From contig OZ245006.1 in the NCBI GenBank assembly GCA_965223545.1, positions 864,001 to 928,000 of the forward strand: 64,000 nucleotides of DNA. Direction: 5' to 3'. Shown here one piece after another: positions 1 through 64,000 of the stretch. The notes beneath the pieces are model-generated. The model was given only the letters and a program-made list of their open reading frames with translations. It was not told the DNA's origin and made no database searches. Position 1 is the stretch's first letter. Every line of letters begins with the position of its first letter. Both the position numbers and the translations under genes were made by a program. This stretch comes from Planctomycetota bacterium. GTDB taxonomy: Bacteria > Planctomycetota > UBA1135 > UBA2386.

Positions 1-2
1 TT

Positions 3-485
3 TTCGAGAGAATGGGGCTGGACGCGGAAACGACCGCGCGTGCACAGATCGCATTGTTCGAAACGTTCTTCGATACGACAATTCATGCAATGTCGTCGCA
101 CATGCCCATGCGCTCAGGAAGGACCTTTGCGATCGACGGCGTGGTTGACACGTACGACCCATTGTATCTCGTACGCATGAAATACGTGTCCGACAGCACT
201 CAGGCTTGGCGCGAGGGCGTCGTGACAGATCTGTTGCAGAGCCACGACCATATTCACCTCCTGACCCACGAGTACATCTGGCACCCGAGCGGCTACCGCT
301 GGGATTCCCTCCTGCTGATCGAAGCCCACACGAAATTTCAGGCCATGTGGGAGCGAGCCCTGGTCAATATCGAGACCTACCGAGAAGGCCTGAAGCTCCG
401 CAAGCACAAAGACAAACAGTTTCGGAAGCGCTTCATGACGAGCGACGAACGAGACGAGGACCCAGACGCAGAGGTGAGCGCGTAG
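3..485 (+). CDS. Hypothetical protein, 5'-partial; C-terminus resembles polysaccharide-deacetylase-like proteins of surface-glycan loci
   Basis: Frame is open from the window edge through ATG at 12 to TAG at 483-485; motifs SSHMP, KYVSDS, HLLTHEYIW; visibly lower GC than the rest of the window. Confidence 0.5.
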   Translation, partial: FERMGLDAETTARAQIALFETFFDTTIHAMSSHMPMRSGRTFAIDGVVDTYDPLYLVRMKYVSDSTQAWREGVVTDLLQSHDHIHLLTHEYIWHPSGYRWDSLLLIEAHTKFQAMWERALVNIETYREGLKLRKHKDKQFRKRFMTSDERDEDPDAEVSA

Positions 486-850
486 TCTGCCTATGCCTTC
501 TCAGCGCGGCCGGGGCCGCAACCAACACCGAGCGCACCGCGACAGTAGCGGAGCTCGCGAATCCAGCGGTGCCGGACGGCCACGCTGAGCGCAGACGCCC
601 GTGTTGCTTCTCAGCGTGCTCTTTCCGCCTTTGTAGGCAGGGAGACAATAGATCCGGGCGTCGCGATTTGATCCGTGTTGGCGAAGCAAACCATCCGCGA
701 GCCACACGCGACAGGCGGCTGCCGTCGCCCTCGTCCATCACGCCAGCACGATGTGACTCTCCCAGCCGGGCCAGGAGCCAGGCGCTCCGAGGTTGTTACG
801 GCGCCTCCGGTCGACCACCCCTGCGGCGAGCTTTGGCCGCGGTCACGCGG

Positions 851-2215
851 TCATGACCTGCCACCGCGCCGCACGAGCCACGCGTAGACCGGCAACCCCA
901 GCGCACACAGCGCCAACCCCCAGGCCGAAGACAGTGGGAAGCGCAGCACCGCGGCGGCGGACACCGCCAGGGCACAGCCCGCGAACAGCAGGCCGACGCC
1001 ACCCCGCGCGGTGCGCCACAGCGCCAGTCCACAACCGGCGTAGAACAGCCAGTCGACGAAGACGATGCCGTTGAGCAGGAAGTCGAGCGCGTGGAGGGTG
1101 CCGGCGCCACTCAGCGCGTAGGTGCCGACCAGCAGTGCGGCCCCCCACAAGCCCTGCACCAGCACACCGACAACCGGGGCCTGCGTGCGCGCATGCAGCC
1201 GACCGACGGTCTCGAAGAACAGCCCGCGGCGCGCCATGGCATGCAGCACGTATGGCGGCGCCAAGCAGATCGTGTTGAGGATGCCGAGCGCCGAGATCAC
1301 CACCGCCGCGCTGATCAGGCGGCCGGCGAGATCGCCGATGCCCCAGGGCGCGAGCGCGGCCGCCGTCGCGTCCTGCGCCACGGTCGAGCTCTGCGCGGTA
1401 CCGCGGTGACCCAGCAAGTCGAGGAAAGCGAGATTGACCAGCAGGTAGACGACCACCACGACGGTGACCCCGAAAAAGATGCCGAGCGGCACGTCGCGGG
1501 ACGGCCGCCGCGCAGCGCCGGCGACGAACGAGCCCTGTTGCCAACCGCCGAACGAGAACAACACCGGCAGGATGGCCGCCGCCAGCCCCGCGAGCCAGCC
1601 GCGCGCCGCCGCCGATTCCGCCGCCGCTTCCGCCACCGCCACCGGCGCCGGCGCCGCGGCGTCGACGAAGCGGACCAGCAACGCGAGCCCGACCAGCACC
1701 AGGACTGCCGCGACCTTGATGATCGTGAGTGCGTTCTGCACCCGCTTGCCGACGCGCAGACCGAGGGCGTTGATCAGGGTGAAGGCGACGATCGCGGTGG
1801 CGGCAACGGCCACGCGGCCGGCCGGCGGCAGGACATCGTGTTCGCCGAACAGCACCACTTCCAGGTACGACGCCATGACCAGTCCGATGACGCCGGCCGC
1901 GCCCGCTTGGATCACCAGCCAGTTTCCCCAGCCGTAGAGGAAGGCCGGCAGCGGGCCGAAGGCGGTGTGCAGGTAGACGAACGTACCGCCGTGGTCGGGC
2001 ATGCGGCGCGCGAGCCGGGCGAACACCAGCGCGCCCATCACCGCCAGCACGCCACCCAGGGCCCACGCCACCATCGCCTGCTGCGGCGAGTCGACCGCGG
2101 CGGCGACACGGCCAGGAGTGAAGAAAATGCCGACGCCGATGATGCCGCCGACCACGACGCAGCCGATGTCGAACGCCCCCAGCTCGCCCGCGGATCTGGC
2201 CTTGGTCTCAGCCAC
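851..2215 (-). CDS. APC-family amino acid permease
   Basis: GGIIGVGIFFTPG TM1 motif, FSFGGW TM6 motif, about 12 hydrophobic segments; GTG start overlaps the stop of the upstream gene. Confidence 0.85.
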   Translation of the reverse strand: MAETKARSAGELGAFDIGCVVVGGIIGVGIFFTPGRVAAAVDSPQQAMVAWALGGVLAVMGALVFARLARRMPDHGGTFVYLHTAFGPLPAFLYGWGNWLVIQAGAAGVIGLVMASYLEVVLFGEHDVLPPAGRVAVAATAIVAFTLINALGLRVGKRVQNALTIIKVAAVLVLVGLALLVRFVDAAAPAPVAVAEAAAESAAARGWLAGLAAAILPVLFSFGGWQQGSFVAGAARRPSRDVPLGIFFGVTVVVVVYLLVNLAFLDLLGHRGTAQSSTVAQDATAAALAPWGIGDLAGRLISAAVVISALGILNTICLAPPYVLHAMARRGLFFETVGRLHARTQAPVVGVLVQGLWGAALLVGTYALSGAGTLHALDFLLNGIVFVDWLFYAGCGLALWRTARGGVGLLFAGCALAVSAAAVLRFPLSSAWGLALCALGLPVYAWLVRRGGRS

Positions 2216-3068
2216 CGCGCAGCTCCCCCGCCAAGTCGACGACATCGCGCTCGACGGTCAAGGCCGCGCTCAGCCGGCGCACCCGCTCCCCGTCTCGATC
2301 GAGCACGTAGACGCGGCCGCGCGCGTCGCGCGCCAGTCCGACCGGTTCGATGAAGTCGTCGTTCTCGCAAACCACCTCGACGCCCCCGCCGGCATGGCAA
2401 CGGCGCAACCCGGGGCGATCGCCGGCGTCGGCCACCAGGGTGTCGCCATCGGCGAGCTCGACGACCGCGATCGGGCGACTGGTCTCGTCCGCGGCCAACG
2501 CGGTCGAGAAGCGGCCGACGTAGCGGCCCGCCAGGGTGAAGCGCTGCACCACGCCGTGCAGAGTGTCCGCCACCAGCAGCTCGCGCGCGCCGGCCCACAG
2601 CCCGCGCGGGGCGCCGAACCGCTGCTCCGCACTGCCGAGCGCGCGCAGCGGCTGCAGCACCGCGCCCCGCCGGCGCAGCCGCTGCACTCCCCGCCGCAAC
2701 GGACGCTCGCCGCAAGCGACGAAGACGATGCCATCGGCGACGACGACGGCCCGAGGCCGATCGAGGGTGCCGTTGCGGTCGCGCGCCGCGGCGCCGGCGG
2801 CGGCCGCCACCGGCAGCCCGAGCCGGCCGACTTCGACGCCGAACGCGTTGAAGCAGCGCACCACGTCGTTGCGGGTGTCGGCGACGAACAGACTGAAGTC
2901 CGGCGCCATGGCCACGCCACCGGCGTCGGCGTAGCCGCCGTCCACCGGACCGTACTCCCACGTCGCGACCAGCCGCTGGGCCTCCAGGTCGAAGGAGAAC
3001 ACGCGGCCGCGGACGTCGGCATGCGCCACGCAGAGCAGGTTCTTGGCGACGGCCAACCCACCGAACAT
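2208..3068 (-). CDS. NHL-repeat (beta-propeller) protein
   Basis: Repeated P-x-[GA]-[VL]-x ... [FL]VADT/VLD units (LFVADTRNDVV, LLVADTLHGVV, TLVADAG, VYVLDRDG). Confidence 0.7.
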   Translation of the reverse strand: MFGGLAVAKNLLCVAHADVRGRVFSFDLEAQRLVATWEYGPVDGGYADAGGVAMAPDFSLFVADTRNDVVRCFNAFGVEVGRLGLPVAAAAGAAARDRNGTLDRPRAVVVADGIVFVACGERPLRRGVQRLRRRGAVLQPLRALGSAEQRFGAPRGLWAGARELLVADTLHGVVQRFTLAGRYVGRFSTALAADETSRPIAVVELADGDTLVADAGDRPGLRRCHAGGGVEVVCENDDFIEPVGLARDARGRVYVLDRDGERVRRLSAALTVERDVVDLAGELRGG

Positions 3069-3157
3069 GAGCAGACTGTCGGCGCCGGCGCGGACGGGCG
3101 CAAGAGACCCTACTGGGGCTAGGCAAATCGGCCGCCGCTGCCGATAGAGTCAACGTC

Positions 3158-3568
3158 GTGACACTCGATGGTCCTCGCTCTGCGGCCACCCCGGCGCCGG
3201 CCACTGCCGCGGCGATCGCCGCCGCCGGAATGCTCGCCACCGCCTGCTCCGTCCTCCCGCCCCGCGGAATGCCGGCGGCCGAGGAGCGCTGGGTCGAGGT
3301 CGAGTACCACTTCGGCGAGCACCCACCGCCGGCGGTCGAGGTGCCCGCGTCGCGGCCCGGGATCACGGTGTACGAGCTGCACACCGAGCCCGCCGACCTG
3401 CCCGAAGTGTTCGACGAGGACCGGCGCTGGCTGCAGCCGAGCACGGCCCATCTCGTGCTGCGCTGCCGCTATCGGGCGTGGACGACTCCGGCAGGCACGC
3501 CACCACCACCGTCCGCGCTGTTTCCCGGCGCGGCGTCGGTGCGCACGCTGCAGCACTCGGTCCACTGA
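3158..3568 (+). CDS. Hypothetical protein, possible lipoprotein
   Basis: Ala-rich hydrophobic stretch ending LATAC; fills the gap upstream of the amidohydrolase; start uncertain. Confidence 0.5.
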   Translation: MTLDGPRSAATPAPATAAAIAAAGMLATACSVLPPRGMPAAEERWVEVEYHFGEHPPPAVEVPASRPGITVYELHTEPADLPEVFDEDRRWLQPSTAHLVLRCRYRAWTTPAGTPPPPSALFPGAASVRTLQHSVH

Positions 3569-3597
3569 GCAGGAACCGCAAGAGGCCTCTTCCGCCG

Positions 3598-4926
3598 ATG
3601 ACTCGCCTCCTGGTGCGCAACGCGACGGTGGTGCCGATGGATGGCCCGGCGACCGCGCCGCTCGGCGACGTCGGCCGCCGCGACTTGGCGCTGCGCGACG
3701 GCTGCATCGAGGCGATCGGCGCACTCGACCAACAGGCCGGCGACACGGTCCTGGACGCCGACGGCTTGGTGGCCATGCCCGGATTCGTGCAAGGGCACGT
3801 GCACTTCTGCCAGACCTTGTTCCGCGGGCTCGCCGACGACCTGCCGCTGATGGAATGGCTCCGGCAGCGCATCTGGCCACTGGAGACCGCGCACGACGAA
3901 GCCAGCTTGACCGCCTCGGCCGAGCTGTCGATCGCCGAGCTGTTGCGCGGCGGAACGACGACCGTGCAAGTCATGGAGTCGGTGCGGGGCACCGAAGCCA
4001 GCTTCGCCGCCGCGGCGCGCAGCGGCATGACCGTGGTCATGGGCAACTGCTTGATGGACCTCGGTGGCGACGGCGTTCCGGCCGGCATGCCGATGACCGC
4101 AGCGGACAGCATGCGCGCCTGCGAGCAGCTGCGGGCGGCGTTCGATCGACGGGGCCGGCTGCACTACGCGGTGTCGCCGCGGTTCGTCCTGTCCTGCTCC
4201 GAAACGCTGGCGCGCGACGCCGCCGCCTTCGCTCGGCAGCACGAGCTGCGCGTCCACACGCACGCCAACGAGCACCCGGCCGAGGCCGCCGAAGTGCGCG
4301 CCCTGCGCGGCGCCGGCGCGCTCGAGGTGCTCGACGCGCAGGGCCTGCTCGGCGAGCGCACCGCGATCGCCCACTGCGTGCACACGTCGCCGGCAGAGCG
4401 CGCACTTCTGACCGAGCGCGGCGTGGCCGTCCTGCACTGCCCGTCGACCAACCTCAAGCTCGGCTCCGGCATCGCGCCGATCGCCGACTACGTGCGCCGC
4501 GGCCTCCGCGTCGGCCTGGGCGCCGATGGCGCGCCAGCCAACAACCGCCTGTCGGCGCTGACCGAGTTGCGGCAGGCGGCGCTGCTGCAAGCCGCGATGG
4601 CGGGACCGGGCGCCTTTGGCGCCGCGCAAGCCCTCGCGGCGCTGACCCGCGCCGGCGCTTCCGCGCTGGGGTTGGACGACGAAGTCGGCAGTTTGGAGGT
4701 CGGCAAGCGCGCCGATGTGGTGCTCGTCGACCTGGCGCGTCACGGCCCCGGCGGCGATCCGCTGTCGCGGCTGGTGTACGCCGCCGACGACAGCGACATC
4801 CGGCACGTCATCCTCGGCGGCGCGCTGGTGCGCAGAGACGGCGCGTGGACCGACCGCGACGAGGGCGCGCTCCGCGCGAACGCCGAACACGAGCTGTGCC
4901 GGCTGCGCGGCCGCGCCGGGATCTGA
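3598..4926 (+). CDS. Amidohydrolase, MTA/SAH/5'-deoxyadenosine deaminase-like
   Basis: MPGFVQGHVH (HxH), HTHANEH, AHCVH, HCPSTNLKLGSG, GLGADG, GSLEVGKRAD motifs. Confidence 0.85.
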   Translation: MTRLLVRNATVVPMDGPATAPLGDVGRRDLALRDGCIEAIGALDQQAGDTVLDADGLVAMPGFVQGHVHFCQTLFRGLADDLPLMEWLRQRIWPLETAHDEASLTASAELSIAELLRGGTTTVQVMESVRGTEASFAAAARSGMTVVMGNCLMDLGGDGVPAGMPMTAADSMRACEQLRAAFDRRGRLHYAVSPRFVLSCSETLARDAAAFARQHELRVHTHANEHPAEAAEVRALRGAGALEVLDAQGLLGERTAIAHCVHTSPAERALLTERGVAVLHCPSTNLKLGSGIAPIADYVRRGLRVGLGADGAPANNRLSALTELRQAALLQAAMAGPGAFGAAQALAALTRAGASALGLDDEVGSLEVGKRADVVLVDLARHGPGGDPLSRLVYAADDSDIRHVILGGALVRRDGAWTDRDEGALRANAEHELCRLRGRAGI

Positions 4927-4955
4927 CCGGGGTCGAAGGTCACCGGACCGCCGCT

Positions 4956-6764
4956 TCAGCTCTCGTCGCGCTGGATGCGCCGCAGCTCGTCCAGCGCGCG
5001 CTGGTAGGCGCGGCCGATCGCCCGGCGCTGCAGCACTCCCAACAACCGCTGCGGGTCGTCGCTCTGCACGACCGGCAGCTCGTCGAGCTTCTTCTGGTTG
5101 AACTTCTCCAGCGCGGTGTGCAGGTCGTCGTCCAGCGTCAACGCGATCGGATCGACCGTCATCAGGTCGGCGGCGATCGCCAGCCGGTGGATGCTGTCGT
5201 CGAAGGTGAACTCGCGCACGTCGTGCGCCGAGAAGATGCCGACGAAATGGCCGGCCGCATCGAGCACCGGAAAGTAGTCCTCCTTGCTGTCCGCAATCAG
5301 CCGGACGACCTCGGCCAAGGGCATCCCGGTCGACACGGTGCGGTACTGGCGGTCCGGCTCGAAGACGTCGGCCACGGTCATCTTCTCCAGCAGCGCGACC
5401 TGATACTCGCCGCGGTGCGCGGCCGAGTGAGCGCGATTGGCGACTTGGCTGCGGTAGATCGTCTTGCCACTGGTCAAGATGAACGTGATGCCGCACACCC
5501 ACATCGCCGGCACCAGCAGCGCGTAGCTGCCCGTCATCTCGGTGACCATGATGATCGTCGAGATCGGCGTCTTGGCGGCGCCGGCAAAGAAACCGCTCAT
5601 GCCGACGATGACGAAGCAGGCGGGGTTGGCCACCCACCCGGCCTGCTGGAAGGCGATCCCGACGGCACCGCCGATGCCGCCGCCGATGACCATGCTGGGC
5701 CCGAACACGCCGGCACTGCCGCCCGACGACACCGTCATCGACGTGGTGAAGATCTTGATCACGCCGACCAGCAGCAGCAGGCGTGCCCCCTCCCAGCCGC
5801 CAATCGCACCGTCGAGCGACTGCTGGATCAGGCCGTAGCCGTAGCCCATGACGGCGAGCGCCGATTCGTCGGCGATGCACATCCACAGGGCGACGCCGGT
5901 CGCGCCGCACAGCAACCCGCCCAACGCCGCCACCAACGGCCGCGGGCCGGGGATCGCGGCAAACCACCGCTGCGCACCATAGAACACCGCCGCGTACGCG
6001 AGCGTCGAGGGCACCAACACCAGCGCCAGCACCGTGTAGGGCAAGAGCTCGGTGACGTCGTCGAAGACGAAGCCTCCGGAAAGCGCGAACAGCCGGCCGA
6101 AATCGCCCATCCAGGCGCAGAACACGCAGTACGAGACCGCCGAGGAGATGAACGACGGGATGATCACCTCGGACTCGAGCTCGGCGTCGCGATAGAGGAT
6201 CTCGGCGGTGAACAGGGCCCCCGCCAGCGGCGCGCGGAAGATCGCACCGACCCCGGCCCCCATGCCCGCGGCCAGCAGCACGCGGCGCTGCCGCGGCGTC
6301 AGCTGCAAAGCGCGCCCCAGCCACGCACCGATGCCGGCGCCGATCTGCGCGATCGGCCCCTCCCGCCCACCGCTGCCACCCGTACCCAACGTCAGCGCCG
6401 TCGCGACCGCCTTGACGAGGGGGACCCGCGCGCGAATCTGGCCGCTCTGGTTGTGGTAGGCGTCGATCACCGCGTCGGTGCCATGCCCCCCGGCCTCCGG
6501 CGCGAACCGGCGCGACACCCAGCACGCCAGCAGCCCGCCGCACGCCGGCGCCACGAGCAAGCCCCACACCACGATGCCTGACCCGGCGTGACCGGTGCCG
6601 AACGGCCGCAGCTCACCGGCCGGTCCCGGTGGCGCATAGCCGACCAACGAGTGCAGCACCACCCACTCGACCCAGTGGCTCAGATACTCGAAACCCACGG
6701 CCCCCACTCCGGCGCCACAACCGACCAGCGCGGCCAGGGTGTAGAGACGGCCGTGGATTCTCAC
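4956..6764 (-). CDS. CLC chloride channel/antiporter with two C-terminal CBS domains
   Basis: GGSGGREGP, GAIFRAPLAG, GGSAGVFGP motifs; CBS pair at the C-terminus. Confidence 0.9.
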   Translation of the reverse strand: MRIHGRLYTLAALVGCGAGVGAVGFEYLSHWVEWVVLHSLVGYAPPGPAGELRPFGTGHAGSGIVVWGLLVAPACGGLLACWVSRRFAPEAGGHGTDAVIDAYHNQSGQIRARVPLVKAVATALTLGTGGSGGREGPIAQIGAGIGAWLGRALQLTPRQRRVLLAAGMGAGVGAIFRAPLAGALFTAEILYRDAELESEVIIPSFISSAVSYCVFCAWMGDFGRLFALSGGFVFDDVTELLPYTVLALVLVPSTLAYAAVFYGAQRWFAAIPGPRPLVAALGGLLCGATGVALWMCIADESALAVMGYGYGLIQQSLDGAIGGWEGARLLLLVGVIKIFTTSMTVSSGGSAGVFGPSMVIGGGIGGAVGIAFQQAGWVANPACFVIVGMSGFFAGAAKTPISTIIMVTEMTGSYALLVPAMWVCGITFILTSGKTIYRSQVANRAHSAAHRGEYQVALLEKMTVADVFEPDRQYRTVSTGMPLAEVVRLIADSKEDYFPVLDAAGHFVGIFSAHDVREFTFDDSIHRLAIAADLMTVDPIALTLDDDLHTALEKFNQKKLDELPVVQSDDPQRLLGVLQRRAIGRAYQRALDELRRIQRDES

Positions 6765-6807
6765 GACCCCACGCGTAGCAGCGCCCGTGCCGCGGCGCAA
6801 GCACCCT

Positions 6808-8202
6808 TCACCGGCGGCGCGCGCAGAGCGCGGGCACCGCGGTGCCACTCACCACCAACAGCACGATCGCCGGCCACGGCTGCAGGAGCAGACGTCCCAG
6901 CGCCGTGCGCAGGTGCCAGTCCAGGTTGTGCGGCGACACGGCGACGAAGTACAGCAAGAACGCGGCGACCACCGCGAGCGGCACCGGCAGCCAACGCCAC
7001 GCTCGTCGCCAATCCGGGGCGCGCCCGACGCAGAGCGCGTAGGCGCCCAGCCACAGGTAGCCCATCCCGCCCCATTCGCCTTCGGTCGACAGGCGGTAGA
7101 CCCGCGCCAACGCCGCCGAGGCCACCTGCCGGTAGCGATCGGGTTCGGCCAGGCGGGCGGCGATCGCCGCCCCATCGGTGCCGGCCGCGAGAAGATCGCT
7201 GGCGGGCGCCAACCAGACTTTGAAGAGGACCACTGCCAGGCACGGCAGCAGAGCGCCCGCCGCCACCTCGACGGCGGCGCGGGCTCGCAGGGCGCCTCCG
7301 CCGCCGCGCCAGCGGCACCAGCCGGCACTGACCACCGCCCACCCCAACAGCGCCGCGGCGAACAAGAGCCCCTCGTCCTTGGTGAACGCCGCGCAGCCCG
7401 CCGCCAGGCCGGCGAGCGCGGACAGCTGGGTGAGCACTCCGATCAATGCCGCGCTGGCAAAGAACGCCACCGCGACATCGGCGGCCTGCTCGGCGCCGTG
7501 GCGCACCAAGAACGGCGTGCCCAGCAGCGCCACCGCCGCCAACGCCCCAGCGGCACTGCCGCGCCGCAGCGCCACGGCCGCGCCCACCGCCGCCACGGTA
7601 GAGGCCAACATGGCGACGCCGAACACCAGCGGCCACAGCGCGGTGCGCTCGCCGGCGTAGAGCCAGCCGCGGACGACGCCGCACGGCAACAGCAAGGGGT
7701 AGTCGACATGCGCCAACCCCTGGGCACACAGCACCAGGTCCCATTCGCCGAACGCCTCGTGCAGGAAGCGCGCACGCAGGTTCCAGATGCCGATCGCATC
7801 CCCGTTGCCGTGCGGCAGCTCGACCGCGGTCGCGATCAGCGACGCGAGCGCCGCCACCGCCATCACGCCGACCACCGACCACAACCACCACCGCGCCGCC
7901 GGCCCGGCCGCGGCGGGAGCCGGCCAGACTAGGGGACGCCGCCAGCGCGCCACCGCCCAGGCACCGGCGCCGAGGACGACGTCGCCCAACACGACCGTCC
8001 CCCGCCCCAGGCCGAAGCACAGCGCCCAGAGAAAGGTGAACACCGACGTCATGCCGAGGCCGATGCCGAACGCCAGCGCGATGCGCAGCACGCGGCCGGC
8101 GCCGCGCGCGCCGCGCGGCATCCCCGCCGCGGACACCACCCAGCGACCGACCGCGCCGCTGGTGGCCAGCGCCGCCAACGCGAAGATCACTGCCGACGCC
8201 AC
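6808..8202 (-). CDS. Polytopic membrane protein, GT-C (ArnT/PMT-like) glycosyltransferase candidate
   Basis: More than 10 TM segments with loop motifs GDAIGIWNLRA, DYPLLLP, ADV, TKDEG. Confidence 0.6.
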   Translation of the reverse strand: MASAVIFALAALATSGAVGRWVVSAAGMPRGARGAGRVLRIALAFGIGLGMTSVFTFLWALCFGLGRGTVVLGDVVLGAGAWAVARWRRPLVWPAPAAAGPAARWWLWSVVGVMAVAALASLIATAVELPHGNGDAIGIWNLRARFLHEAFGEWDLVLCAQGLAHVDYPLLLPCGVVRGWLYAGERTALWPLVFGVAMLASTVAAVGAAVALRRGSAAGALAAVALLGTPFLVRHGAEQAADVAVAFFASAALIGVLTQLSALAGLAAGCAAFTKDEGLLFAAALLGWAVVSAGWCRWRGGGGALRARAAVEVAAGALLPCLAVVLFKVWLAPASDLLAAGTDGAAIAARLAEPDRYRQVASAALARVYRLSTEGEWGGMGYLWLGAYALCVGRAPDWRRAWRWLPVPLAVVAAFLLYFVAVSPHNLDWHLRTALGRLLLQPWPAIVLLVVSGTAVPALCARRR

Positions 8203-8732
8203 AACACCACCTCGCTGCCCTCGCCGCTGACCGGCTCGAAGCCGGCACCGCTCAGGTCGACGGCGTGCTCAGGCGACTCGTAGTTGCCGACGACGAACCT
8301 CGCGTGCTCGTACAGGGGGGTCGAGGGCAGCGCCACGATGCGCGGCACGAGCGCTTGCTGCGTCAGCATGTAGTGCAAGAACGCGCGTTCGGCGCGCTGC
8401 TTGACGGCGGCATCCGCCATGCCCTGCTCGTAGGTCACCCCCATCATCTCCGCCGCGGTGATGTAGCCGACGATCGGGATGCCGACGCCGAACGGATCGA
8501 CCGACGGCCCCTCGCGCGGCAAGTGCTCGAGCACGGCGTCGAAACGGCGCGCGTAGTCGACTCCGGGACCGGTGCGGTCGGCCGCGCGCCGGCACAGCGC
8601 GATCGCCTGACCGGCGGCCGCCCACACCGCCAACGCGACGAAGCCGGCGAGAGCCAGCGCCGCCAGCCGCGGTCGGCGCGGCATTTGTCGCGGTTCCGCG
8701 TCGCCGCTAGGGTGTGCCTCGCCGTGCCGCAT
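8187..8732 (-). CDS. Hypothetical membrane-anchored protein
   Basis: N-terminal hydrophobic helix (LAALALAGFVALAVWAAAG); overlaps the start of the GT-C gene; alternative start at 8684. Confidence 0.6.
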   Translation of the reverse strand: MRHGEAHPSGDAEPRQMPRRPRLAALALAGFVALAVWAAAGQAIALCRRAADRTGPGVDYARRFDAVLEHLPREGPSVDPFGVGIPIVGYITAAEMMGVTYEQGMADAAVKQRAERAFLHYMLTQQALVPRIVALPSTPLYEHARFVVGNYESPEHAVDLSGAGFEPVSGEGSEVVLWRRQ

Positions 8733-8760
8733 GACCGGCCGAAGAATACCCCTGCCCGCG

Positions 8761-9708
8761 ATGACCATCGAACCAAACCGGCCCGGCGACGGGGCGGCCG
8801 CGCCACCGCCGCCGCGCGTCGCCTGCGACGCCAGCACCGGCCGGCCCATCCTGCTGGCGCCCCAGCGCCGCCACCGGCCGTATCTGTTCGGTGAGCGCGC
8901 GCGCGGCGTGTCCTGCCCCTTCTGCGAGGGCGAGGAGAGCCGCACGCCGCCGGAGGTCGATGCGCTGCGGCCACGCGGCGGCGCCGCCGACGGTCCCGGC
9001 TGGACCGTGCGGGCGGTGCCCAACCTGTACCCGGCCAGTCCGCAGCACGAGGTCGTGATCGAGGGCGCGGCCCACACCGTGCACCCCGCCGCGCTCGACG
9101 CGGCGCTGTTGCCGCAGGCGATCGCGCTGTACCAGCGCCGCATCGCCGCCATCGAGGCGAACTCCGGTGTCGCCTGTGCCTACCTGTTCAAGAACGTCGG
9201 CCGCCGGGCGGGGGCCTCGATCGCCCACAACCACAGCCAGGTGCTCGGCCTGCCGATGATCCCGCCCCGCCTGCAGCTCGAGCTCGAGCAAGGCCGCGCG
9301 CACTCGCGATGCCCACACTGTGCCGAGATCGAGACTGCGGCCGCGGATGGACGGATCGTCGCGCGCAGCGACCACCACATCGTGCTGTGTCCACGCGCGC
9401 CCAAGTTCCCCTACGAGACCTGGCTGCTGCCGCTGGCGCACGACGACGACTTCGTCGCCGACGACGACGCGCTCCGCGCCGACCGGGCGCGCGCGCTGGC
9501 GGCGATGTTCACCGCCCTGCGGCGGAACTTCGACGACCCGCCGTTCAACATGTTCTTGCACCGCATTCCGAAGACCGACTTCCACTGGCACTGGGAGCTG
9601 GTCCTGCGCACGGGCAACCTCGCTGGTCTCGAGCTCGGTGGCGACATGTACATCAACGCGGTCGAGGGCGCCGAGGCGGCCGCGCGGCTGCGCGGATCGC
9701 GGCCCTGA
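8761..9708 (+). CDS. galT: Galactose-1-phosphate uridylyltransferase (GalT/HIT-like) family protein
   Basis: CPFCEGEE, VPNLYPA, HEVVIE, FKNVG..AGASIAHNHSQ (HxHxQ), AGLELG. Confidence 0.75.
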   Translation: MTIEPNRPGDGAAAPPPPRVACDASTGRPILLAPQRRHRPYLFGERARGVSCPFCEGEESRTPPEVDALRPRGGAADGPGWTVRAVPNLYPASPQHEVVIEGAAHTVHPAALDAALLPQAIALYQRRIAAIEANSGVACAYLFKNVGRRAGASIAHNHSQVLGLPMIPPRLQLELEQGRAHSRCPHCAEIETAAADGRIVARSDHHIVLCPRAPKFPYETWLLPLAHDDDFVADDDALRADRARALAAMFTALRRNFDDPPFNMFLHRIPKTDFHWHWELVLRTGNLAGLELGGDMYINAVEGAEAAARLRGSRP

Positions 9709-9784
9709 AGCGTTCGCGCCCGATTCGCCTCCCCGCGGTCGGATCCCGTGCGCGCCCCGGCACCGCCGGCTACCCTGGGCGGTC

Positions 9785-11194
9785 ATGGACCGCACCACCA
9801 CCGCGCGCTTCGTCGACGACGTCTGGGAGCAGTCGATCGTTCCCAACCTGATCGACTACATCAAGATCCCCAACAAGTCGCCTCTGTTCGATCCGAAGTG
9901 GGCCGAGAACGGCCACATGGACAAGGCCGTCGAGCTGATCGGTGGTTGGTGCAAGGAGCAGCCGATCGAGGGCCTCGTCGTCGACGTCGTGCGGCTCGAG
10001 GGTCGCACGCCGCTGATCTACATGGAGGTGCCGGGCGAAGGCGACGACACCGTGCTGCTCTACGGGCATCTCGACAAGCAGCCGGAGATGGTCGGCTGGC
10101 ACGACGACCTCGGGCCGTGGAAGCCGGTGCGCAAGGGCGAGAAGCTGTACGGGCGAGGCGGGGCCGACGACGGCTACGCCGCGTTCGCCTCGCTGACCGC
10201 GCTGCGCGCGATGCAGGAGCAGGGCGTGCCGCACGCGCGCTGCGTGATCCTCATCGAAGGCTGCGAGGAGAGCGGCAGCTTCGATCTGCCCTACTACATC
10301 GACGCGCTCAGCGAGCGCATCGGCAGCCCCAGCCTGGTGGTGTGCCTCGACTCCGGCGCCGGCAACTACGACCAGCTTTGGTGCACGACGTCGCTGCGCG
10401 GCATCGTCGCCGGTGACCTCGTGGTGAAGATCCTCACCGAGGGCGTGCACTCCGGCGACGCCAGCGGGTTGGTGCCCTCGTCGTTCCGCATTCTTCGCCA
10501 GGTGCTCTCGAGGATCGAGAACGAGGGCACCGGACTGATCGTCGACGACTTCCACGTCGAGATCCCGGAGCAGCGGCTGGCGCAGGCGAAGGTGTGTGGC
10601 GAGGTGCTGGGGCCGTTCCTGCACGAGCGCTTCCCCTGGGTCGAAGGCGCCGGACCGACGAGCCGCGACCTCACCGAGTGCGTGCTCAACCGCACCTGGC
10701 GACCCGCGTTGTCGGTGACCGGTGCCGACGGGCTGCCCAGTCTCGACAACGCCGGCAACGTGCTGCGGCCGCAGACCGCGGTCAAGCTGTCGCTGCGGGT
10801 GCCGCCGACGATGGACGTCGCCGCCGCCAGCCACCGGCTCAACGAGATCCTCACCGCGGACCCGCCGTACGGCGCCACGGTCGAGTTCCACGGCGAACAG
10901 GGCGGTGCTGGTTGGAACGCGCCCGCGCTGGCGCCGTGGCTCGAGCAGGCCGCCGAGCGCGCCTCGCAGACCTTCTTCGACGCGCGCGCGGTGTACATGG
11001 GCGAGGGCGGTTCGATCCCGTTCATGGGCATGCTGGGCGAGAAGTTCCCCGAGGCCCAGTTCTTGATCACCGGCGTGCTCGGGCCGCAGTCCAACGCGCA
11101 CGGCCCCAACGAGTTCTTGCACATCGAATGCGGCAAGCGGCTCACCAGCTGCGTGGCGCAAGTGATCGAGGACCACCACCGCCGTGCGCGCTGA
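9785..11194 (+). CDS. M20-family metallopeptidase (dipeptidase-like)
   Basis: LLYGHLDKQP, YGRGGADDG, EGCEESGS, NAHGPNE motifs. Confidence 0.9.
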   Translation: MDRTTTARFVDDVWEQSIVPNLIDYIKIPNKSPLFDPKWAENGHMDKAVELIGGWCKEQPIEGLVVDVVRLEGRTPLIYMEVPGEGDDTVLLYGHLDKQPEMVGWHDDLGPWKPVRKGEKLYGRGGADDGYAAFASLTALRAMQEQGVPHARCVILIEGCEESGSFDLPYYIDALSERIGSPSLVVCLDSGAGNYDQLWCTTSLRGIVAGDLVVKILTEGVHSGDASGLVPSSFRILRQVLSRIENEGTGLIVDDFHVEIPEQRLAQAKVCGEVLGPFLHERFPWVEGAGPTSRDLTECVLNRTWRPALSVTGADGLPSLDNAGNVLRPQTAVKLSLRVPPTMDVAAASHRLNEILTADPPYGATVEFHGEQGGAGWNAPALAPWLEQAAERASQTFFDARAVYMGEGGSIPFMGMLGEKFPEAQFLITGVLGPQSNAHGPNEFLHIECGKRLTSCVAQVIEDHHRRAR

Positions 11195-12068
11195 GCGCGC
11201 ACGGCGGCGCGCACCCGTCGGGGTCTGGCTGACCGCCGCGGCCCTGGCCGGGCAGGGCGCCACGGTCGAGGAGCTGGTCGGCCAGGGCCAGGAAGCGTGC
11301 GCCCGACACGACTGGCAGACCGCCCTGACGGCACTGTCGCGGGCGCTGGCCATCGAGCCCGATCACCTGCAGGCGCTGCGCTTGACGGGCCACGCCCTCA
11401 CCGCCACCGGTCGCTACGAGGCCGCCCTCGAGGCCCTCGAGGCGGCCTACGCGCAAGAACCGGACGACGCCTGGAATTGCTATGCGCGCGCCATGGCGCT
11501 GCACCACCTCGGCGAGTTCGACCGGGCGGTGGCCGGCTACAGCAACGCCCTCGCCGCCGATCCGACGTTCCACAAAGCACACCAGTGGCGCGGCTACACG
11601 CTGAGCTTGTTGGGCGATGCGCTCGGCGCGCTGCGCGATCTCGACATCGCGCTCGGGGCCGATCCCGCCAACCGCGATCTCCGGGTGATCCGCGCCAAGG
11701 TGTACGTCGCCGTCGACGACCTGGAGCGGGCGGAGGCCGACCTGCGGCGCGCCGTCGAGCTCGATCCGGAGCACGCCCCGACCGTGGCCCAGCTGGGCTT
11801 CCTGCTCGTGTGCCGCGGCGAGGAGGCGGCCGGTGCGCACGTCTTGCGACGGGCGGTGCAACTCGACGCCGAGGGACAGCACGAGGCGCCGCTCTGGCTG
11901 GACATCCTCGCGGTGCGCCGGGGAGAGACCGGCGGGGCGTTCGAGCCTGGCGACAACCAGGGCGAGGCCTGGCTGCACGCCGCCGCCCTGGCCATGGCCG
12001 AGGGCGACGAGAGCGGCGCGCGGCTCGCGCTGGCCTCTTGTCTCGCCGCCGAGACCAAGGACCAATAC
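11184..12068 (+). pseudogene. 5' part (signal peptide + TPR repeats) of a TPR-SMP30/gluconolactonase fusion gene interrupted by an IS
   Basis: About 6 TPR repeats; the natural frame stops at the TSD GGACCAATAC (12059-12068) and resumes at 13324. Confidence 0.8.
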
Positions 12069-12069
12069 A

Positions 12070-12089
12070 GAACTGCAGCCCTTCCGTGG
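12070..12089 (+). repeat. IS left terminal inverted repeat
   Basis: Exact reverse complement of 13294-13313. Confidence 0.95.
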
Positions 12090-12219
12090 GCCTGGCTAGC
12101 TGAGAGACGCAGACCGAGACGTAACCGGAGCCCTCTTCCGAGTCACTGGAAGTGACGCAGGGCCAACTGCGCAACGGTGCCCTTTTGGTCCCCCCCGCGT
12201 TGTGTCCCGGAGGTCGCCG

Positions 12220-13272
12220 ATGTTCGTTCCCCCGCGTTGCCCCAACTCAGCTTGCCCACACAACCGCAGCCCGCGGCCCGGCTTCTTCGTATGCCGTGGC
12301 TACTACTACCCCAAGTGCCGCGCCCAAGGCGTGCCGCGCTTCCGCTGCCGCCATTGCCGGCAGGGCTTCTCGCGGCAGACGTTCCGCATGGATTACCGCG
12401 ACCACAAGCCCGACCGCAACGCCTGGATCGTCATGTTGCTCTGCTCTGGCCTCGGCCTGCGACAGACCGCACGCCTCGCCGGGCTCACGGCGCGCAACAC
12501 CGAGATGAAGTTCCGCAAGATCGGTCGTCACGTCCGCCGCCTAAACAACAACTTACGGGGTGACCTCCCGGTCGGCTCGAGCTTGCAGTTCGACGAACTC
12601 GAGAGCTACGAGGGCCGCCGCAACACGCGGCCCCTGACGCTGCCTGTCTTGATCGAGCGCGGGAGCCGCTTCATCCTCGCAGCGCGGTCGGCCCCGATCC
12701 GCCCCGGTGGCCCCAAACCGGCTGCGCGACGGCGAGCGATAGAGGCCGACGCGCGGCGGTTTGGCCGGCGGCCGTCGCGGTCGCGCGCGGCAACGCGCAA
12801 TGCGCTGTGCCGGGGCGCGCGCGCTTGCACTCGGTTGACCACCGTGTTGCTCGAAACGGACGAGAAAACGACCTACTCAGGACTCGCGAGGGGCATTTTC
12901 GGCGCGCGGCTCGAGCACCGGCGAACACCGAGCACGCTGCCGCGCGAGACCTGGAACCCGCTGTTCGCGATCAACCATACCGAGGCAATGGCGCGCGACC
13001 TCAACGGTCGTCTGCGGCGCGAGTCCTGGCTGGTCAGCAAGAAGCGCTGTTTCCTCAACCTGCAGCTGCACATCTACACCGCGTACCGCAACTTCACGCG
13101 ACCGCGCTTCAACTTCGACCGAGACACGCCGGCGATGCTGGTTGGCTGGCTCCCCCAGAAGTTGCGGCTGAACCAGGTGCTATCCTGGCGCCAGGACTGG
13201 GGCACGCGCAGCGGCCATCCGCTGGATCGAAACGCGAAACCGATCGAGAACTTCCTGAAGAGCGCTGCCTGA
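12220..13272 (+). CDS. Transposase (Zn-ribbon + HTH + RNase H-like DD[N] domain)
   Basis: CPNSAC...FRCRHC Zn ribbon; GLGLRQTARLAG HTH; FDELE, ETDE, AINHTEAMAR..RLRR..S; GGAGG RBS at 12209-12213. Confidence 0.85.
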   Translation: MFVPPRCPNSACPHNRSPRPGFFVCRGYYYPKCRAQGVPRFRCRHCRQGFSRQTFRMDYRDHKPDRNAWIVMLLCSGLGLRQTARLAGLTARNTEMKFRKIGRHVRRLNNNLRGDLPVGSSLQFDELESYEGRRNTRPLTLPVLIERGSRFILAARSAPIRPGGPKPAARRRAIEADARRFGRRPSRSRAATRNALCRGARACTRLTTVLLETDEKTTYSGLARGIFGARLEHRRTPSTLPRETWNPLFAINHTEAMARDLNGRLRRESWLVSKKRCFLNLQLHIYTAYRNFTRPRFNFDRDTPAMLVGWLPQKLRLNQVLSWRQDWGTRSGHPLDRNAKPIENFLKSAA

Positions 13273-13293
13273 GTTTCTTGCGGCCGTGCCGGA

Positions 13294-13313
13294 CCACGGA
13301 AGGGCTGCAGTTC
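13294..13313 (-). repeat. IS right terminal inverted repeat
   Basis: CCACGGAAGGGCTGCAGTTC followed by the TSD copy. Confidence 0.95.
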
Positions 13314-13323
13314 GGACCAATAC

Positions 13324-14194
13324 GAATACCTCTACGCGCGCTCTCTGCTGTCCGCGCTCGGCCCGGCGAGCGCCACTCCGTGGCTGCTGGCACCTGGCGG
13401 GCAGCCGGTGCGGATCGCCACCGGGCTGCGGTTCACCGAAGGACCGGTCTGGATCCCGTCACGCGACGAGCTCGTGTTCAGCGACATTCCCAGCCGGCGG
13501 CTGCTGCGCTGGCATCCACAGGCGGGCCTGTCGGAGCTGCGCGCCAGCGACGAGTCCAAACGGCAACGCCCTCGACGCGGACGGGCGACTCCTGACCTGC
13601 CAGCACGCCGCCCGCAACGTCGTGCGCACCGAAGCCGACGGCACGGTGACCGTGTTGGCCGAGACGCTCGACGGCCGCCGCTTCCACTCCCCCAACGACC
13701 TGGCGGTGCACGCCGACGGCTCGGTCTGGTTCACCGATCCCACCTACGGGTTGCACGGCGAAGAAGAGCTCCCGGTGCGCGGTGTCTACCGCTGGGATCC
13801 GGACAGCGGCACGGTCGCCGAACGGCTGGGCGGCTTCGCCCAGCCCAACGGCATCGCGTTCTCGCCGGACGGCCGCCGGCTCTGGGTGTCCGACTCGGCA
13901 CCGATCGGCGTCGTCCGCGGCTTCGATCTGGAGGGCACGGACATCCTGCACCTCGCCGTCGCCATCCCGGTGCGGAGCGACGGGATGGCGACCGATCAGC
14001 ACGGCAACCTGTACACCACGTGTCGCGACGGCGTGCGGGTGTTCAGCCCCGACGGAACCGCCCTGCTCCGCATCCCGGTACCCGAGGAGCCGAGCAACTG
14101 CTGCTTCGGCGGAGCCGCCGGCAGCACGCTGTTCATCACCGCGCGCACCTCGGTGTACGCGGTGGAGATGCGCGTGCGGGGCCGCGCCCGCTGA
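13324..14194 (+). pseudogene. 3' part of the interrupted gene: SMP-30/gluconolactonase domain with a +1 frameshift at 13558-13560
   Basis: FTEGPVW..LVFSDIP in one frame, then NGNALD..SPNDL..WFTDP..PNGIAFSPD..DGM..PSNCCFGG in the next frame. Confidence 0.85.
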
Positions 14195-14198
14195 GGCG

Positions 14199-18422
<4,224 letters not shown>

Positions 18423-18494
18423 CGGTTCCTAGATCCTTGTCTGAGTGCTCGTTGACGCACGCTGTTTAGAGACAGCCCCGCCGACAGGTCGCGC

Positions 18495-22205
<3,711 letters not shown>

Positions 22206-22389
22206 CCTGTGCACCTGCCTGCGGTCCCCTCCGCCGGCGGTGAGCGCCGGGTCGGAGGCGAAGATCGAGAGACGAGCCGAGAGCTGCAGGGTGCGCACTC
22301 ACGCGCGGCGCACCCCTACACCCTCAGGAGCCGACGCACCCCACCACCGGGCCGCGCCGCTCAGCAAAAACCGAACCAACCAAACGAAA

Positions 22390-22419
22390 ACAGTACAGCC
22401 CCGAACCCCCCCGTTGCAA
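22390..22419 (-). promoter_or_regulatory. Candidate sigma70 promoter upstream of rpoB
   Basis: TTGCAA-18 nt-TACTGT on the minus strand in the rplL-rpoB spacer. Confidence 0.4.
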
Positions 22420-22494
22420 ACCCCTTTCCAAGTTTTGGCGGGGCGGTTTTGGGAGGAGCGGAGCCGCGTGGCAGCGCAAGAGCGCCAAGCGAAG

Positions 22495-22893
22495 CTACTT
22501 GAGCTCGACCTCGGCGCCGGCGTCCTCGAGCTTCTTCTTGATCTCTTCGGCGTCGGCCTTCGAGACCCCTTCCTTGATCGGCTTCGGCGCCTCGTCGACG
22601 ACGGCCTTGGCCTCCTTGAGGCCCAGACCGGTCAGCTCGCGCACGACCTTGATCACCGGGATCTTCTGGCCACCCGCGCTCTTGAGGACCACGTCGAACT
22701 CGGTCTGCTCTTCGGCGGCCTCGGCGGCGGCCGGAGCGGCCATTGCGACCGCGGCGGGAGCCGCGGCAGACACGCCCCAGCGGTCCTCCATGGCCTTGAC
22801 CAGCTGCGAGGCCTTGCCGAGCGGCAAGGCGTCGAGCTTCTGGAAGATGTCCTCGAGATCGGGGTCGAGAGTGATGGCGGCTTCTTCAGACAT
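22495..22893 (-). CDS. rplL: 50S ribosomal protein L7/L12
   Basis: [38 protein letters not shown]. Confidence 0.98.
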
Positions 22894-22986
22894 GATTGCG
22901 TGCTCCAGCGGGAATTCGAGAGTTCGGGTGTGGTTGGCTTGTCGCGAGGCGCCCCGCGGCGCCGGTCCGGAGGCGGACCGACCCGG

Positions 22987-23517
22987 TCAGGCGTCCCCCT
23001 CCTTGTCGATGCGGGCCTGCAGCGCCCGGGCCAGGGAGGCCGGTCCGGCGCTCTGCACGCACGTCGCCAGCCCGCGCGCGACGCCGACGAGGGCGCCCGC
23101 GAGCTGCGCCCGCACCGTTTGCTTGTCGGGCATGTCGGCGATGTTCTTCGCCGCGTCGCCGGTGATCGCCTCGCCCTCGATCACCCCTCCGGTGACCACC
23201 ACGGGCGGCTGCTTGGCCTTGCCGAACGCCTCGCGGACGATCTTGGCGGCTCCGATCGCCCCCTCCTCGGGGGCGACGACGACGCCGCACTTGCCGCGAA
23301 AGGCCTCCGACAAATCGAGCTGCATGCCGCTGAACGCCTTGAGCGCCAGCCGGTTCTTGACCACGCGATAGTCGACGCCGGCCTCGCGGAACTTGTTGCG
23401 CAGGTCGGCGACCTGCTCCACGGTCAGACCGTCGAACGACAGGACCAGACAGGATCCGGCTCCTTCGAAGCTGCGCTTGAAGTCGTCGAGCAGGATTTCG
23501 TTGACGAGATTCGGCAT
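22987..23517 (-). CDS. rplJ: 50S ribosomal protein L10
   Basis: [20 protein letters not shown]; position between rplA and rplL. Confidence 0.95.
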
Positions 23518-23530
23518 CGCGGCAGCTCGC

Positions 23531-24217
23531 TCAGGAGACGTCGAGTTGGAGACCAGGTCCCATGGTCGTGCTGACCGAGACCTTGCGGATGAACGCGCCC
23601 TTGGCCTGTGGTGGCTTCATCGAGCGCAGGTGGTCGACGAACGCGTTGAGGTTGTCGACCAGATCGTCGGTAGCGAAGCTCTTGCGGCCGATCGCGGCAT
23701 GCACGTTGGCGCCGGCGTCGGTGCGGAACTCGATCTTGCCCGCCTTGAACTCGCGCACCGCGTCGCCGACGTTCGGCGTCACGGTGCCGGCCTTCGGCGA
23801 CGGCATCTTGCCCTGCGGGCCGAGCACGCGGCCCAGCTTGCCGACGAACTTCATCATGTCGGGGGCGGCGATCGTCATGTCGAAGTCGGTGAAGCCCTTC
23901 TCGATCTTCTCGGCGAGGTCCTTGCCACCGACGAAGTCGGCGCCGGCGGCCTCGGCCTCGGTCGCCTTGTCGCCCTCGGCAAACACCGCGATGCGCACCG
24001 ACTTGCCGGTGCCCTTCGGCAGGCTCACCGAACCGCGCACCAGCTGGTCGGTCTTCTTCGGATCGATGCCCAGCCGGACCGCGACTTCGACGGTCTCCTC
24101 GAACTTGACGCCGGGCAGGGACTTCAAGGCGTTGATCGCATCGGTCGGCGAGTAGCGCTGCGAGCGATCGACCTGCGCGCGGGCGCGCTGCATCCGGCGG
24201 CTGTGTCTGCGAACCAT
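23531..24217 (-). CDS. rplA: 50S ribosomal protein L1
   Basis: [27 protein letters not shown]. Confidence 0.98.
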
Positions 24218-24227
24218 GTCGTTTCTC

Positions 24228-24650
24228 CTACACCACCTTGATGCCACAGGACCGCGCGGTCCCTTCGATGACCCGCATCGCCGCTTCGATGCTGGCCGAG
24301 TTGAGGTCCTCCATCTTCATCTCGGCGATCTCGCGCACCTGGTCGCGCGTCACCTCACCGGCGACCTGGCTGCCGGGGGTGTTGGCCGCCGATGCCAGGC
24401 CGGCCGCCTTCTTGAGCAGCACGGCCGCCGGCGGCGACTTCAGCACGAAGCTGAAGGTGCGGTCCTTGTAGGCGCTGATGACCACCGGGATGATCAGCCC
24501 CGGCTTGTCCTTGGTGCGGTCGTTGAACTCCTTGACGAACTGACCGATGTTCAGCCCGTGCTGGCCGAGCGCCGGGCCCACCGGCGGTGCCGGCGTGGCC
24601 TGACCACCCGGGCACTGGAGCTTGATCTGAGCGACGACTTCCTTGGCCAT
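24228..24650 (-). CDS. rplK: 50S ribosomal protein L11
   Basis: [23 protein letters not shown]. Confidence 0.98.
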
Positions 24651-24661
24651 TTGCGTTCCTC

Positions 24662-24702
24662 GTGGTTCGACCGGGGTCGCGCGCGGGGGCGACCCCTCCC
24701 AC
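24662..24702 (-). promoter_or_regulatory. Putative L1-binding autoregulatory RNA structure in the rplK leader
   Basis: GUGG-GAG-GGGUCGC...GCGACCC-..AA-CCAC directly before the rplK RBS, matching the L1 site architecture. Confidence 0.55.
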
Positions 24703-24838
24703 TCCGGTTGGCCGCGGTGGCCAGCTCCGGAAAACAGCGGCGCAGCATTGAATCGAGCGACGTGCGCCGGCGCAACGAGTTATCCGCGCTTTTCTGTCGA
24801 GAGGGGCGCGGGACGCCGCGCCCACCGCTCCAGCCGCG

Positions 24839-25372
24839 TCAGATCGACTCGACTTCCCAGTAGCCCAGCGAGACCGGCGTCGCGCGGCCGAAGATGGTCA
24901 CCGACACCTCGAGGGTGCCCTTCTCGGGGTGCACTTCCTCGACGACCCCGTCGATGTTCTCGAACGGGCCCTGCTTGATCTTGACCCGATCACCCTTGTT
25001 GTAGGTGACCGCCATCTTCGGCTTCTCCTGGCTGGCATCCATGCGGCCGAGGACGTTGTCGACCTCGTCGGGGCTCATCGGCGTCGGCTGGCTGCGCGAG
25101 CCGACGAAGTCGCCGAAACCCGGCGTCTCGCGGATCGCGAACCAGACGTCGTCGGTCAGCTCCATCTTCACCATCAGGTAGCCGGGGTAGAGCTTCTTCT
25201 TCTGGATGCGCCGCTTGCCACCGCGGTGGTCGGCCACCGTCTCGGTGGGCACCACCAGCTCGGGCACCAGCTCTTCCAGCCCGGCCTGCTTGATCCGCTT
25301 GATCATGCTCTCGCGGATGCGGTCCTCGCGGCCGACCTGAACGCGCAAGAAGTACCACTCCTGGGTCATCAT
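24839..25372 (-). CDS. nusG: Transcription termination/antitermination factor NusG
   Basis: [21 protein letters not shown] domain [19 protein letters not shown]. Confidence 0.97.
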
Positions 25373-25803
25373 CCCCTCCCCATGATCTGCAGCATGACGA
25401 AGTGGATCGCCATGTCCGCGGTGGTGAGGTAGAGCAGCATGAAGGCGACGGTCACGACCACCGCTAGCGTGCCCTTCCAGGTGTCGGCGAACGTCGGCCA
25501 GGTGACCTTGCGCAGCTCGCCCTCGGTGTCGATCAGCAGATCGGCGACCTTGGGGGCCGCCAGCCAGCGGTAGAGCGCAAACCCGCCCACCGCCAGGACG
25601 CCGAGCGCGACCGCCATCGGCATGTCGAGGCGACCGAGAATGGGGAACGGGTCGACCCAGGCATCGGACTGCCGGACTCCCATCCACGAGCGCAGCGACT
25701 GCACCAGTCCGGCCTCGCGGATACAGCCGTACCCGAGGAGCAAGAACAGCGCCCAGAACGCCACCATGCGGGCGTATCGGCCCTGGTCTTTCTTGTATGC
25801 CAC
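25369..25803 (-). CDS. secE: Preprotein translocase subunit SecE (3-TM type)
   Basis: ELRKVTWPT motif; between tRNA-Trp and nusG. Confidence 0.93.
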   Translation of the reverse strand: MAYKKDQGRYARMVAFWALFLLLGYGCIREAGLVQSLRSWMGVRQSDAWVDPFPILGRLDMPMAVALGVLAVGGFALYRWLAAPKVADLLIDTEGELRKVTWPTFADTWKGTLAVVVTVAFMLLYLTTADMAIHFVMLQIMGRG

Positions 25804-25864
25804 GACGGTGCGATCGGTTGGGGTCGGGACGCGCGGTCGCGCGCGGCCAGGTCTAGCGAGAAGT

Positions 25865-25941
25865 TGGCAGGGCAGGAAGGACTCGAACCCTCAACCCCCT
25901 GATTTGGAATCAGGTGCTCTAGCCAATTGAGCTACTGCCCT
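25865..25941 (-). tRNA. tRNA-Trp(CCA)
   Basis: Cloverleaf; anticodon arm CCTGA-TTCCAAA-TCAGG; encoded CCA end. Confidence 0.97.
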
Positions 25942-25983
25942 TCGTGGACCACGGCGCGAACGCCGCGGCCCGGTCGGAATCTC

Positions 25984-27186
25984 TTACTCGAGGATCTCGG
26001 TGACCGCGCCAGCCCCCACCGTGCGACCACCCTCGCGGATGGCGAAGCGCTGGTTGGGGTCCATCGCGATCGGAGTGATCAGCTCGACTTCCACCTCGAC
26101 CGTGTCGCCCGGCATGCACATGTCCGCGGTGAGCAGGTTGGCGGTGCCGGTGACGTCGGTGGTGCGGAAGTAGAACTGCGGCCGGTAGCCCGAGAAGAAC
26201 GGCTTGTGGCGGCCACCCTCTTCCTTGTTGAGGGCGTACACCGTGGCCTTGAACTTGGTGTGCGGCGTGATGCTCTTCGGCGCCGCGAGCACCATGCCGC
26301 GCTCGAGCTCGGTCTTCTTGATGCCGCGCAGGAGCAGACCGGCGTTGTCGCCGGCCTGGCCCTCGTTCAGCGTCTTGTTGAACATCTCGACGCCGGTGCA
26401 GGTGGTCGCCCGGGTCTCCTTGATGCCGACGATCTCGACCGCGTCGCCGACCTTGATCTGACCGCGCTCGATGCGGCCGGTGCCGACCGTGCCGCGACCC
26501 TCGATCGAGAACACGTCCTCGATCGGCATCAGGAATGGCTTGTCGGTTTCGCGCACCGGCTCCGGGATGTGCTCGTCGATCGCCTCGAGCAGCTGGAAGA
26601 TGCACTCGCTGTCCGGGTTCTCCTTGCCCGGGTCCTTGGTGTGCAGCGCCTTGAACGAGGAGCCGCGGATCACCGGGACGTCGTCGCCGGGGAACTCGTA
26701 CTTGCTCAGCAGGTCGCGCACCTCCATCTCGACCAGGTCGAGCAGCTCGGGGTCGTCGACCTCGTCGATTTTGTTGAGGTAGACCACAATCGCCGGCACG
26801 TTCACCTGGCGGGCCAGGAGGATGTGCTCCTTGGTCTGCGGCATCGGACCGTCGTCGGCGGCGACCACCAGGATCGCACCGTCCATCTGCGCCGCGCCGG
26901 TGATCATGTTCTTGATGTAGTCGGCGTGGCCGGGGCAGTCGACGTGGGCGTAGTGCCGCTTCTCCGACTCGTACTCGACGTGCGCCGACGAGATCGTCAC
27001 CACGCGGGTCTCATCGCGCGCGGTGCCGCCCTTGGCGATGTCCGCGTAGGACTTGACCTTGGCCAGCCCGACGGCGGAAAGAGTGTGCAAGAGCGCCGCG
27101 GTCGTGGTCGTCTTGCCGTGGGCGACGTGCCCGATCGTGCCGACGTTGACGTGCGGCTTGGTACGCTCGAATTCTGCTTTGGCCAT
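25984..27186 (-). CDS. tuf: Elongation factor Tu
   Basis: [46 protein letters not shown]. Confidence 0.98.
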
Positions 27187-27300
27187 TTCTTCTCGAGACC
27201 AGGTTGTGTGTCGAGGAGTTCGATGAGGCGGACGCGCACGCCGGCGCCCCGCGACGGAAAGTGGGGTCGGCACCTCGCCGCGGGGACGAGGCACCGGAGG

Positions 27301-27375
27301 TGGAGCTGCTAATGGGACTTGAACCCATGACCTCCTCCTTACCAAGGAGGTGCTCTACCACTGAGCTATAGCAGC
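27301..27375 (-). tRNA. tRNA-Thr(GGT)
   Basis: Cloverleaf; anticodon arm CCTCC-TTGGTAA-GGAGG; CCA end. Confidence 0.97.
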
Positions 27376-27401
27376 GAACCGAAAACTGAGAAAAGAACAA
27401 C

Positions 27402-27475
<74 letters not shown>

Positions 27476-27517
27476 CGACGGATGCGCATCGACGGCGGGA
27501 TCGTGTTGAGAATGGGT

Positions 27518-27603
27518 TGGTGGGCAGAGCAGGATTCGAACCTGCGAAGGTGAAAACCACCAGATTTACAGTCTGGCCCCGTTGGCCGCTTGGGTATCTG
27601 CCC
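27518..27603 (-). tRNA. tRNA-Tyr(GTA)
   Basis: Cloverleaf with long variable arm; anticodon arm CCAGA-CTGTAAA-TCTGG; CCA end. Confidence 0.97.
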
Positions 27604-27689
27604 TCCCGAGTCCAGAGCCGCTCGACCACCGTCGACCGCCTTCCACCGATGCACGAGCTGTCGATCTCCGGCAGCGCCGTCCACGCGAG

Positions 27690-27764
27690 TGGAGCTAGCG
27701 GTGGGATTTGAACCCACAACCTCCAGATTACAAATCAGGTGCTCTGCCGTTGAGCTACGCTAGC
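27690..27764 (-). tRNA. tRNA-Thr(TGT)
   Basis: Cloverleaf; anticodon arm CCTGA-TTTGTAA-TCTGG (one U-U pair); CCA end. Confidence 0.95.
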
Positions 27765-27794
27765 AGCGTGCCTCTCGGCGGGAGGAGGCGGAGG

Positions 27795-27822
27795 AAGATA
27801 GCTCGGCCCCCCACCACGTCAA
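27795..27822 (-). promoter_or_regulatory. Candidate sigma70 promoter of the tRNA-tuf operon
   Basis: TTGACG-16 nt-TATCTT about 30 nt upstream of tRNA-Thr(TGT). Confidence 0.6.
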
Positions 27823-27879
27823 GGCCAAAAGGGGCTGGCGACAAGGTTGCCACCCGCGAGCAGGGGCGGGTGGCAGGCC

Positions 27880-29034
27880 TCACCGGCCGATCTCGCGGCA
27901 GGCGGCCCGGTGCTCGTCCGCGCGCCGGCGACATTCGGCCATCGACTCGCCGCCGACCCGGGCCAGGGTCGCGTCGGCCAGCACGAGCGCGACCATCGCC
28001 TCGACGACCACCGACGCCGCCGACACCGCGCAGACGTCGGACCGCTCGTAGCCGGCCTCCGCGGGCGCACCGCTGGCGAGGTCCACCGATGGCAGCGGCT
28101 GGCGCAGCGTGGCGATCGGCTTCATCGCCGCGCGCAGCACGACCGGTTGGCCGTTGGTCATGCCGGCCTCGATGCCGCCGGCGTGGTTGGTCGGCCGGGC
28201 CATGGCGACGGCCTCGCCGGCGGGCTCGATCGGGTCCTGCACCGATGACCCGGGCCGGCGCCCGGCCTCGAAACCGAGGCCGAGCTCGAACCCTTTGAAC
28301 GCGGGGATCGACATCACCGCTGCCGCCAACCGCGCGTCGAGTCGCTCGTGCCACTGGTTGCAGCTGCCGAGGCCGGGCAGCACGCCAAAGGCGTGCGCCT
28401 CGCAGATTCCGCCGACCGTGTCACCGGCCGCCGCCGCCGCCCGCACGGCGTCCAGCATGGCCGCGTCGGCGGCTTCGGTGAGGGTGTACAGCCGGCTGCC
28501 ATCGCGCCGCGCACGCAGCGCCGTAAGGGCGTCCCGCTCGATGGCTGCCTCGCCCTCCAGGACCGCCGCGCCGACGCCGCGCACGAAGCCGAACACCTCG
28601 CCGTCCAGGGCCGCGAGCAGCTGGGCCGCGACCGCGCCCGCCGCCACCCGCGCCGCGGTCTCGCGGGCCGAGGCCCGCTCGAGTGTGCCGCGGATGTCGC
28701 GGTCCAGGTAGCGGTAGCAGCCGGCGAGATCGGCGTGTCCCGGCCGCGGGCGGCTCGGCTCCGGCAGCGAGTCGATCGTCGCATCGCGGTTGCGCACCAC
28801 GAGGGCGAGCGGCGAGCCCAGCGTGCGGCCCCGGCGCACGCCGGCGGTGATCTCGACGGCGTCGTCCTCGATCCGCTGGCGGCCGCCGCGACCGGCGCCG
28901 CCCTGGCGGCGGCGCAGGGTCGCGTCGATGGCGCCGACGTCGAGCGCGAGCCCGCGCGGAACACCGTCCAGCACGACGGTCCCCGCGACGCCGTGGGACT
29001 CGCCGGCGGTCCGCATCGACAGCCGGCTCAGCAA
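27880..29034 (-). CDS. aroC: Chorismate synthase
   Basis: TAGESHG, PRPGHAD, ERASARETAARVA, MKPIATL, ERSDVC; start approximate. Confidence 0.96.
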   Translation of the reverse strand: MLSRLSMRTAGESHGVAGTVVLDGVPRGLALDVGAIDATLRRRQGGAGRGGRQRIEDDAVEITAGVRRGRTLGSPLALVVRNRDATIDSLPEPSRPRPGHADLAGCYRYLDRDIRGTLERASARETAARVAAGAVAAQLLAALDGEVFGFVRGVGAAVLEGEAAIERDALTALRARRDGSRLYTLTEAADAAMLDAVRAAAAAGDTVGGICEAHAFGVLPGLGSCNQWHERLDARLAAAVMSIPAFKGFELGLGFEAGRRPGSSVQDPIEPAGEAVAMARPTNHAGGIEAGMTNGQPVVLRAAMKPIATLRQPLPSVDLASGAPAEAGYERSDVCAVSAASVVVEAMVALVLADATLARVGGESMAECRRRADEHRAACREIGR

Positions 29035-29077
29035 CGCGTGCACGGTGCCCCCGCACACTCGAGCACGGCCGCGCGAA

Positions 29078-29497
29078 TCACGCTTCGCCCTCCGCCGCTT
29101 CGCCGCTGGCCAACGCCCGGGCCACCGAAGCGAACTCGATCACGTCGAAGGGCTTGCGAAACACGCCGCGCACGGTCCGCATCGCCTGCAGCTGGCGCTC
29201 GACCACCGGGTCCAAGAAGCCGCTGATCACCAAGGCCGGCGGTGCCGCCGCCCGGTGCTCGAGGTCCTGCAGCACTTCGCGCCCGCCGAGGCCCGGCATG
29301 TCGAGATCGCACACCAGCAAGTCGACGCGTTCGCGATCGAGGGTTTCGAGTGCGGCCCGGCCATCGCCGACCGTCACGATCGACAACCCCTGGCGCGACA
29401 GCACCTCCGTCAGGAGGGCGCTGACGGCGACGTCGTTGTCCGCGACCAGGACCAGCGGCCGGGATGGCGACGCGCGGCGGCGGACGCGCTCGGTCAT
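29078..29497 (-). CDS. Single-domain response regulator (receiver)
   Basis: VLVADND, LLVCDLDMP (phospho-Asp), VISG, RKPF. Confidence 0.85.
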   Translation of the reverse strand: MTERVRRRASPSRPLVLVADNDVAVSALLTEVLSRQGLSIVTVGDGRAALETLDRERVDLLVCDLDMPGLGGREVLQDLEHRAAAPPALVISGFLDPVVERQLQAMRTVRGVFRKPFDVIEFASVARALASGEAAEGEA

Positions 29498-29566
29498 GCG
29501 CTCACGTTCGGACCACGACGCGAGCCGGTCAACCTCCTTGCCGCCACTATTCGCCGGTGCCGGTCA

Positions 29567-31660
29567 TCAGGACCGATCGTCGGCGCCGAGCGGCTGCAGC
29601 CAGGACAGGTCGTCGAACGGCAGCTCCATGCGCATCTTGCCCACTTCGACCGTGCACAGCTCGCGCGATCGGTCGACCTTCTTGACCACGCAGCGGCGCC
29701 CGAGCCGCGGGCAGTAGACCACCGAGTTCTTGCGCAACGCCCCGACGAAGCGCATGCGGCGGCGGTGGATCGAGGTGTCGGCCCACACCTTGCGCAGCTC
29801 TTCCTGCAGCGCGACGGCGCGCGGCCCGAACGGCTTCGGCGCGTTCTGCAGGTCCTTGGCGGCGGCCTCGATGGCGGTGCGGGCACGGCGCAGCTGCTCG
29901 TCGACCAAGGCGTCGGCCTCCTCGTGCAGCCACAGCTCCCGGCGGCGCAGCTCGGTCAGCTGCGCCGCGCTGGCGTCGCGGTTGGCCTCGGCATCGCGGG
30001 CCGCCCGCGCGGTGCGCTGCCGGTCCTGCTCGGCCAGGCGCCGCGTCTCCTGCACGCGCAGCACGGCCTCCTCGACGGTTACGTCGCGACGGCCGAGGGT
30101 CTGCCGGGCACGCTCCACCAGCGCCGCGGGCATACCGACCTGCGCGGCGATGTCGAGCGCGTGGCTGGCGCCGGGCACGCCGACCTCGAGCCGGTACAGC
30201 GGCCGCAGGGTCTTGCCATCGAACGCCATCGATCCGTTCTCGGCACCCCCGTGGCGATAGGCGAACTCCTTGAGGCGGCCCAAGTGCGTGGTGACCGCGG
30301 CGCGCACCCCCGCGGCCTCGAGGTGCTCGAGCACCGCGTGCCCCAAGGCACCCCCCTCTTCGGGGTCGGTGCCCGCGCCGAGCTCGTCGAGCAGCACCAG
30401 CGCGCGCGGCGTCGCCGCCGTCAGGCAGCGCGCGATGCGGGTGACGTGCGAGGAAAAGGTCGACAGGTTCTGGCTGATGCCCTGCGCGTCGCCGATGTCG
30501 GCGAACACGCCGTCGAACAGCGGCACGCGCGAGCCGGCCGCGGCCGGGATCGGCACGCCGGCCAGCGCCATCAGCGACAGCAGCCCCAGCGTCTTCAGCA
30601 CGACCGTCTTGCCGCCGGTGTTGGGGCCGGTGATCACCAGCAAGTGGTGCGGGTCACCGAGGGCGACGTCGAGCGGCACCACGGGTTCGCCGTCGCCGCG
30701 CTCGAGCAGCAGCGGGTGCCGCGCGGCGCGCAACCGCAAGACGCCGTCGGCGGCGATCGCCGGCACGCAAAAGCCGTCCTCGTGGATCAGGCGGGCGCAG
30801 GCGACGCGCAGGTCGAGGTCCGCCAGCGCCTCGACGGCGGCGTCGAGCTCCGCGCGGCACCGCCCCAAGCCGCGCGCCACGTAGGCGAGCACCACTTGGA
30901 TCTCGCGCGCCTCGGCGGCGCGCGCATCGGAGAGTCGGTTGGCGGCGTCGACCACCACCGACGGCTCGATGAACAAGGTGGCCCCCGATTGGCTGCGATC
31001 GTGCAGCACTCCGGCGATCTGGCCGCGGTGCTCGGCGCGCACCTGGAACACCGGGCGGCCGTGGCGCCAGGACGGCTCGGGGGTCTGCAGGCACCGCGGC
31101 ACACCGGGCTCGGCGAGGAAGCGCTGCACCGCCGCCCGCACGCCGGCCTCGGCGTCGGCGATCTCGCGCCGCACCTCGGCGAGCTTGACCGAGGCGGTCG
31201 ACAACACCTCGCCGCGCATATCGACGACCGCTTCCAGCTCGGAGACCAGGTCGGCGAGCAGCGGCATCGCCTCGCCGGCGCCGCGCAGCGCGCTGTCCTC
31301 GGGCCGGGCCAGGAGCCAGCTGCGGCAACGCTCCGCCGCCCGGCCCAGCCGCAGCAGCTCGGCGAGATCGCGCGCCTCGAGGTGGTGCTCGCCGGCGAAG
31401 AACGCGCGCAACCAGGTGCGCACCTCGGGCACGGTGCCGAGCTGCAGCGGCGTGCCGGCGGCGGCCGCCGCCGCCAGCTCCGCGGCGCGCGCCAGATCGC
31501 GGCGCGGCGTTTCGGCGTCGCGCGCCGGCACCAGCGCCGCCACCGCGGCGCGGCCGAGCGGCGTGCTCAGCCGCGCCGACAGCAGCCGCCGCACCGCTTC
31601 GAACTCGAGCGCTTCGAGGTCGAAGCGCTCGGCGGCGGCAGGGGTGGCAGTGGTCGGCAT
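29567..31660 (-). CDS. mutS2: MutS2-family ATPase lacking the C-terminal Smr domain
   Basis: LEALEF N-terminus, SQSGATLFIEP, ITGPNTGGKT, DIGDAQ..LSTFSSH, LLDELGAGTDPEEG; ends in a KOW-like domain. Confidence 0.88.
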   Translation of the reverse strand: MPTTATPAAAERFDLEALEFEAVRRLLSARLSTPLGRAAVAALVPARDAETPRRDLARAAELAAAAAAGTPLQLGTVPEVRTWLRAFFAGEHHLEARDLAELLRLGRAAERCRSWLLARPEDSALRGAGEAMPLLADLVSELEAVVDMRGEVLSTASVKLAEVRREIADAEAGVRAAVQRFLAEPGVPRCLQTPEPSWRHGRPVFQVRAEHRGQIAGVLHDRSQSGATLFIEPSVVVDAANRLSDARAAEAREIQVVLAYVARGLGRCRAELDAAVEALADLDLRVACARLIHEDGFCVPAIAADGVLRLRAARHPLLLERGDGEPVVPLDVALGDPHHLLVITGPNTGGKTVVLKTLGLLSLMALAGVPIPAAAGSRVPLFDGVFADIGDAQGISQNLSTFSSHVTRIARCLTAATPRALVLLDELGAGTDPEEGGALGHAVLEHLEAAGVRAAVTTHLGRLKEFAYRHGGAENGSMAFDGKTLRPLYRLEVGVPGASHALDIAAQVGMPAALVERARQTLGRRDVTVEEAVLRVQETRRLAEQDRQRTARAARDAEANRDASAAQLTELRRRELWLHEEADALVDEQLRRARTAIEAAAKDLQNAPKPFGPRAVALQEELRKVWADTSIHRRRMRFVGALRKNSVVYCPRLGRRCVVKKVDRSRELCTVEVGKMRMELPFDDLSWLQPLGADDRS

Positions 31661-31766
31661 GGCGCGGCAAATACGACACCGCCCGGCCGCGGCGCGCAAA
31701 CAGAACGCTGGTGGCACCCCGGCATCCGCTTACACTGCCGCGCGTTCAGCCAAAGCCACTTCACGC

Positions 31767-32924
31767 ATGACGACAGAGCACGCCTTCGGCACCCGCGCGA
31801 TCCACGCCGGCAACACGCCCGACCCCACCACCGGAGCGATCATGCCGCCGGTGTATCTGACCAGCACCTATGTCCAGGCCGAGCCCGCGGTGCTCAAGGG
31901 CTACGACTACTCGCGCACGTGCAATCCGACGCGGACCGCGCTGGAGCAGAACCTCGCCGCGCTGGAGGGCGCCGCGCACGGGTTGGCGTTCGCCAGCGGC
32001 ATGGGCGCGATCAACACCGTGCTCAACCTGCTGCGGAGCGGCGACCACGTGATCGCCGGCAACGACCTGTACGGCGGCACCTACCGTCTGTGCACGACGC
32101 TGTACGCGAAGCTCGGGCTGGAGTTCGACTTCGTCGATCTCTCGGACCTCGATGCCGTGCGCGCCGCGCTGCGGCCATCGACCAAGCTGGTGATGGCGGA
32201 GACGCCGTCCAACCCGCTGCTCAAGTTGTGCGACATCGCCGCGCTCGCCGAGCTGGCGCGCGCGCACGGCGCCCTGTCGATGTGCGACAACACGTTCGCG
32301 ACCCCCTACCTGCAATCACCGCTGGCGTTGGGCGTCGACATCGTCGCCCATTCGACCACGAAGTATCTCGGCGGCCACTCCGACGTGGTCGGAGGCGCGT
32401 TGTTGCTGAACGACGACGACCTGCGAGCGCAGCTGGCGCACTTTCAGAACACCGTCGGGACGACTCCAGGGCCGCTCGACTGTTTCTTGGTCTTGCGCGG
32501 AACGAAGACCCTGCACGTCCGCATGGACCGCCATTGCGACAACGCCGAGCGCGTCGCCCACGCCCTGGTCGAGCACCCTCGGGTCTCGGCAGTGCACTAC
32601 CCGGGACTGCCGCAGCACCCCCAGCACGAACTGTCCAAGCGACAGATGCGCCGCGCGGGCGGCATGGTGTCGTTCGAGGTCGACGCATCGGTCGAGGTCG
32701 CCAAGAAGGTCGCCTCGGCGTTCCGCGTGTTCGCGTTGGCCGAGAGCTTGGGTGGAGTCGAGAGCTTGGTCGATCATCCCGCGACCATGACGCACGCCGC
32801 GATCCCCCGCGAAGAACGCGTCGCCGCCGGTTTCCAGGACGGCCTCATCCGCTTGTCGGTCGGCATCGAAGATGCCGACGATCTGCTCGCCGACTTGGAT
32901 CGCGCGCTGGCAGTGGCGGGCTGA
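31767..32924 (+). CDS. Cystathionine gamma-lyase/synthase (PLP trans-sulfuration family)
   Basis: YSRTCNPT, FASGMGA, ETPSNP, DNTFATP, HSTTKYLGGHSD, LAESLGGVESL. Confidence 0.93.
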   Translation: MTTEHAFGTRAIHAGNTPDPTTGAIMPPVYLTSTYVQAEPAVLKGYDYSRTCNPTRTALEQNLAALEGAAHGLAFASGMGAINTVLNLLRSGDHVIAGNDLYGGTYRLCTTLYAKLGLEFDFVDLSDLDAVRAALRPSTKLVMAETPSNPLLKLCDIAALAELARAHGALSMCDNTFATPYLQSPLALGVDIVAHSTTKYLGGHSDVVGGALLLNDDDLRAQLAHFQNTVGTTPGPLDCFLVLRGTKTLHVRMDRHCDNAERVAHALVEHPRVSAVHYPGLPQHPQHELSKRQMRRAGGMVSFEVDASVEVAKKVASAFRVFALAESLGGVESLVDHPATMTHAAIPREERVAAGFQDGLIRLSVGIEDADDLLADLDRALAVAG

Positions 32925-32932
32925 CGGTCGGG

Positions 32933-33316
32933 TCAGCCCTCGACGTGGCCCGCGCTATCGCCCGGCGCCGCCTGCGGCCGAGCCCGCAGCGAAGGCTCGA
33001 CCGGCGCGGCATCGGTGGCCGGGCCATCCTCCTCGCCCGACACTCGTTTGCGCATCAGGCGCCCGACCTTGAACTTGACGATCCGCTTGGCGGGGACGCT
33101 CACCTTCTCCAGGGTCCGCGGATTCTGCGCGCGGCGCGCGGCGCGCTCCTTGGTCTCGAACACACCGAACTCGCGAAACTCCAAGCGGTTGCCAGCGGCG
33201 AGCTCGGAGATGATGGAGTCGAGGAAGGCCTGGATGATGTCCTTGGCCACCACCTTGGTGACGCCGGTCTCCTCGGCGATCCGGTTGACGAGTTCCTTCT
33301 TGGTGATCGTCCGCAT
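32933..33316 (-). CDS. HU/IHF-family DNA-binding protein with C-terminal tail
   Basis: TKKELV, LEFREFGVF, RRAQNPRT, VKFKVG. Confidence 0.93.
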   Translation of the reverse strand: MRTITKKELVNRIAEETGVTKVVAKDIIQAFLDSIISELAAGNRLEFREFGVFETKERAARRAQNPRTLEKVSVPAKRIVKFKVGRLMRKRVSGEEDGPATDAAPVEPSLRARPQAAPGDSAGHVEG

Positions 33317-33448
33317 CCGACTCCTCTGGTTCGGCCACCGCGGCCTGCTGAGCGGCCCAGCATCTTAGCAACTGCGCACAAAGAAGTAAGGGTCTGTCAT
33401 CTCTACCCTTGCGCGCGCCGCGGCGAGGTTCGATGCTCGCGCTCGAGC

Positions 33449-34123
33449 ATGCACGCGAGTCGGTTGGCCCCCGGGTTTCGCGAGGCCCTCGAGGGCGCCG
33501 GCCTGTGGTCCGTCGACGCCCTCGGGGCGCGCGCTCTCGGGGAGCCGGTCAAAGATCATCGATCGTCCTGGGTCCGCGCCGTAAACATCGACAGCATGGA
33601 CGTTTACGTCAAGACCTACGACTACCCCAGGCTCGCGGATCGGCTGCGGGGACTGGGCCGTACCACCTTTTGGTCGCCATCGCGTGCCACCCGCGAATGG
33701 GACGCGCTGGCCTGGTTGCGCTCCCGCGGATTCGCCGCACCGGAACCGCTGGCCGCGGTCGAGCTGCGTCGCCGTGGCCTGCTGCGGCGCGCAGTGCTGG
33801 TCACCGCCGCCCACCCGGGGCACGTGCTCGACCAGTGGTTGCCGCACCAACCTGCCGCGACCATCGACGCCGTGCTCGGCGCACTCGAAGCGCACGTCGA
33901 AGCGCTGCACGCGGCGGGCTTCCGCCACCGCAACCTCGACCTCCGCAACCTGCTGGCCGAGCGCCTCGACGACGCTTGGCGGATCGTCGTGCTGGACGCT
34001 CCCCGACACCGCTTGGTCGGGCTGGGGCCACCGACCGACGCGCTGGCCGCCGCCGACTGGCGGCGGCTCTCGCGCTCGATCGACGCCGCGCTGCCGCGCC
34101 GGACCGCGCGGCGCACCGGCTGA
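33449..34123 (+). CDS. Lipopolysaccharide kinase (Kdo/WaaP/InaA)-like protein
   Basis: VYVKTY, RATREW, FAAPEPLA, LHAAGFRHRNLDLRNLL, VVLD; real part of the 28790..34123 ORF. Confidence 0.75.
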   Translation: MHASRLAPGFREALEGAGLWSVDALGARALGEPVKDHRSSWVRAVNIDSMDVYVKTYDYPRLADRLRGLGRTTFWSPSRATREWDALAWLRSRGFAAPEPLAAVELRRRGLLRRAVLVTAAHPGHVLDQWLPHQPAATIDAVLGALEAHVEALHAAGFRHRNLDLRNLLAERLDDAWRIVVLDAPRHRLVGLGPPTDALAAADWRRLSRSIDAALPRRTARRTG

Positions 34124-34160
34124 CGCTGCGGCGGCCGACCCCGCGGCGCTCCGACCGCGA

Positions 34161-35267
34161 TCAGAAGTCGTCGAGCGTCGGCGCCGCCGCCGGCGCCTCG
34201 CCGAGCAGCGCCTCGATCTGCTTGAGCCGGTAGGGCACCCCGAAGTGATAGTCGCCCGCGTCGAACACGCCGTCGGTGCGCTGCATGCCGAGGTAGTAGC
34301 GATAGGCCGCCCGCGCCTTGCTCCAAGCCGCCTTCTTCGACGCCTCGTCGCTGCCGCCGATCCGGTCGTAGTGGTCGTAGTAGTAGTTGCCGAGGTTGAG
34401 CACCGCGCGCGACTGGGTCGGATCGAGCGACAGCACCTGGCGGTAGAACTGCGCAGCCTCCTCGGGACGGCTGCCGAGCCAGTGGATCGCCGCCATGTTC
34501 ATCAGCGCTTCGATGTCGGCGGGGTCGTCGTCGAGGTTGCGGCGCGCGATCTCGAACGCCTGGTCGGGCCGCCGCAGCTTGTAGATCAGCAGGGCGACGT
34601 AGTCGCGCTGCACTTCGCGGTCGGTCGGCCGGGCGCGGAGATAGTTGGCGTACTCGAGCTCGGCCTCTTCGTAGCGACCGAGCTCCTCCAGCACCTGGCC
34701 CAGCTCCAACCGCGCCTCGGCGAAGTCGGGCTCCGCCGACAGCGCGTTCTGCAGCGCGGTCAAGGCCGCCGCGGTCCGCTTGCCACCGCGGTGCAGCCGC
34801 GCCAGCGAGAGGTAGGCCCAGTAGAAGCTCGGGTCGCGCTGCAGCGCGCCCTGCAACAGCTGCTCGCGGGTGTACTCGTCCTCCGCGGACAGCCGCGCCC
34901 GCAGGTAGACCGGCACCGGCGACGTGCCGTCATCACCGGCCTCGGCATAGCGCGACACCGCCTCCTGCAACGCCGCACCGCCGACGCGCTCGGCGGCGTC
35001 CACGTAGGCGAGATGGGTGCGCACGTGCTCCGGACATGCATCCAGAACGGCCTCCAAGTGGGGCAACGCGCCGGCGTAGTCGCCCCGCGCGAGGAGCGCG
35101 CGCCCCTGACGCAGCGCTTCTACGCCGGCGGGCGACGCACAGCGCTCGTAGCGGTCGACGCTCTGCGCCGGCGGCGCCAGGCCCGGCGTCTCGCAGCTCG
35201 AAAGCCCGAGCCAGCCCAGCAGCGCCAGACCGACCGCGCGGCGCTCAGCGCTGGTGCAGCATGCCAT
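34161..35267 (-). CDS. TPR-repeat lipoprotein
   Basis: LGLSSC lipobox; multiple TPR repeats; start approximate. Confidence 0.8.
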   Translation of the reverse strand: MACCTSAERRAVGLALLGWLGLSSCETPGLAPPAQSVDRYERCASPAGVEALRQGRALLARGDYAGALPHLEAVLDACPEHVRTHLAYVDAAERVGGAALQEAVSRYAEAGDDGTSPVPVYLRARLSAEDEYTREQLLQGALQRDPSFYWAYLSLARLHRGGKRTAAALTALQNALSAEPDFAEARLELGQVLEELGRYEEAELEYANYLRARPTDREVQRDYVALLIYKLRRPDQAFEIARRNLDDDPADIEALMNMAAIHWLGSRPEEAAQFYRQVLSLDPTQSRAVLNLGNYYYDHYDRIGGSDEASKKAAWSKARAAYRYYLGMQRTDGVFDAGDYHFGVPYRLKQIEALLGEAPAAAPTLDDF

Positions 35268-35715
35268 CCGCGATCCGCACCTCTGAGTAGTCCTCGGTGG
35301 CTCCGCCGCGCGACAAGCCGACGGCGCCGCGCGCCAACGCCTCCAGGGCAAACGGCTTGCCACTGCCCCGAATCCGCAGGGACGCGGACTTCAACGCGGC
35401 GAACTGCACGCCCTCGATCTCGAACCGCAGCGGCAAGTGCACCCCGCCGGCGGTGACCCAGGTGAAGACGACGTCGCCGTCCTCCTCGGTGCGGGTGGCC
35501 TCACCGGCCGTGCCGCCGACCGGCCGCGTCAGCTTCTCGTTGAAGTTGCGTGACAGCTCGAAGTGCACCTCGTCGGCGACCACCGCCAGCGAGTCCTGAA
35601 ACGGTCGCAGCAGTCGCTCGCGCTCCGCGCGCACGGCCTCCGGCGCGACCGCCGGGGTTCCACAGGCGCCGAGCGCCAACAGCAGGGCAAGGTTTCGGCA
35701 AGTCCTCGGATTCAT
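35245..35715 (-). CDS. Hypothetical lipoprotein
   Basis: MNPRTCRNLALLLALGAC lipobox; GGAGG RBS upstream. Confidence 0.75.
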   Translation of the reverse strand: MNPRTCRNLALLLALGACGTPAVAPEAVRAERERLLRPFQDSLAVVADEVHFELSRNFNEKLTRPVGGTAGEATRTEEDGDVVFTWVTAGGVHLPLRFEIEGVQFAALKSASLRIRGSGKPFALEALARGAVGLSRGGATEDYSEVRIADGMLHQR

Positions 35716-35755
35716 CTTCACCTCCCGGTTCGCCACTTCGTCGGAACACTGCTGA

Positions 35756-36730
35756 TCATCCCTCGATGCCGATCCGCTCGCGGACCGCCTGCATCGTCGC
35801 CGCAGCCTCGGCGCGCGCGCGCGCGCCGCCGGCCGCGAGAATCTCGTCGACGCTCTCCGGTCGCTCGCGCAGCGGCGCGGCGCGCTCGCGAATCGGGCCG
35901 ATGACCGCCTCCATGCTCTCCGCGACGCGCTTCTTGCAGTCGACGCAGCCGATCGCCGCCGCGCGGCAGTCGCGATCGATCTCGGCGCAAGTGTCGGCAT
36001 CGCTGAAGAAGCCGTGGTAGCTGAAGACGTTGCACACCGCCGGGTCGCCGGGATCGGAGCGACGCAGCCGCTGCGGGTCGGTCTTGGCGCCGCGCAGCTT
36101 CTGCAGGACGACGTCCGGCGTGTCGAACAGCCCGATGTCGTTGTCGCGCGACTTCGACATCTTGGCCTCGCCATCGAGGCCCATCACCTTCGGCGCCGGT
36201 GACAACACCGCCTTCGGCTCCGGAAAGGTCTGGCCATAGACGGTGTTGAAGCGGCGGACGATCTCGCGCGCCAACTCCAGATGCTGCACCTGGTCTTGGC
36301 CCACCGGCACCCCCTCGGCCCGGTAGATCACGATGTCCGCGGTCTGCAGCACGGGGTAGGTGAACAGGCCGGCGTTGATGTTGTCGGTCTGCTGCTGTGA
36401 CTTGTCCTTGAACTGCGTCATCCGCGACAGATCGCCCATCTGCGTCACGCAGCTCAGCACCCAGGCCAGGTCGGCGTGGCCGGGCACGGCGGACTGCACG
36501 AACAGGGTGGCCCGCTCCGGATCGACGCCGGACGCCAACAGCGCCACCGCGATCTCCCGGACCGCAGCGCGCAGCGCCGCCGGCTCGGGCCGTTGGGTCA
36601 GCGCGTGCAGGTCGACGATCGAGTAGTACACCTCGTGGTCGCGCTGCAGCTCCACCCAGTTGGCGATCGCTCCCAGGTAGTTGCCGATGTGCACGCGCCC
36701 GGTCGGCTGGATGCCCGACATGATCCTCAT
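35756..36730 (-). CDS. trpS: Tryptophan--tRNA ligase
   Basis: SGIQPTG..HIGNY, MTQFKDK, YPVLQTADI, VPVGQDQ, KMSKS. Confidence 0.98.
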   Translation of the reverse strand: MRIMSGIQPTGRVHIGNYLGAIANWVELQRDHEVYYSIVDLHALTQRPEPAALRAAVREIAVALLASGVDPERATLFVQSAVPGHADLAWVLSCVTQMGDLSRMTQFKDKSQQQTDNINAGLFTYPVLQTADIVIYRAEGVPVGQDQVQHLELAREIVRRFNTVYGQTFPEPKAVLSPAPKVMGLDGEAKMSKSRDNDIGLFDTPDVVLQKLRGAKTDPQRLRRSDPGDPAVCNVFSYHGFFSDADTCAEIDRDCRAAAIGCVDCKKRVAESMEAVIGPIRERAAPLRERPESVDEILAAGGARARAEAAATMQAVRERIGIEG

Positions 36731-36873
36731 TGCAGCCGGCGAGCGTACTCGGCGCACGGCGAGAATCCCGCCGCGCTCGAAGGAAACCGGCAAATCCACC
36801 GACGCGCTGCGGGCGCCGGCGGCGTGAAACGGTGGCGCAATCGCCGGCCGGCGCGGATATCGTCGGCGCCGTC

Positions 36874-38301
36874 ATGCGGGCGGTGTGGATCGCAGCGTGG
36901 CTCGCGTGCACGACGAGCTGCGCGTGGATGCCGAGCGAGCTCAACTTCTCGCCGCTGTACCGCCACCGCCTCGACGCCGACGGCAGCGTGCGCGAGATGG
37001 ACGTGCTGTGGCCGATCTTCCACTACGAGAAGACCGAGGACGGCGGCGACGACTTCCGCATCCGGCCGTTCTACCGCTACGTGACCGAGGGACCGGACGC
37101 GCCCGACCCCGGATTGCACGACCCGCAACCGGTGTCCGAGCATCAGTTCTTGTGGCCGCTCGGCCGGGTCTACCACAGCGCCACCGGTGAGACCCTGGCG
37201 CGGGTGTTCCCGTTCTGGGGCTACAAGGAGCGCGAGGACGACCTCGGCCTGCGCGAGACCGACTGGAACGTGTGCTATCTGCTCTGGGGCGGCAGCCGCG
37301 CCGACGGTGGCGAGGACTACCTGGGGCTGCTGCCGTTCTGGGCGGACCTGCCGGACTTCCTCACCTACGACCGCTTCCAGGCGCACTTCTTTCCGCTGCA
37401 CGTCGGCCTGTCGAAGAACGGGCTGGAGAGCGATCTCTGGTTGTGGCCATTGATCGGCTGGGGCTCCGATCCGGAGACCGGCCGCGCCTGGCACCGCGCA
37501 CTCCCGCTGTACGGCTACGCCGAGGAGGCGGGGCGCTACGAGCGCTACTCGGCGCTCTGGCCGTTCGTGCACTGGGGCTACGAGAACCTGGACACGGCGC
37601 ACCCGGTCAACCGCTTCTTCTTGTTCCCGTTCTACGGCCGGATGAGCGGCGAGACCGTCGACTCGTGGACGGTACTGTGGCCGTTCTTCTCGAAGTACGA
37701 GCTGGAGGACAAGATCTACCGGCTCGATCTGTTCTGGCCGTTCTTCCGCTACGAGCGCAACAGCATCGACGAGGACCTCGAGCGGATCTGGCTGTGGCCG
37801 CTGTTCGCCGCCACGCGGACCGAAGACCAGCGGGCCCTCAACTTCCTGTGGCCGCTGATCTGGCTGCGGCAGTACGACGATCCCGAGGCCACGGTGACCC
37901 AGGAATGGGTGCTGCCGCTCTACTGGCACACGCACCGGCGTTGGAAGGACGGCGGCGACGACGACTATGTCAAGGCGTGGCCGTGGTTCCACCGGCGCAC
38001 CGAGCGCGACGGCAGCGGCGAGTGGTCGCTGCTGTCGCCCTGGCCGTGGAGCCAGGGCAACGCCTACGGCGTCGAGGAGGCCTACGGCTGGCTGTGGACC
38101 CTGGCGAAACGGCGCTACACCGAAGACTCGGACTCGTTCCACCTGGCGGCGCACCTGTTCACGACTGCCGAGCGCAAGGGCCGGCGGCAGACCAGCGTGC
38201 CGTTCTTGTTCAACTACGAGTCCGACGAGAACGGGGCGGCGACGCTGCGCCTGTTCCAGTTCATTCCGATCCCGCTCGGCGGCGGCGAGCCCGAGCAGTG
38301 A
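36874..38301 (+). CDS. Aromatic 'xWPF'-repeat lipoprotein, first gene of the MCE operon
   Basis: Signal peptide with Cys (WLACTTSC); about 18 clear Pro-centred aromatic repeats; GTGA overlap with mlaE. Confidence 0.85.
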   Translation: MRAVWIAAWLACTTSCAWMPSELNFSPLYRHRLDADGSVREMDVLWPIFHYEKTEDGGDDFRIRPFYRYVTEGPDAPDPGLHDPQPVSEHQFLWPLGRVYHSATGETLARVFPFWGYKEREDDLGLRETDWNVCYLLWGGSRADGGEDYLGLLPFWADLPDFLTYDRFQAHFFPLHVGLSKNGLESDLWLWPLIGWGSDPETGRAWHRALPLYGYAEEAGRYERYSALWPFVHWGYENLDTAHPVNRFFLFPFYGRMSGETVDSWTVLWPFFSKYELEDKIYRLDLFWPFFRYERNSIDEDLERIWLWPLFAATRTEDQRALNFLWPLIWLRQYDDPEATVTQEWVLPLYWHTHRRWKDGGDDDYVKAWPWFHRRTERDGSGEWSLLSPWPWSQGNAYGVEEAYGWLWTLAKRRYTEDSDSFHLAAHLFTTAERKGRRQTSVPFLFNYESDENGAATLRLFQFIPIPLGGGEPEQ

Positions 38302-39095
38302 GCGTGCTCGCCGACACCGGCGCCTGGGTGCGCAAGCTGGTCGACGGTGCCGGCTACTCGGTCAACCTGGGCAGTCGCGCCTGGCTGGCGGTGCCGTATC
38401 TGCCGCGCCGGCTGCGCTTCACCCTCGATCAGGCCTATGCCTGTGGCGTGCGCGCGCTGCCGGTGACCATGGTGGTGGCACTGTTCGCCGGCATGATCCT
38501 CGCGTTGCAGACCGGCATCGAGCTGCGCAACTTCGGCCAGAGCCAGATCATCGGCACGGTGACGGCGCTCACCATGTGCCGCGAGATGGGGCCGTTCATC
38601 ACCGGGGTGATCCTCGCCGCCACGGTGGGCTCGGCGATGGCGGCCGAGCTCGGCACGATGAAGGTCAGCGACGAGGTCACCGCCCTGGAGGTGATCTCGG
38701 TCGATCCGGTCAACTACCTGGTGATGCCGCGCGTGCTGGCGCTGACCGCCATGTGCCCGATCCTCACCTTGCTGTCGGATCTGGTCGGCATCTTCGGCGG
38801 CAGCATCGTCGGCGCGGCGCATCTCGAGGTCTCGACCACGACGTATTGGACGACCGTGCGCGATGCGCTCACCTCGAGCGACCTGTGGTTCCCCAAGGAC
38901 GTCTACACCGGGCTGTTCAAGGCCTTGGTGTTCGGCTGCGTGGTCGCCACCGTGAGCTGCGCCGCCGGGCTGCGCGCCACCGGTGGCGCCCTCGGCGTGG
39001 GATTGGCGGTGCAGACCGCGGTGCGCAACTCGGTGATCCTCATCATCGTGCTGGGCTACATCCTGACCGTCTCCTTCTACTTCTGGACCTGGTGA
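38298..39095 (+). CDS. mlaE: MlaE-family ABC permease
   Basis: REMGPFITG, GSAMAAELGTMKVSDEVTALE, GGALGVG. Confidence 0.92.
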   Translation: MSVLADTGAWVRKLVDGAGYSVNLGSRAWLAVPYLPRRLRFTLDQAYACGVRALPVTMVVALFAGMILALQTGIELRNFGQSQIIGTVTALTMCREMGPFITGVILAATVGSAMAAELGTMKVSDEVTALEVISVDPVNYLVMPRVLALTAMCPILTLLSDLVGIFGGSIVGAAHLEVSTTTYWTTVRDALTSSDLWFPKDVYTGLFKALVFGCVVATVSCAAGLRATGGALGVGLAVQTAVRNSVILIIVLGYILTVSFYFWTW

Positions 39096-39820
39096 TCGAG
39101 CTCAAGGACGTCGCCAAGACCCTCGGCGGCCGCCAGATCCTGGACGGCATGACCCTGCAGGTCCCCAACGGCAAGAACTACGTGCTGATGGGCCCGTCGG
39201 GGGTCGGCAAGAGCGTCACGCTCAAGCACGTGATCGGCGTGCTGAAGCCCGACCGCGGTGAGGTTCTGGTCGACGACCAATCGGTGCCCGAGCTCGACCG
39301 CAACGGGCTGATGGCGCTGCGCCGGCGCATGGGCTACCTGTTCCAGAACGGCGCGCTGATCAACTGGCTCGACGTCTTCGACAACGTCGCGCTGCCGCTG
39401 CGCGAGCACAGCGACAAGAACCGGAGCGAGATCGAGGACCGGGTCATGGAGGTGCTGCAGCTGGTCGGCATGGACCACGCCGCGCAGCAGCTACCGGCGA
39501 AGATCTCGGGCGGCATGAAGCTGCGCGCCGGGCTGGCGCGCGCGCTGGTGACCGAACCGGAGTACGTGCTCTACGACGAGCCCAACGCGGGCCTGGATCC
39601 GATCATGTCGGACCAGATCCACAATCTGATCGTCGAGGTGCGCGACCGCCTCGGCGTCACCGGGCTGGTGGTGACCCACAGCCGCGCGTGCGCGTTCACG
39701 GTGGCCGACCGCATCGGTGTGATCCAGGACGGCAAGATCCTCGAGGAGGGGACGATCGCCGAGATGCGGCGGTCCGCGACCCCCCTGGTGCAGAGCTTCA
39801 TGAGCGGAGGCGCCGACTGA
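39092..39820 (+). CDS. mlaF: MlaF-family ABC ATPase
   Basis: GPSGVGKS, LFQNGAL, ISGGM, YDEPNAGLDP, VTH. Confidence 0.92.
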   Translation: MIELKDVAKTLGGRQILDGMTLQVPNGKNYVLMGPSGVGKSVTLKHVIGVLKPDRGEVLVDDQSVPELDRNGLMALRRRMGYLFQNGALINWLDVFDNVALPLREHSDKNRSEIEDRVMEVLQLVGMDHAAQQLPAKISGGMKLRAGLARALVTEPEYVLYDEPNAGLDPIMSDQIHNLIVEVRDRLGVTGLVVTHSRACAFTVADRIGVIQDGKILEEGTIAEMRRSATPLVQSFMSGGAD

Positions 39821-40953
39821 TGGCAATGCAGAGAGACACGCTCCTAGGCCTGGTGTTCTTCGGCGGCTTGGCGCTGCTCGGCTGGGCCACGGTCAGCCTG
39901 ACCAGCCTGTCGCTGGAACCCAAGGTGATCAAGACGGTGCGCTTCGCGCACGCCCAGGGGCTGCGCGAGGGCGACCCGGTGTTCGTGCTCGGCAAGCGGT
40001 TGGGCCAGGTCAACAAGATCTCGCTGCCCGGGGGCGACGTCTCCCGCCAGGTCGAGGTGGTGTTCCAACTCGACGAGGACATCCCGCTGCGGCCCGATGC
40101 GCGGATCACGGTGCGGCCGCCGGCGATGCTCGGCAACAGCTACATCGAGATCGATCCGGGCGTCACCGAGGGCGCCCTGGCGGGGCCGCTGGTCGGCGAC
40201 TCGCGCGGCAGCGCGCTCGATCAGATCGGCGACGCCGACGTCACCGGCACGGTCGACTCGGTGAAGCGCTTCTTCGACCGGCTGGTCGACCCGGACAACG
40301 CCGTCGGCGCTCTGCTGTCCAGCCGCGAGGCCTACGACGATCTGGCGGCCGCCCTGGCGGTGCTGCGCCGCCTCCTCGAAGAGGTCGAGACCGGCGAAGG
40401 CGCGATCCACCAGCTGCTCTACAACCGCGACATGGGCGAGGACCTCGCCGGCACCGCCCGCAACCTCAACCAGCTCACCGAGAAGCTCGACTCGGGCAGC
40501 GGCCTGTTCGCCCGGCTGGCCAACGATCCGGCGCTGGCCGACGACCTGGCGAGCGCGCTCGACGACCTCGCCGCGCTCGTGGCGATGACCCGCCGCGGCG
40601 AGGGAACCCTTGGCCGGGTGTGGACCGACGAGGAGCTCGCCGACCGCATCGCCGCCGCGATCACCTCGCTGCAGTCGGTCGCCGCCAAGCTCGACGACCC
40701 CGACGCCGGCTTCGTCGGCGCCCTGTTCGGCGACCAGACCCTGCTGCAGCAGGGCCGCGAGATCTTCGCCGACGTCGCCGACGCCGTGGCGAAGATCAAC
40801 TCCGGCGACGGCTTCCTGGCCAAGATCATCAACGACAACACCCTCGGCGAGCGCCTCGAACGCCTGTTCCTACAGGTCACCGGCGCCCTCGAAGACGCCC
40901 GCGAAGCCGCCCCGATCGGCTCGTTCTTCCAAGTCCTCACCGGCTTCTTCTGA
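39820..40953 (+). CDS. mlaD: MlaD/MCE-domain protein with long helical repeat tail
   Basis: N-terminal TM, GLREGDPVFVLG..G.V, MLGNSYIEIDPG; six ~35-aa helical repeats. Confidence 0.9.
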   Translation: MAMQRDTLLGLVFFGGLALLGWATVSLTSLSLEPKVIKTVRFAHAQGLREGDPVFVLGKRLGQVNKISLPGGDVSRQVEVVFQLDEDIPLRPDARITVRPPAMLGNSYIEIDPGVTEGALAGPLVGDSRGSALDQIGDADVTGTVDSVKRFFDRLVDPDNAVGALLSSREAYDDLAAALAVLRRLLEEVETGEGAIHQLLYNRDMGEDLAGTARNLNQLTEKLDSGSGLFARLANDPALADDLASALDDLAALVAMTRRGEGTLGRVWTDEELADRIAAAITSLQSVAAKLDDPDAGFVGALFGDQTLLQQGREIFADVADAVAKINSGDGFLAKIINDNTLGERLERLFLQVTGALEDAREAAPIGSFFQVLTGFF

Positions 40954-40964
40954 TCTCGCGAAGA

Positions 40965-40995
40965 TGAAGGTACGGAGCCTGGATCCGTACCTTCA
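40965..40995 (+). terminator. Hairpin after mlaD (terminator or stabiliser)
   Basis: 12-bp perfect stem TGAAGGTACGGA/TCCGTACCTTCA with 7-nt loop; no U-tract. Confidence 0.45.
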
Positions 40996-41041
40996 ACTAG
41001 AACTCGTGGAGGGAATGCCGCGACTCCGCGTCGACCGGCCC

Positions 41042-42016
41042 ATGAGACGTTCGCTTCTGGTCGCACTCGTGTTCGCGCTGGGGCTTCGGGGACAGGAGGC
41101 CGCGATGGTGGAGCTGGTGTATCGCGCGCCGGTCGAGGACGCGATCGCGCGGGGATTGCTGTCGGCCAAGACGGATCTCGACGCGACGAGGGCGGCGGTG
41201 GCGGACGTGCTGCGCAGGCGGCTTGCCGCGCTGCAAGTCGACGGGCGCGTCACCGTCGACGAACGGCGCGGGTTGGTGGTCAGCGTGCCTGAGACGGCGG
41301 CCGCGCAGCCGGAGCTCAGGCGTTTCCTGACCGCGGAGCACTTGGTCGAGTTCAGTGCGCTGGTCCCGGCAGAGGGCACCGACGCGTTCGACTTGCGGGC
41401 GGAGCGAGCGCAGCTGATCGGTTGGCTCGAACGCCCCGGCATCCGCGAACGCGTCGCCGCGACCCCACGCCTCATCGAACAGTTTCACCACCTGCCCGCG
41501 GATGACGGTGGCCCGCTGCGCGCCAATGGAATCCGCTGGCGTGCGCACCGAATCCGAGTCCGACGCGGACAATTCCTACCAGCGCTGTCGACCGACCGAC
41601 CCGACGCCGCGGTGCCCCTGTTCAGCCCCGCCGAACACGCCGCGGGTCCCACCGGCCCGGACGCGACGCTGATCGAGCTGCTCGCAACCGACAGGACCAC
41701 GCCAGCGTTCCACGCCAGTGACTTCGCCGAGGACGGCTTTGTCGACACGGTCCAACCCGACGGCACCCACGGCTTGGGCTATCGCGTGATCGACGACCGC
41801 CTCCGCGCTTACCGGAACTGGACCGCCGCGCTCGAGGACCACCCAATGCTGATCGCGATCGCCGACGAAGTGGTCCTCACCCCGATCGTGTCGTCCCCGA
41901 TCTACGGCTCGGGCCTACTCCACGGAATCCCCGATTCGGAGCGGACCCTCCTGACCCGCGCCATGCGACACGCCCGCGCCCCGCTGCCGCTCGCTCTGCT
42001 CCCGGTCGACCGATAA
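41042..42016 (+). CDS. Secreted protein homologous to the SecD P1 periplasmic domain
   Basis: Signal peptide, then colinear similarity to about residues 38-358 of SecDF at 43926; no TM domain. Confidence 0.8.
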   Translation: MRRSLLVALVFALGLRGQEAAMVELVYRAPVEDAIARGLLSAKTDLDATRAAVADVLRRRLAALQVDGRVTVDERRGLVVSVPETAAAQPELRRFLTAEHLVEFSALVPAEGTDAFDLRAERAQLIGWLERPGIRERVAATPRLIEQFHHLPADDGGPLRANGIRWRAHRIRVRRGQFLPALSTDRPDAAVPLFSPAEHAAGPTGPDATLIELLATDRTTPAFHASDFAEDGFVDTVQPDGTHGLGYRVIDDRLRAYRNWTAALEDHPMLIAIADEVVLTPIVSSPIYGSGLLHGIPDSERTLLTRAMRHARAPLPLALLPVDR

Positions 42017-42033
42017 TTCCTCTTTACCGCATA

Positions 42034-42639
42034 TCAGTCGCAATCGTCCCGACCACCCGCCGTCAGCCGCTCCACGTACTTGGCGAGGATGTCGACCTCG
42101 ACGTGCACCGGATCACCGACCCTGGACGTCCCGAGGGTGGTGGCCGCCGCGGTGTGCGGAATGACCGCGATCCGCAGCGCCCCCCCGCGCAGCGCGGCGA
42201 TGGTCAGCGACACGCCGTCGAGGGCCACGGACCCCTTCTCGACGCAATACCGGGCGAGGTCGTCCGGCACCCTCACCTCCCATTCGCCGCCGGCGCGCGC
42301 ATCGATCGCCGCGGTGACCTCACCGACGCCGTCGACGTGGCCCTGGACCCAATGCCCCCCCATCGGGTCGCCGACCCGCAGCGAGGGCTCGACGTTGACC
42401 CGGGTCGCCGGCCGCGCGCCCCCGAGCCAAGTGCGCCGGAGCGTCTCCTCGGACAGCCGAAAATCGGCCTCCGTGCCGCGCCGCGCGGTCACCGTGCAGC
42501 ACACGCCGGACAGGGCGATCGATGCCCCCAGCTCGGCCGCCTCCGCCACGCCGCCGAGGTCCACCGACAGGTCCATCTCGCGGCCGATCCGGGTCGCCCG
42601 CCGGACCACTCCGACGGCCTGGATCAGGCCGGTGAACAT
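42034..42639 (-). CDS. ribE: Riboflavin synthase (alpha chain)
   Basis: MFTGLI start, GVCCTV, GGHWVQGHVD, KGSVALDGVSLT. Confidence 0.96.
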   Translation of the reverse strand: MFTGLIQAVGVVRRATRIGREMDLSVDLGGVAEAAELGASIALSGVCCTVTARRGTEADFRLSEETLRRTWLGGARPATRVNVEPSLRVGDPMGGHWVQGHVDGVGEVTAAIDARAGGEWEVRVPDDLARYCVEKGSVALDGVSLTIAALRGGALRIAVIPHTAAATTLGTSRVGDPVHVEVDILAKYVERLTAGGRDDCD

Positions 42640-42653
42640 GCCGCCGCGCGCGC

Positions 42654-42682
42654 TTGACGCTGGGTTTTGCGATCCCTACTGT
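42654..42682 (+). promoter_or_regulatory. Candidate sigma70 promoter for trmD-rplS
   Basis: TTGACG-17 nt-TACTGT, 27 nt before the trmD ATG. Confidence 0.6.
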
Positions 42683-42708
42683 GCTTGCCCTTTCTGCGGC
42701 GTCGCATC

Positions 42709-43446
42709 ATGTTCTGCGCGATCCTCACGCTCTTTCCAGAGGCGTGCAAGGCCTATCTGGACGAGAGCATCCTGGGGATCGCACAGGAGAAGGGCCTGCT
42801 CCACGTCGAGCTGGTCGACTTCCGAGAATTCACCCACGATCGCCACCGCTCGGCGGACGACCGTCCGTTCGGCGGCGGTCCGGGCATGGTGCTGAAGCCG
42901 GAGCCGATCTTTGAAGCTGTCGAGGACACCGAGCGCCGGTTCGGACCGTGCCACAAGGTGCTGCTCTGCCCGCGCGGACCGCGCTTCAGCCAGGCCCGCG
43001 CGCGGACCATCGCGCAGCGCGAACGCCTGCTGATGCTGTGCGGGCGCTACGAGGGGTTCGACGAGCGCATCCGGGTCGGCATGCAGTGGGAAGAGCTTTC
43101 GATCGGAGACTACGTCTTGGCCGGCGGTGAGCTCCCCGCGCTCGTCGTTTTGGAAGCCGCGACCCGGCTGCTCCCCGGCGTGCTCGGCTGCGCGGAGTCG
43201 GCGGAGTTCGAGTCGTTCGAAAACGATCTCCTCGACTATCCCCAGTACACCCGGCCGCGGGACTTCCGCGGCATGCCGGTGCCCGAGGTCCTGATCTCCG
43301 GCGACCACGGCGCGGTGGCCGACTGGCGGCGCCGGCAGGCCGAGCGGCTCACCCGCGAACGCGCGCGACAGCACCCAACCCCACGAACTACCCCAGAAAC
43401 TGAACCCGACGTGCCGCGCGAGCTGCCGCCGGGAGGAAAGGACTGA
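42709..43446 (+). CDS. trmD: tRNA (guanine-N1)-methyltransferase
   Basis: LTLFPE, DDRPFGGGPGMV, CGRYEGFDER, SIGDYVLAGGE, YPQYTRP. Confidence 0.97.
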   Translation: MFCAILTLFPEACKAYLDESILGIAQEKGLLHVELVDFREFTHDRHRSADDRPFGGGPGMVLKPEPIFEAVEDTERRFGPCHKVLLCPRGPRFSQARARTIAQRERLLMLCGRYEGFDERIRVGMQWEELSIGDYVLAGGELPALVVLEAATRLLPGVLGCAESAEFESFENDLLDYPQYTRPRDFRGMPVPEVLISGDHGAVADWRRRQAERLTRERARQHPTPRTTPETEPDVPRELPPGGKD

Positions 43447-43451
43447 ATCCG

Positions 43452-43874
43452 ATGGACATGATGCGGCAGATCGAGCTCGAGCACATGAAGCCGAGCATCC
43501 CCGACTTCGGCGTCGGCGACACGGTGGACGTGCACTACTTGATCCGCGAGGGCGAGAAGGAGCGCATCCAGGTGTTCTCCGGCACGACGATCGCCATCCG
43601 CGGCAACGGCGTGCGCCGCGCCGCGGTGGTCCGCCGGCTGGTCGCCGGCGAGGGCGTCGAGCGCGTCTTCCCGCTGCACTCGCCACGCGTGCAGAACGTG
43701 GTGGTCAAGCACCGCGGCCGCAGCCGGCGCGCCAAGCTGTACTACCTGCGCGATCGCGTCGGCAAGGGCGTGCGCCTGCCGGCCAACTTCAACAAGCGGC
43801 GCGGCCCCCGCTCCGGCCAGGGTTCCGGCCTGACCGCGGCGCCCGAGGCGCAGACGGCCGAGAGCAACAGCTGA
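43452..43874 (+). CDS. rplS: 50S ribosomal protein L19
   Basis: GDTVDVHY.IREGEKERIQ, GVERVFPLHSP, RRAKLYYLR. Confidence 0.97.
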   Translation: MDMMRQIELEHMKPSIPDFGVGDTVDVHYLIREGEKERIQVFSGTTIAIRGNGVRRAAVVRRLVAGEGVERVFPLHSPRVQNVVVKHRGRSRRAKLYYLRDRVGKGVRLPANFNKRRGPRSGQGSGLTAAPEAQTAESNS

Positions 43875-43925
43875 TCGTAGCCAAGAGTCTTCGACGCGCG
43901 CCGCCGGGCGCGCCACGGCAGCCCA

Positions 43926-46910
43926 ATGATTGAGAACCCGCAACGTCAGGTCATCCTGATCGTGGTCGTCGCCCTGGTGGCGCTCTTCCTGTGTTGGAGC
44001 GAAGAGCCCAACCTCGGCCTCGACCTCGAGGGCGGCACGCAGCTGGTCTACGAGCTGCCGATCGAAGAGGCGATCAAGCAGAACCAGCTGGACGAGGACG
44101 CCGACCCGCAGGCGGTGATCCAGCAGACGCTCGCCATCATCGGCAACCGCATCGACCCCACCGGCGTGCGCGAGGCGGTGATCACGCAGCGCGGCGACCG
44201 TCAGTTCATGGTCGAGCTGCCGCGGGTGACGCGGGCCGAGGCCCAGCTGATCAAGAGCCAGATCCAGAATCTCGGCAAGCTCGAGATGCGCGCCCTGGCC
44301 GAAGACACCTACGCCAAGGACGGCGTGCAGTTCGACCTGGCCGAAGAGACCAGGCGGCTGCAGGAGTGGATGGACAAGGATGCCGCCGACGGCCGCACCA
44401 ACCGCGAGCGGCTGGCCGAAGACCCGCATCACATCCAGCAGTTCAACACCCTGCCGGCGACCAACGGCGGCCGCCAGAACCAGGAGCACTTCCTGTGGTA
44501 CGCCGCGCAGGTGCTCCCCTCGATGCGCGACCCGAGCCGCTGGGACCTCGCGTTCTCGCAGCACCCCCAGCGCACTTGGAACGTCGTCGCGGCGTTCACG
44601 CCGGCCGAGTTCGCCGCGGCCCCGCCCGCCGCCGAGGGCAACCAGAAGCCGTTCCTGGTCGAGCTCTACCCGATCAACCTGCACGAGGTGCACTTCACCG
44701 GCGAGGACATGGACGCCAACGCGGTGCGCGCCGGTCCCCACCCGGAGACCGGCGCACCGTCGGTGTACTACGGCCTGACCGGCACCAAGCAGACGGACTA
44801 CGCCGACTTCTCCGAGGAGTACATCGGCAAGCCGAGCGCGATCATCCTCAACCAGCTGGTGCAATCGGCGCCCTCCTTCCAGGGCCGCATCTTCGGCAAC
44901 GGCATCATCCAGGGCCAGTTCACCAACCCCGAGGCGCAGGCGCTGGCCAAGGTGATCCGCACCGGCTCGCTCAAGGTCAAGCCGGTGCCGATCTCGGACC
45001 GCACCATCGGTCCGACCCTCGGCGCCAAGTCGATCGAGCTCGGCCAGATCTCGATCGCGGTCGGCGGTGCGCTGGTGCTGATGTTCATCCTGGCCTACTA
45101 CCGGCTGGCCGGGCTGGTCGCGTTCGTCGGGCTGGCGCTCAACGTCTTCTTGATCTACGCCGCGGTGCTCTTCATCCGCGCCACGATCACCCTGCCCGGC
45201 ATCGCCGGCCTGGTGCTGACGATGGGCATGGCGGTCGACGCCAACATCCTGATCTACGAGCGCATCCGCGAGGAGCTGGCGCGCGGCAAGGACCTGCTGC
45301 GCGCCGGGCGCGCCGGCTTCGACCGGGCGATGGTGACCATCCTGGATGCCAACGTCACCACCTTCATCGCCGGCGTGGTGCTCTACAACGTCGGTGTCGG
45401 TCCGGTGCGCGGCTTCGCGGTCACGCTGATGATCGGCATCCTGACCACGCTGTTCACGGCGTTCTTCGTCAGCCGCGTCGTGTTCCACTACATGATCGAG
45501 CGCGAGGTGCTGAAGTCGTTCCAGGTCGCCGGCTGGTTCGACCGGCTGCGCTTCGACTTCGTGCGCGCCGGCAAGGTCGCGTTTTCGCTCAGCGTCGTCG
45601 CGGTACTGGTCGGTCTGGCGGTCACGCTCTGGGTGCCCGCCGACCGCAAGCTCGGCCTCGACTTCATGGGCGGGGCCGCGATGGAGCTGTCGCTGGCCGA
45701 GCCGCAGACGGCGCGCGGCCTCGAGCAACGCCTGCTCGACGACGACGAGTTCCGCTCGGAGTTCCCCAATCCGCTCGTGGCGACCATCGATGACGTCGAT
45801 GAAGCCGGGCAGTCCCGCTCCTTCTCGGTCAAGGTCAAGCTCAGCGAGGCGATGCGCGATCGCGTCACCGCGGAGAAGGCCGCCGCCCTCGAAGCGGGCG
45901 AGGATTACGAGCCTTTCTACAAGAGGCAGCTCAAGGAACTGCTCGCGCCGGTGCTCGTCGCCGATGCCTTCAGCCACGCCGAGTCGGTCGAGGTGCCCGG
46001 CGGCGCGCTCGAAGAAGCCGAAGTGCACGTCCACTTCACCTCCCCGGTCGAGGTGGAAGCCGCGCGCCAGCTCTTGGTGCAGCGCGTCAGCGAAGCCGCC
46101 ACCGTCGCTCCGCTCGACGATCCGGAGGCCACCCAGACCGATGCACTGCTGGTCAACTTTCCGGTCACGCCGGGCACTCCCCCAACGCAGCTGACCGCCG
46201 ACGTCACCGAGGCGCTGGACGGCCTACAGGACACCGCCGGCAACGAGGTCGCGCTGTCGGAACCGATCCCCAACGCGGAGGACATCAGCCCGCGCATGGT
46301 CGGGCAGCTGCGCATGTCGGCGATCGCCGCCATGCTGATCTCGCTGTTCCTGATCGTGATGTACATCCGGATCAGGTTCCACGAGTACAAGTACGGCTTC
46401 GCCGCGGTCGCGGCCCTGGTGCACGACGTGACCATCACGCTCAGCGTCGTCGTGCTCTTCAACTACCTCGGTCTGGTCAACGCCGAGATCGATCTGGCGA
46501 TGATCGCGGCGTTCCTGACGATCATCGGCTACTCGATCAACGACACGATCGTCATCTTCGACCGCATCCGCGAGAACGTGATGGACAACGAGCGGCTCGG
46601 CGAGAGCCGCGAGTCGTTCGGCGACCTGATCAACCGCTCGATCAACCAAACCCTGTCGCGCACCATCCTCACGTCGGGCACCACGCTGTTCGTGGTGCTG
46701 GCCCAGTTCTTGGTCAACCGGGGTTCCGGCAGTGCGCTGGAGGGCTTCTCCTTCGCCATGCTCGTCGGCATTCTGTTGGGCACCTACTCGACCATGTTCA
46801 TCGCCTCGCCGGTCGTACTCTGGCTGCGCAACCGGGAATCCGGTGGCTCCGCGGCCACCGGCGCCGATCCGGTGTCCAACCCCACGGCCAGCGTACCGGC
46901 CAACGCCTGA
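43926..46910 (+). CDS. secDF: Fused protein translocase SecDF
   Basis: LGLDLEGG, GMAVDANILIYERIREE, LGLDFMGG, GYSINDTIVIFDRIREN. Confidence 0.97.
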   Translation: MIENPQRQVILIVVVALVALFLCWSEEPNLGLDLEGGTQLVYELPIEEAIKQNQLDEDADPQAVIQQTLAIIGNRIDPTGVREAVITQRGDRQFMVELPRVTRAEAQLIKSQIQNLGKLEMRALAEDTYAKDGVQFDLAEETRRLQEWMDKDAADGRTNRERLAEDPHHIQQFNTLPATNGGRQNQEHFLWYAAQVLPSMRDPSRWDLAFSQHPQRTWNVVAAFTPAEFAAAPPAAEGNQKPFLVELYPINLHEVHFTGEDMDANAVRAGPHPETGAPSVYYGLTGTKQTDYADFSEEYIGKPSAIILNQLVQSAPSFQGRIFGNGIIQGQFTNPEAQALAKVIRTGSLKVKPVPISDRTIGPTLGAKSIELGQISIAVGGALVLMFILAYYRLAGLVAFVGLALNVFLIYAAVLFIRATITLPGIAGLVLTMGMAVDANILIYERIREELARGKDLLRAGRAGFDRAMVTILDANVTTFIAGVVLYNVGVGPVRGFAVTLMIGILTTLFTAFFVSRVVFHYMIEREVLKSFQVAGWFDRLRFDFVRAGKVAFSLSVVAVLVGLAVTLWVPADRKLGLDFMGGAAMELSLAEPQTARGLEQRLLDDDEFRSEFPNPLVATIDDVDEAGQSRSFSVKVKLSEAMRDRVTAEKAAALEAGEDYEPFYKRQLKELLAPVLVADAFSHAESVEVPGGALEEAEVHVHFTSPVEVEAARQLLVQRVSEAATVAPLDDPEATQTDALLVNFPVTPGTPPTQLTADVTEALDGLQDTAGNEVALSEPIPNAEDISPRMVGQLRMSAIAAMLISLFLIVMYIRIRFHEYKYGFAAVAALVHDVTITLSVVVLFNYLGLVNAEIDLAMIAAFLTIIGYSINDTIVIFDRIRENVMDNERLGESRESFGDLINRSINQTLSRTILTSGTTLFVVLAQFLVNRGSGSALEGFSFAMLVGILLGTYSTMFIASPVVLWLRNRESGGSAATGADPVSNPTASVPANA

Positions 46911-46967
46911 CGCCGGGCGGCGACGACCGCCTCGGCGGCGCCGCCGGCAGAGGCGCAAAGACCCGCC

Positions 46968-48638
46968 ATGGCCCAGTTCACGCCGCGATTCCCCGCCACC
47001 CTCGGTGGATTCGACAGCCGGCGGACCCCGGCCCTGCGCACCGATGTGCTGATCATCGGCGCCGGCATCGCCGGCAGCGCGGCGGCGCTGGCCGCCGCCG
47101 AGGCCGGCGCTTCGGTGCTGGTGCTCGCCAAGGGCAGCGACGAGGACACCAACACGGCATGGGCACAGGGGGGCGTTTCGGCGGTGATGCACGACGACGA
47201 CAGCACCGCACTGCACGTCCGCGACACGCTTTCCGTCGGCGCCGGCACCGCAGACCTGGAGGTCGCCGAAGACGTGGTTCGCGAGAGCGCGGGCGTGATC
47301 GCCTGGTTGCAGGCGATCGGCGTCGAGTTCGACCGCGATCCGGACGGCCAGATGCTGCTGTCGAGAGAAGGGGGGCACTCGGTGGACCGCGTCGTGCACC
47401 ACGGCGACGCCACCGGCGCGGCGATCCAGCACGCCCTGGTTCGCGCGGTCGAGACGCACGGCAACATCACGCGGCGCACAGGGGTGTTCGTGCGCGACTT
47501 GCTGGTGCACGACGGACGCTGCAACGGCGCCCTCGTCATGGTCGACGGAACGACCCTGGCCATCGAAGCCCGCGCCGTCGTGTTGGCGACCGGAGGTGCC
47601 GGCCAGATCTACCGCGAGACCACCAACCCGATCGGCGCGTGCGGCGACGGCGCCGCCCTGTGCTTCCGCGCCGGAGCCGCGCTCGCCGACCTCGAGTTCG
47701 TTCAGTTCCACCCGACCACGCTCTACATCGCGGGTGCGTCGCGGTTCCTGATCTCGGAGGTCGTCCGCGGCGCGGGCGCACGGCTCGTCGACCGCGACGG
47801 CGTGCGCTTCATGCTCGACCACCATCCCGCCGGCGAGCTGGCGCCGCGCGACGTGGTCAGCCGCGCGATCCTCGAGCGCATGGTGCAGACCGGGGACACG
47901 CACGTCTACCTCGACCTCAGCGGTATCGGCGAAGCCGCCCACCTGCGCTTCCCGACCATCTCGCGGATCTGCAGCGCGTTCGACCTCGACATCCAAAGCG
48001 ATCCCATCCCGGTCCGGCCCGGCGCGCACTACTTCATCGGCGGCGCCAGCACCGACCGCGACGGTGCCAGCACGGTCCCGGGCCTCTGGGTCGCCGGCGA
48101 GGCCGCCTGCACGGGGCTGCATGGCGCCAACCGTCTCGCCTCCAACAGCCTGCTCGAAGGCGCCGTCTTCGGCCAACGCGCCGGCATCGCCGCCGCGCAC
48201 GCCGCGCGCCAGCCCGGCCCCCCGTTGCCGCACGCGATTGCCGACCCGAACGGCACCGACAACGCACCGCGGCTACAGCTCGACGACATGCTCTACTCGC
48301 TGAAGAGCTTGATGTGGCGCAACGTCGGCCTGGCGCGCACGGCGGAGGGGCTCGACGAAGCCGCCCACCGGATCGGCCTCTGGCATCACTACTTGATGCG
48401 TGGACCCCGGCACACGATCCGCGCCCTCGAGCTGGCCAACATGCTGACGGTGTCGTCACTGGTCGCGCATGCCGCCTCACGCCGCGCCGAGAGCCGCGGC
48501 ACCCACTACCGCGCCGATCACACCCAACGCGACGACCAGCAATGGTGTCGGCGGCTGGTTCTGTCCCGCGCCGCCGATGGCAGCATCACGAGCACCCTCG
48601 GCCCCGCGCTCCCGCCCACCGACAAGCTACCGACCTGA
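46968..48638 (+). CDS. nadB: L-aspartate oxidase
   Basis: IIGAGIAG, AQGG, REGGHS, EFVQFHPT, ELAPRDVVSR, GLHGANRLASNSLLEG. Confidence 0.93.
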   Translation: MAQFTPRFPATLGGFDSRRTPALRTDVLIIGAGIAGSAAALAAAEAGASVLVLAKGSDEDTNTAWAQGGVSAVMHDDDSTALHVRDTLSVGAGTADLEVAEDVVRESAGVIAWLQAIGVEFDRDPDGQMLLSREGGHSVDRVVHHGDATGAAIQHALVRAVETHGNITRRTGVFVRDLLVHDGRCNGALVMVDGTTLAIEARAVVLATGGAGQIYRETTNPIGACGDGAALCFRAGAALADLEFVQFHPTTLYIAGASRFLISEVVRGAGARLVDRDGVRFMLDHHPAGELAPRDVVSRAILERMVQTGDTHVYLDLSGIGEAAHLRFPTISRICSAFDLDIQSDPIPVRPGAHYFIGGASTDRDGASTVPGLWVAGEAACTGLHGANRLASNSLLEGAVFGQRAGIAAAHAARQPGPPLPHAIADPNGTDNAPRLQLDDMLYSLKSLMWRNVGLARTAEGLDEAAHRIGLWHHYLMRGPRHTIRALELANMLTVSSLVAHAASRRAESRGTHYRADHTQRDDQQWCRRLVLSRAADGSITSTLGPALPPTDKLPT

Positions 48639-48661
48639 GCCGCTCCGTCCGCATCCGGCCA

Positions 48662-49951
48662 ATGACCCGCGCCACCGAATCCACTCAACTGGCACCGCCC
48701 GAGGCCATCCTCTGCGGACTCGCTCCCCACGGTGACCAGCGCACGGCGCCCGAGGTCTTGGGCGAGCTGCGCCGCCTGGCGGAGACCGGAAACTTCAAGA
48801 TCGCCGGCTGCGTCGCGCAGCACCGCCGCTCTCCCGACCCGAACACGTACTTCGGCACCGGCAAGCTGGAGGAGATCGCCGAGCTGATCCAGCAGGCGAA
48901 GGCGGACGTGCTGATCTGCGATCAATCGCTGAGCCCGGCGCAGGGGCGCAACATCGAGAAGATCGTCAAGGTCTCCGTCCTCGACCGCAGCGAGTTGATC
49001 CTTCACATCTTCGGCACGCACGCGCGCACCCCGCAGGCCAAGCTCCAGGTCGAGCTCGCGCGCCTTCAGTACCAGCTGCCGCGGCTCAAGCGGATGTGGA
49101 CCCACCTCGAACGCCAGCGCGGCGGCATCGGCCTGCGCGGCGGCGCGGGCGAGAAGCAGATCGACCTCGACCGCAGCGAGCTGCGCACCCGCATCGCGCA
49201 GATCAACAGGCAGCTGCACCGCATCGAGGGGCGCCGATCGCGCGAGGTCCAACGCCGCGCCGATCGGTTCACGGTCGCGCTCGTCGGCTACACCAACGCC
49301 GGCAAGTCGACGCTGATGAACCACCTCACCGATGCCGGGGTGTTGGCCGAGAACCGCTTGTTCTCGACCCTGGATACCCGCACGCGACCCTGGCGCCTCC
49401 CCGGTGGCCGCGTCGTCCTGCTCTCCGACACGGTCGGCTTCATCCGCGATCTGCCGCACCAGTTGGTCGCGAGCTTCCACGCCACCCTCGAAGAAGCGCT
49501 GCACGCCGACCTGCTGTTCCTCGTCGTCGACGCAGCCAGTCCGGAGGCCTTGGACCAGCTCGAGGCCGTCGACGAAGTGCTCGAACAGCTCGGCGCGCAC
49601 GCGATCGCAAGGATCACCATCCTCAACAAGGTCGATGCCGTGCACGAGCCCTCGCTGCTCGCCCGCTTCCACCACATCGACCCCACCGCAGTGCCGGTCT
49701 CGGCCGTCACCGGCGAAGGCATTCCACAGCTCGAGGCGCGACTCCTCGATCTGCTGAGCCACTCGGAAAGGCGCGTCGAGATTCTCGTGCCGCACACCGC
49801 GGGACGCCTGCACTCCGAGATTCGCCGCAACACCACCGTGCTGTCCGAGCTCTACACCGAAGAAGGCTGCCTGATGGAGTGCCTCGTCAGCCCGTCGCTC
49901 TTGGGTCGCCTGCTCTCGCAAGGCGCCACCCTGCACCGCAACGACGGCTGA
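48662..49951 (+). CDS. hflX: Ribosome-splitting GTPase HflX
   Basis: GTGKLEE, QVELARL, VGYTNAGKSTL, LFSTLD, DTVGFI, NKVD. Confidence 0.96.
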   Translation: MTRATESTQLAPPEAILCGLAPHGDQRTAPEVLGELRRLAETGNFKIAGCVAQHRRSPDPNTYFGTGKLEEIAELIQQAKADVLICDQSLSPAQGRNIEKIVKVSVLDRSELILHIFGTHARTPQAKLQVELARLQYQLPRLKRMWTHLERQRGGIGLRGGAGEKQIDLDRSELRTRIAQINRQLHRIEGRRSREVQRRADRFTVALVGYTNAGKSTLMNHLTDAGVLAENRLFSTLDTRTRPWRLPGGRVVLLSDTVGFIRDLPHQLVASFHATLEEALHADLLFLVVDAASPEALDQLEAVDEVLEQLGAHAIARITILNKVDAVHEPSLLARFHHIDPTAVPVSAVTGEGIPQLEARLLDLLSHSERRVEILVPHTAGRLHSEIRRNTTVLSELYTEEGCLMECLVSPSLLGRLLSQGATLHRNDG

Positions 49952-49983
49952 CGGCAGTTAGGCCGTACAGCGCCGGTTAAACG

Positions 49984-50015
49984 CGATCGGGCGAGCCATG
50001 TGGCTCGCCCGATCG
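49984..50015. terminator. Strong hairpin between convergent hflX and the rRNA operon
   Basis: 14-bp stem CGATCGGGCGAGCC/GGCTCGCCCGATCG with ATGT loop. Confidence 0.65.
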
Positions 50016-50043
50016 GTCAGCGCGTTGCTGTGTAGAAGAATGA

Positions 50044-50151
50044 GCCCGGCACGAACCTACTTTCGCCTTTCGACTATCATCGGCCCAGGCTGCTTGACGA
50101 CCGAGTTCGGGATGGGATCGGGTATTTCCAGCCAGGTATGGGCACCGGGCA
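50044..50151 (-). rRNA. rrf: 5S rRNA (short, ~108 nt)
   Basis: CCCATCCCGAACTCGG loop C motif, GATGATAGT..AAAGTAGG, paired GCCCGG/CCGGGC ends. Confidence 0.95.
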
Positions 50152-50278
50152 ATACGCATGCGTTCTCCGGGAGGACGCTTGGTGAGCGTCGTGCGCCGGA
50201 GAAGACGCATAGGGTGTGAGGAACGTCGCGAAGGCGGCGGTTTGCGCCGTCTTCGATCGAGAAGACCAAGGTGAGAAT

Positions 50279-53236
<2,958 letters not shown>

Positions 53237-53287
53237 TATATCCTCACGCGAGATCCTCTTGATCTCGACGATTCCTCACACCCTACT

Positions 53288-53298
53288 TGTCAAAGAGC
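53288..53298 (-). promoter_or_regulatory. boxA antitermination site in the 16S-23S spacer
   Basis: GCTCTTTGACA, identical to the leader copy. Confidence 0.7.
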
Positions 53299-53519
53299 TT
53301 CTCTGGCCGGGGCGCCGCGCGGGCACACCGGGCATGCAAACGCAGAGCTGCGAACGATGTCACAACCCTGCGTCCGAAGAAGATTGGATAGCCCCGAGGT
53401 CGCGTGTGCCCTGTGCTTCTCGGCACGTGCAGACGATCCGGCTGCCACTCGGCGCGCAGCCCTCTTGCGAGGGTCACGAACCGTGCTTGAGCCGGCGCTG
53501 GACGCGCCGGTTTCCTTAG

Positions 53520-55078
<1,559 letters not shown>

Positions 55079-55305
55079 TAGAAGTTCTGATCGGGATTCC
55101 GCAAGAGACAGCAGCACGACGAACGCACCGCTGCGCGAACCGCACCCGCAGGCACGGCGTCTCACGATCCCATTTTCTTGGTCGCCAAAACCACTCCACC
55201 AACCGCGACACCGCCACTCCCCGGCCGGAACCGGAACGCGGCAACGACGCAGCGGCAAAGGCCTTGGACGCTTTTGCTCACACGCTGTTTCGAGGCTATC
55301 CAGAA

Positions 55306-55316
55306 TGTCAAAGAGC
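55306..55316 (-). promoter_or_regulatory. boxA antitermination site in the rRNA leader
   Basis: GCTCTTTGACA next to the leader arm (GGATAGCCTCG) that pairs with the spacer. Confidence 0.7.
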
Positions 55317-55398
55317 CGGTCTCATCGCACATTCCAGCGCGCTACTCGGGCACGGGAGGGTGGGAGGGACCGTGGGTCCTCGCGAACGAGGGCGCAGG

Positions 55399-55427
55399 AA
55401 GGTAGCGGCCACACCCCACCAGCGCAA
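55399..55427 (-). promoter_or_regulatory. Candidate rRNA operon promoter
   Basis: TTGCGC-17 nt-TACCTT followed by a GC-rich discriminator. Confidence 0.55.
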
Positions 55428-55587
55428 GCGTCACGGGTGAAAAACCGCTCGGAGCCGCCGCGGCCGCACCGGGCGAGTCCCCGCGATCCGAGGCGGCGCC
55501 CCCGGGGGGGCCGCTCGAGCGCCCCGCGCCCCGCGGCTGGCGCCCTGCGACTCGCGGCTGGCGCCGGGGGGCTCGGCAACGGACCCG

Positions 55588-56820
55588 TCAGCGGGTGGCG
55601 CGGATCTCGATTTCGGCGCCGCGCGGCACGACCCTGAAGAAGTCCTCGATCGCCGCGTCGGCCAATCGCAGGCAGCCCGCCGACGCCATCGTCCCGATGC
55701 TCTCGGGTTCCGAGGTGCCGTGCGCCCCGAACCCGGTGAACGAGGGATGCTCGAACTTGACGAAATAGTCGCCGAGGACGTTGTCCGGATGGCCGTAGGG
55801 CACCACCCGCCCATCGGCGTACCAGTCGGGGCGCTCTTGCTTCGCGCCGATGGTGAAGGTCTCCTCCGGGGTGCAGTCGTCGGCACCGTGCCCGACCCAG
55901 TAGAAGCGGAAGATCACGTCCCCGACGTAGAGGGCCATCGAGTAGCTGCGCTTCTCCACCACCCCGCGGATCGGGTCCACGGGCACCTTGACCACTTGAC
56001 CGGCGCGCAGCCGCCGCGGGTCGGTGATCCGGTTGAAGGCGGCGATCGTGCCGGACTCGACGCGGACCCCCTGGCGGCGGAAGTCACGGGAGATGCGGTC
56101 GAGAACCTCGCCCGGCTGCACCTTGTGGGTGCGGGCACCCGTCACGTGCGCCGGGTTCAATACGGTGCGGCGGAGAGGCCGCTGCATCGCCGCCCACAGC
56201 TTGTCGACGCAACCCCGTGCAGCGGCGTCACCCTTGTCGATGCGGCCGCGCATCGCCACCTCGAGAAGCCCCGTCATCGCGCGCACCGCGACGTCGGCGT
56301 CGACCTCCTCGCAGCGCTCCAGCGCGATCTCGGCCGCGCGCCGCCCGGCCGGAGTGTGCAGGAAGTCGTTGCGCCGGCCGAACAAGGCCGGCAGCGAGGC
56401 GACCTCGACCGCGCGCACCGCTTCGACCAAGGTGCTTTCGAGAGCCGGGCTCGACTGCTTGCGCAACAACGAGAACCCGGCCGCGGCCGCCGTCCAGTTG
56501 CCCGCGCGCGCCGCCTCGACCACCGCCGCCGCTTGTCGATCCGCGACCGCCGGGGACTGGCCGGCGCCACCCGGCGCCCCCTCGGACCGGTCGCCCGCGG
56601 AACCGGGAGATTGGGTCATGCGCAGGTCGCGCTGCGGGGCGTCGGCCTCGGCCGGCCCCGTCGGCCCGGCGGGTAGAGCCGCCTCGCCCGCCTCGACCGG
56701 CACGCCCGCGGCAGTCGCCATCCCCGGCGCCTGCCCATCGTCCGGGGCACTGCCACCGAGCACGCTCCACAACACCCACAAGCCGGCGCCGAGCACGCCG
56801 ATCAGAATCAACCTCTGCAT
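55588..56820 (-). CDS. Membrane-anchored LysM + L,D-transpeptidase (YkuD) protein
   Basis: N-terminal TM; HKVQPGEVLDRIS..LRAGQ LysM; FGAHGT..IGTMASAGCLRL catalytic His/Cys. Confidence 0.88.
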   Translation of the reverse strand: MQRLILIGVLGAGLWVLWSVLGGSAPDDGQAPGMATAAGVPVEAGEAALPAGPTGPAEADAPQRDLRMTQSPGSAGDRSEGAPGGAGQSPAVADRQAAAVVEAARAGNWTAAAAGFSLLRKQSSPALESTLVEAVRAVEVASLPALFGRRNDFLHTPAGRRAAEIALERCEEVDADVAVRAMTGLLEVAMRGRIDKGDAAARGCVDKLWAAMQRPLRRTVLNPAHVTGARTHKVQPGEVLDRISRDFRRQGVRVESGTIAAFNRITDPRRLRAGQVVKVPVDPIRGVVEKRSYSMALYVGDVIFRFYWVGHGADDCTPEETFTIGAKQERPDWYADGRVVPYGHPDNVLGDYFVKFEHPSFTGFGAHGTSEPESIGTMASAGCLRLADAAIEDFFRVVPRGAEIEIRATR

Positions 56821-56929
56821 CCCAAGCCTCCGTTGAGGGGTCCGGCAGCCTCGCGGTCGCCGGCCCACACCGCCGACCTCCGCGGCCCTGCAGCACGCAG
56901 CCATACCACGGAGGAAGTCGAGGCTCCCC

Positions 56930-57128
56930 CACCGCATGCACCGTGCGGTGGGTCATGCAAGTTGAACCCTTGCGAACAAGGTGGGGACCCCCAGGGGAAT
57001 TTGGACCGTATCGCGGAGTTCCGCGACGTCCGCCTTACCCACAGGGTCGGCCCCCGGAGGGAGAGCATCGGTTCAACTTTTGCTGCACCCAGCGACCACG
57101 CGTGCCGCAGTGCGAGAGCATCGGCTTG
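56930..57128 (-). ncRNA. ssrS: 6S RNA
   Basis: Long rod: TGCGG/CCGCA, TGGGT/ACCCA, AAGTTGAACC/GGTTCAACTT, central bubble with CCCACCTTG, inner GGGGCC/GGTCCC stem; promoter upstream. Confidence 0.75.
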
Positions 57129-57135
57129 GTGATCT

Positions 57136-57163
57136 AGACTATCCCGGCGCCGGCGTCAGGCAA
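57136..57163 (-). promoter_or_regulatory. Candidate promoter of the 6S RNA
   Basis: TTGCCT-16 nt-TAGTCT about 7 nt upstream of the predicted 5' end. Confidence 0.5.
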
Positions 57164-57263
57164 CCTCTCGCGGAGTGCCAATCGGAGTTTCCAGCCGCGG
57201 CTCCGTTGCCGTCGCGACCCACTCGGTTTCTTGGTGCGGCCCCGGCCGCGGTGAGAAGCTCCG

Positions 57264-58274
57264 CTACCAAGGGTGCTGCGCGACGCTGTCCAGGATGCGC
57301 TGGGCAACTTCGAGCGCGGCCACTCCGTCCTCGCCACTGACCAACGGCCGCGTGCGCTCGCGCACGCAGGTCAAGAACGCATCCAGCTGGTCGGCCAACG
57401 GGTTGCCCTGATCGAGGGCGTACTGCTCCACGGAGAGCAGGCCCTCGAAAACGTACTTCCAGAGGTTGTCGATCTTGCCCGGGTCGATGGCGGCGACGTC
57501 CAGCTTCTGGAGGTCCCAGCCCTCGTTCTTGCGGATGACCACGCCGTGCGCCTCGTGGAAGTCGAGGCTGGCGTAGGAGTCCTTCGAGAACAGACGCATC
57601 CGCCGCATCGGCTTCAGCGCGACCCGGCTCGCGGTCAAATGCGCGACCGCTCCGTTCTCGAACTTGAGGATCGCGCTGCACATGTCCTCGGCCGGCGTGA
57701 ACAAGGCACCACCGAACGCCTCGACCGCGCGCACCGGCGAATCCACCACCGACAGCACCAAGTCGAGGTCGTGGATCATCAAATCCAGCACCACCCCGAT
57801 GTCCATGCTGCGGAAGGTCAGCGCGCCGAGCCGCTGTGCCTCGATGTAGCGCGGTTGCAGGCGCAGGTCGCCGATCGACTTGACCGCCGAGTTGAAGCGT
57901 TCGACGTGGCCGACCTGCAGAATCCGTCCGCCACTGGCCGCCAGCTGGACCAGCTCTCGGCCCTGATCCAGGGTCAGCGCGATCGGCTTCTCCACCAGGA
58001 CGTCGACACCCTCGGCCAAGAAGGACCCTGCGACCTCGTGATGCCCGCTGGTCGGCACCGCGACACAGACCGCCTCGACGCGTCCGCGCAGCTCGGTGTA
58101 GTCCTCGTGCACCGCGACACCGTGGGTTTCCGCCGCAGCCGCGCGCGCCTCCGGCTTGCTGTCGGCGATGGCCACCAGCTCGGCGCGCGGGTTGGCGGCC
58201 AACAGGCGCGCGTGGTGACGGCCCAGATGACCGAACCCCACCACGCCGATCCGCACCGGCTCGTGCTCAGGCAT
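57264..58274 (-). CDS. Gfo/Idh/MocA oxidoreductase, GnnA-like (UDP-GlcNAc 3-dehydrogenase candidate)
   Basis: GVVGFGHLG, LVEKPIA, QVGHVERFN, DLMIHDLD; coupled to lpxC-fabZ. Confidence 0.8.
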   Translation of the reverse strand: MPEHEPVRIGVVGFGHLGRHHARLLAANPRAELVAIADSKPEARAAAAETHGVAVHEDYTELRGRVEAVCVAVPTSGHHEVAGSFLAEGVDVLVEKPIALTLDQGRELVQLAASGGRILQVGHVERFNSAVKSIGDLRLQPRYIEAQRLGALTFRSMDIGVVLDLMIHDLDLVLSVVDSPVRAVEAFGGALFTPAEDMCSAILKFENGAVAHLTASRVALKPMRRMRLFSKDSYASLDFHEAHGVVIRKNEGWDLQKLDVAAIDPGKIDNLWKYVFEGLLSVEQYALDQGNPLADQLDAFLTCVRERTRPLVSGEDGVAALEVAQRILDSVAQHPW

Positions 58275-59592
58275 CGACCAGCGTGAACTTGAGCTGGGCC
58301 TCGGCAACCAGCTTGCCGGCGACCTTGCACCGCGCCTGGACGTGGCCGACCGACGGCTTCAGGCGCAGCGTCTCGACTTCGATCCGCAGCTGGTCGCCGG
58401 GCACCACCGCACCGCGCAGCTTGACCTTGTCGATGCTCCACAGCACCGCCAACTTGCCGGTGTTGGCCAGCTTGCGCAGCAACAGCACGCCCGAGAGCTG
58501 GGCCATCGCCTCCAGCTGCAGGACACCGGGCATGATCGGCTGTCCGGGCCAGTGTCCCTGGAAGAACGGCTCGTTGATGGTCACGTTCTTGATCGCCACC
58601 GCCCGCTGATACCCGTCGAGCTCGATCACCCGATCCACCAGCAAGAAGGGATAGCGGTGCGGCAGCAGGTTGAGGATGTCGCGGATGTCCAGCCCGCTCT
58701 CGCGGACGACCTCGCCACGGTTCTCCTCCTCCTCGATGACCTCGACCAGCCGGTGTGCCAACTTGGAGTTGAGCGAGTGCCCCGACCGCGTCGCGATCAC
58801 GTGGGCGTCGAGATCGACGCCGACCGTGGCCAGGTCGCCGATCAGATCCAGCACCTTGTGCCGCGCCAGCTCGTCGTCACAGCGCAGCACGTTCTCCTTG
58901 ATGCGCCCGTCGGCGCTGACCACGAGCGTGTTCTGGTAGTTCGCGCCCTTGCCCAAGCCCGCCGCCCGCAACGCCTCGACCTCGTGCTCGAACACGAAGG
59001 TCCGCGCCATCGCGATGTCACTGGCGAAGCTGTCGGCGCTGAGGCGCACCGAAACGGTCTGCCGCGTGCGCAGGCCGCTGCCATTGCCACTCGCGTTCTG
59101 CGGGTAGTCGAGGTGGTAGTCCACCGACAGGGCGCCCTCGCCGGGCAGCGCCACCAGACTGGCATCCCCTTCGCGGACGTAGATCGGCTCGGCCACCGCG
59201 TAGCGCGGCCTCGTCGCCTTCAGCTCGGTGACGCCGACCTCCCGCAGTCGTTCGGTGAACTCGCGCGCCGAACCGTCCATGCCGGGCAGCTCCTCGCCGT
59301 CGATCTCCACCAGGGCGTTGTCGACCGACAGAGCCCACAGCGCCGCCAGCAGGTGCTCGCAGGTGTAGACCTCGGCGGCGCCGTTCTTCAAGCAGCTGCG
59401 GCGCTCGCGCGGCTTCAAGTTGGCCGCCGACGCGCGCACCTCCGGCTCCTCGCTGAGATCCTTGCGCACGAACGTGACCCCGACCCCCGCGTCGGCCGGC
59501 AGCACCCGAACCCTGGTCTCCTCCCCGCTGTGCAACCCGACGCCGCGGAACTCCACCGGAGCTCTCACGGTTGTCTGTGTCCGGCTCTGCAC
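58267..59592 (-). CDS. lpxC/fabZ: Bifunctional LpxC/FabZ
   Basis: GVGLHSG, EHLLAAL, MDGSA, HKVLDLIGDL, then LPHRYPFLLVD, FFQGHWP..MPGVLQLEAMAQ; real part of the 58267..60705 ORF. Confidence 0.95.
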   Translation of the reverse strand: MQSRTQTTVRAPVEFRGVGLHSGEETRVRVLPADAGVGVTFVRKDLSEEPEVRASAANLKPRERRSCLKNGAAEVYTCEHLLAALWALSVDNALVEIDGEELPGMDGSAREFTERLREVGVTELKATRPRYAVAEPIYVREGDASLVALPGEGALSVDYHLDYPQNASGNGSGLRTRQTVSVRLSADSFASDIAMARTFVFEHEVEALRAAGLGKGANYQNTLVVSADGRIKENVLRCDDELARHKVLDLIGDLATVGVDLDAHVIATRSGHSLNSKLAHRLVEVIEEEENRGEVVRESGLDIRDILNLLPHRYPFLLVDRVIELDGYQRAVAIKNVTINEPFFQGHWPGQPIMPGVLQLEAMAQLSGVLLLRKLANTGKLAVLWSIDKVKLRGAVVPGDQLRIEVETLRLKPSVGHVQARCKVAGKLVAEAQLKFTLVDA

Positions 59593-59636
59593 TGTGGGAT
59601 CGATCGAGAAGAGTTGGGAAGCGGTTGAATCGCGAC

Positions 59637-60326
59637 TCAGCGGTTGCCGTCGGGACTCGGCGGCCCTGCATCGGCGTCGGAGTACGCGGGCGACTTGAGC
59701 AGCTTGATCACGTCGTCCGTCAGGTCGAGGGCCTGGTGGTGGTAGAGCACGTCGCCGTAGCTGCTGCGCGCCAGGGTCCGCGTGACCGAGGCGTCCTGCG
59801 CCAGCGGAAACGACCGCAGCACGAGCAGCACACCGGTCTTCTGCGCGAGCTCGGCGATGGCCCGATCGAGGTCCTTGTGGAACTGGGCCTCGAGCCGGTC
59901 GCGTTCGATCTTGAACCGCTCGAGCTCGAACTTGTGCCGCGCCTCGAGCGCGGAGCGCGCGGCCTCCCACGCCGCGTTGGCCCCGATCCACTCCGGCGAC
60001 AGGAAGTCGCGCGAGTCCCGTTCGAACGCCAAGCCGTCGACCCGTTCCTTCTCCGCCTGGAGGGCGGCCTCGGTATCGTCCTTGGCGGCGCGCAGTGCAT
60101 CCATCTGCTGGCGCGCCTTGGGCGATGCCTGCAGGCTGCGCTCGACGTCCACCACCGCGACCCACCGTCGCATCTGCTCCGCACCGTCGGGGAGCGCTTG
60201 CTCCGCCGGCGGGGTGCCTGGCGCAACCGGATCCTGCGCCGCCATCGGCGCGATGATCCCTGCGCAGCAACAGAGCAGCAGCTCGGAAGGACTTCGCAAC
60301 GCACGGACAACTGGCACTCGGCGCAT
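59637..60326 (-). CDS. OmpH/Skp-family periplasmic chaperone
   Basis: VAVVDVERSL, helical middle, VLLVL, DLTDDVIKLL; upstream of lpxC; start uncertain. Confidence 0.7.
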   Translation of the reverse strand: MRRVPVVRALRSPSELLLCCCAGIIAPMAAQDPVAPGTPPAEQALPDGAEQMRRWVAVVDVERSLQASPKARQQMDALRAAKDDTEAALQAEKERVDGLAFERDSRDFLSPEWIGANAAWEAARSALEARHKFELERFKIERDRLEAQFHKDLDRAIAELAQKTGVLLVLRSFPLAQDASVTRTLARSSYGDVLYHHQALDLTDDVIKLLKSPAYSDADAGPPSPDGNR

Positions 60327-60400
60327 GCCGGTATCCTCTCCGCTCCGCCACTCGGAGACAACAGTTGGCGCCGCCGGCGGCGGTTTCGAAACCCGGACGG

Positions 60401-61867
60401 CTACTGGTCGGTGAACACCAGCGCGGGGCCGGCCGCCAGCTCCTCCACCACCGCCGCGGCCAGCGCACCGATCTCGACCGCCTCTTCGGCCATGACCAGC
60501 GCGGCGACGTCGGAGGGCCGGCGATAGTGCTCGTGCACCCCCGTGTGGAAACGCAACGCCGGGATCCCGCGGCGCAGGAAGCTCCAGTGGTCCGATGGCG
60601 CCCCGGCGCCATCGCGCGGTGCCACGGCCAGGGGCGAGGCCTCGAACAACGGGCGCAGCCGCGCACGCCAGCGCCGCGCACTCCCGACCCCGTCGACGCG
60701 CACACCGTTGGCGCCGCGCCCCACCGTGTCGAGGTTGACCATCGCGGTCACTGCGGCGGGCAGCCCGGGCGCCTCGAGCAGCCGACGGCTGCCCTGCATG
60801 CCGAGCTCGCCGGCACCGAACGCGGCAAACACGATGGTACGTGGCGGCCTCGCCCCGCTGGCCAGCTGCCGCGCCACCTGCAGCAACACGGCGACGCCCG
60901 AAGCGTTGTCGTCGGCCCCCGGGTGCAACACTCCGACGGCCGCGGTCCCGCCGAGCGAGCCGGTGCGGCCGAAGCCCAGGTGATCGTGATGCGCGCCGAC
61001 CACGACACACTCGTCCGCATAGCGCGGGTCGCCGCCGGGCAGGACGCCCACCACGTTGGCGGTCGGCCGCGGCGGCGGCGCCGGCTCGAGCATCAAGCGG
61101 GTGCGCAGCCAGAGTTCGCCCGGTCGACCGGCGAGGACGGCGGCGACGGCAGCGCGCGAGACCCAAAACGCCGGGATCTCGGCCCGCGCGCCGATCCGCG
61201 CCGCGAGCCGCTGCTCGTCGGCATCGGTGTCACACGCGTGGCACAGCAGGATCGCTGCCGCGCCCCGGCGCTGCGCCTCTTCGATCTTGGCCCGGAAGGT
61301 GATCGCGCGCCGCGCCGCGGCAGCATCGGCGGGCAGCGCGGCCGGTCCACGGCGCAGGATCAACACCGCCTTGCCGCGCACATCGAGCCCGGCGTAGTCG
61401 TCGTGGTCGAACTCGGGCAACACCATGCCGTGGCCCACGGCGACCACCGGCGCCTCCACCCGCCCCTCGCCGGTGCGCGCCAAGGGGAACAACCCCTGCC
61501 CCAACCAGGCCGCGGCCCGCCCGTCACCACAGGGCGAGTTGCCCCGGTGCTGCACCAGCTCCGCGGTCGAGTCGGCGGAGAGGGCGCACGGGTGCGCGTC
61601 CACCGCCTCGAAGCGGTGCACGAAGCCGGAGTCTGCCGCACCCAGGGGCGCCAGCCCGATCTCGGCGAACCGCCCCGCGAGGTAGTCGACCGTGTAGGCG
61701 TCGCCGCGCGAGCCCGCGCGGCGCCCCCCCGCCCGGCACGACGTCAACACCTCGAGATCGCCGCGCAGCTGGCAAACCGGGGCCATCGACTGTTCGCCCT
61801 GCGGCTCGATGACCGGCCGGGGACCGAAGGCAGTGATCAGGCAGGTCAGGGCGGCGAGGGCGAGCAT
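60401..61867 (-). CDS. M28-family aminopeptidase with PA domain
   Basis: VVGAHHDHLG, GADDNASG, FGAGELG, NLDTVG, SDHWSF; signal peptide. Confidence 0.85.
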   Translation of the reverse strand: MLALAALTCLITAFGPRPVIEPQGEQSMAPVCQLRGDLEVLTSCRAGGRRAGSRGDAYTVDYLAGRFAEIGLAPLGAADSGFVHRFEAVDAHPCALSADSTAELVQHRGNSPCGDGRAAAWLGQGLFPLARTGEGRVEAPVVAVGHGMVLPEFDHDDYAGLDVRGKAVLILRRGPAALPADAAAARRAITFRAKIEEAQRRGAAAILLCHACDTDADEQRLAARIGARAEIPAFWVSRAAVAAVLAGRPGELWLRTRLMLEPAPPPRPTANVVGVLPGGDPRYADECVVVGAHHDHLGFGRTGSLGGTAAVGVLHPGADDNASGVAVLLQVARQLASGARPPRTIVFAAFGAGELGMQGSRRLLEAPGLPAAVTAMVNLDTVGRGANGVRVDGVGSARRWRARLRPLFEASPLAVAPRDGAGAPSDHWSFLRRGIPALRFHTGVHEHYRRPSDVAALVMAEEAVEIGALAAAVVEELAAGPALVFTDQ

Positions 61868-61919
61868 GATCGTTGGGCGACTGCCATGCTACGCAACGAC
61901 CGCGCGGAGCGTTGGTGGA

Positions 61920-62747
61920 CTACGGGGTGATTTCCCGCAGCTCGACCTCGAACACCAACGGCTCGTTGGCGCCGATCTTCGGCGGACTGCCGCGCTCCCC
62001 GTAGGCCAGTTCCGGCGGGATCTTCAGCCAGCGCGTCTCGCCGACCTTCATTCCCGGCAGACCGAACTGCCAGCCCTGCACCACGTTGTTGAGGTCGAGC
62101 CGCGTCGCGCCGCCGGGCGGGGTGCTGTCGAAGACGACGCCGTTCTTGGCGAGGATTCCGGTGTAGGCGAACTGACCGGCCTGGCCAGGGGCGATGGCCT
62201 CGCCCTCGCCCTCCTGGACACGCCGCACCTCGAGGCTGTCGACGATCTCGACCAACTCGAGATCGTAGGAGAGGCGGGCGTTCTCGGGTACGCCCGCCAT
62301 CTGCTGCGGCCGGCCGGAGAGGCCGACGCTGGGCGGCACCTCGATCCGCCGTCGTTCGCCGACCCGCATGCCATCGGCCCCCAGTGCCAGTCCCTCGGCC
62401 ACGGCCGGCGGCAGCAAGCGCAGGGTCTGCGGCTCGGTGTCGTACGTGTTGCGGAAGATCCGGCCGGTGGCCAGCGAGCCGATGTAGTGGAACCGCCCGA
62501 TCATGCCGTAGCGGATCGGATCCCCGTCGCCCTCCGCCAGCGTCTCGACCGCGAGCCCTTCGACGCTGTCGACCGCACGCGGCGGCGCCATCGCGAAGTC
62601 GACCAGCGGCGCATCGGAGGTCATCAAGTCGGTGCGCTTGATCTCGGGAGTGTCGGTCACATTTTCCTCGGCCGCGGCGCCGTCATTGGCCCGATTGCAG
62701 GCCGCCAACAGGGCCGCGAGCGCGGCGTATCGCAGGACATGGCTCAT
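61920..62747 (-). CDS. Lipoprotein with two FKBP-type PPIase domains
   Basis: LLAAC lipobox; two copies of EG.G..(H/A)Y.G.L..G..F, GM.VGE.R...PP..L.(Y/F)..EL. Confidence 0.9.
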   Translation of the reverse strand: MSHVLRYAALAALLAACNRANDGAAAEENVTDTPEIKRTDLMTSDAPLVDFAMAPPRAVDSVEGLAVETLAEGDGDPIRYGMIGRFHYIGSLATGRIFRNTYDTEPQTLRLLPPAVAEGLALGADGMRVGERRRIEVPPSVGLSGRPQQMAGVPENARLSYDLELVEIVDSLEVRRVQEGEGEAIAPGQAGQFAYTGILAKNGVVFDSTPPGGATRLDLNNVVQGWQFGLPGMKVGETRWLKIPPELAYGERGSPPKIGANEPLVFEVELREITP

Positions 62748-62838
62748 CGCGGGCGATAGCATGCCGGCACGACGCGGCGGAAAGAAGGGTGCACGCCAGG
62801 TTCCCCGGCTCCGGGTCGGGTCGCCCGCGGATTGCGGC

Positions 62839-63999
62839 TCAGAACCGAACCGTGTAGCCGACCTTGACCGTGACGTCTTGATTGGTCGGGATCAGCGGCG
62901 CCGCGTGCGCGGTCCGGTTCCAACCGAACACGCCGAGGACGAACAGGTCGCGCCCCGGCTCGAGCGTCCACCGTACCCGACTCTGCAGCGTCAGGTCGCG
63001 GCTCGCGGTGTCGTACTGGACGAGGTTGCGCCAGGACAAGTCCGGCGAGAAGTCGAGGTCGAGCCGCCCCTGGCTGACCCGCGTGGTGAACCGCCCACTG
63101 TCGAGACGGACCTGAAAGACGTCGTGCGTCACCGCGGCGCGCCAGTGCCGGCTGGCGAACCACTGCAGCTCGCTGCCGATGCGCAGCAGGTTGCCGGTGA
63201 AGAAATCGCCCACCTCCGCCGAGGCCGATCCGGCCACCGCCCTGTGGTCCGAGCTCGACAGCCGCAGTCGGTGGCGAGTCACGGTGTAGTCGCCGGGCGG
63301 CACCGCGATGCCCGGCCGCAGCTCGAACGATTCGGGCACGCGCTCGAACTCGCGCGAGCTGGTCCAGCTCAACCGATCGAGCGACCGCAGCTGCACGCGG
63401 AGCCCCGCCGAGAACTCGTAGCTGTCCTTCTCCCCGGCCGAGGTCGTGGTCAGCTCCGGGTCCAGACTGATCTCCACCTCTCGCACCGCGCTCTGGTCCT
63501 CGCTGCGCCAGGTGTACTCGACATCTCCCGCGACCCGCCGCACGCCGCGCCGGCGGACGAACCCCAGCTTGGGGTCGAAGCCCCGATCGACGCTGTCGAT
63601 CTCCAGCTCGTGGTTCCACGACCGCGAGCGCGTGCCGAGCTGCAGCCCCCAGGCCTGGCCATCGTCGTCGCTGCCCTCGTTCTGCGATGCCAGCCAGTAG
63701 CCGGACAGCGACGCGGAGTGACCCTCGCCGAAGAAGCGGTTGTCCGCCAGTCGGAAGTCGGTGCCCGCGGTCACCGCGTCTCCAGCGCCTTCCGGCCGGC
63801 CGCCCGTGGCGATCACCCCGATCGACGACTCGTCGCCGACGTTGCGCGCCACGCGCACGACCCCCATGCCCTTCTCCGGATCGAGCGCGGTCTCGTCGAC
63901 GATCGCGCCCAGGGCCCCGATGTTCCAGTCGCCGGCGCGGCCCGCCAGCTTGGCGCCCGCGATCAGCGGTACCGGATTGCCGCTGGCATCCCGGCCGAT
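62839..63999 (-). CDS. Outer-membrane beta-barrel protein (DUF5916-like), 5'-partial
   Basis: Frame open to the window edge; IG....VPLIAGAKLAGR motif, amphipathic strands, terminal Phe (KVGYTVRF). Confidence 0.75.
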   Translation of the reverse strand: MGRDASGNPVPLIAGAKLAGRAGDWNIGALGAIVDETALDPEKGMGVVRVARNVGDESSIGVIATGGRPEGAGDAVTAGTDFRLADNRFFGEGHSASLSGYWLASQNEGSDDDGQAWGLQLGTRSRSWNHELEIDSVDRGFDPKLGFVRRRGVRRVAGDVEYTWRSEDQSAVREVEISLDPELTTTSAGEKDSYEFSAGLRVQLRSLDRLSWTSSREFERVPESFELRPGIAVPPGDYTVTRHRLRLSSSDHRAVAGSASAEVGDFFTGNLLRIGSELQWFASRHWRAAVTHDVFQVRLDSGRFTTRVSQGRLDLDFSPDLSWRNLVQYDTASRDLTLQSRVRWTLEPGRDLFVLGVFGWNRTAHAAPLIPTNQDVTVKVGYTVRF

Positions 64000-64000
64000 G

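Follow-up and report, generated by a model that had tools for sequence, protein, structure and literature searches.

With regard to the outer-membrane end of MCE transporters, a locus within the planctomycetotal window analyzed here (the whole stretch of 64,000 nucleotides) raises the question which protein could anchor an MlaD needle there. Most diderm bacteria possess a long MlaD and neither MlaA nor MlaC, and the route by which MlaD reaches the outer membrane in PVC bacteria has been left open (PMC10665443). In the groups considered here, anchoring of the needle is a role without a known protein, and the first gene of the operon, gene 1, is a likely candidate. The four genes are arranged in tandem (Table 1), and ORF coordinates together with junction reads (GTGA, GTGA, TGATG) bear out the overlapping stop and start codons by which a first-pass annotation had recognized a four-gene operon. 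Third-position GC amounts to 0.94–0.96 in each of the genes; a search for promoter- and terminator-like sites found none. Comprising a PF02405 permease, a syntenic MlaF-like ATPase and an MCE protein with an N-terminal membrane helix, the operon is, as judged by sequence, an MlaEFD-type MCE ABC transporter with putative lipid transport.

Table 1. Features of the gene 1-mlaEFD operon (positions in the window).
Feature	Position	Strand	Basis or remark
Gene 1: envelope protein of 475 aa with aromatic-proline beta-hairpin repeats	36874..38301	+	Single copy in this genome
Signal peptide ending in conserved Cys16; predicted lipoprotein in the window's clade	36874..36921	+	Helix 2–16 in model
44 short strands (4–8 residues); hydrophobic x-W-P-F/L-aromatic turns alternating with polar loops	36937..38280	+	
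Predicted seam, N-terminal half, residues 23–47	36940..37014	+	Coevolution
Conserved helix 400–407, interrupting the repeat	38071..38094	+	AlphaFold2 model; Geobacter-type model; consensus lines
Predicted seam, C-terminal half, residues 419–445	38128..38208	+	Coevolution
MlaE-family permease	38298..39095	+	PF02405, E 6.7e-69; TIGR00056 over cut-off
MlaF-like ABC ATPase	39092..39820	+	PF00005; top NCBIfam match NF008809 (MlaF), under cut-off
Long MlaD, 377 aa	39820..40953	+	N-terminal membrane helix; PF02470 at residues 39–114
Single MCE domain of MlaD	39934–40161	+	PF02470
MlaD tail: E-D-x-R-E-x-x-P, then ~12 uncharged residues ending in Phe	40891..40953	+	Conserved

All 17 distinct tip motifs quoted for gene 1 in the first-pass annotation are present in the protein, LWPLI occurring twice, and a relaxed tip pattern finds 17 matches, whereas 2000 shuffled sequences yield 0.8 on average and never more than 5. 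The number of hydrophobic turns is about 22, while 18 had been quoted. A repeat of about 19–20 residues had been claimed for nearly the whole protein; the spacing is indeed mostly 18–22, but longer gaps occur at residues 65–93 and 113–152, and past residue 390 the repeat is interrupted by the conserved helix and three proline-poor hairpins. Hydrophobic residues make up 82–96% at turn positions -2, -1, +1 and +2 and about 10–17% in the loops. As a prediction, the designation as a lipoprotein holds for the clade of the window, where Cys16 follows an imperfect lipobox in gene 1 (TTS-C16) and is shared by 109 of 110 close relatives represented at this column, but not for the family as a whole, as lipobox-like motifs are present in 83/120, 16/34, 5/21 and 4/54 members across four alignments, the last being of the Geobacter type.

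AlphaFold2 predicts gene 1 confidently as an all-beta meander (pLDDT 94.7), in agreement with the proposed beta-hairpin repeat, and two independent models, of gene 1 and of a Geobacter-type member, concur on meander plus helix (pTM 0.84 and 0.73). The protein does not fall into any characterized family, as had been suspected: neither Pfam (E 0.1) nor NCBIfam yielded a match, the best hits by sequence in the PDB had E 0.65 or worse, and a Pfam scan of 34 distant members returned no family. The automatic Atlas cluster name 'GWxTD domain-containing' has no Pfam support, and the clusters share no common Pfam family. Foldseek (PDB, viral) and VIA-align gave no whole-fold match, by which a new fold is not yet proven; partial structural matches cover at most 219 of the 475 residues with TM-scores of at most about 0.2. 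The CPAP TCP domain, OspA, MORN repeats and the teneurin YD shell form antiparallel hairpin ribbons like gene 1 (best Z 9.1 to 7.5) but possess neither aromatic-proline tips nor sequence similarity to it. The LA_1737 family (NF047486) and the long xWPF-repeat proteins have the type of repeat in common with gene 1 and resemble it at the C-terminal end. Gene 1 itself does not match NF047486 (cut-off 60 bits), its fixed-length relatives reach 28 bits at most, and weak matches occurred in six of 60 relatives scanned, a single one, in a protein of 1767 residues, lying over the cut-off. Unlike gene 1, these proteins vary in length, and none of the seven loci seen for longer relatives of the repeat (~500–1900 aa) lies beside MCE genes; the repeat itself is therefore not MCE-specific. 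Our literature search, which covered mainly openly accessible main texts, found neither a description of the gene 1 family nor a functional study of the LA_1737 family.

The gene 1 family proper has a fixed length of about 460–520 residues (5th–95th percentile 459–521 and 478–533 in two match sets) and occurs in Planctomycetota, Desulfobacterota and others, including the cultured Geobacteraceae Citrifermentans bremense and Geomonas, so that experimental testing is practical. Rarity of MCE genes next to homologs had been named as an outcome that would speak against a transporter role; the reverse was found. In Planctomycetota, mlaE adjoins gene 1 in 92 of 95 sampled loci (86/89 plus 6/6). The same holds for 78/80 close-family loci (75/75 among those with 1 kb or more of sequence downstream) and for 73/80 Geobacter-type loci (64/64 with the same flank), the adjacency persisting down to about 25% identity in two phyla. 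In three of the 89 loci mlaE is absent from the vicinity even when ~20 kb are considered, and one of these three genomes, G241, has no match to the tail-type MlaD at all. A fifth partner conserved across lineages was not found, recurring neighbors being lineage-specific housekeeping genes (by visual assessment of noisy ORF clusters), and none of 49 long forms is fused to MlaE, MlaF or MlaD.

At the other end of the operon, the MCE domain of MlaD is followed by about 250 residues with GxGxLGxLxxD repeats and the conserved tail. Among MlaD proteins linked to gene 1, the Pro of this tail is present in 78/79 and the Phe in 73/79; 73/79 are charge-free after the Pro, and the chain ends 13 residues past it in 66/79. 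In 301 genomes, which are related to one another, gene 1 and tail occur together in 128, both are missing from 168, four have gene 1 only and one has the tail only, as counted with E-value thresholds that were set after the lists had been seen. The tail-only genome in fact carries gene 1-E-F-D, and in two of the four gene-1-only genomes the contig stops before or inside mlaD. The tail profile was built with 53 genomes; among the other 76 tail-positive genomes 75 are also gene-1-positive. Gain and loss of gene 1 track the tail within families too (e.g., f34, f73, f80 and f30). On these sequence patterns, the tail marks the kind of MlaD that goes with gene 1. Paired coevolution of gene 1 and MlaD, underpowered with 171 pairs (effective number 119), let no pair stand out (top z 5.3).

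In agreement with the first-pass annotation, the operon encodes neither MlaA, MlaC nor PqiC: gene 1 has no PF03886 match, and a search of the whole genome (91% complete) recovered neither MlaA nor MlaC. The accompanying premise that MlaEFD systems always need a separate partner was overstated, because MlaD of Veillonella parvula, whose MlaEFD likewise works without MlaA/MlaC and whose long MlaD is, as here, proposed to bridge the periplasm, contains its own outer-membrane end in the form of a 10-stranded barrel (PMC10665443). The argument from a missing partner holds in our case only because this MlaD has, by its sequence, no such C-terminal barrel. The protein ends in a short tail free of charges, and a distinct gene is linked to it. 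In the same study the MlaD barrel was reported to be absent in PVC bacteria and unidentified partners were allowed for (PMC10665443). The E. coli MlaFEDB-MlaC-MlaA system has the MlaE, MlaF and MCE domain families in common with the operon; however, the six-component type is defined by MlaA and MlaC in the genome and a short MlaD, and includes a shuttle as well as MlaA in the form of a helical ring, whereas the MlaD studied here has 377 residues.

PqiC-like outer-membrane lipoproteins (PF03886; E. coli PqiC, P. aeruginosa PA3214) are likewise encoded with an MCE needle protein, and operons of the PA3211-PA3214 type have the same four-gene make-up. According to two reports, PqiC and PA3214 rings at the outer membrane take in the MCE needle, with C-terminal peptides of the MCE protein mediating binding (PMC13631591, PMC10897342). 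PqiC is an alpha/beta protein of about 20 kDa (~200 aa) whose octamer is largely hydrophilic on its surface, while gene 1 is a single all-beta chain of 52 kDa with about 22 hydrophobic tips, and the MlaD tail differs as well. The two other mlaEFD operons in the genome do not contain gene 1; their MlaD tails are of other kinds, and they come with lipoprotein partners of their own, in one case of the PqiC type. Of 51 PqiC-type matches in 41 genomes with gene 1, none is located less than 15 kb from it. Our best reading, by analogy, is that gene 1 would be a one-chain collar working like the PqiC octamer though unrelated to it.

Taking fold, linkage and tail together, we consider it reasonably probable that gene 1, a member of an unnamed, mlaE-linked hairpin-repeat family associated with one MlaD tail type, is the outer-membrane collar of a needle-type MCE transporter. 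Within gene 1, the block pairing residues 17–46 with 417–446 ranks first among 703 long-range blocks, both in the full alignment and in that of the close family, with the top coevolving pair 26–426 (z 10.5); in a distant-only alignment the signal is weaker and the seam blocks rank second and third. The coupling between residues 23–47 and 419–445 suggests ring closure and could equally stem from head-to-tail contact between chains. In the proposed arrangement the meander would curl until hairpins 1–2 contact hairpins 20–21, with about 19 hairpins per turn, giving a ring at least ~60 Å across by simple geometry (38 strands × 4.8 Å). Some 22 hydrophobic tips along one rim would be sunk in the outer membrane, in its periplasmic leaflet, and this would account for the possible loss of the lipid anchor; this placement of the tips, membrane insertion as opposed to a lipid groove, we infer. 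Six MlaD chains would form a tube spanning the periplasm, and within the ring their uncharged 13-residue tails would enter that leaflet too, lying against the tips. The collar could then fence and loosen a lipid patch, from which MlaEF-driven transport would draw lipid into the tube. Phospholipid as cargo and the inward direction are assumed by analogy to the Mla and Pqi systems only.

A placement of the tips on the inside, in which gene 1 would be a periplasmic sleeve of the same transporter, holding lipid in a groove around the MlaD tip and not entering the membrane, appears unlikely to us. Some strand positions flanking the tips are partly hydrophobic as well, and the long relatives cannot be single closed rings, though spirals are possible; yet about 85 large hydrophobic tip residues are too many for six short MlaD tails to cover, and the many members without lipid anchor would require another hold on the membrane. 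Several couplings between tips of distant hairpins fit a sleeve but are at noise level. Monotopic tips would be compatible with either membrane, and gene 1 is nearly always located immediately 5' of mlaE, often overlapping it, with mlaD two genes off, as might be expected of a factor that encircles the MlaE/MlaD membrane core as a collar or assists in its assembly. Such an inner-membrane role is nevertheless rather improbable in view of the tie to one MlaD tail type, the different lipoproteins in the other two mlaEFD operons and an MlaD that would otherwise have no outer-membrane end.

The barrel-like closure of the meander and partial structural matches to solved barrels (Z ~6) might point to a very large transmembrane pore completing the channel across the outer membrane, as might an aromatic terminal residue in 13/34 members of one clade, often within LLWFxxF, which we take to resemble the BAM signal. 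Strands of just 4–8 residues with hydrophobicity confined to the turns do not show the long in-out alternation of outer-membrane barrels, however, the barrel matches have rmsd values of 4–13 Å, and the terminal aromatic is found neither in the window's protein nor in any of 54 Geobacter-type members; we regard a pore as decidedly improbable. A more general role of gene 1, as a repeat protein that lines the membrane or lies at the surface and is merely co-regulated with the transporter, would accord with the longer relatives without MCE genes, some of which weakly match NF047486 under its cut-off, but is hardly credible given an adjacency that is kept across two phyla and a gain and loss that follow the MlaD tail within families.

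For the outer-membrane collar, gene 1 together with the matching MlaD tail provides a specific candidate for the outer-membrane end with a 13-residue handle, and a ring, if true, would be a membrane-anchoring architecture without solved counterpart. More tentatively, gene 1 might represent a new type of MCE terminal: a single-chain beta-hairpin ring of new fold with about 22 aromatic tips in one leaflet, which would fence off a lipid patch, seat six MlaD tail helices and form an extraction site in half of the bilayer, different from MlaA, PqiC or a barrel. Much of the Planctomycetota would then rely on such a terminal, as would Desulfobacterota, while the longer relatives would serve other machines as larger membrane fences. 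Hopanoids were considered as cargo because both main phyla make them; the available part of a hopanoid preprint (PMC12324291) does not mention the gene 1 family, and squalene-hopene cyclase is absent from this genome and from 17 other sampled genomes of its order. The enzyme is encoded in just 42 of 132 gene-1-positive genomes, yet in 64 that lack gene 1; hopanoid cargo was rejected.

The four genes of the operon overlap at the junctions GTGA, GTGA and TGATG, as stated in the first-pass annotation, and all four reading frames are backed by codon-position GC. Gene 2 encodes MlaE (PF02405), gene 3 an MlaF-like ATPase and gene 4 a 377-aa MlaD with a single MCE domain; the transporter itself is of a known kind. 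Gene 1, single-copy in its genome, contains all the repeat motifs originally quoted, mostly at a spacing of 18-22 residues, and a relaxed motif pattern matched it 17 times vs. 0.8 times in shuffled sequences. Gene 1 falls into no characterised family: neither Pfam nor NCBIfam yielded a match at E 0.1, and a PDB sequence search returned no relative. Literature searches turned up no published description of the family.

Features of the window and of the genome it derives from (G000; contig C1)
Feature	Position	Strand
Predicted lipoprotein with TPR repeats, downstream of trpS	34161-35363	-
Operon of gene 1, mlaE, mlaF-like gene and mlaD	36874-40953	+
324-aa ORF directly 3' of mlaD	41042-42016	+
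SecDF	43926-46910	
Third mlaEFD operon (L257)	G000:C1:1143000-1156000	
Paralog of the 324-aa ORF	C1, about 2.12 Mb	

Searches returned 426 and 758 relatives of gene 1, the close ones stemming from uncultured Planctomycetota. An alignment of distant relatives extends to proteins named from Geobacteraceae, Syntrophaceae, Desulfobacteria and Schekmanbacteria; one cluster derives from Victivallales. Full-length members are strikingly uniform in length, and the turn prolines are the best-conserved columns. The proposed lipoprotein nature is predicted for the clade of the window's gene 1, in which the cysteine is retained, but not for the family at large, as a lipobox-like motif occurs in only 4/54 of the Geobacter-type members and in 16/34 of another clade.

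A gene 1 match was found in 142 of 301 Planctomycetota genomes. Among 95 fixed-length-class loci taken from the Planctomycetota search (the 29 best returned automatically plus 66 hand-picked further down the list for sufficient flank), a same-strand mlaE adjoins gene 1 at 92 (86/89 and 6/6) and is absent from three even within the about 20 kb fetched. The same gene is present at 78/80 close-family loci and at 73/80 metagenome loci retrieved by the Geobacter-type alignment, the taxonomy of the latter contigs being inferred from the query; wherever at least 1 kb of downstream DNA is available, mlaE occurs at every locus (75/75 and 64/64, respectively). The suggested tie to MCE genes is thus borne out, and no other gene 1 neighbour is common to different lineages. 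Most Geobacter-type metagenome loci (L176-L229) exhibit the order gene 1-mlaE-mlaD with mlaF elsewhere, and these operons often lie downstream of apparent leuC/leuD genes.

MlaD proteins linked with gene 1 share a tail consisting of E-D-x-R-E-x-x-P and about 12 uncharged residues, with Phe last (Geobacter variant: D-T-G-P-I-S-V-L-G-S-I-I-G-T-L-F). A 48-column tail profile was run on the same 301 genomes, with thresholds for gene 1 and tail placed in gaps of the score lists. Both occurred in 128 genomes, neither in 168, gene 1 only in four and the tail only in one, counts that include kin and are hence non-independent. The sole tail-only genome carries a full gene 1 operon; in two of the gene-1-only genomes the contig stops before or inside mlaD, in a third the linked tail scores just below threshold, and genome G241 is a true exception. 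In the mixed families f34, f73, f80 and f30, gene 1 and tail split alike. We consider it very likely that gene 1 is a dedicated component of the transporter, whatever its position. Some gene 1 operons (L077, L079, L080, L089, L093, L060) encode two tandem MlaD paralogs or have two sets of E and D, a hint that their needles could be hetero-oligomeric.

The AlphaFold2 model of gene 1 (120 sequences; pLDDT 94.7, pTM 0.84) comprises 44 strands, each 4-8 residues long, and a single helix (400-407), and a Geobacter-type member is modelled with the same pattern (pLDDT 89.0, pTM 0.73). The matches from Foldseek and VIA-align were all partial: they comprised single-layer meanders, propellers and barrels, with TM no higher than about 0.2 and a best Z of 9.1 across 87 residues. 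In 622 sequences, hydrophobic residues make up 82-96% at the four positions flanking each turn proline, the loops on the other side carry charge and long hydrophobic alternation is lacking, so that hairpins dipping into a single leaflet fit better than a transmembrane barrel. Coevolution within the family recovers the contacts of the hairpins. The strongest of its long-range pairs link the two ends of the protein, residues 23-47 and 419-445 (26-426, 30-427, 26-424, 46-426, 31-444, 47-445). Out of 703 long-range blocks, the one spanning 17-46 x 417-446 comes first in both the full and the close set; in the distant-only set the seam blocks come second and third. These pairs could alternatively represent contacts of a head-to-tail oligomer; the simplest reading of the coevolution is that gene 1 would form a ring shut by an overlapping seam.

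The initial premise that a separate partner is obligatory was too strong because Veillonella MlaD supplies its own barrel; according to the same source, the common MlaEFD form has a long MlaD and the MlaD barrel is missing from PVC bacteria (PMC10665443). The gap at the outer-membrane end is genuine for the window's lineage. Neither MlaA nor MlaC was found in the window's own genome, and 0/51 PqiC-type hits, from gene-1-positive genomes, lay within 15 kb of gene 1. This genome contains two further mlaEFD operons with MlaD tails of other types, followed by a PqiC-type partner in one case and a TPR lipoprotein in the other. Every MCE operon thus appears to bring its own tail together with its own envelope partner, a slot that gene 1 appears to fill here; such a terminal component is undescribed and probably of a new kind. 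At L257, a TPR-like lipoprotein in place of PqiC or gene 1 is possibly another partner type.

On balance, we favour gene 1 as an outer-membrane collar of the transporter, patterned on PqiC and PA3214, to which it is unrelated in sequence and fold class. Each of these two forms an octameric ring into which the MCE needle docks and which binds the needle's C-terminal peptides (PMC13631591, PMC10897342). For such a collar, ring size, tip insertion, docking of the MlaD tail, cargo and direction are features that we infer. Paired gene 1-MlaD coevolution was uninformative, and hopanoid as cargo was not supported.

A second class of longer proteins (about 500-1900 aa, variable in length; L263-L269; P0189, P0402-P0450) from Planctomycetota, Nitrospirota, Verrucomicrobiota and Spirochaetota is built with the same aromatic-proline hairpins. 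They are related to LA_1737, some matching NCBIfam NF047486 (LA_1737 family) weakly, and neither mlaE nor mlaD was present at any of the seven loci examined. At three loci of one family (L065, L066, L070), where the adjoining MlaE is of a divergent type, the gene 1 frame runs on upstream without a stop into what we take to be an FHA-like domain; this could reflect either a gene fusion or a neighbouring gene in the same frame. The 324-aa ORF, without a match in Pfam, has a signal-like N-terminus and shares 28% identity with the periplasmic portion of SecDF across 159 aa; it may encode a SecD periplasmic domain as a free protein, and weak relatives occur a few kb downstream in nine close-family loci.
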